From Candidatus Heimdallarchaeota archaeon B3_Heim (GTDB lineage: Archaea > Asgardarchaeota > Heimdallarchaeia > Hodarchaeales > Hodarchaeaceae), in assembly GCA_003144275.1 (NCBI GenBank), contig NJBF01000008.1, forward strand, positions 39,232 to 71,231: DNA of 32,000 nt, read 5' to 3'. A program made the position numbers and the translations under genes. Of this stretch, positions 1 through 32,000 are shown piece by piece. Under the pieces are notes generated by a model. That model saw nothing but the letters and a program-made list of their open reading frames with translations, made no database searches and had not been told where the DNA came from. Every line of letters starts with the position of its first letter. Position 1 is the first letter of the stretch.

Positions 1-277
1 GAAAGTACTGGGTATTATAATTAGAAAAAATTGTTTTACATTCATATAGATCATATCCTGGGACGTTTAACTAATTTTGGAGGTGAATCTCTATTTCTAG
101 GAGGGAATCTCGTTTTATTGCTATAAATATTTAATTAGGATAAAGAGATTAAATTCTTTATTCAGGTTTACCACAATATATCAAGGCAACAAATAAACCT
201 TAAAAGGTTCTATCTTGACGAAACTCTTTTGGGAAATATCATATTTAATATAGACTATACTACGGAAGCCAAACAAA

Positions 278-1327
278 TTGACAACAATTGACATTTTGAA
301 CTTACTCTCCGAACTTGTGGATATTGCAGGTCCTGTTGGACGAGAAGAGGCAGTTCAACATTTTTTAGCAAGTAAATGGGAAAAATTAAACTTTAAAACT
401 GAAATTGATAAGATAGGAAACCTATACGGACGAATGAACGGGAAGGGCCCTCATTGGGCAATCGTGTCACATTCTGATACAATTGGGTTTATTGTACAAC
501 AGATCTTAGCGAATGGCTTCCTGAAAATGGCGTTCAATACTGCTGCGACCACTCCCGACGCGCGATTTCTTGCAGGATCCACTCTACGTTTTCTCACCAA
601 TAACTCAAAAAACATTCTAGGTTACTTCGGATTAAGAAGTGGTCATCTTGCAGGAATTGAGGGAAAGAAAAAAGCCGTTTTGTTTGATGATATGTTTGTA
701 GACGTGGGAGTAAGTTCAATTAAGGAAGTTACTGATTTAGGAATAGATATTGGTACTCCAGCAGTTTTTTATTCATCTGTGCAACAAATTCAAAACAATA
801 TTGTTGGCCCTTCGATGGATAATCGTGTTGGATCGACCATTCAAACTATTCTTGCTCAAAATTTGAAACAAAACAATATTCAACCAAATTTAACGTTGAT
901 TTCGACCGTTCAAGAGGAAATCGGAATGAAAGGGGCAGCTGCTGCAGCTAATAGGGGAGACTTTGATGGAGTGATAAACTTAGATGTGGGGTTAACTGGA
1001 GATATTCCTCCTTCAAAGAATGATTACCTTTCAACTAAACTTGGTTCTGGACCGATTCTTGTTGTGAAAGACTTTTCAATTCACTATTCCCATTCACTCT
1101 TTACAATGATTGCTAAACTCGCAGCGCAAGAAAATCTTCCATTCCAGAGAGCCGTATTCAAAAACTACAACACTGATGGTATGTATTTCTTCATGAATGG
1201 ACAACCAACAATTACTATTTCCGTACCATGTAGATACACTCACACGAACTTTGAAACAATTAAGGTATCTGATGTTCTACATACGATAAATCTCTTGGAA
1301 GCGGTGCTTTCAGCATCCTTGACCTAG
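278..1327 (+). CDS. M42 family metallopeptidase (glutamyl aminopeptidase/endoglucanase-like)
   Basis: 349 aa ORF, TTG start. Motifs SHSDTIGF, MDNRVG, VQEEIGMKGA, LDVG and CRYTHT match the M42 di-metal ligand pattern. Confidence 0.9.
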   Translation: MTTIDILNLLSELVDIAGPVGREEAVQHFLASKWEKLNFKTEIDKIGNLYGRMNGKGPHWAIVSHSDTIGFIVQQILANGFLKMAFNTAATTPDARFLAGSTLRFLTNNSKNILGYFGLRSGHLAGIEGKKKAVLFDDMFVDVGVSSIKEVTDLGIDIGTPAVFYSSVQQIQNNIVGPSMDNRVGSTIQTILAQNLKQNNIQPNLTLISTVQEEIGMKGAAAAANRGDFDGVINLDVGLTGDIPPSKNDYLSTKLGSGPILVVKDFSIHYSHSLFTMIAKLAAQENLPFQRAVFKNYNTDGMYFFMNGQPTITISVPCRYTHTNFETIKVSDVLHTINLLEAVLSASLT

Positions 1328-1382
1328 AAAATACATTTACAGAAATGATCATGACAATAAATTTACTATAAATTACCTGCGT

Positions 1383-3095
1383 GTGCTCAAAGTGAATCAG
1401 AATAAAATAATTCTTGTAAAATTGGGTGGAAGCTTGATTACCTATAAACAAGACGAGGATCGAATTAAAGAGTATATACTGATTATTGAACGATTTCGAT
1501 GTGGAGCGGCATCATTAGAAGACTTAACGGCATCAATATCCCATCTCCTGAATACAAGTACACTTAAGGAGATTTTTCGCACACTCAACATCTATATCAA
1601 AAGTAATTCTGCCGCTAAAGTTATCGTTATACACGGAGCAGGTTCTATTGGGCATTCTCTTGTTTTACATCTCCTGAAAACAGAAACAGATTTAGAGAAT
1701 GTCTATCCCGTTATCAAACTTGCAGTTTCCATTCAGAACCAGTTAATTACAGGATTAGGCATCCAACTAGGTCTTAATGCGATTTCGCTTTCGTCTCATC
1801 AAATCATGCTCGGGTATCCCACTGATAAAACCTCATCTCCCCGAATGGATGCAGCGGATTTATCAACCCTAGAAACAATAGTCAGCAATACAGATTCTGT
1901 TCCTATATTTTTCGGAGATGTAGGACTTACTCAGGGAACGCATACGGAATTACTAGGTGAATGGAAAGTCTTCTCTGGGGATTTAGTACCAAACGCGCTT
2001 GCACGAAGTTTCTTAAATTTAGAAATTGAAAAAGTGATATTCTTAACGCAAGTCGAGGGAAAAATGACTGGTATTTACTCAAAAGATCCACGTTTGGCTG
2101 ATTCCGAACTGATTACACGAATTGAGGTAGGATCTCGTGCAAATCGATATTTCAATTCCAATAATCACGAAATCCATTTTCAAAAGAATGCGAGTAAGTC
2201 AAAATATGATGTAACGGGAGCGATGGAAGAGAAATTAAGAAATTTGATAGACTTAGCTTATCAAAATATCACTAGCTGGGTTATTGGGTTTGAAGAATTT
2301 GATAAAGCTTTACGAGGAGAAGCAGTAGGAACTAGAGTACTGCCTGACAAAGAACTTGATACTAAAGTCGTTTTTCTAGGACGAGGAGATGCGTTTGGTT
2401 CAGGTGGATTCAAAAGTGCATCGATCTTTGTTGAACTTAAAAATAAAATTCTTTTACTAGATTGTGGGCCTCATACACTTCAGGCGCTAAAAGCATCTGG
2501 GAGAGATACTACTCAAGTTGATTGGATTGTGATCACCCACTTTCACGGAGATCATTTCGGAGGAATTCCTTATTTTTTACTAGAATCTACTTTTCAAGTA
2601 CAAAGAAAGAAACCTTTGACAATATTTGGGCCTCCTGGAATTGAAAAAGCGGTAAATGATCTGTTCACGACATTGTATAAGCGAGAAGCATCTAAAGCGC
2701 GTCCATTCCCTATTGTATACCAAGAAATTACACCTGATCATTCCTTTGAAGATGATGAGATATCAATAAAAGCATTTTCTATGAATCACACACCAGAGGC
2801 ACAAGGGTACAGGTTACATTGTAATTCCACTATTATTGCTTATACAGGCGATACAGGATGGACGGATAATTTGATCCCATTAATTTCTGACGCACAACTA
2901 GCAATTATAGAATGTAATTTCTACCAAAGTCAATTTGAAACTCATTTAAATTGGGAGGAGATCCTCAAAATATATCACCTAGCTGAGAAAACAGCGGTAA
3001 TTCACTTGGGAGCTGAAATGGTTCCAGAAATAAATACCTTGATTGGAGAAAAAGGACTTTTGATTCCACTAGAAGGTCAAACTATAAGAATCTGA
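1383..3095 (+). CDS. Fusion protein: N-terminal amino-acid-kinase fold (isopentenyl phosphate kinase-like) plus C-terminal metallo-beta-lactamase fold (RNase Z-like)
   Basis: Uninterrupted 570 aa ORF, GTG start. Residues ~9-320 carry LVKLGGSLIT, HGAGSIGH, FFGDV, SGDLVPNALA and LTQVEGKMTGIYSKDP. Residues ~327-570 carry FLGRGDAFGSGG, THFHGDHFGG, YTGDTGW and AVIHLG. Confidence 0.88.
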   Translation: MLKVNQNKIILVKLGGSLITYKQDEDRIKEYILIIERFRCGAASLEDLTASISHLLNTSTLKEIFRTLNIYIKSNSAAKVIVIHGAGSIGHSLVLHLLKTETDLENVYPVIKLAVSIQNQLITGLGIQLGLNAISLSSHQIMLGYPTDKTSSPRMDAADLSTLETIVSNTDSVPIFFGDVGLTQGTHTELLGEWKVFSGDLVPNALARSFLNLEIEKVIFLTQVEGKMTGIYSKDPRLADSELITRIEVGSRANRYFNSNNHEIHFQKNASKSKYDVTGAMEEKLRNLIDLAYQNITSWVIGFEEFDKALRGEAVGTRVLPDKELDTKVVFLGRGDAFGSGGFKSASIFVELKNKILLLDCGPHTLQALKASGRDTTQVDWIVITHFHGDHFGGIPYFLLESTFQVQRKKPLTIFGPPGIEKAVNDLFTTLYKREASKARPFPIVYQEITPDHSFEDDEISIKAFSMNHTPEAQGYRLHCNSTIIAYTGDTGWTDNLIPLISDAQLAIIECNFYQSQFETHLNWEEILKIYHLAEKTAVIHLGAEMVPEINTLIGEKGLLIPLEGQTIRI

Positions 3096-3107
3096 AACAT
3101 CTATCAC

Positions 3108-3350
3108 TTATTTTTTGGTTGGTTCGAGTTTCCAAACAATATTTTTTCTTTTTCCGTCACCTGATTGAACTACACTATAAGAAATTTTTCCATCCATTCG
3201 CATTTGGGTTAAAATCATGGGTATCCTATCGGCACAGTCTTGATTAAAGATACTTACACGATCAACAATTTCAGTAGTAGTAGCTTCATGGAGTTCAAGT
3301 AAAACGACCTCTATCCATTTTTCTGTTCCTGAGGTATCTGGGCCGTCCAT
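3108..3350 (-). CDS. Small protein, possible winged-helix fold
   Basis: 80 aa ORF filling the gap between neighbours. Pattern EATTTEIVDRVSIFNQDCADRIPMILTQMRMDGKISYSV looks HTH-like. Confidence 0.55.
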   Translation of the reverse strand: MDGPDTSGTEKWIEVVLLELHEATTTEIVDRVSIFNQDCADRIPMILTQMRMDGKISYSVVQSGDGKRKNIVWKLEPTKK

Positions 3351-3608
3351 TCTACTTAATTCTCCAATTTCTTTTCTTTCAGAGTAATAGATTATACATC
3401 TTATATTTTATCGTGATCCTTCTGTCAATACCTCGAAATGGTATTTAATACAGTTACCTTTTATTTGAAATAATTTATCAGAGGGAAATGAATACTATCC
3501 ATCATACGATTTCATTAAGACTATATAATGAGAAAAAGGGTAAAAAGTACCAAATTACCGCTTTAGCTCCAATCAAGTAAGTGTATCAAACCTAAGTCAA
3601 ATGATGTA

Positions 3609-4187
3609 ATGATTTTTGGAAGGAAACGAATGGTGAAAAACGAAATTAAGCATGTATTAAAGATACTGTTACTTGGGGACGGGGCGGTCGGAAAAACTTC
3701 ACTAATCTTAAGGTTTATTGAAAATAAATTTAAGGATGAGTATTCAGTAAGTTTAGGGGTTGATTTTCTCACTAAAACGATTACCTTTATTGATGAGGAT
3801 GATATTAAACGAATAGTCTCCTTACAAGTTTGGGACATAGCTGGACAGGCAAGGCATGTATCATACTCCCATCTCTACTTAAAAGGAGCCTTGGGAGCAT
3901 TTTATGTATTCGACCTGACGAGAAAAGAGACTCTTGAACAGATTCAGAATCGTTGGCAGCTTCAGGCCCTTAAAGCATCACCTAATCATTTGGGTATCCT
4001 TATAGGAAATAAAGCAGATTTAATCAAGGAAAGAGCAATATCCAAATCGCAGTTAAAAAAAATTGTCGATAGTATGCACGTTATTGAGATATTTGAAACC
4101 TCTGCAAAGACAGGTAGAAATGTCAACAAAGCATTCCAAAAATTAACAACAGAAATTCTCCGGGTCAAACCAAAAAAGTTCCTGTGA
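3609..4187 (+). CDS. Rab/Ras-like small GTPase
   Basis: 192 aa. G1 GDGAVGKTS (nt 3675-3701), switch I SLGVDF, G3 WDIAGQ, G4 GNKADL, G5 ETSAKTG. Met8 (nt 3630) is an alternative start. Confidence 0.95.
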   Translation: MIFGRKRMVKNEIKHVLKILLLGDGAVGKTSLILRFIENKFKDEYSVSLGVDFLTKTITFIDEDDIKRIVSLQVWDIAGQARHVSYSHLYLKGALGAFYVFDLTRKETLEQIQNRWQLQALKASPNHLGILIGNKADLIKERAISKSQLKKIVDSMHVIEIFETSAKTGRNVNKAFQKLTTEILRVKPKKFL

Positions 4188-4196
4188 AGTGAAAAT

Positions 4197-4967
4197 ATGT
4201 CTCCATTAACTGAATTTAAAGCAGTAAAAGCTTTTTTCATCTTTGAGAAAGACCAGGGCACTACTTTATTCACACGATCCTATGAGCGAAGTTCAACTGC
4301 TCCTGATGCTCATCTTGTTGTTGCATTTTTAACCGCGATGTTTTCTTTTGCTAAAACTTCATCCTTGAGTGATCTGAAAGTAGTAGATATGACAGACATT
4401 CGATTTTCCTTCATAGAAAAAAATGGATTAATTTTTGCCGTTTTAGTTTCCCCCCTTGTCTCTCCACTTGATATCCAATTTAAATTATCTACAATTGCGA
4501 GTTTATTCTTTTCAGATTATGGAAATCAGTTAAGCTCGATTGATATTGTCGATACAGAAATGTTTTCTGATTTTAATGACTCTGTTGATGAAATTTTCGG
4601 GGGAGAGACTCGGCAAATGCTTAAATCATCAAAAAATGCCGCCTTGTTTTATTTAAAAAAATTAGTTTCCAAGGAAGAAACAGGAGCACGGGGTGCCATG
4701 ATATTATCATTTACGGGAGATATTCTACTTGAGTACAAAATGGACCAACCCCGAATGGCAGCCGCGATTCGTATTTTGAATGTTGGTACGTATATGACGA
4801 ACCTACGTTATTTGGTTGTAGCATCAGAATCAACTAATCTTGTTGCGTATAAAATAAGTGAAGGCCTACTACTTGCGGTCGATGGCCATCCTTCATTCGG
4901 ACTTGAAGATTTAGTTGTCAATGTGTCCGAAACTGTGAAACAAATTAAAGAAATTATTCCTCATTAA
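4197..4967 (+). CDS. Hypothetical protein with possible longin-like/FUZ-MON1-HPS-type N-terminal fold
   Basis: 256 aa, starts 9 nt after the GTPase stop. N-terminus KAFFIFEKDQGTTLFTRSY..., followed by FSFIEKNGLIFAVLVSP, has a longin/roadblock-like strand pattern. Confidence 0.6.
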   Translation: MSPLTEFKAVKAFFIFEKDQGTTLFTRSYERSSTAPDAHLVVAFLTAMFSFAKTSSLSDLKVVDMTDIRFSFIEKNGLIFAVLVSPLVSPLDIQFKLSTIASLFFSDYGNQLSSIDIVDTEMFSDFNDSVDEIFGGETRQMLKSSKNAALFYLKKLVSKEETGARGAMILSFTGDILLEYKMDQPRMAAAIRILNVGTYMTNLRYLVVASESTNLVAYKISEGLLLAVDGHPSFGLEDLVVNVSETVKQIKEIIPH

Positions 4968-5157
4968 TTATGAATAATTTACCTTTCTTACTTCTTTCAA
5001 GAAAACCATAACAATAGATAATTGGATACCTTGTCTAAGCCGATAAGTATGCGGGAACTAGACAGAAGTTAGTGGATAACTTTTTATTCTTGCCCACCTG
5101 ATAAATGACAATTAACCTACTACATAGTTGTCCAATCTTGCACAAGGAGAGAAATTC

Positions 5158-5895
5158 GTGAAGAAGAGAGTATTGCCTTTAACCACAATCTTCTTATTGT
5201 TTTTGACATATAATGCCATTGTTTTCGCAACAAATAGTGAAGAAACCACTATAATTGTAACAACACAAATTAGTCCAATTGGTCCAATTTTCGATTCAGA
5301 TCTTGACTGGAAGGTAGCTGTTGGGGATAGTATGAGGTATACCTTCACAAAATTATTTGATCTTAACGATTATGATGAAGATGGAAGTCCTTATACGCAA
5401 AAAATTTCGTTTGTAGCAGAAAATGGTTCGGAGATAGAATTATCCATAAGAGAAGGCTCACAACTTCTCTGTGAGATTGTAACTCTCGATGAATATGCAA
5501 CAATTCAGTTGACACTTGATGGTATAAAATCCGAACCTAGTGAGGGGGGTGGTAGTTTTGTTACTAAAACTACTGATAACAGGACATATTGGGAGGAATT
5601 TGCAAAGCAAGCAAATACTGAATTTCAAAATGTAACAGTGGAAGGTAATTTGGTAGTTTATCGGTCTGTTGACAACTGGGATGATAGAACCTATTATTCT
5701 ATGTCTAAAATAAACTGGAGAACTGGTTGGTTCAGTTACATTTACCAGAAAGAGATGAATGGAACACACACCCTAACAGAAATGGAAGTATCTACTGAAG
5801 TTCCTGTACTTACTCCAGGATTCGAAATTTCCCCCTTGCCTGTATCGCTAGTGTTGTTTTCCATCTACATCTGGAGAAAAAGAAGAAAGGAGTAA
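5158..5895 (+). CDS. Secreted/surface protein with N-terminal signal peptide and C-terminal PGF-hydrophobic-basic anchor
   Basis: GTG at 5158 follows a Shine-Dalgarno-like aaggaga and gives (M)KKRVLPLTTIFLLFLTYNAIVFA. C-terminus is TPGFEISPLPVSLVLFSIYIWRKRRKE. The track start at 5128 (TTG) adds ten residues before the signal peptide. Confidence 0.75.
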   Translation: MKKRVLPLTTIFLLFLTYNAIVFATNSEETTIIVTTQISPIGPIFDSDLDWKVAVGDSMRYTFTKLFDLNDYDEDGSPYTQKISFVAENGSEIELSIREGSQLLCEIVTLDEYATIQLTLDGIKSEPSEGGGSFVTKTTDNRTYWEEFAKQANTEFQNVTVEGNLVVYRSVDNWDDRTYYSMSKINWRTGWFSYIYQKEMNGTHTLTEMEVSTEVPVLTPGFEISPLPVSLVLFSIYIWRKRRKE

Positions 5896-6061
5896 CCACC
5901 AAGCACCGATAGTATCGTAGTTTTTTGTTATTCTAATATAATGCGTTCTCTGAAGAACCATTGTTTCAGTTAATATTGGAGATTGAGAGTTTACTCCTCA
6001 TCAGCTATTATGACCTTGATGAGCTTCTTTAGGGACATCTTCAACAAATTATTGAACTCAT

Positions 6062-6826
6062 ATGGTAAGATCAGTCCAGTCGGTCTCCAAGGCAAGAGAC
6101 AAGTGGTGTATGTACATGAGACTGAAAGTCAAAATTCGTTTAGGCTTTTATTTTTTCTTTACTGCAGTGGTTTTTATCTCTGTTTTCTTACCTGAGGTTT
6201 CCCTCTTATTCATTATTGCCCAAAATGTAGAGAATTTTTGGTTGTGGATTGGAATTGCTCTTATTATGCCAGTAACTTACTTTTTATCCATAATCGTTTT
6301 TGGGATACTTCATTCACAGGTAATTTGCAAAGCTTTTCTTCCCCCAATAAAAGCTGGTTCCTATTCGCATGGTTCGGACATTGCATACCTTTATTCTGTT
6401 GCCATTGTTTCACCTAGTATCTTCAAAAGCATGCTAAAAGCCTTTAGTTTTGTACCCCACCTTTATTCATTGCTTATTGGAAAGTTTCTATCACTATATG
6501 GGCTAAAAACTGGAAAAAATGTGTATATTTCATCGGGAACAATTCTTGATTCCCATCTTGTGTCCATAGGTTCAGGGAGTTTAATTGGAATTCGATCAAT
6601 TATATCAGCCCATTTAACGGAAAGTAACAACTTAATTCTATCACCTGTCACTATTGGGAAAAACGTTACTATTGGAGGTAATTCAATAATCACACCTGGA
6701 GCTACAATTGGAGATAATGTTATTATTGGAATTAATTCATTAGTGAAAAAGGATCAGGTTATTCCATCGAATACTATCTATGCTGGAACCCCTGCTGTAT
6801 TTATTCGTGATAATATAACACAATAA
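6062..6826 (+). CDS. Membrane-anchored left-handed beta-helix (hexapeptide repeat) acyltransferase
   Basis: Several hydrophobic helices, then VSIGSGSLIGIRSII and SPVTIGKNVTIGGNSIITPGATIGDNVIIGINSLV...GTPAVFI. Alternative start ATG at 6110. Confidence 0.8.
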   Translation: MVRSVQSVSKARDKWCMYMRLKVKIRLGFYFFFTAVVFISVFLPEVSLLFIIAQNVENFWLWIGIALIMPVTYFLSIIVFGILHSQVICKAFLPPIKAGSYSHGSDIAYLYSVAIVSPSIFKSMLKAFSFVPHLYSLLIGKFLSLYGLKTGKNVYISSGTILDSHLVSIGSGSLIGIRSIISAHLTESNNLILSPVTIGKNVTIGGNSIITPGATIGDNVIIGINSLVKKDQVIPSNTIYAGTPAVFIRDNITQ

Positions 6827-7000
6827 GTAGAACTTTGTCAGTAGAATCAAAAATTATTGGAATTTCCAGAAATTAGTCAGAACTAGTTTGGAATTCGTAA
6901 TCAAAAACCTCAAGAAATGTCATTAATTGTCGTAATACAGTAATTAGAATTAGATATAGGATTTTAAATTACACTTCTTCCGAACTATGAGTGTGTTCAG

Positions 7001-7477
7001 ATGTCAGATGCGTCATTTTTCTTACAACCCCCATTTAGTGAATTTCCTTTCAATACTTTTCCTCAATTAATCGATAAATTAGAATATCTTGGTCGAGATG
7101 AAGAACAAACCCCCTATGAGATCTCCCCTGGAACTGATCTGTGTATCAGTGATACTTATTACTCGTTAGGCTTTTTAACTTATCTTGACTCTTATGGCAG
7201 AGTTCTTTCAGACGGTGGAAAATGGTTCCTTGACCCCAAAGGAAAGCCATTACCTGAAAAACCATACCGTTTTGCTTTAATATCTGATGCTATATTAATT
7301 CTTGAGGAACTATTTGATGGTGCGAAGAGTGCACAAGATCTTCATGAGAAAATATCTAATCTTTCAGAAGAAGAGATCACAAATTATCTGAAAATTTTTG
7401 CCTTGATTACTCAAAAAGGAAAAGTAATACAGGAAGCCAAAGGATGGGACGCATCCTATGTGCTTAAAGATTGGTAG
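7001..7477 (+). CDS. Conserved hypothetical protein
   Basis: 158 aa ORF. The C-terminal half (AILILEELFDGAKSAQDLHEKISNLSEEEITNYLKIFALITQKGKV) looks like a small helical/winged-helix module. Confidence 0.6.
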   Translation: MSDASFFLQPPFSEFPFNTFPQLIDKLEYLGRDEEQTPYEISPGTDLCISDTYYSLGFLTYLDSYGRVLSDGGKWFLDPKGKPLPEKPYRFALISDAILILEELFDGAKSAQDLHEKISNLSEEEITNYLKIFALITQKGKVIQEAKGWDASYVLKDW

Positions 7478-7559
7478 CTCTTAATTTCCACTAATTCCTG
7501 ACCAGCAATACTTACAAGAAAATCAGTTTCTTTGTAGTTGCGTAATCTTATTCTTTCTA

Positions 7560-8666
7560 ATGAGAAGTAAACCTGATCAGAATAACAATTTAGGTGTTAG
7601 TATGGTTAATTTTGATTTAAATTCGTTAAAACAGACCCAACGTGAATTATCCGAAATTATTGGCGTTTCAGGACATGAAGCACCTGTTGTTGATTATATA
7701 AAAGCCCAAATTGAAGGATTAGTCGATAAAATGTGGGTTGACCCCTTGGGTTCATTACTGGTGGTAAAAAAAGGAGCGAATCCAACGGAGAAAATTTTGC
7801 TTGATGCACACATGGATGAAATTGGATTTATGATAAGCTATATTGAACCTAAAGGATTCTTACGTTTTGTCCCAATTGGCGGATGGGATAGTCGTATATT
7901 ACTTGGCCAAGCCGTTAAAATTCTTGGAAAGGACAATAGAACATATGATGGCATAACTGGATCTAAACCTCCTCATTTAACTACACAGGAAGAACGTAAA
8001 ATTGCTGTAAACATCTCGGATATGTACATCGACACAGGAATGTCAGCAGAGCAAATTGATAAAGCAGAAATTCATATTGGATCAGTAGGAACCCTATATG
8101 ATCCGTTTGTCGAATTTCCAAACGATATGATTAGAGGAAAAGCTTTCGATGATAGAACAGGAGTAAATGTCCTAATTCAAATAATTAAAGAATTTTCAGA
8201 AATAAAACACGAGGATACACTTCTATTTAGTTTTACTATGGGAGAAGAAGTAGGAGGTAGAGGTGCAGGTCCTGCTGCTTTCTCTTTGGATCCAACATTA
8301 GCGATAGCAATCGAAAACACAACTGCTGCAGATGTACCAGGAATTCGTGATTCAGAATGTCCAGCATATATTGGAAAAGGGCCAGCAATCTCAGTTGCAG
8401 ATCGATCAATGATCGCACATCCCAAAGTCAATAATCGATTAATTTTGAATGCAGAACATGAGAAAATTCCTTTTCATATGAAAAAACCGATCTTTGGGGG
8501 TACAAATGCTGGTATCATTCATAAATCACGGGCAGGTATTCCATCCTCGGTTGTTTCCGTACCTTGTCGTTATATTCACTCACCCACATCCTTATTATCA
8601 TTAAATGACATTTACCATACAGTTCAATTAATCTCAGCATTTATTCGTAATCCTACGTCTTCTTGA
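7560..8666 (+). CDS. M42 family metallopeptidase (second copy)
   Basis: 368 aa with DAHMDEIGFM, AFDDRTGVN, TMGEEVGGRGA, IENTTAADVPG and CRYIHS. Confidence 0.94.
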   Translation: MRSKPDQNNNLGVSMVNFDLNSLKQTQRELSEIIGVSGHEAPVVDYIKAQIEGLVDKMWVDPLGSLLVVKKGANPTEKILLDAHMDEIGFMISYIEPKGFLRFVPIGGWDSRILLGQAVKILGKDNRTYDGITGSKPPHLTTQEERKIAVNISDMYIDTGMSAEQIDKAEIHIGSVGTLYDPFVEFPNDMIRGKAFDDRTGVNVLIQIIKEFSEIKHEDTLLFSFTMGEEVGGRGAGPAAFSLDPTLAIAIENTTAADVPGIRDSECPAYIGKGPAISVADRSMIAHPKVNNRLILNAEHEKIPFHMKKPIFGGTNAGIIHKSRAGIPSSVVSVPCRYIHSPTSLLSLNDIYHTVQLISAFIRNPTSS

Positions 8667-8762
8667 TTGCTGGAAATATTGGAAGTTTTGTTCAAGTAAG
8701 AATTTAATCAGATGCAAAGAATCATAAATAGGTGAGGTTAGAGATTTGGCAATGAATGGAGA

Positions 8763-11138
8763 TTGTGGATATTGACTGAAGAATCAGTAATTTGGGATTT
8801 AAAAGATATCAAGAGTAAAGATCCTGATGTAAAATGGACTGCCGTTAATAACCTCAGTAAGTTCCTGAATAATAACCCTGAGAATTTCCGTTCTCGGATG
8901 ATCATTAAATCATTTCTAACAATGATTAACGATCCGCATGCTGGTATACGGGAAACAATTTTTTCAACATTGATACAAAAACTTCAACCCCAGCAATTAG
9001 AAGGGTTAATAAAGCGTGGATTGGAAGATTCAAGTCCAAGTATTCGTTCGCTAAGTTTAGAATGGTTAAATTCCACGAATCACAGCTCTGTCACTTCACA
9101 AGCAGTATTAGCACTACAAGACCCGAGTGAGGCCGTCTGTAAAATAGCACTAGATATTGTCGTTGCACGGAATATCAAAGGTGTGGAACAGAGACTGTTA
9201 GAACTACTTAAGAAAGAAAAAGGTGGCCTACGGCGAACTGTTATTTACGCTCTAGGAAAGATACAGACTGCTGAAGCTATAGGTACTCTAATTGAAATAA
9301 TGAGGAATCCTGATTTTGACGATTGGACCAGAAATCAAGCTAGCTCTGCATTAGAACATTTAGGAGGAAAAGAATTAGTAGTTCCTTTTATTGAAAATTT
9401 AACTGATGAAAATGATTATGTCCGTCAAACTGCTGCAGCCTTTCTAAAGAAAAATGAAAGTGATGTCACTTCGGTAATTTTAATGAACGCAAAATTGGAT
9501 TATGTTGCACTAATTCAACACGCCACCTCAGTCACTAAACAGGATTTTAGTTTGACGGTAAAAACGCTCAAAACTCAAATGTCAGAAAGTATTCATTCAT
9601 TAAATTTACAGCTTCAGGAACGTGAGAAATTTTCTCTGACTGATCTAACAGAAGAATGGGGAGCATCTATTATTGCTTCAAGAATAATTCTTGATGATTT
9701 CTTAGATCTGAGGCTTTTTCCACAACCTGAAGACGTTTATTATACTGAAAAGGGATTAAAGAGTATTTTAAAGGACAAATTTGCAGAAAAGAACTCTCTT
9801 GTACTTAAAGATGTTATACAGGTTCCCCCACTCGACAGAGTAGATCACGAGATTATTAAGGAATTATTAAGCACCATTGAGGATATTAAATGTGTTTCTT
9901 CAGATTTATATATTCTTGATCAAACTTTTATTGAAATATCAGAGAATTTTGGTATAAGTGGTCTATTACCTTTACAAAAAATTAGCACTGATTTACACCA
10001 ATCTTTAGAAGTCGTTTCACGAGAATTTAAGGAAAATTTAGTTCCCAATGATAATGGCTGGTTAAATAATAAGGATGAATATCTAACCCTTAAGTTTATA
10101 AGTCAAAAATCACTGGAATTTCTTAACCAATACCATATAATTGATTTAAATCAATTTCTGGCGAGTTTAGGGAGTCCAAAAGTTGAATTCTCAATTTTGA
10201 GGAATATAATTGAACGACACTCGCAAGGTAAGTGGTTGGACGATATCCAAGTATATATTACTAGTGAGGAATTTAAAGAAATCGAAGAAAATTCTATTAG
10301 AATTGATGAAGAGCGAGTCAGTCATTTAATCTCAGCTATAAACATGAAATTTCCTAAATTTCTAGAAAATTTGCAGAAAGTACTGGAGATAGACACATAT
10401 CAATCTTCAGAAGGTCAATTGATTTCATTAGAAAGTCTATATCCTCTAATTCATCAGGAAATTGAAGAAAAAAAATATATTATACTCGAAGAATTTCTGA
10501 AAGAGAATAGCCTAGAATCAAGTGTAAAATCTATGATTCTAGAATATCTAAATAAGAATTATCAAGGAAGAACTGATGAAAAGGTTGCTCATTTTTGCAC
10601 AAACGAATTATTACGAGAAGTACAAAAAGAATTTCAGAATCAGACTAGGATTAATTATGATGTTCTTGGATTCAAACTTAATCTACCAATAAACATAATG
10701 CAAACTATTATTCTAAATATTCTGAAAATATCTGGAATCCATAATAATCTCGGAGAATTTATTACCCTTGAAGGAGTAAAAACCGAGTATACACAAATTA
10801 TTGCTCATAAAGCAGAGTTTCCTATGGCAACTCTTCTAGAAATTCTCGAAGTTATTGATAATCAAAAAGCTGTCAGAATTATCGAAGATAAAATAAAATC
10901 AGATCCAGCGATTTATTTATCCGTAAATGGTAGACAAATCCGGACCCACCGTCGGGGTATTGAAATTGTTAATAGATTTCTAAAAAGATCCACCAACCTA
11001 ACAAGAAGGAGTATTTCTTTTTCGGAAATTAGTCAAGAAACAGAAATTTCTCAACCTGACATAGAAACAATTCTCAATACTCTTGTAGACAAAAATCTAG
11101 TGCCTGGAAGAGTTGAAAAAAATAAGTACGTTCAATAA
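8763..11138 (+). CDS. HEAT-repeat protein with C-terminal tandem winged-helix region, possibly UFL1-like
   Basis: 791 aa, TTG start. Residues ~1-250 are helical HEAT/PBS-like repeats (AIGTLIEIMRNPDFDDWTRNQASSALEHLGGKELVVPFI). Residues ~285-790 are successive winged-helix-like units, ending SFSEISQETEISQPDIETILNTLVDKNLVPG. Confidence 0.7.
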   Translation: MWILTEESVIWDLKDIKSKDPDVKWTAVNNLSKFLNNNPENFRSRMIIKSFLTMINDPHAGIRETIFSTLIQKLQPQQLEGLIKRGLEDSSPSIRSLSLEWLNSTNHSSVTSQAVLALQDPSEAVCKIALDIVVARNIKGVEQRLLELLKKEKGGLRRTVIYALGKIQTAEAIGTLIEIMRNPDFDDWTRNQASSALEHLGGKELVVPFIENLTDENDYVRQTAAAFLKKNESDVTSVILMNAKLDYVALIQHATSVTKQDFSLTVKTLKTQMSESIHSLNLQLQEREKFSLTDLTEEWGASIIASRIILDDFLDLRLFPQPEDVYYTEKGLKSILKDKFAEKNSLVLKDVIQVPPLDRVDHEIIKELLSTIEDIKCVSSDLYILDQTFIEISENFGISGLLPLQKISTDLHQSLEVVSREFKENLVPNDNGWLNNKDEYLTLKFISQKSLEFLNQYHIIDLNQFLASLGSPKVEFSILRNIIERHSQGKWLDDIQVYITSEEFKEIEENSIRIDEERVSHLISAINMKFPKFLENLQKVLEIDTYQSSEGQLISLESLYPLIHQEIEEKKYIILEEFLKENSLESSVKSMILEYLNKNYQGRTDEKVAHFCTNELLREVQKEFQNQTRINYDVLGFKLNLPINIMQTIILNILKISGIHNNLGEFITLEGVKTEYTQIIAHKAEFPMATLLEILEVIDNQKAVRIIEDKIKSDPAIYLSVNGRQIRTHRRGIEIVNRFLKRSTNLTRRSISFSEISQETEISQPDIETILNTLVDKNLVPGRVEKNKYVQ

Positions 11139-11146
11139 TACCTATT

Positions 11147-11884
11147 TTGTGGACAAACAGGAAAATGAGCAATCCTCTAACCATAATTGTAGATCATCGA
11201 GAACCTGCAGAAATTAAAAAGAGATTAATTAAATTAGGTATGGAGATCAAGGAAGAACAGTTAGACATCGCCGATTATGTCTTATCTGATACAGTTGCCT
11301 GTGAACGTAAGACAGGAGCAGACTTAATCTCTTCAATTATGGATAATCGTCTTTTTGAACAGATAGATAGATTAATTGAAACATACGATCAACCAATATT
11401 AATTGTAGAGAATTTAGAAACGGCATTCGAACGTACTGAATGGAAAAAGCGAAAAAAACATGTTTTTGGAGCCTTAACTTATATATTTTTGAGAAGACAA
11501 GTACCAGTCGTACCTACTACTCGGAAGAGTGAAACGGCTATTCTTTTAAATCGAATCGCATCCTGGACGCAAGAAGAAAAATCTGACCCCTTGATTGCCA
11601 GAAAATCTCCAAAAAAACGGACACTTAGAGAAGATCAGCTATTCTTTCTTCAAGGATTGTACAATACTGGACAGAAAAAAGGAGAAATTTTACTCGATTC
11701 GTTTAAGAATAGTCCAGAAAAAGTATTAAATTCGATTCTCCAAACAGATGTAGTGTATACGAAAACAGGTAATCCTAAGGGACTCGAAGGACCAATGAAA
11801 TCTCTAGAAGGATTTGGTCCAAAATATGTAATACAAAATCAACGTTTACTTCGATCCTCGGCGAAAGATGAAGCAAAAAAATAA
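11147..11884 (+). CDS. XPF/ERCC4-type structure-specific endonuclease
   Basis: Motifs IVDHREPAEI and ACERKTGADLISSIMDNRLFEQIDRL (ERKxxxD), then a helix-hairpin-helix-like C-terminus. An ATG at 11165 is the likelier start. Confidence 0.88.
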   Translation: MWTNRKMSNPLTIIVDHREPAEIKKRLIKLGMEIKEEQLDIADYVLSDTVACERKTGADLISSIMDNRLFEQIDRLIETYDQPILIVENLETAFERTEWKKRKKHVFGALTYIFLRRQVPVVPTTRKSETAILLNRIASWTQEEKSDPLIARKSPKKRTLREDQLFFLQGLYNTGQKKGEILLDSFKNSPEKVLNSILQTDVVYTKTGNPKGLEGPMKSLEGFGPKYVIQNQRLLRSSAKDEAKK

Positions 11885-11900
11885 TCACTTTCATTCATTG

Positions 11901-12164
11901 TCAATGCCAACTACACTGAACTTGTTCATCAAAGGCACGCAAATCCGTTAAATCCTTATTTGCTTCACGAAGGAAATTTATAATACATTCCACTGGTTGA
12001 ATCTTTGTACAAACAGTTATCCAGGCGCAATCCAATTCACAAAATGGAAAAGGCATTATTTCCAGCTTTTTTCTTATTCTATTCAGCTCTTCCATAAGGA
12101 GTCTGTGTGTTGAACTATGTGACTTACCTACTCTTCCAAAATCGAGCTTAAAATCGGAATTCAT
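11901..12164 (-). CDS. Small hypothetical protein
   Basis: 87 aa ORF in a gap between convergent genes, directly downstream of the CoA cluster on the same strand. Codons look plausible; no family recognised. Confidence 0.4.
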   Translation of the reverse strand: MNSDFKLDFGRVGKSHSSTHRLLMEELNRIRKKLEIMPFPFCELDCAWITVCTKIQPVECIINFLREANKDLTDLRAFDEQVQCSWH

Positions 12165-12293
12165 TTCACAGTCAGGTTCTTAGAAACATATAGGATTTAT
12201 AAAAACTTCTATGACATTTATATAGGAATACACAGAGAGAGATCACTGATTATGACGAAAATGAACATTTCGGCTGCACACAGAATGATCATT

Positions 12294-13100
12294 TCATTTG
12301 GGCATTTCATAACTGTAGCTGAGATCTGGGAATGATTTGTTTCGTACTTCTTTGTTATACTCTTGGATTGCAGATAATATCTGATCCTTGAGATTAGCGT
12401 ATCTTTTAACAAATTTAGCCTTGAAATCAAAATAACCAAGCATATCATAAGTTACCAGGACTTGTCCAGAGCAATAAGGGCCAGCACCAATCCCAATAGT
12501 GGGAATAGATATCGATTCAGTAATTTCTTTAGCAACTTCCCATGGAATAGCTTCTAATACTAATGAAAAAATTCCTGCTTCCTCTAAAGCACGAGCCTCT
12601 TCAACTAACTTCTTTGCCGTTTCTTCTGATCTACCTTGTACCTTAAACCCACCGAATTTATGAAAAGACTGAGGTGTTAAACCCAAATGGCCCATGACAG
12701 GAATTCCTGCATCCAATATTCCTTCAATCGCTGAAATACGTTCACTACCTCCTTCTAGTTTGATAGCTTCAGCACGTCCTAATTGCATCAGTTTTACCGA
12801 GTTTTTAATTGCTTCTTCACGTGAGACTTGAAACGTTCCAAAAGGAAGATCTCCAATCACCATGGCTGATTTGGCACCCCTAGCTACAGCTTGTGTATGT
12901 CGGATAGAATCTTCCAAAGTTACCTGTAGGGTGGTTTTTTGGCCGTAAACTACCATACCCATAGTATCGCCTACTAAAAGCATGTCAGTTTCAGCCTCAT
13001 TAAGAATAGAGGCCATTACATAATCATACGCTGTAAGCATAGTAATTTTTTTTCCAGAATCATACATTTCCATTATATCTAATACTGTTTTCTTTTTCAA
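12294..13100 (-). CDS. panB: 3-methyl-2-oxobutanoate (ketopantoate) hydroxymethyltransferase
   Basis: ITMLTAYDYVMASILNEAETDMLLVGDTMGMVVYG, VMGHLGLTPQS and IPTIGIGAGPYCSGQVLVTYDMLG. Confidence 0.96.
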   Translation of the reverse strand: MKKKTVLDIMEMYDSGKKITMLTAYDYVMASILNEAETDMLLVGDTMGMVVYGQKTTLQVTLEDSIRHTQAVARGAKSAMVIGDLPFGTFQVSREEAIKNSVKLMQLGRAEAIKLEGGSERISAIEGILDAGIPVMGHLGLTPQSFHKFGGFKVQGRSEETAKKLVEEARALEEAGIFSLVLEAIPWEVAKEITESISIPTIGIGAGPYCSGQVLVTYDMLGYFDFKAKFVKRYANLKDQILSAIQEYNKEVRNKSFPDLSYSYEMPK

Positions 13101-13109
13101 ATCTTCACC

Positions 13110-13892
13110 TCATATTACTAATTTATCACTAGTCGCTAAAGTATTCAAACGCTCTGACATAAACTTTAAAGCATCTTGTAGAAGTTTTTCATTACTATAG
13201 TGTTTCAATCGCTCTTTCAGTTGATTTTTGGGGAGTTGAACGAATTCCTCGGCATATTTTATCATTTCAGGTACTGCTCTGATTAAATTATTCGTAATCG
13301 AAACGTTTGCTGTGAGCGATGTACGAGATATTGGATTAAGATCAACAGTTACAACCGATTTATTCATTCGCCTTAAAGCCTGAGTGCGATCTCCATCCTC
13401 TAATGGCACAAACACGCAATCTGAAATGGCAATACCCCTAGAATCTACTATACGTCTAAGATGAGAGATTTCTGCTATAGTTTCTTGATATTCTGGATCA
13501 AGTCCTAATATCAAACCAGCCCCTGCGTCTATTAATTTCTTTTTTATCGCCTGTTCTCTCTCCTGTGATCGATAAAATAGATTAATTTCAAGTGGAGCTT
13601 TTAGAATGTTGCTAAGATCTACAATTTCCTTCGGACATAGAGCTGCGACATTTCCGTTCACAGAAATTATGGGTTTACCCGCTGAAAGAAGATATAGTAC
13701 AGCAAATTCTTCCTGTTTGAGGGCAAACTTTGGAGTATTCTCACCCAGGATATAATCAAAAGCCTCGCCTCTTCCATGAGCGATTAGTCCTGCCTCTGCA
13801 ACAATTTTTTGATGCATCCCACTAATGATAGCATCTCGAACGGTCAACGATACATAACATGGGTGATCTTTTGGAATTTCATGATTTGACAT
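13110..13892 (-). CDS. 4-phosphopantoate--beta-alanine ligase (archaeal phosphopantothenate synthetase)
   Basis: IPKDHPCYVSLTVRDAIISGMHQKIVAEAGLIAHGRGEAFDYILGE and SRTSLTANVSITNNLIRAVPEM. Internal ATG at 13890-13892 overlaps the upstream stop as TAATG and is preferred over the track start at 13922. Confidence 0.92.
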   Translation of the reverse strand: MSNHEIPKDHPCYVSLTVRDAIISGMHQKIVAEAGLIAHGRGEAFDYILGENTPKFALKQEEFAVLYLLSAGKPIISVNGNVAALCPKEIVDLSNILKAPLEINLFYRSQEREQAIKKKLIDAGAGLILGLDPEYQETIAEISHLRRIVDSRGIAISDCVFVPLEDGDRTQALRRMNKSVVTVDLNPISRTSLTANVSITNNLIRAVPEMIKYAEEFVQLPKNQLKERLKHYSNEKLLQDALKFMSERLNTLATSDKLVI

Positions 13893-14776
13893 TAACTTGT
13901 CCTCTTTATTGTTGTTGTACATATAGTTTCTGGATGAATTAGGTCAGGAGAGATATTCACCTCAGCCAGTTCGTCTTCTTCATGATAAAATAAGAATAAA
14001 GCATCGCCTAACATAATTTGGGCACCGATAACATTTGTAGGAAGATTGGTCAATATAGTTTGAAGTTGAGGAGACCACAATTGGACCCCACGAGTAAATT
14101 CTGATGTATAATGAACAAAATGATCGAATTCAGGTTCTTTAATTAAAGCCTCAATTAATTTCGAGCTAGTCCTATTGACCGATACTCGTCGTACTGGATC
14201 TGATAATATGGAGGAGGTGGAAATAGTTCCTAAGGATACAGTAGCAAATTTCCAATCATCTTCCTTACGCATAGCTATGGTCTTACCATATCCAGGAGCA
14301 CCTTCCTTGGTTCGTATTTCTAACCCTCCTTGAAATAAACCAATCACATCACCCAAACCGGATTTTGTCAAGACTTCTGCTTTATGGGCAACTTGAAATA
14401 ACTCAAGAGTGCTTAAGTCAAGCTCAAAATATTCATTTATGCAATAAGCTGTTCCCAAAGCTCCAGCAGCAGAGGCACCAAAACCACTCTTGGTAGGTAC
14501 TTCGAAATTATGACTTATGAGAAAGTTTCTTTGATCTCTCTCGGGAACTAGTAAATTGATAATTTTAACTGTTACCATAGAATTCGATAATGCTTGTTGT
14601 TGCTCATTAAATAGTACAATTACTGAGGAGCTATCAGATTCCTGTATCGAAGTCGTTACTCCTCTTTGTATGGATATACCAGCCCCCCTTGATCCAATTT
14701 TTAATAATTCGCTAGATTGGTCTATTATTTCAAAAAGTCCAGTGAGATGGGCAGCTACCCAGAATTCAGACTTCAT
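13892..14776 (-). CDS. Pantoate kinase (GHMP family)
   Basis: Adjacent to the phosphopantothenate synthetase. GHMP motif PTKSGFGASAAGALGTAYCINEYF, and AEVLTKSGLGDVIGLFQGGLEIRTKEGAPG. Confidence 0.92.
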   Translation of the reverse strand: MKSEFWVAAHLTGLFEIIDQSSELLKIGSRGAGISIQRGVTTSIQESDSSSVIVLFNEQQQALSNSMVTVKIINLLVPERDQRNFLISHNFEVPTKSGFGASAAGALGTAYCINEYFELDLSTLELFQVAHKAEVLTKSGLGDVIGLFQGGLEIRTKEGAPGYGKTIAMRKEDDWKFATVSLGTISTSSILSDPVRRVSVNRTSSKLIEALIKEPEFDHFVHYTSEFTRGVQLWSPQLQTILTNLPTNVIGAQIMLGDALFLFYHEEDELAEVNISPDLIHPETICTTTIKRTS

Positions 14777-14794
14777 GGTTAGATTAACTCAAAT

Positions 14795-15712
14795 CTAGTG
14801 ATGATTTCTTTCGAGATGTCGGATCAAATCTGTAATTGCCGAATTAATAGGTGCGTTCAATCCATATGATCGACTTTCTCTTGCAATAAATCCGTTCATG
14901 AAATCGATCTCTGTGCGACGTCCTCGTTCAACATCCTGAAGCATACTGCACTTATTATCTTGAGTTTTATTGATCACTTCTTTAATAAAATCACGAGAAG
15001 CAGAAAAATCTTCATCTGGAAGAAGATGAGTTGCTAGCGCTATTCCTTCATCTAAGATTGCATTAAATATACGTACAAAAGATGGCCGCTTCAATATTTC
15101 ACCATTCTTCGAATGAAGTATTGTACCCAGAGGGCAGATGGCAGCATTAGCAAGGAGTTTATACCACATTTTCAGCTGGATATTCTGAGTTTCCTTAATT
15201 TGAAAACCCGAAGAAGAAAGAATTTTTTCGACTTGACTACTAAATCCGTTTCCTTTACCTGAAACAATCCCAAAAGAAGTCTTACCGAATGCAACATGTT
15301 TTACAACAGCTGGTTGTATCAACTCTGCTGCTTCTGTAGTAACGGCTCGATAAATTGGATTTTCTGGTAAGACTTTTTTAAATATATCCTCATTTCCCAT
15401 TCCATTCTGGATTAAAAAAATAGGAGTTTCAATATTTAAGCCGTTAGATAAAGATTCTGCTACTGTTTGATTATCGTAAGCTTTTGTAGTAACAAATATT
15501 GCATCAGAATTTTGTTTAGTCGGGTTGTATTCAGTTTTTGCTGGGAAATATGAAACAATATTGGTTCCCTGTTCTAGAATTGTGAGTCCTTTTTCTTGGA
15601 TTTTTTTTATGTGAGCTTTTCGTCCTACAACATCGACATCAAATCCTGAGTAGGCAACTCTTCCTGCAAATAAAGAACCGATACTTCCTGCTCCAATAAC
15701 AGATATATTCAT
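14795..15712 (-). CDS. panE: Ketopantoate reductase (2-dehydropantoate 2-reductase)
   Basis: MNISVIGAGSIGSLFAGRVA Rossmann motif, FVTTKAYDN, LIQNGMGNE, KMWYKLLANAAICPLG and GRRTEIDFMNGFI. Confidence 0.94.
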   Translation of the reverse strand: MNISVIGAGSIGSLFAGRVAYSGFDVDVVGRKAHIKKIQEKGLTILEQGTNIVSYFPAKTEYNPTKQNSDAIFVTTKAYDNQTVAESLSNGLNIETPIFLIQNGMGNEDIFKKVLPENPIYRAVTTEAAELIQPAVVKHVAFGKTSFGIVSGKGNGFSSQVEKILSSSGFQIKETQNIQLKMWYKLLANAAICPLGTILHSKNGEILKRPSFVRIFNAILDEGIALATHLLPDEDFSASRDFIKEVINKTQDNKCSMLQDVERGRRTEIDFMNGFIARESRSYGLNAPINSAITDLIRHLERNHH

Positions 15713-16962
15713 TGTAAATCCTTCCTCCTATTGAACTCTACTGAAATTATATTTGCTAGCTCATGCCCGAGAGTTTGCTTTGACCCCTTTAATTCAAGAA
15801 CTTCCTGCTGGTCTCTTACAATGAATAATTCATTAGTTTTGGACACAAATCCTTTATTTGCTTCTCCAACCCAATTTGCACACACAATATTCACTTTATT
15901 CTCTTCTAGAAACTGAGCTGCACGAGAAATCAGTTTTTTTTTACTAATACCAACTTCTGCCTTATAGGTAACAATAAAGAGAGACGGAAATTCGTTTCTT
16001 ATTGTCTTCACAATCTTCATTGTAGGTTTTAACGAAATTGATAATTCATTCTGGCGGGACGGAATCTTTCCTTGTTGAAAGGTTGGTTGATAATCAGCTA
16101 CAGCAGCTACAGAAATTAGCCCATCCACCTTTCCATTCGATAGTTGCTCTTTTACTTGCTGGTACATTTCGGAGGTAGATCTAACCACCGTTACTGAAGA
16201 CGAAATAAGTTTCTGATCTATTGTATTTCCTTCTCCGAGGATGAATGAAACGTCTGCACCTAGCTTCTGCAATGCTTTTACAACATAAAGGGCTGACAAT
16301 CCACTGGAAGGATTGGAAAGGAATCTAACATCATCAAAATACTCACGAGTTGCTCCACCCGTCACAATAAATTTAGTACCTTGTAACGGACGAGGAGCAC
16401 TTAATAATGAAAATATCTGATCCATTAATCTCTCTAAGGGGGGAAATTTGTGTTTTTTCTCCTCTTCATCACTTGAGAGAAAGTGTACGTCTAAGTGCTT
16501 GAGATACTCCATGTTTTTCTGGGTTATAGGGTTGTCAAGTAATACATTATGGGCTGCAGGAACGATAAGGCACGGAATATTTGCTCCAATGCTGGCTAAA
16601 GCCGTTAAAGAAACTGGACCATCAGCAACCCCAGATGCAAGTTTAGAGATGGTATTAGCCGTGGCAGGACACAGTAAGTATAAATCTACCTTTTGTTCTG
16701 GATCCACGCTCCACTTAATATGTTCGGATAATCCTGAAATTTCAGTATAAGGAAGTTTGCCCATTGACCATGTCAAAGAATCGACAGTAACAAATCGTAA
16801 GGCATCTTCAGAAAGAACTACAATAGGTTCTCCAGAATGACGAAGAATTTCCCGCACTAAATGGGGGGTTTCGATTGCAGCGATCGAACCTGTAACGCCA
16901 ATTAGGATACGCTTACCCTCTAAAAGCTTACCCTTGGTTCCATAAATTTCGGCGATGCTCAT
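15709..16962 (-). CDS. coaBC: Bifunctional phosphopantothenoylcysteine decarboxylase / phosphopantothenate--cysteine ligase
   Basis: ILIGVTGSIAAIETPHLVREI, LYLLCPATANTISKLASGVADG, PAAHNVLLDNP, then KFIVTGGATREYFDDVRFLSNPSSG and VKTIRNEFPSLFIVTYKAE. Confidence 0.95.
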   Translation of the reverse strand: MSIAEIYGTKGKLLEGKRILIGVTGSIAAIETPHLVREILRHSGEPIVVLSEDALRFVTVDSLTWSMGKLPYTEISGLSEHIKWSVDPEQKVDLYLLCPATANTISKLASGVADGPVSLTALASIGANIPCLIVPAAHNVLLDNPITQKNMEYLKHLDVHFLSSDEEEKKHKFPPLERLMDQIFSLLSAPRPLQGTKFIVTGGATREYFDDVRFLSNPSSGLSALYVVKALQKLGADVSFILGEGNTIDQKLISSSVTVVRSTSEMYQQVKEQLSNGKVDGLISVAAVADYQPTFQQGKIPSRQNELSISLKPTMKIVKTIRNEFPSLFIVTYKAEVGISKKKLISRAAQFLEENKVNIVCANWVGEANKGFVSKTNELFIVRDQQEVLELKGSKQTLGHELANIISVEFNRRKDLQ

Positions 16963-17286
16963 TATAAAAGGTTCCTAGCGTGTATTACATTTCCTTAGTG
17001 CTCTATTGATATTTTATCCTATTATTCTTTTAAGAATCAGGGTTATGCATGGAAAATTTGAATATACAGAATATACTTTCATTCTTTCACAAAGTATTTA
17101 CAAATTAAACATCCAGAATACTCTGAGTGAAAACTGGTTTACGCAATCCTATCTCCAGATTAGAAATCATATTTTGAATAGCTGAAAAATGGTGAAAACT
17201 CATAAAGACATAATATTGACCGATCTGTACTAGGGAATAAGTAAGTTAATGCTATATTCTTAATAAAAGCACATGAGAAAGTATTA

Positions 17287-18117
17287 ATGGCAATTCTTCA
17301 ATTTATTTGGGAACCTATAATAACAGACCCTATTCAAGCTGTATTAGCAGTAGCTTTTTCCTTTTTTGTTGGAATAATCTCTTCTGCATTGGGTGTTGGT
17401 GGAGGTTTTATTACTACTCCATCTTTATTCATTATGGGTATTGATGAAGCTTACGCTGTTGGTACTGCACTATTCATGATAATTTTCACTGCATTATCTT
17501 CCACATTTGCATATTCTCGTCAGAAAGGATTAATTGAATTTCGATCTGGCTTTTTAATAGCGACTACAACGATAATAGGATCGGTTTCAGGTAGTATTAC
17601 AAGCTCCATATTAGCGGTTGAAGATCCACAGCTATTCCGTATTGTTTTTGCCGTGTGTCTAATTCCTATAGCTATTAAAATGATTTTTTACCCAAAAGAA
17701 AGACGAACAAAACCATTTGCTGAAGAAGAAATTGAACACGATAATATAATATGGTATGGATTTGAAAAACGTGAGATATATTCAACAGCATTCGGTCTCA
17801 TTGCAGGATTTTCGTCGGGATTATTAGGCATTGGTGGGGGAGTTGTAATGGTTCCTATACTTGTCACAGTTGGCAAAATACCTATGCATAAAGCAGTAGC
17901 AACTTCAATGTTCATTATGATCTTTACAAGTATCGCTGGAGCAGGAGTAAAATTCACCCAAGGACAAGCACATCCCGATTTAGCACTTTTTCTCGTTATA
18001 GGTATTGTTCTAGGAGCACAAATCGGTGCTAGACTTGTGAAACGAGTTAATACAATTCATTTACAGCGAGTATTCGGATTTATGATGATTATTGCTCTTA
18101 TTTCCATAGTTCTCTAA
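17287..18117 (+). CDS. TauE/SafE-family sulfite exporter/permease
   Basis: Polytopic protein with duplicated GVGGGFITTPSLFIMG and GIGGGVVMVPILVTVGKIPMHKAVATS motifs. Confidence 0.92.
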   Translation: MAILQFIWEPIITDPIQAVLAVAFSFFVGIISSALGVGGGFITTPSLFIMGIDEAYAVGTALFMIIFTALSSTFAYSRQKGLIEFRSGFLIATTTIIGSVSGSITSSILAVEDPQLFRIVFAVCLIPIAIKMIFYPKERRTKPFAEEEIEHDNIIWYGFEKREIYSTAFGLIAGFSSGLLGIGGGVVMVPILVTVGKIPMHKAVATSMFIMIFTSIAGAGVKFTQGQAHPDLALFLVIGIVLGAQIGARLVKRVNTIHLQRVFGFMMIIALISIVL

Positions 18118-18341
18118 GACTCACTATTCATTCACTTGGAATTATGTGAATAAACACTACACAAAGGGAATATAATCCAATTCTTGAAGTTTTAAAAGCC
18201 TATGAATATAAAGCTTGATTGTATTGATTATATGGGATCAGCATTAATCAGTCTGTAGTCAAGTGTATTAGACTGTGATAAGCTTTTCGAGTATCCAAAC
18301 AAGTATAGTTAATTAAAACCATACAATTCTTCCAACGCTAG

Positions 18342-18737
18342 GTGCTAATGATGAAGGGTGACTCTATTCTAGTTGTAGATGATGAAGAGGATACTGTAGA
18401 ATTAGCGAGAATGGTTTTAGAATTTGAGGGTTATCGTGTATTTTCCGCTAACAACGGACAAGAAGCAATAGATTTCCTAAAAACTCAAGATGAAAAACCG
18501 AACTTAGTTCTACTAGATGTCCTCATGCCGAAAATGGATGGATTAAAAGTGTGTAAATGGATTAAAGAAAATCCACACCTCAAAGAAATCCCAGTTCTCT
18601 TATTTACTGCTAAAGTTGGGAATAAGGATCGTATTGCAGGGGAAAAAGTTGGTGCAGATGCTTACATTGCTAAACCATTTAGTGCTGATGATCTACTAGG
18701 CTTAATTCAAACACATATTGATAAAACAAGATCATAA
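18342..18737 (+). CDS. Stand-alone receiver-domain response regulator
   Basis: ILVVDDEEDTVELARMVLEFEGY, LVLLDVLMPKMDG, LLFTAKV and GADAYIAKPFS. No output domain. Confidence 0.95.
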   Translation: MLMMKGDSILVVDDEEDTVELARMVLEFEGYRVFSANNGQEAIDFLKTQDEKPNLVLLDVLMPKMDGLKVCKWIKENPHLKEIPVLLFTAKVGNKDRIAGEKVGADAYIAKPFSADDLLGLIQTHIDKTRS

Positions 18738-18754
18738 TTTGAAATTTTTATAGA

Positions 18755-19078
18755 TTATTCAATGCTTTCTAAGTAGAGGGCAGCAGAGGGAAATAACTTT
18801 GTTATTTGCTGATTAAATTCTGCGGTTCGGTTTTTCACATTAATTGACACTTGAATATTCCCATCATTATGGGTAAAAAAAAGATGGATCAATATATTTG
18901 GAGGGTGTTTTTCTTCTAAATATCGAAATGAGAACTTGTTAACTAATTGGTGATTTAAAATTTTCAAAAATTCTTCTTCAGTGAAACTTAGAAATATGGT
19001 GTTTGGGGTTTGTTGATGGCCGTCTAAAAGTTGAACATCATCAGGCAAAAACTCTAGGAATGAATCCAAAGTTGTCAT
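18755..19078 (-). CDS. Small protein, possible truncated NuoC/EchD-like (30 kDa subunit) relative
   Basis: 107 aa. FLSFTEEEFLKILNHQLVNKFSFRYLEEKHPP...IHLFFTHNDGNIQVSINVKNRTAEFNQQITKLFPSAALYLESIE has the order of the NuoC domain end. The ATG immediately abuts the upstream stop (TAAATG). Confidence 0.5.
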   Translation of the reverse strand: MTTLDSFLEFLPDDVQLLDGHQQTPNTIFLSFTEEEFLKILNHQLVNKFSFRYLEEKHPPNILIHLFFTHNDGNIQVSINVKNRTAEFNQQITKLFPSAALYLESIE

Positions 19079-19873
19079 TTAATCAACTCCGACTGTAAGA
19101 GTTCCAATTTTCTCAATTGAAGCTTGTAAAAAATCTCCACGATCAAACTTAGCAACTCCTTCTGGGGTGCCAGTTGCAATTATGTCCCCTGGTTCCAGTG
19201 TAAGAATGGTACTACAATATTCGATTATTTGGTCAATTTTATGGAGCATATCTCTTGTATTTCCATCCTGACGCACTTCATCATTCACCTTGAGCCTAAT
19301 AGAAAGTGAATGTGGATTTGGAATTTCATCAGGTGTTACAATCATCGGTCCTATAGGACAAAATGTATCAAAACCCTTTGCGATAAACCAAGGATGGCCT
19401 TTTTCCTTTGCTTTCGACTGGATATCTCGTGCGGTGATATCCAATAGTATTGTATAACCAAAAACGTGTTTAAGAGCTTGTTCCTTAGAAATGTTCTTAC
19501 CACCTTTTCCGATAACTATTGCCAATTCAACTTCATGATGGACTTCTTGTGTTTGCTGCGGAATGATAATCCTGTCACTTGGACCTATTACAGAGGAAGG
19601 TGGTTTTAAAAATAAAGGGGGGAATGGAGGTAGTTTTGCAGGATGGATACCCATTTCTAGAGCGTGAGCAGAATAATTCTTAGCCAGGCATACGATTTTT
19701 GGTGGAATAATTGGTAGCTGCAGGTCAGGGATATCGGTCAATGTTATGCTCCCCGTACTCTCAAATAGTGACGGATCAGTAATGAATGGAAATATACTGC
19801 CCATAGTTGGAAATTTCTTTATCTCATGGTTATTAGACGCTACCACCGATCCTTGACTCATTCCAATCTTCAT
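19079..19873 (-). CDS. Fumarylacetoacetate hydrolase (FAH) family protein
   Basis: IVCLAKNYSAHALEMG, FLKPPSSVIG, EVELAIVIGKGGKNISKEQALKHVFGYTILLDITARDIQ, DTFCPIGPMIV and DIIATGTPEGV. Confidence 0.94.
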   Translation of the reverse strand: MKIGMSQGSVVASNNHEIKKFPTMGSIFPFITDPSLFESTGSITLTDIPDLQLPIIPPKIVCLAKNYSAHALEMGIHPAKLPPFPPLFLKPPSSVIGPSDRIIIPQQTQEVHHEVELAIVIGKGGKNISKEQALKHVFGYTILLDITARDIQSKAKEKGHPWFIAKGFDTFCPIGPMIVTPDEIPNPHSLSIRLKVNDEVRQDGNTRDMLHKIDQIIEYCSTILTLEPGDIIATGTPEGVAKFDRGDFLQASIEKIGTLTVGVD

Positions 19874-20103
19874 TAAATTCCCTTCTCTTATTTTTCCGAT
19901 GAATTAAAGAAAGTCTGCATACACTTTTCTGAGAATGAAAGACAGGAATTTAATCTTATCTCTCTAATATCTTTCATATCCAGATTAGATATTGTAATTT
20001 CCTCGTTTTTTCGGGAAAATAATACAAGAATTCAATTAAACAGGTTCTATATCTAGGGTATTGAATATGATTTTCTAAATGACTTATTGATTGAGGCTGA
20101 AAG

Positions 20104-21030
20104 ATGAAAGTTCTTGTCACTGGGGGAGCTGGTTTTGTAGGAAGCCATCTGATAGAAGAGCTACTAGTTCAAGGTCACGAAGTTGTTTGTTTAGACAATT
20201 TTACCTCTGGAAAGAGAATAAATCTCGAACCCTTTAAAGAAAAGATCACACTTATTGAAGGGGATATATTAAATCTTAAGGATGTGCAAGCAGCTCTTGA
20301 AGATGTAGAATCAGTTTATCATTTAGCAGCTCAAATTTCTGTAACCCAATCTGTGCGCAATCCCCTCCATGATGCCTCAATAAATATCAATGGGTTCATC
20401 AATATATTAAATACGATCCTAGAAAGTTCAGTGAAACGGGTTGTATATGTTTCCACAGGGGGAGCAATTTATGGGGAACCTCTTCACATACCCGCGTCAG
20501 AAACAACTCCTGAAGAACCCATTTCTCCCTACGGGTTGAGTAAGTTGGTAGGTGAAAAATATCTGAAATGGTTCAACGCTACTCATGGCCTTTCATATGC
20601 GATTATTAGACCAGCCAATATCTATGGACCCAGACAAGATCCATTGGGAGAAGCAGGAGTAATTTCAATTTATTTAGGAAGAATGTTGAACAAAAAACCC
20701 CTGGAGATATTTGGTGATGGATCTGACACTCGAGATTATGTGTACGTCAAAGATATAGCAGCTATCTGTACAACCGCTATGGCCTCCAACGTCGATGATA
20801 CTTACAATGCTGGAACAGGGATTCAAACAAGTTTGAATGAATTAGTAGAAATAATCGGAGAAGTCACTACACTTCCTATAAAGAAGGTGTTCAAACCTCC
20901 AAGACCAGGAGACGTCAAAAAAATTGCTTTAGATATCACTAAGGCAAAAAAAATTCTCAAATGGACACCACAGACAACATTTAACACAGGTATTCAAAAT
21001 ACATGGGATTGGTTCAAAAATACACACTAG
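20104..21030 (+). CDS. NAD-dependent epimerase/dehydratase (UDP-glucose 4-epimerase-like)
   Basis: MKVLVTGGAGFVGSHLIEELL, DNFTSGK, YHLAAQISV, YGLSK (YxxxK), PANIYGPRQDP and DGSDTRDYVYVKDIA. Confidence 0.95.
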   Translation: MKVLVTGGAGFVGSHLIEELLVQGHEVVCLDNFTSGKRINLEPFKEKITLIEGDILNLKDVQAALEDVESVYHLAAQISVTQSVRNPLHDASININGFINILNTILESSVKRVVYVSTGGAIYGEPLHIPASETTPEEPISPYGLSKLVGEKYLKWFNATHGLSYAIIRPANIYGPRQDPLGEAGVISIYLGRMLNKKPLEIFGDGSDTRDYVYVKDIAAICTTAMASNVDDTYNAGTGIQTSLNELVEIIGEVTTLPIKKVFKPPRPGDVKKIALDITKAKKILKWTPQTTFNTGIQNTWDWFKNTH

Positions 21031-22034
21031 CTTTCAATCAGGGTATTTATAAACGTCATTTTATCTTCCAACCATTCCTCATTGATTTCTGTTCCACCAA
21101 ACCAAGTCCAGAAAGATGCAACTACCCATGGATCTAATTTCACGTCTAATCTTGGACTCTGTGCCACTAGAAAGAAGGCCTGCCAAAGTTCTCCGACTGC
21201 AGTTTCAAATAGTCGACTTGCTACGGAAACGGTTTTCCCGTTGTTTCTGATATCCATACTCTGGTTAAGTCGAAGCTCTGACTCATTTATTGATACAAAA
21301 GCTGATAAAATCCACATTTCACGATCAGTACGCAAATGTTGTTGGAATAACCGATCAGCTAGAAGCTCTAATTCTTGACGTGCATTAGATAACCTCGCAG
21401 GATTAAAGTGAGAAATCCGTAAGAGCTGGTTAAAAAAATCATATAGATTCAAATCAGCATTTCTTAAAGAATCAAGTAAAAAAGGGGCGGTTCCTAATCC
21501 AAACGCGTTTTGGTTCATTAAAGGAATACATATGGCTTCCTCCGCTGCTTTAATTAGCCAGATATATGCATCTGCAATCATATCTTCCTGAATTCGATTT
21601 TTTACTCGCCCTAAAAGCATCCTAGCTGTTTGCCTTTTCAAATCAATTACTTCTGGTTGCCATTCAACATGTTCAGCTTGAGATTTCCAGTCATCCAATT
21701 TCCCCCGAGGGTCGTATATTATGTCACTGGATTGTAAAAGTCTCATAACTGTTGCAACTTGCCAATAGGGAACATTTTTGCCCTTAAGGACGTCTTCGAA
21801 AAATCCTCGTGGGGATAGTGTTAGTTTTACTTCAATATCGGAGAAGTCCTCTAAGTCTGTTAAAGTAGTCTCTTTTAAATCACGAGTTTTTTCTCTAATA
21901 GCCCAAAAGACGATTCTCGAATCTAAATTGTCGTATTGATCATGGATTAAAAATCTTCCAAGTTCCTGATCCTCTGTTGTTATCCTTGTAAGTAAAATTT
22001 CGATAATTTGATTAATAATCTGCTGATCTACCAA
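21027..22034 (-). CDS. Hypothetical protein, possible degenerate nucleotidyltransferase plus helical domain
   Basis: 335 aa. DIEVKLTLSPRGFFEDVL...ATVMRLLQSSDIIYDPRGKLDDW resembles the later part of a KNTase-like fold, followed by LIKAAEEAICIPLM and RQELELLADRLF helices. Confidence 0.6.
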   Translation of the reverse strand: MVDQQIINQIIEILLTRITTEDQELGRFLIHDQYDNLDSRIVFWAIREKTRDLKETTLTDLEDFSDIEVKLTLSPRGFFEDVLKGKNVPYWQVATVMRLLQSSDIIYDPRGKLDDWKSQAEHVEWQPEVIDLKRQTARMLLGRVKNRIQEDMIADAYIWLIKAAEEAICIPLMNQNAFGLGTAPFLLDSLRNADLNLYDFFNQLLRISHFNPARLSNARQELELLADRLFQQHLRTDREMWILSAFVSINESELRLNQSMDIRNNGKTVSVASRLFETAVGELWQAFFLVAQSPRLDVKLDPWVVASFWTWFGGTEINEEWLEDKMTFINTLIES

Positions 22035-22156
22035 TAATTCATCTCCAAATCATTATGGACTACCTATAGGAATCCTCTTTCAATCACTTATTCGATTCCG
22101 AATTCTTTTAAAAAATCTCTTACCTTTATACTAATCGACAAATATAGGTGTATTCT

Positions 22157-24520
22157 ATGTCCAAGGTCCATTTGAGTCAAATATTGTTATTCTTATTATG
22201 TTCCCCAATTACACTGATTGTCGGTCAATCATTTATTACTGAAACTGCATCTATTCCCGCTCAAGAGGCACTTCCCGAGAGGATAAAGGTAGATATAACA
22301 TTAAATGTCTTAGTTGTCTTAATGGAGCTTTCTGACGATCCACACCATGAAACTCACACTGTTCAACATTTTACTGATTTATTTTTTTCTAATGAATCCT
22401 TTAGTATTCGTCAATATTATATAAATTCATCTTATGGCTCAGTGGATTTATCTGGAGATGTACTTGGATGGTTTCAGGCAGTAGAGCCTCTTTCTTATTA
22501 TGGTGGGGGTACACGTATGCCTCCTGGTCAGGACACAAATCCAGATTTACTTGCAGGGGAAGCATATGAACAAGCCTTGGATGTTGGTAAAGACCCCCTA
22601 AGTTACGATTTATTTGTAGTAATTCATTCGGGAGATGGTCAAGAATACTCGGGAAATTCAAATGACATTTGGTCGCATCAATGGGGGGTATCCACAGACT
22701 CTGGTTGGGTAGCTTATTCTATGAACCATGAATATGTGGATTATAGCACTCCTTCTCATGAGCTAGGACATGCATTATATTTCCCAGATTTGTATGACTA
22801 CAGAGATTACGAACATACCTTCGCTGGCGAATACGGTATGATGGGAAGAGGTAGTAGTCATTTTTCGATTTGGAATAAATATTATAGTAAGGTTTCTCTT
22901 GCATCTTCTGCTCAATTCCTTTCTGCGGATTATCGGCTACAAGTAACAAATTACACAACAGATACTTTGTCTACAATAACTCCCATCGGTGTAGAATCCC
23001 CTCAGGGAATAATGTGGCTTGAGATTGGATGGAATTCCTCAGGATATATTGATCCTAACCATGGGTCAGGGTGGACTATTACAGTTCGTGAAGATCTGGA
23101 TTATGATAAGCTCTTACCCAAATTTGGAATGGTTGTAGCAGAAATTCAAGTAGGGCCGCGAACTTATACACAAGTCGAAGGTGAATATCCTCCATGGAAT
23201 GTAATTGATGCCCACCCAGAAACAGAAGAAAATAAAGACGATGCTCCTTTTTCATCTTCATCGGGTGACATAGGAACATTTGTTTCGGGTGCAGGGTGGG
23301 CTGCCCAAATTTTGGAAACGTTTACGAATAAATCTTATCGTATTCGGATAACTAATGAGAGTAATATACCTATAATTAATTTAAATGAGCCCAATGAAGT
23401 AATCACTGGAAATTATGACCTACATTTTTCAGTTGACCATCTTAACTCATCAAGTATAACTTCAGCTGAGGTTTCTATCGATAATGGTCCTTGGGAATTA
23501 GCTACACCTGATCTTTCTCCAAATATGTACGTTTATTCATGGGATTCGACCCAAGAACGAGAGGGATCGCATATTATTCGTGCTCGAGCAGCTGATAACA
23601 CAAGTTCTCCATATATTGGATACTCTTCATTCATTTCTGTAGAGATTGACAATCGGAATGGTTCGATTCTTGTTGTAGATGATGATTTAGGTCGTGATGC
23701 GGAAATAAGTGTATTAGAAGCGTTAGATACATTAGGATATGCGAATGAGTACGAAATCATGTGTACTTCTTCTTTTACTGATGCTGAAGTTACTGCTGAA
23801 GAATTAGCTCAATACAATACAATTATTTGGGTTGGAAATCCCGAAATTTCTCCAATAAGTAACTCTCACATTAATAACAATGAGTTCAAAGAGATAAAGA
23901 AATATTTTAACTCAGATCTTGGTGATGAACGATCTCCTGGTATTATCTTCATGTCTTCTTATACGATCTTTGATTTTAGTAATCAGGGAGCCGAGTTCCA
24001 AAATGAATACCGTGATATTTTCCAAGCGGAATCCATATTAAATTTTCGATCCCCTGCTTCCATGTTAGAAGGGTTACTGTTCTTAGAAGAACTACCTCAA
24101 TTTACACTCGGAAATACCGATACACTTCGGGCAACCAGAGGTTCTGATGGAGAACTGGTTAATTTATTGATAGGTGCTACCCCCATCCTTATAGATATTG
24201 ATCCTCAATTTTCTTCCTACAGTACAAAAGGATATGTTGTTGATAATGGACAATATAAATTAGTCAACTATCAATTTCAACCTGATATGGTTCCTGACGA
24301 CATTCTACCCCAATTACTTAATTTATCTCTGAACTACCTATACATACCAGCCAATGGAACAGTTATTACCACAACCACAACGACCACACCTACAGTTATG
24401 GATCCTGTCCCAATTATAGGCTTTTTTGCCGTAAGTGGATTGGTAGCATCGGTTTTATTCGTAAAATTTAGACCAAGACCTCGTAAAGGAGAATCAATCT
24501 GGGTTAATCGGAAAAACTAA
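22157..24520 (+). CDS. Secreted M6-family (immune inhibitor A-like) metalloprotease with C-terminal membrane anchor
   Basis: Signal peptide MSKVHLSQILLFLLCSPITLIVGQ. HELGHALYFPDLYD zinc site with HELGH at nt 22757-22771. Ig-like region, Thr-rich linker TTTTTTTPT, terminal TM plus basic tail. The track start is 22148. Confidence 0.88.
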   Translation: MSKVHLSQILLFLLCSPITLIVGQSFITETASIPAQEALPERIKVDITLNVLVVLMELSDDPHHETHTVQHFTDLFFSNESFSIRQYYINSSYGSVDLSGDVLGWFQAVEPLSYYGGGTRMPPGQDTNPDLLAGEAYEQALDVGKDPLSYDLFVVIHSGDGQEYSGNSNDIWSHQWGVSTDSGWVAYSMNHEYVDYSTPSHELGHALYFPDLYDYRDYEHTFAGEYGMMGRGSSHFSIWNKYYSKVSLASSAQFLSADYRLQVTNYTTDTLSTITPIGVESPQGIMWLEIGWNSSGYIDPNHGSGWTITVREDLDYDKLLPKFGMVVAEIQVGPRTYTQVEGEYPPWNVIDAHPETEENKDDAPFSSSSGDIGTFVSGAGWAAQILETFTNKSYRIRITNESNIPIINLNEPNEVITGNYDLHFSVDHLNSSSITSAEVSIDNGPWELATPDLSPNMYVYSWDSTQEREGSHIIRARAADNTSSPYIGYSSFISVEIDNRNGSILVVDDDLGRDAEISVLEALDTLGYANEYEIMCTSSFTDAEVTAEELAQYNTIIWVGNPEISPISNSHINNNEFKEIKKYFNSDLGDERSPGIIFMSSYTIFDFSNQGAEFQNEYRDIFQAESILNFRSPASMLEGLLFLEELPQFTLGNTDTLRATRGSDGELVNLLIGATPILIDIDPQFSSYSTKGYVVDNGQYKLVNYQFQPDMVPDDILPQLLNLSLNYLYIPANGTVITTTTTTTPTVMDPVPIIGFFAVSGLVASVLFVKFRPRPRKGESIWVNRKN

Positions 24521-24536
24521 ACAAGATTAGAGTCTC

Positions 24537-25457
24537 TTACATCGATTGATCCTCTGTAAGTACGGCCAGAATGATACCTATTCCAATGAATATTCCTCCC
24601 AATAATGTTGTGAATGGTAATCTTTCTGACAAAAATATAAATCCTAAAATTGATGCACCAGCTGCTTCTCCTAAAACCGTTAAAGATACAACCTGTGCAG
24701 AAAGTTTTTTCATAGAGTATGTATACAGAGCATGACCCAATAAACTCGGCCCTATGGCTAAAGCAAGAAACCAGGTCATATCAGATGAAGGAAATATCCA
24801 AACATTTTCTGAAAGGCCTAAAGAATAAAGAAATAGGAATATGGTGCAATAAGCGTTAACAAAGTATGTATAAGCAATATTAGAAACATTGAAACGACTT
24901 CGCATTTGTTTTCCGATAATGAAATAACAAGCAACCATTAGGGCACCAAATAAGGCTAAAAAAACCCCTTCTTGAAAGGAGCCGAGTAATTGACTAGAAA
25001 CCTCACCAAACGCAATAAGTATAATTCCAAAAAAACATAGAATCAATCCAATCACTTGGGAAGAAGTAATCGTCTCACGGAAAAGAGCAAAGGAAAGAAA
25101 AATTACCCAGAGCGGAGACGAGTTTACAACGATTACCGATGCTGCTACAGAAGTATACTCTAAACTCTGAATCCAGGAGAAAAAATGAAGTGAAAGAAAA
25201 AAACCTGCTAAGATAAAGTATTTCATATGGCCGAAGCTTGAAACAGAACGAAATTGTCTTCTAATTTCTGCGGAGAGTAGTAAGGGTGAAAGTAAGAGCA
25301 CTACCAAAAACAATCTCCAAAATGCGATGGTTATTGCCGTTGAAATGCTATATCGAATAAAGATTGAAGCTCCTGATACTGCTATTGTAGCAATAATTAA
25401 GGCAACATATTCGAATCTGATTGGAAATTTGCTCGTAATTTGTGAGATTTCTTTCAT
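24537..25457 (-). CDS. EamA/DMT-superfamily transporter
   Basis: About ten TM segments; FRETITSSQVIGLILCFFGIILIAFGE and FIFLSERLPFTTLLGGIFIGIGIILA. The internal Met at 25457 is likelier than the track start at 25544. Confidence 0.88.
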   Translation of the reverse strand: MKEISQITSKFPIRFEYVALIIATIAVSGASIFIRYSISTAITIAFWRLFLVVLLLSPLLLSAEIRRQFRSVSSFGHMKYFILAGFFLSLHFFSWIQSLEYTSVAASVIVVNSSPLWVIFLSFALFRETITSSQVIGLILCFFGIILIAFGEVSSQLLGSFQEGVFLALFGALMVACYFIIGKQMRSRFNVSNIAYTYFVNAYCTIFLFLYSLGLSENVWIFPSSDMTWFLALAIGPSLLGHALYTYSMKKLSAQVVSLTVLGEAAGASILGFIFLSERLPFTTLLGGIFIGIGIILAVLTEDQSM

Positions 25458-25542
25458 TGCACATTCTTTAGGAATAAACACTAATAACTCTTCTGGAGGA
25501 CGAATCTTAAAGAGAATGGACGACTTATAGAGATAAATAGTC

Positions 25543-26415
25543 ATGTCTAAAGAAAAAACTATACTTCCGCGAATAGGAGCACATAAATCTATAGCGAATG
25601 GAATAGATAGAGCAGTTGATCGAGGACTTGAAAGTACCTGCGAATGCCTTCAGATTTTTACTCGTCCACCTAGACGTTGGGAAGCAGGTAAATTCTCATT
25701 AGACAAAATTCGAGTTAAAAGCTTTCTAGATAAAGCCGAAAACGCCAAATATTTCGATACCGCGATCCATATGCCGTATCTTCCTAATTTGTCTTCCCCC
25801 GACGACGGCCTCTACAACAGATCGATCAAAGTTCTCCAGGAAGAGATCGTAAAATCGCACCTTTTACATTCCCCCTATGTCATTTCACACCTTGGAAGCC
25901 CGAAAAAGGAATCACGAGATTTTGCTGTTAAACGTACAGCTAAAGCTTTAGATCAAGCACTTGAATCACGAATAGCGCCTACAATGATTCTATTGGAAAA
26001 TTCAACAGCAAAAAGAAGAGATTGGGGGAAAAATATTGAAGATATCACCAATGTCATAAATACCGTGAACCAACCGCAGTATGTAGGAATGTGCTTTGAT
26101 ACCGCACACGCTTTTGCCTCTGGTTATGAGATTTCGTCTCCTGAAATACTTCATGAGGTATTTGACAGTATTGACGAGCTGGTAGGGAAAAATAAAGTCC
26201 GAGTAATTCATCTCAATGATTCTAAGGGCCAATTAAATTCAGGAATCGATCATCATGAACACATTGGTCGGGGAAATATAGGCATTGATTGTTTTCGGGA
26301 ATTAATGCAACATCCTAGATTTAATAATATTTCTATGATTCTTGAAACTCCCAAAGATGAAAAAATTGATGATAAAAAGAATCTCGATCTCCTTCGGAGT
26401 CTCAGAAAGAAATAA
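25543..26415 (+). CDS. nfo: Deoxyribonuclease/endonuclease IV (AP endonuclease)
   Basis: IGAHKSIANGIDRAVDRGLE, LQIFTRPPRRW, VISHLGSPK, MILLENST, GMCFDTAHAFASGYE, VIHLNDSKG, HEHIGRGNIG and MILETPKD. Confidence 0.96.
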   Translation: MSKEKTILPRIGAHKSIANGIDRAVDRGLESTCECLQIFTRPPRRWEAGKFSLDKIRVKSFLDKAENAKYFDTAIHMPYLPNLSSPDDGLYNRSIKVLQEEIVKSHLLHSPYVISHLGSPKKESRDFAVKRTAKALDQALESRIAPTMILLENSTAKRRDWGKNIEDITNVINTVNQPQYVGMCFDTAHAFASGYEISSPEILHEVFDSIDELVGKNKVRVIHLNDSKGQLNSGIDHHEHIGRGNIGIDCFRELMQHPRFNNISMILETPKDEKIDDKKNLDLLRSLRKK

Positions 26416-26453
26416 AATGTCTCAGCAAATGGTTTTGTTGAGGTAACTCTAAC

Positions 26454-27020
26454 GTGAAAATATCTAATATCGATCTGAAGACTGCATACCGATTTTTATA
26501 TCCACGATTCACAATTATCGTATCATCTGGAACGCTTTCTAATCCAAATGCCCTCACTATCGCTTGGTCTACCCCTCTTTCAGCAGATCCGCCATTACTT
26601 GGTGTTCTCATTGCAAATAAGAGGTATTCTCATGAAATAATAAAAGAAACCAAGTCTTTTGTTGTAAATATTCCCCATTACAATCTTGTTAAAGAAACCC
26701 ATTTTGTTGGACAGATTTCTGGTCGTGAAGATCCAAAAAAAATTGAAAAGGCTGGTTTCACATTAGAGCCATCCAAAAAAATTGCCGCACCCCGCATAAA
26801 AGAGTGTAAAATTAATTTGGAATGCAAACTCGTTGATATAATCACCACAGGTGATCATGACATGTTTGTTGGTGAAATCATTGAAATAGCGGTTGATTCA
26901 ACTATTCGTGATGAGTGGTCTTATGATCTATCAAAACATCAATCAATTTATTGGAGACAATCTAAATTTAGCAGTGATGCTTACCGATTAAATGTCGTGA
27001 ATGAGGAAGATTTAACTTGA
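26454..27020 (+). CDS. Flavin reductase-like FMN-binding protein
   Basis: PRFTIIVSSGTLSNPNALTIAWSTPLSADPPLLGVLIANKRYSHEIIKETKSFVVNIP and DHDMFVGEIIEIAVD. Confidence 0.9.
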   Translation: MKISNIDLKTAYRFLYPRFTIIVSSGTLSNPNALTIAWSTPLSADPPLLGVLIANKRYSHEIIKETKSFVVNIPHYNLVKETHFVGQISGREDPKKIEKAGFTLEPSKKIAAPRIKECKINLECKLVDIITTGDHDMFVGEIIEIAVDSTIRDEWSYDLSKHQSIYWRQSKFSSDAYRLNVVNEEDLT

Positions 27021-28039
27021 AACACACTTCCCCCAGCTTAATAGTGGAAAATCAAACAGTTTTCTTTGAATCCTCAGAAAATATGCGTGAAATCGAGTCA
27101 GATTCAGTGACTCTAATTGTCACTTCTCCTCCTTATTGGAATGTCAGAGATTACGGTTCTGAGCAGATAGGATTCGGACAGATCTATAAAGAATATGTTA
27201 ATTCTTTAGATAAGGTTTGGAAAGAATGTGAACGAGTACTTCAGCCAAATGGTAAAATAGCTATTAATGTCCAACCGCTCCCAATAGATAGTAAAAATTC
27301 TGGATTTGGACGTCGAGTTATATTAAATTTAATGTATGACATTGAACGCTTTTTTCGAGAAAGTAATTTCTATTTATCTGGAATGCACTATTGGGATAAA
27401 GCACCTTATATTTCTAACGTATCTTGGGGTAGTTATCCTAAACCTACCAATATTGCCTCAAACACTAGTTTTGAACAAATCTTTGTGTTTGTAAAGGGGG
27501 GGAAGACACGCAAAGTTCCTCCCGAAACCATGCAAAAAAGTTTATTATCAAAAGATGAATGGAGACATTTCGCTGTTCGAGGAATCTGGGATGATATCTC
27601 CCCTGTAATTAAAATTGACTCTAAGGGTGTTAATAAATTTGGTCATTCTGCACCCTTTCCTGAAGAAATCCCCTATCGAATCATTAAAATGCATTCTGCT
27701 AAGAATGAAACGGTGCTCGATCCTTTTTTAGGTTCAGGAACAACCTTGAAGATTTGTCGCATTACTGGACGAAAGGGTATAGGATACGAAGTTAATGAGA
27801 ACTATAGAGAGTTGATTAAAACAAGAATTCTCGAAGATTGGGAATTTCCTCCAATTGAAGCACAATATAAGACGATGGGAACGACCTTTTTCTATGAAAC
27901 ACTTCAATATGTTCATAACAGAATAGTAAGCGAACCTGCAATTTCTCTCAAAGAGATAATAAATGAACTTAATAGGAAGTTTCCGAAGAAATTTACCAAA
28001 TCTTGGATATCACATCTTAACAGTCTAAATATGGAGTAG
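27017..28039 (+). CDS. Orphan DNA methyltransferase, SPPY type (likely N4-cytosine, possibly N6-adenine)
   Basis: TTG start overlapping the previous stop. LIVTSPPYWNVRDYG (motif IV) comes before VLDPFLGSGTTLKICRITGRKGIGYEVNENY (motif I), a beta-like motif order. Confidence 0.92.
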   Translation: MKHTSPSLIVENQTVFFESSENMREIESDSVTLIVTSPPYWNVRDYGSEQIGFGQIYKEYVNSLDKVWKECERVLQPNGKIAINVQPLPIDSKNSGFGRRVILNLMYDIERFFRESNFYLSGMHYWDKAPYISNVSWGSYPKPTNIASNTSFEQIFVFVKGGKTRKVPPETMQKSLLSKDEWRHFAVRGIWDDISPVIKIDSKGVNKFGHSAPFPEEIPYRIIKMHSAKNETVLDPFLGSGTTLKICRITGRKGIGYEVNENYRELIKTRILEDWEFPPIEAQYKTMGTTFFYETLQYVHNRIVSEPAISLKEIINELNRKFPKKFTKSWISHLNSLNME

Positions 28040-28357
28040 TGTCTGAAATTCTCGTTTAGACATGTTTATTCAATAAAAACTCATTTAATTCAGGTATTAT
28101 TGATATAAAATAAGCTAATACTTGGTCATATCAATTTTTTACCTGCTTTTCCTGGTTAAGACGAAGATATTATAGTCCACTAATAATTAAAGTCAATTTG
28201 GCGAGTTGAAAATTCATTTTTCTTATTGAATTCTATGCATTGAGATAAGAACATCTAGTATGCTAACGAATTACTAAACACAACATCATATCATGAAGAT
28301 CCTATACATGAAGGGTACGCAAACTAGGTAATGTTAGATACCAAAACAAAGGAATAA

Positions 28358-28366
28358 CTTTATAAA
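28358..28366 (+). promoter_or_regulatory. Candidate TATA box upstream of the histone gene
   Basis: tttataaag about 70 nt before the histone ATG. The gene also has a Shine-Dalgarno-like aaggtga about 10 nt before its ATG. Confidence 0.4.
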
Positions 28367-28432
28367 GATAGGGAAATTCAAGTAATTGTCGAAAAAGAAT
28401 CGACGTATTTTTGAGAAAAGGTGAAATAAATT

Positions 28433-28636
28433 ATGGTAGGATTTGCAAGTGCTCGCGTAGAGAAGCTTATTCGTAATGCTGGTGCACGCCGTGTATCCGC
28501 AGACGCAATCAGTCGGCTTAACGAGGTTTTAACCGACTATGGTATGGAACTAGCCAAATACGCAGTCGAAATTGCTCGTCACTCTGGTCGTAAGACCGTT
28601 AAGGAAAATGATGTTAAATTAGCCGCAACCAAATAA
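28433..28636 (+). CDS. Archaeal histone (single histone fold, HMf-like)
   Basis: 67 aa MVGFASARVEKLIRNAGARRVSADAISRLNEVLTDYGMELAKYAVEIARHSGRKTVKENDVKLAATK. Confidence 0.97.
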   Translation: MVGFASARVEKLIRNAGARRVSADAISRLNEVLTDYGMELAKYAVEIARHSGRKTVKENDVKLAATK

Positions 28637-28676
28637 GGTTTAGACTAATTATATTTCATAAAATCCTTCACCTCCC

Positions 28677-28685
28677 TTTTTTTTT
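28677..28685 (+). terminator. Candidate intrinsic archaeal terminator (T-tract) after the histone gene
   Basis: Run of nine T about 40 nt after the histone stop codon. Confidence 0.5.
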
Positions 28686-28770
28686 CTTACTAATAACATA
28701 AGAAGTCTTCTTTAAACGGAAAGATCATCGAGCAACGAATAACTTTTAATTAAATTGTCAAGCAGATAAA

Positions 28771-29184
28771 TTAGTTTTCAATCGCTCGCTCTTCACGAGT
28801 TACTGCTTTCAATTTTTCAGTTTGTAGTTGCTGAATTCGGTCTATTTCAGCTAATAGATTCCGAATACTGGTTGGTTTCGTAAAAAAACCAATAGCACCT
28901 GATTCCAGTGCCTCTTTCTCGACTCTCTTTTCAGCCGAGACGAATAAAACTTTAGCTTGAGGTGTTTTTTTTAATATCTCCTTCATTGCAACGAGTCCAT
29001 CCAGAACTGGCATACGGTAGTCCATGATTATGATATCAGGTTTAATAGGTAGCTCTGAAAATTTCTCAATGGCTTCTTTTCCGTTACTGGCATTCCCAAT
29101 GACATCATGACCTTCCATCATCAATAGCTTAGAATATATCATGAGGAGGTCTCTTTCATCATCTACCAAGAGAATGCGTGCCAT
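28771..29184 (-). CDS. Stand-alone receiver-domain response regulator
   Basis: ILLVDDERDLLMIYSKLLMMEGH, IIIMDYRMPVLDG, VLFVSAEK and GAIGFFTKPTS. Confidence 0.95.
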   Translation of the reverse strand: MARILLVDDERDLLMIYSKLLMMEGHDVIGNASNGKEAIEKFSELPIKPDIIIMDYRMPVLDGLVAMKEILKKTPQAKVLFVSAEKRVEKEALESGAIGFFTKPTSIRNLLAEIDRIQQLQTEKLKAVTREERAIEN

Positions 29185-29382
29185 TATTAGTCCTCAAATT
29201 GATAATATATAATGAATCTATACCCATTTTTTGACGAAAATGGTATTTAGGGAGATTTGTTTAGTAATTTTAATATTACGTTACCTCATTTATTAAACTC
29301 ACTATATAATTTCGCAGTTCTTATTTGAAGAGCTGACAAGTCAAACTTCTGATTTGCCGATTTGATATACTATAAAGTAATT

Positions 29383-30516
29383 TCAACTTGTTTGTTCTGT
29401 TTCACCTAAAAATGTCAGGATTGGCATAAAAGAATCCATGTAATCAAGTGTAGTGATTGTGTGAGGAAGTGAAAGGAAGTTTCGATACTCTACATTAAAC
29501 AGAATATCATTGTCACTCATTAAGGATATTAAATGAGTTTCAGCCACTTTAGCTTCCTCAAAAGAGCTAAAAACCGCCGTTACTATGACATCGAACCCAA
29601 ATCTCATCAAAATAATTGGTGTTAGCACTTTATCAATAAGGCTTAGCGACATCTCAATAGTTGAGGCCTGAGATGAAATGATACAGTAGCGGCAAAGTAG
29701 AAGTATATTAAGCCCTAGTTTCTTAGTGTTGGGAAATAATCGGGGTACTATTACTCCTGAATCAACAAGTTTTTTCAACCACCTTGTAGTAGTCGTCCTT
29801 GGTCTTCCAGTTAGTTGAGATACTTCCCTTGGAGTTCGTCCTGGCGCTTCGAGAAAAGAATAGAGGATTTCTTGTCCTACTTGTGTTATTCTCAGTTGAG
29901 GATCTTGGGGGGGCAGAAAAATAGGTTTCTCTAGTTTTTCTTCTAAGCTTAAACCAAAAAGTCTGAATAATGATTTAGAATAATCTAGAAATCTTGGAAA
30001 TTCTGATAATCGAATGGGAAAATGTAATTCTTGTTGGAAACTGAAATTTATTCCCAAATTCAATAGGTTGTTTTCTAGTTGATCTGATATTTCTTCAAAT
30101 TTATTATAATTTTCATAACAGCTCAAAGTTAACGCCAAGTTACTCTCAACGGCTGAAAACAGAAGTCTATTGGAATTTTTTAGAATATCTAGAAAATTAA
30201 CTGACTTTTTTTCATCAGATGAATCAGATACACCATAATAGGAAGATAGTTCCGATATGACTCGTATATTGAGGGTGATAAATTCTATGTTGAGATATGC
30301 CACATTAGGTAAATAAACGAGCGTATAGTACTTTTTGGCCTTTAGCCGTTTCTTTATGGTTGAGAATGTGGAACGTTTGATGCCAATTTTTAATGCAAGT
30401 TCGAAATCGGGAATTTCTGGATATTGGACAAGGTAGGCCATCACGAGTTGCTCTCGTTCACTTAATCCACCTACGAAATCTGATTCATTTTTCATACAGA
30501 ATATCCATCCTATCAA
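29383..30516 (-). CDS. Multi-HTH transcriptional regulator (paralog of 30513-31670)
   Basis: N-terminal HTH DFELALKIGIKRSTFSTIKKRLKAKKYYTLVYLPN and second HTH TPREVSQLTGRPRTTTTRWLKKLVDSGVIVPRLFPN. Confidence 0.85.
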   Translation of the reverse strand: MIGWIFCMKNESDFVGGLSEREQLVMAYLVQYPEIPDFELALKIGIKRSTFSTIKKRLKAKKYYTLVYLPNVAYLNIEFITLNIRVISELSSYYGVSDSSDEKKSVNFLDILKNSNRLLFSAVESNLALTLSCYENYNKFEEISDQLENNLLNLGINFSFQQELHFPIRLSEFPRFLDYSKSLFRLFGLSLEEKLEKPIFLPPQDPQLRITQVGQEILYSFLEAPGRTPREVSQLTGRPRTTTTRWLKKLVDSGVIVPRLFPNTKKLGLNILLLCRYCIISSQASTIEMSLSLIDKVLTPIILMRFGFDVIVTAVFSSFEEAKVAETHLISLMSDNDILFNVEYRNFLSLPHTITTLDYMDSFMPILTFLGETEQTS

Positions 30517-31670
30517 ATAGAATTCTTGATTACGGTATTTTTATTGAATGGCTTCAAGTTATACCTCTCTGAAGCTTTTAAATACTCCAAAAGTGGATTT
30601 AAAGAGCGATGAAAATCTTTAACAAATGATAAATTTCCTGTCGAGGTCACTATTTTGTCTTTTATTTGATTGGGGGTATTCGTAGTGTTACGAATGGTTT
30701 TTATAAAGGCATTCTCATCTTTACGGAAACTAGAATAATCTTTCGATACAGAATTTATCACTATTTCTCTGTGACTAATAAAGAGATTGAATGGGTGCAT
30801 ATTGTATTGCACACTTTCAATTAAACGTTTCCTATCTTTGTCATTAAGCCCTCGTATCGAAATAAAATATGCTACCTGTATTTTCATACCAAGCATAACT
30901 AAATTGGGCATGTATCGGGTAAAATAGAGTTCATTTCTTAGAAAAAATTGCACCCAGCGAGAAATTGTATTCCTAGGTTTACCAACAATTTCTGCTAGCT
31001 CAATTATCGATTTACTTGGGTAATTAATTAAATTATTGAAAATTTTCCACCCTACGGGAGATATTTGGTCAATTACATCTTCACTAGAACATAATAGAGG
31101 AGAAGTTGAGTGTTTCTCTTCAATCAGAATTCCCCAAACTGATGCCAGTTGTTTTCCGTATTCCATGAAATTTAACACCCCTTGTTCCGTAGCGGGACCT
31201 GTATATAGGTGGAAATTATGTGGATCGGACAGACCAGATTCATAACAAAAGCCGGCTAGTGTTTTATGTGCTAACGTCACATCAGTTAATGATTTACTAA
31301 TTAGAAGCGAAAATCCACCATGAGTATCAATAATAGACGAAACAATGCTTGGAAAGTGTTGAATGCGTTCTTGTAGACTGGAAGGTTGATTATTCATCAA
31401 TCTCGCAAGTATAACAGGATTCAGATGAAAGGACTCTAATGCGATTACTTCAGCTTTTAGTGATAGGAAATTTGGAATATTCACTGGTCGAATCGCTAAT
31501 GAACTAATAAGTTCTTTTTTAATTGTTGAGAATGTTGAACGTTTTACTGATAGTTTTCGGGCAATTTCATAATCAGAATCTATGGGATACAAACATAAAC
31601 CAACGATCACTCGCTTCTGATTCATCGTTAAGCTATGGGTACCAATCATCCTAAGATATTCCAAATTCAA
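30513..31670 (-). CDS. Multi-HTH transcriptional regulator (paralog of 29383-30516)
   Basis: N-terminal HTH DYEIARKLSVKRSTFSTIKKELISSLAIRPVNIPN and second HTH SIIELAEIVGKPRNTISRWVQFFLRNELYFTRYMPN. Confidence 0.85.
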   Translation of the reverse strand: MNLEYLRMIGTHSLTMNQKRVIVGLCLYPIDSDYEIARKLSVKRSTFSTIKKELISSLAIRPVNIPNFLSLKAEVIALESFHLNPVILARLMNNQPSSLQERIQHFPSIVSSIIDTHGGFSLLISKSLTDVTLAHKTLAGFCYESGLSDPHNFHLYTGPATEQGVLNFMEYGKQLASVWGILIEEKHSTSPLLCSSEDVIDQISPVGWKIFNNLINYPSKSIIELAEIVGKPRNTISRWVQFFLRNELYFTRYMPNLVMLGMKIQVAYFISIRGLNDKDRKRLIESVQYNMHPFNLFISHREIVINSVSKDYSSFRKDENAFIKTIRNTTNTPNQIKDKIVTSTGNLSFVKDFHRSLNPLLEYLKASERYNLKPFNKNTVIKNSI

Positions 31671-31901
31671 TATTTACTGTGAAAAATAATTGAATGATGT
31701 ACTGATACACCCTACTTATAATATATTAGGTACAAAAAATAATAAATCTTGAAATGAAAAAGGGGAAGTGGGCACCAGCTCTCAACAACGAGTAGCTCCT
31801 TCTTCATCGTAATCCCAGGGCTTATTTACGAAACTACCTCTCTCTCCTCCATTTTTCCCTCTACAAGAAGAATTGTGAAAGCACTTTGTTCGCAGCCAGA
31901 A

Positions 31902-32000
31902 CTAGTTGTCCTCAAACGGAAAATTTGCCTCTAGTACATCGTCTAAGGCCCAATTGCGAAGAATAGATCCAATTTGATCAGATATATACTTTTTCCCACA
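31902..32000 (-). CDS. 3' end of a CDS continuing beyond the window
   Basis: Open frame entering from the right edge, reading ...CGKKYISDQIGSILRNWALDDVLEANFPFEDN then TAG. Too short to identify. Confidence 0.35.
   Translation of the reverse strand, partial: CGKKYISDQIGSILRNWALDDVLEANFPFEDN

Follow-up and report, generated by a model that had tools for sequence, protein, structure and literature searches.

Hodarchaeales (Asgard archaea), proposed as the archaeal order closest to eukaryotes, carry a real and conserved fusion gene, in which an isopentenyl phosphate kinase (IPK)-like domain is joined in frame to a metallo-beta-lactamase (MBL) domain of the RNase Z-like kind that lacks the flexible arm. 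The gene was analysed in a stretch of 32,000 nucleotides (the window) from Candidatus Heimdallarchaeota archaeon B3_Heim. The architecture is a new one built from known superfamilies, and no description of an IPK-type kinase paired with an arm-less RNase Z-like MBL was found in the literature, which agrees with the original prediction, where no standard fusion of the two was known. We consider it probable that the gene is genuinely bifunctional, with an Asgard-type IPK coupled to an arm-less phosphodiesterase and the hydrolase acting on the same prenyl-phosphate pool.

The fusion is a single conserved gene

The gene had been predicted as one open reading frame of 570 codons, and the frame is indeed free of stops from nt 1383 to nt 3095, with all the motifs quoted for it in place (Table 1), namely LVKLGGSLIT at residues 11-20, SGDLVP...VIFLTQVEGKMTGIYSKDP at residues 198-236 and HFHGDH at residues 386-391 (nt 2538-2555). 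A second GTG at nt 1392 is the start in most homologs and gives a form of 567 aa. The proposed in-frame union of an IPK-like kinase with a complete metallo-beta-lactamase was borne out by Pfam matches to both halves far above chance: PF00696 (AA_kinase) covered residues 8-301 with 62-65 bits (cutoff 24.9) and PF12706 (Lactamase_B_2) residues 357-538 with 71-73 bits (cutoff 27), while PF00753 (Lactamase_B) matched with 62-64 bits. Database labels for the fusion are automatic only and read 'MBL fold metallo-hydrolase', 'amino acid kinase family protein' or 'ribonuclease BN/isopentenyl phosphate kinase'.

Table 1. Features of the fusion gene, in positions of the window
Feature	Position (nt)	Strand	Remarks
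Whole fusion gene	1383..3095	+	570 codons plus stop, GTG start, no internal stop
IPK-like amino-acid-kinase domain	1383..2342	+	residues 1 to ~320, end at invariant G316-T317; PF00696, IPPK_Arch 83 bits, 8u0k and 3ll9
K13-L-G-G-S17 phosphate-binding strand/loop	1419..1433	+	K13, G15, G16 invariant
Insertion 1	1446..1607	+	~residues 22-75, three helices, not in canonical IPKs
H84-G-A-G-S-I-G-H91 loop	1632..1655	+	H91 invariant, aligned to catalytic His of IPKs
Alkyl-pocket R1 (Y108), R2 (I111)	1704..1715	+	via 8u0k alignment
Alkyl-pocket R3 (V180), R4 (V196) and S198-G-D200 with catalytic Asp	1920..1982	+	
Insertion 2	2118..2207	+	~residues 246-275; beta-hairpin and low-confidence loop, not in canonical IPKs
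D276-V-T-G-A-M...K284, ATP-site motif of kinase C-lobe	2208..2234	+	D276, V277, T278, K284 invariant
Inter-domain linker	2343..2363	+	residues 321-327, PDKELDT
Exosite-less RNase Z-like MBL domain	2364..3092	+	residues 328-570; PF12706, PF00753; Foldseek 1zkp, 6kns, 7u2r
G333-R-G-D-A-F-G-S-G-G342 loop	2379..2408	+	family signature in place of RNase Z PxKxRN
L-L-D360-C-G, MBL motif I	2454..2468	+	
T385-H-F-H-G-D-H391, MBL motif II	2535..2555	+	metal ligands
H469, MBL motif III	2787..2789	+	
Site of RNase Z flexible arm (~55 residues), arm absent	2817..2837	+	residues 479-485
G-D490-T-G-W, MBL motif IV	2847..2861	+	
E510-C-N-F (RNase Z: HEAT) and H521-L-N (HST motif counterpart)	2910..2951	+	
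H541, MBL motif V	3003..3005	+	

The full-length fused architecture was present in about 60 (63) clusters of homologs, with 43-98% identity, which carry the names Hodarchaeales, Heimdallarchaeota or Hodarchaeota. These are independently assembled MAG sequences from four sources (NCBI, JGI, ENA and Logan), and a genome scan for the fusion gave at least two Hodarchaeota loci among the matches listed. As judged from these sequences, the fusion appears restricted to Hodarchaeales. The catalytic residues of both halves are invariant among the fused homologs, mean pairwise identity within the family is 52.8% and 53.4% for the two halves, and the divergence of the kinase half is correlated with that of the MBL half (r = 0.85); purifying selection acts equally on both.

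The only split relative, P0075 from locus L001, is called as two ORFs and could be taken as a sign that assembly or gene calling had merged two neighbouring genes. Its break, however, sits inside the kinase domain, away from the domain boundary, where the frame shifts within a stretch of ambiguous bases, and is itself an assembly artefact. The close relatives are otherwise fused, and in some 60 clusters from all four sources, some of them on contigs as long as 3.2 and 4.9 Mb, the ORF runs unbroken through the domain junction. P0027, for example, lies in the complete Hodarchaeales genome CP070695.1 (4.94 Mb). An artefactual origin of the fusion was therefore rejected and has practically no chance of being correct.

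The linker of about 7 residues is nearly constant in length across the family and poorly conserved in sequence. The AlphaFold model of the fusion has a pLDDT of 89.6 and a pTM of 0.87, which, together with the short linker, points to a fixed packing of the two domains. Proteins of either parent family are homodimers.

The kinase half resembles a divergent isopentenyl phosphate kinase

The residues and the predicted fold of the N-terminal half suggest a divergent IPK of Asgard type. phmmer searches of this half against the PDB returned IPKs only, and Foldseek matched it to 8u0k (TMt 0.83), 3ll9, 7lnt and 3k4o, with TMt values from 0.74 to 0.84. With the archaeal IPKs of Thermococcus paralvinellae (8U0K), Methanothermobacter (3LL9) and M. 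jannaschii (3K4O), represented by NF040647, which are its best structural matches (TMt 0.81-0.84), it has in common the fold, the KxGGS, HGxGSxGH, SGD, DVTG and Lys motifs, the catalytic His and Asp, and the four-residue C5 alkyl pocket. All fused homologs compared (30/30) carry H91, D200, K13 and K284, and so do canonical IPKs, in which the roles of the catalytic His/Asp and Lys residues have been described (PMC8500459). The alkyl pocket of IPKs follows the pattern Y/F/A at R1, I/V/T at R2, I/V/T at R3 and I/V at R4 (PMC8500459). The counts in 30 fused homologs were Y21/F8/S1 at R1, I21/V9 at R2, V27/I2/M1 at R3 and V30 at R4, and the fused kinase (Y/F, I/V, V, V) matches the published pattern, the R1 and R2 assignments depending on the alignment with 8u0k at ~25% identity. 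Three observations uphold the IPK-like identity originally proposed for the N-terminus: the catalytic residues do not vary, the pocket is of IPK type, and the solved structures closest to it are IPKs. None of the other kinase families is a better fit.

Canonical IPKs consist of one domain of ~260 aa, whereas the fusion carries two insertions within the kinase in addition to a hydrolase of 243 residues. The segment between strand 1 and the HGAGS loop, which had been suspected to be longer than in typical IPKs, does contain ~30 extra residues (insertion 1; alignment A2), with three helices predicted at residues 25-39, 45-55 and 58-74 at pLDDT above 90. Insertion 2 adds about 20 residues relative to canonical IPKs. 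Insertion 1 is also present in the stand-alone Asgard kinases P0195, P0197 and P0199, and the two insertions are common only to the fusion and a few stand-alone Asgard kinases.

The IPK equivalog model NF040647 (IPPK_Arch, NCBIfam) scored the fused kinase at 80-83 bits, below its cutoff of 120 bits; the corresponding scores were 101 for P0197, 109 for P0203, 126 for P0195 and 179 for a Thermoprotei IPK. Both the score of 83 bits and the two insertions count against the bifunctional explanation that we prefer. A second, stand-alone IPK-like clade (the P0197 group), which is likewise a point against that explanation, occurs in some Hodarchaeota MAGs, and its pocket residues are W, T, M and V. 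Because this clade exists, the fused kinase could be a paralog with another substrate. The clade is rare, however, with ~8 clusters against ~63 fused ones, and none of the large contigs or assemblies containing the fusion was seen to have it.

The hydrolase half probably belongs to an arm-less group

The C-terminal half had been called RNase Z-like, and this description holds for the catalytic core only, as this half has neither flexible arm nor PxKxRN motif and the RNase Z model TIGR02651 (NCBIfam) gives it 118-122 bits against a cutoff of 292.95. The metal ligands H386, H388, D390, H391, H469, D490 and H541 are all invariant, and T385 or S385 followed by HxHxDH was present in 30/30 fused homologs; since [T/S]HxHxDH is also found in RNase Z (ITHMHGDH), this motif cannot separate class-II phosphodiesterases (PDEs) from RNase Z. 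At 243 aa the domain is shorter than RNase Z (~300-320 aa), and when it is aligned with RNase Z of B. subtilis (1y44), chain residues 151-205 have no counterpart, 150 being followed directly by 206. The B. subtilis GIPAKARN was aligned to GDAFGSGGFKSAS in the fusion. The fused family has the GxGDAFxSGG loop as a conserved feature in common with stand-alone MBL relatives of ~245 aa, of which the nearest named ones are mostly bacterial.

Foldseek placed arm-less structures at the top of the matches to the MBL half (1zkp, 6kns/6knt, 7u2r, 7u2s and 7t28; E 1e-19 to 1e-14, TMt 0.77-0.81), whereas tRNA-bound RNase Z entries with the arm gave a lower TMt of 0.68-0.69. On these sequence comparisons and the structural model, the MBL half would belong to the arm-less group of YhfI, BA1088 and Apyc1-type class-II phosphodiesterases, not to tRNase Z. 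YhfI, Rv1339 and Apyc1 are cNMP phosphodiesterases. The fusion has in common with B. subtilis YhfI (6KNS/6KNT), B. anthracis BA1088 (1ZKP), M. tuberculosis Rv1339 and phage Apyc1 (7U2R, 7U2S, 7T28) a core of ~245 residues without the exosite, a complete set of ligands for two metals and [T/S]HxHxDH. It differs from them in the GxGDAFxSGG loop and the attached kinase, and identity to the fused MBL is only ~20%, with scores below the cutoffs of both NF041851 (cyclic-nucleotide-degrading PDE; 53-56 bits, cutoff 400) and PF23023 (Apyc1; 33-35 bits, cutoff 50). An anti-phage, Apyc1-like role found no support in this Pfam score or in the housekeeping context. A PhnP/phosphonate or FomA-type reading was rejected, with scores far under the cutoffs (33-35 bits for TIGR03307, PhnP, cutoff 272) and phn genes absent from both the window and the syntenic loci.

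Were the C-terminal domain the tRNase Z of the organism, the fusion would tie tRNA 3' processing to isoprenoid synthesis. RNase Z is the best match in NCBIfam and among PDB sequences, B. subtilis RNase Z (RNase Z/ElaC, 1Y44) being the best for residues 328-481, with the metal-binding motifs in common and an HST-like His521 in the fusion, and the JGI annotation reads 'ribonuclease BN'. However, tRNase Z has the arm, PxKxRN and HEAT, where the fusion lacks the exosite, carries GDAFGSGG in place of PxKxRN and xECN for HEAT, and reaches 122 of the 293 bits. Processing of the 3' end of tRNA is thus unlikely, as the arm and PxKxRN are missing and the RNase Z score lies below its cutoff. The arm-less enzymes are the better structural matches, and the exosite-less NZ protein of Haloferax volcanii left pre-tRNA uncleaved (PMC3296008). 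We therefore regard a tRNase Z as highly improbable, and the 'ribonuclease' label as an annotation trap for what is probably not a tRNA-processing enzyme.

The Haloferax protein, HVO_2763 ('NZ', arCOG00500), is of the same arm-less kind, the likeness resting on its family description as an exosite-less RNase Z-like MBL, and its gene adjoins the IPK gene HVO_2762 (PMC3296008). Activities on tRNA, bpNPP and other substrates were tested for NZ and none was seen (PMC3296008), and it has no assigned function in PMC8305020 either. HVO_2762 and HVO_2763 are separate monocistronic genes, whereas the fusion is one gene, and the authors saw no conserved neighbourhood (PMC3296008). A member of this kind, its function unassigned despite direct study, thus sits beside an IPK gene, which we count in favour of the bifunctional explanation.

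Possible coupling of the two activities

According to the bifunctional explanation, the kinase half would spend ATP to turn IP or DMAP, both C5 prenyl monophosphates, into the diphosphate. The invariant residues His91, Asp200, Lys13 and Lys284 would serve in this reaction, together with a small hydrophobic pocket formed by Y108, I111, V180 and V196. Hodarchaeales genomes contain a mixture of archaeal-type and eukaryote-type mevalonate (MVA) enzymes, with AcnX+AMPD as well as PMK+DMD (PMC11052028). As they encode the IP-producing AcnX and AMPD, they have a use for IPK activity. The MBL half would be a phosphodiesterase with a binuclear metal site, one of the arm-less RNase Z-like enzymes (YhfI, BA1088, Rv1339 and the Apyc1-type 'atypical class-II PDE'), cleaving a small phosphodiester or possibly a phosphoanhydride; pre-tRNA would not be expected as a substrate without the exosite. 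The hydrolase could then free the monophosphate for re-phosphorylation by the kinase, or oppose the kinase. The weakest step in this explanation is the link between the two halves: the prenyl phosphates handled by the kinase are the most likely target of the hydrolase as well, as suggested by the predicted fixed two-domain body and by IPK fusions elsewhere with MVK and AcnX. Coupling to a hydrolase for a phosphorylated or phosphodiester intermediate, as originally suggested, may thus apply. The nearest characterised MBL relatives use cyclic nucleotides, not prenyl phosphates, which is a point against it. If the stable fusion is read as a Rosetta-stone hint, the widespread orphan arm-less RNase Z-like hydrolases would be tied to prenyl-phosphate metabolism.

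A housekeeping IPK could instead be merely tethered to a phosphodiesterase for cyclic or other nucleotides, the two having no metabolite in common and at most co-regulation or scaffolding between them. The closest characterised MBL relatives (cAMP/cGMP/cNMP phosphodiesterases), the stand-alone MBL relatives found in many bacteria without isoprenoid context, and the lack of mevalonate-pathway genes around the fusion, both in the window and in four loci syntenic with it, would allow this. We consider mere tethering rather unlikely, in view of the short linker of fixed length and the rigid packing predicted (pTM 0.87), the tightly correlated divergence of the halves across an order-level clade, the joining of pathway partners in IPK fusions elsewhere, and scores far off the cNMP-PDE and Apyc1 cutoffs (56 against 400 bits and 34 against 50). 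A salvage role, in which the phosphodiesterase would yield a phosphomonoester that an IPK-like paralog converts to a diphosphate, leaving a stand-alone P0197-type kinase or another enzyme as the true IPK, appears distinctly unlikely. It would fit the product of a phosphodiesterase, a phosphomonoester being the substrate class of IPK/FomA-type kinases, the broad promiscuity of IPKs on alkyl monophosphates (PMC8500459), the score of the fused kinase under the equivalog cutoff and the separate IPK-like clade in Hodarchaeota. The IPK pocket pattern, however, fits the fused kinase better than that clade (W, T, M, V), and the clade is far the rarer of the two and was not seen on the large contigs and assemblies with the fusion.

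A more specific form of coupling, which we think unlikely though somewhat less so than the salvage role, is that the MBL hydrolyses IPP/DMAPP or a prenyl phosphodiester to IP/DMAP and the fused kinase reverses this step, giving a switch within one polypeptide that would set the IP:IPP (DMAP:DMAPP) balance. In plants, IPK and a Nudix hydrolase work in opposing directions on IP/DMAP and IPP/DMAPP and set flux, alongside the classical MVA route (PMC8248349), of which Hodarchaeales too have enzymes (PMK+DMD). The plant enzymes, however, are separate proteins and the hydrolase is a Nudix enzyme and not an MBL. If true, this kinase/phosphohydrolase switch would amount to the plant module in fused form, operating in organisms with both archaeal-type and eukaryote-type mevalonate routes. 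DMAP is linked to the prenyl-FMN cofactor, and the fusion could then supply DMAP for this cofactor of the UbiD-type decarboxylase AMPD. The orphan family of RNase Z-like proteins without the exosite, among them Haloferax NZ with its neighbouring IPK gene, would also gain a function for the first time.

Gene neighbourhoods and other IPK fusions

In a search with a profile built from the MBL half of the fusion, none of the canonical IPK genes had a relative of that half within ~10 kb (0/78 loci), and a looser HxHxDH scan around IPK genes gave only RNase J (beta-CASP), in operons of Methanobacteriales. A general linkage of IPK and MBL genes across archaea was thus rejected. Together with the lack of nearby mevalonate genes, the 0/78 result counts against the bifunctional explanation. 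Elsewhere, IPK was found fused to an AcnX-swivel domain in Myxococcota (L071) and to MVK in Methanobacterium (L026), and the Methanobacteriales operon reads MVK-IPK-IDI2-RNase J-GGPPS. The partners in these fusions and operons are known MVA enzymes or the beta-CASP RNase J, which is of a different MBL subfamily, and none has an arm-less RNase Z-like domain. The neighbourhoods of the stand-alone MBL relatives P0078, P0079 and P0088 gave no functional pointer. No MBL gene was seen beside the stand-alone long kinases in the loci inspected, where the neighbours were HAD or alpha/beta hydrolases and an unknown gene of 367 aa.

Kinase and metallo-beta-lactamase domains are fused in Hodarchaeales

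The window carries, at nt 1383-3095 of the forward strand, a single ORF of 570 codons with a GTG start and without an internal stop, confirming the uninterrupted reading frame of the original prediction, and every motif named there, including HGAGSIGH and HFHGDH, was found where it had been placed. In Pfam searches both domains scored far over their gathering scores, AA_kinase (PF00696) at residues 8-301 and Lactamase_B_2/Lactamase_B at residues ~342-538, and the predicted domain calls were right at the superfamily level. The start is ambiguous: an in-frame GTG stands at 1383 and another 9 nt on at 1392, the latter being the annotated start of most homologs (567 aa); a TATA-like AT-rich stretch, TTTACTATAAATTA, lies just 5' of the fusion start at ~1360-1376.

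A homolog search covering 5.8 billion clustered proteins returned 74 matches, 63 of them full-length or nearly so (541-577 aa, 98-100% coverage, 43-98% identity) with both Pfam domains present, and the predicted fusion is thereby real. The named fused homologs belong to Hodarchaeales, Heimdallarchaeota or Hodarchaeota MAGs, and the assemblies behind the whole set come from NCBI, JGI, ENA and Logan, contigs of 3.2 and 4.9 Mb among them. The window protein falls into one cluster with a 570-aa protein of 'Heimdallarchaeota archaeon B3_Heim'. The fusion is Hodarchaeales-specific and its domain architecture is new, the component families being known. One relative, P0075, appears as two ORFs with a break inside the kinase domain (query residues 258 to 281). 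At this locus (L001 3944-4004, on a GCA_012974705.1 contig) ambiguous bases, translated as X, together with a frameshift in the kinase domain yield ORF calls of 274 and 290 aa that stand as separate proteins in databases; a natural split was rejected, as a break at ambiguous bases with a change of frame is an assembly defect.

Across 30 aligned sequences the catalytic residues were invariant in the kinase part and in the metallo-beta-lactamase (MBL) part, and both catalytic centres are intact. Mean pairwise identity was 52.8% in the former and 53.4% in the latter, and the pairwise identities of the two parts correlated (r = 0.85). Near-equal identities, their correlation and the invariant residues make up the pattern of a single gene in which purifying selection has acted on both halves ever since they were joined. 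Residues 321-327 form a short linker whose length hardly varies and whose sequence is poorly conserved.

Features of the fusion gene, its surroundings and the compared loci
Feature	Position	Strand	Remarks
HGAGSIGH	residues 84-91; window 1632-1655	+	kinase motif
HFHGDH	residues 386-391; window 2538-2555	+	MBL motif
M42 glutamyl-aminopeptidase paralogs (two)	window 278-1327 and 7560-8666	+	bracket the region
80-aa ORF	window 3108-3350	-	no family match; convergent, directly 3' of fusion; kept in L001-L003, L095
Ras/Rab-like small GTPase	window 3609-4187	+	after 80-aa ORF
256-aa ORF	window 4197-4967	+	without known family; tightly linked to GTPase
Archaeal coenzyme A biosynthesis operon	window 12294-16962	-	complete; syntenic in L002, L003
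Stand-alone kinase synteny	L084 8888-11742; L093 1247-4159; L094 1888-4746		class-I tRNA synthetase, ~367-aa gene, kinase, convergent HAD hydrolase
Isoprenoid operon with beta-CASP RNase J (~450 aa, THGHLDHIGA)	L013 7960-14198; also ~31 loci among L008-L082		genes overlapping, one strand
Calcineurin-like metallophosphoesterase (Metallophos_2)	L056 7225-8863		convergent, flanks canonical IPK; Halobacteriales MAG
Aconitase-X swivel + IPK fusion	L071 9131-10780		550 aa, uninterrupted ORF; Myxococcota MAG
Mevalonate kinase (GHMP) + IPK fusion	L026 7904-9649		582 aa, uninterrupted ORF; Methanobacterium MAG

The kinase half is related to isopentenyl phosphate kinases

The only solved relatives of the kinase half by sequence were isopentenyl phosphate kinases (IPKs; 8u0k at 1e-7, 3ll9), and Foldseek aligned the model to IPKs with target-normalised TM scores of 0.74-0.84. 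The NCBIfam IPK equivalog gave 80-83 bits, under its 120-bit cutoff. HMMER, run with the kinase half exhaustively over 1.84 billion representatives, matched only 107 proteins at E <= 1e-3. Besides the fused family these were canonical IPKs (~260 aa), which aligned only from residue ~55-78 on, and three stand-alone kinases, P0195, P0197 and P0199 (320-340 aa), which aligned end to end with the fused kinase half. The fused and long stand-alone kinases share two insertions absent from the canonical IPKs in the alignment of all three groups, ~30 residues after strand 1 and ~20 residues preceding the DVTG motif. The former, three confident helices in the AlphaFold2 model, bears out the suspicion that residues 20-80 were longer than in typical IPKs.

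Characterised IPKs are only 25-38% identical to one another; their catalysis employs a His and an Asp, and the alkyl pocket consists of four residues, R1 Y/F/A, R2 I/V/T, R3 I/V/T and R4 I/V (PMC8500459). H91, D200, K13 and K284 are invariant across the fused family. Pocket positions were transferred via alignment to T. paralvinellae IPK, and among 30 fused sequences read Y21/F8/S1 at R1, I21/V9 at R2, V27/I2/M1 at R3 and V30 at R4; the GD and SGD motifs fix the placement of R3 and R4, that of R1 and R2 depending on a low-identity alignment. This pocket is consistent with C5 prenyl-phosphate binding, and matches the published pattern better than that of the long stand-alone kinases (W/T/M/V).

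The long stand-alone kinases also come from Hodarchaeota/Asgard MAGs, score higher with the IPK model (101 bits for the P0197 group, 126 bits for P0195), group as a clade of their own, without the fused kinases, in a crude NJ tree and are rarer (~8 clusters vs ~63 fused). None was found on fusion-bearing assemblies or large contigs; either the two are alternatives in different lineages, or their co-occurrence is masked by MAG incompleteness. Such co-occurrence is the main uncertainty in regarding the fused kinase as 'the' IPK. The ~367-aa gene lying only 10-13 bp 5' of the stand-alone kinase had no Pfam or PDB match. A profile of the Asgard stand-alone kinases also picked up IPK homologs of ~280 aa encoded by snakes and lizards (Candoia, Ahaetulla, Pantherophis, Varanus and Thamnophis; P0371, P0374, P0375, P0379, P0382), with E values of 1e-16 to 1e-8.

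The MBL half is an arm-less RNase Z-like protein

By sequence the MBL half matched RNase Z best (1y44 at 5e-16) and scored 118-122 bits with TIGR02651, whose cutoff is 293. GIPAKARN of RNase Z, its PxKxRN motif, aligned with GDAFGSGGFKSAS, and the alignment to the B. subtilis enzyme skips from chain residue 150 to 206, omitting the flexible tRNA-binding arm (exosite) that RNase Z possesses. The top Foldseek ranks were the arm-less BA1088 (1zkp), YhfI (6kns/6knt) and then Apyc1 (7u2r, 7u2s, 7t28), at TMt ~0.8; PhnP-family enzymes were also matched, and tRNA-bound RNase Z entries with the arm scored 0.68-0.69. With the exosite missing, the low bit score and the higher rank of arm-less folds, tRNase Z identity was rejected. 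Thus the original 'RNase Z-like' label holds for the superfamily and not for RNase Z itself, and 'exosite-less RNase Z-like phosphodiesterase' is preferred. Outside the fused family the nearest relatives stand alone at 243-259 aa (33-41% identity) and, where named, are mostly bacterial; they share with the MBL half the GxGDAFxSGG loop, LLDCG, HxHGDHFGG(I/L)P, GDTxW, E187, H198 and H218. Sequence and model together predict an active-looking arm-less phosphodiesterase.

Possible coupling of the two activities

AlphaFold2, run on the 570-residue chain with the 30-sequence alignment, gave a mean pLDDT of 89.6 and a pTM of 0.87, which for two domains on a ~7-residue linker implies a defined, rigid packing in the model. 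Hodarchaeales MAGs encode PMK and DMD as well as AcnX and AMPD of the mevalonate routes (PMC11052028); therefore IP should form and an IPK activity would be of use. The N-domain would phosphorylate IP/DMAP with ATP and the C-domain would hydrolyse a small phosphodiester, possibly a phosphoanhydride; that both act on one prenyl-phosphate pool is the most weakly inferred step. The two might work in sequence, a diester being cut to the monophosphate and then phosphorylated to the diphosphate, or in opposition, the hydrolase counteracting the kinase by analogy with the plant IPK+Nudix module, which sets IP/IPP ratios (PMC8248349). The fusion gives a directly testable functional hypothesis.

The main rival is that an IPK and a cyclic-nucleotide phosphodiesterase are simply tethered together. 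YhfI, Rv1339, CpdA and Apyc1 have been described as homodimeric binuclear-zinc 'atypical class-II' enzymes of this kind with a [T/S]HxHxDH motif; the window protein has ITHFHGDH and the fused family T or S there, a motif that is non-discriminating since RNase Z also matches it, and the MBL half falls short of the curated cutoffs for both the cNMP-PDE equivalog and Apyc1. In the two apparent IPK fusions found elsewhere, with an Aconitase-X swivel and with mevalonate kinase, the partner is a pathway enzyme; mevalonate kinase and IPK are separate genes at other Methanobacterium loci.

In Haloferax volcanii an exosite-less RNase Z-like 'NZ' protein, HVO_2763 (arCOG00500), adjoins the IPK gene HVO_2762 and proved inactive on pre-tRNA, bpNPP and other test substrates (PMC3296008); it was without assigned function as of 2021 (PMC8305020). 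No gene related to the fused MBL lay within ~10 kb of IPK at any of the 78 canonical IPK loci among the matches listed for the genome collection. A looser scan found at least ~32 loci (Methanobacteriales and one Methanothrix) with a beta-CASP RNase J in the IPK operon, in the order Memo-MVK-IPK-IDI2-RNase J-GGPP synthase, and at the Halobacteriales locus L056 a calcineurin-like phosphoesterase adjoins IPK instead of the MBL protein of H. volcanii. Proximity of IPK to metal phosphoesterases thus recurs, with differing families and possibly by coincidence.

Genomic surroundings

The upstream M42 gene, whose end lies 55 bp 5' of the fusion gene, has syntenic counterparts in L001 and L003. The coenzyme A operon comprises ketopantoate hydroxymethyltransferase, phosphopantothenate synthetase (PPS_PS), a pantoate-kinase-like GHMP kinase, ketopantoate reductase and CoaBC (DFP/flavoprotein). 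The pair formed by the GTPase and the 256-aa ORF is conserved at every Hodarchaeales locus examined.
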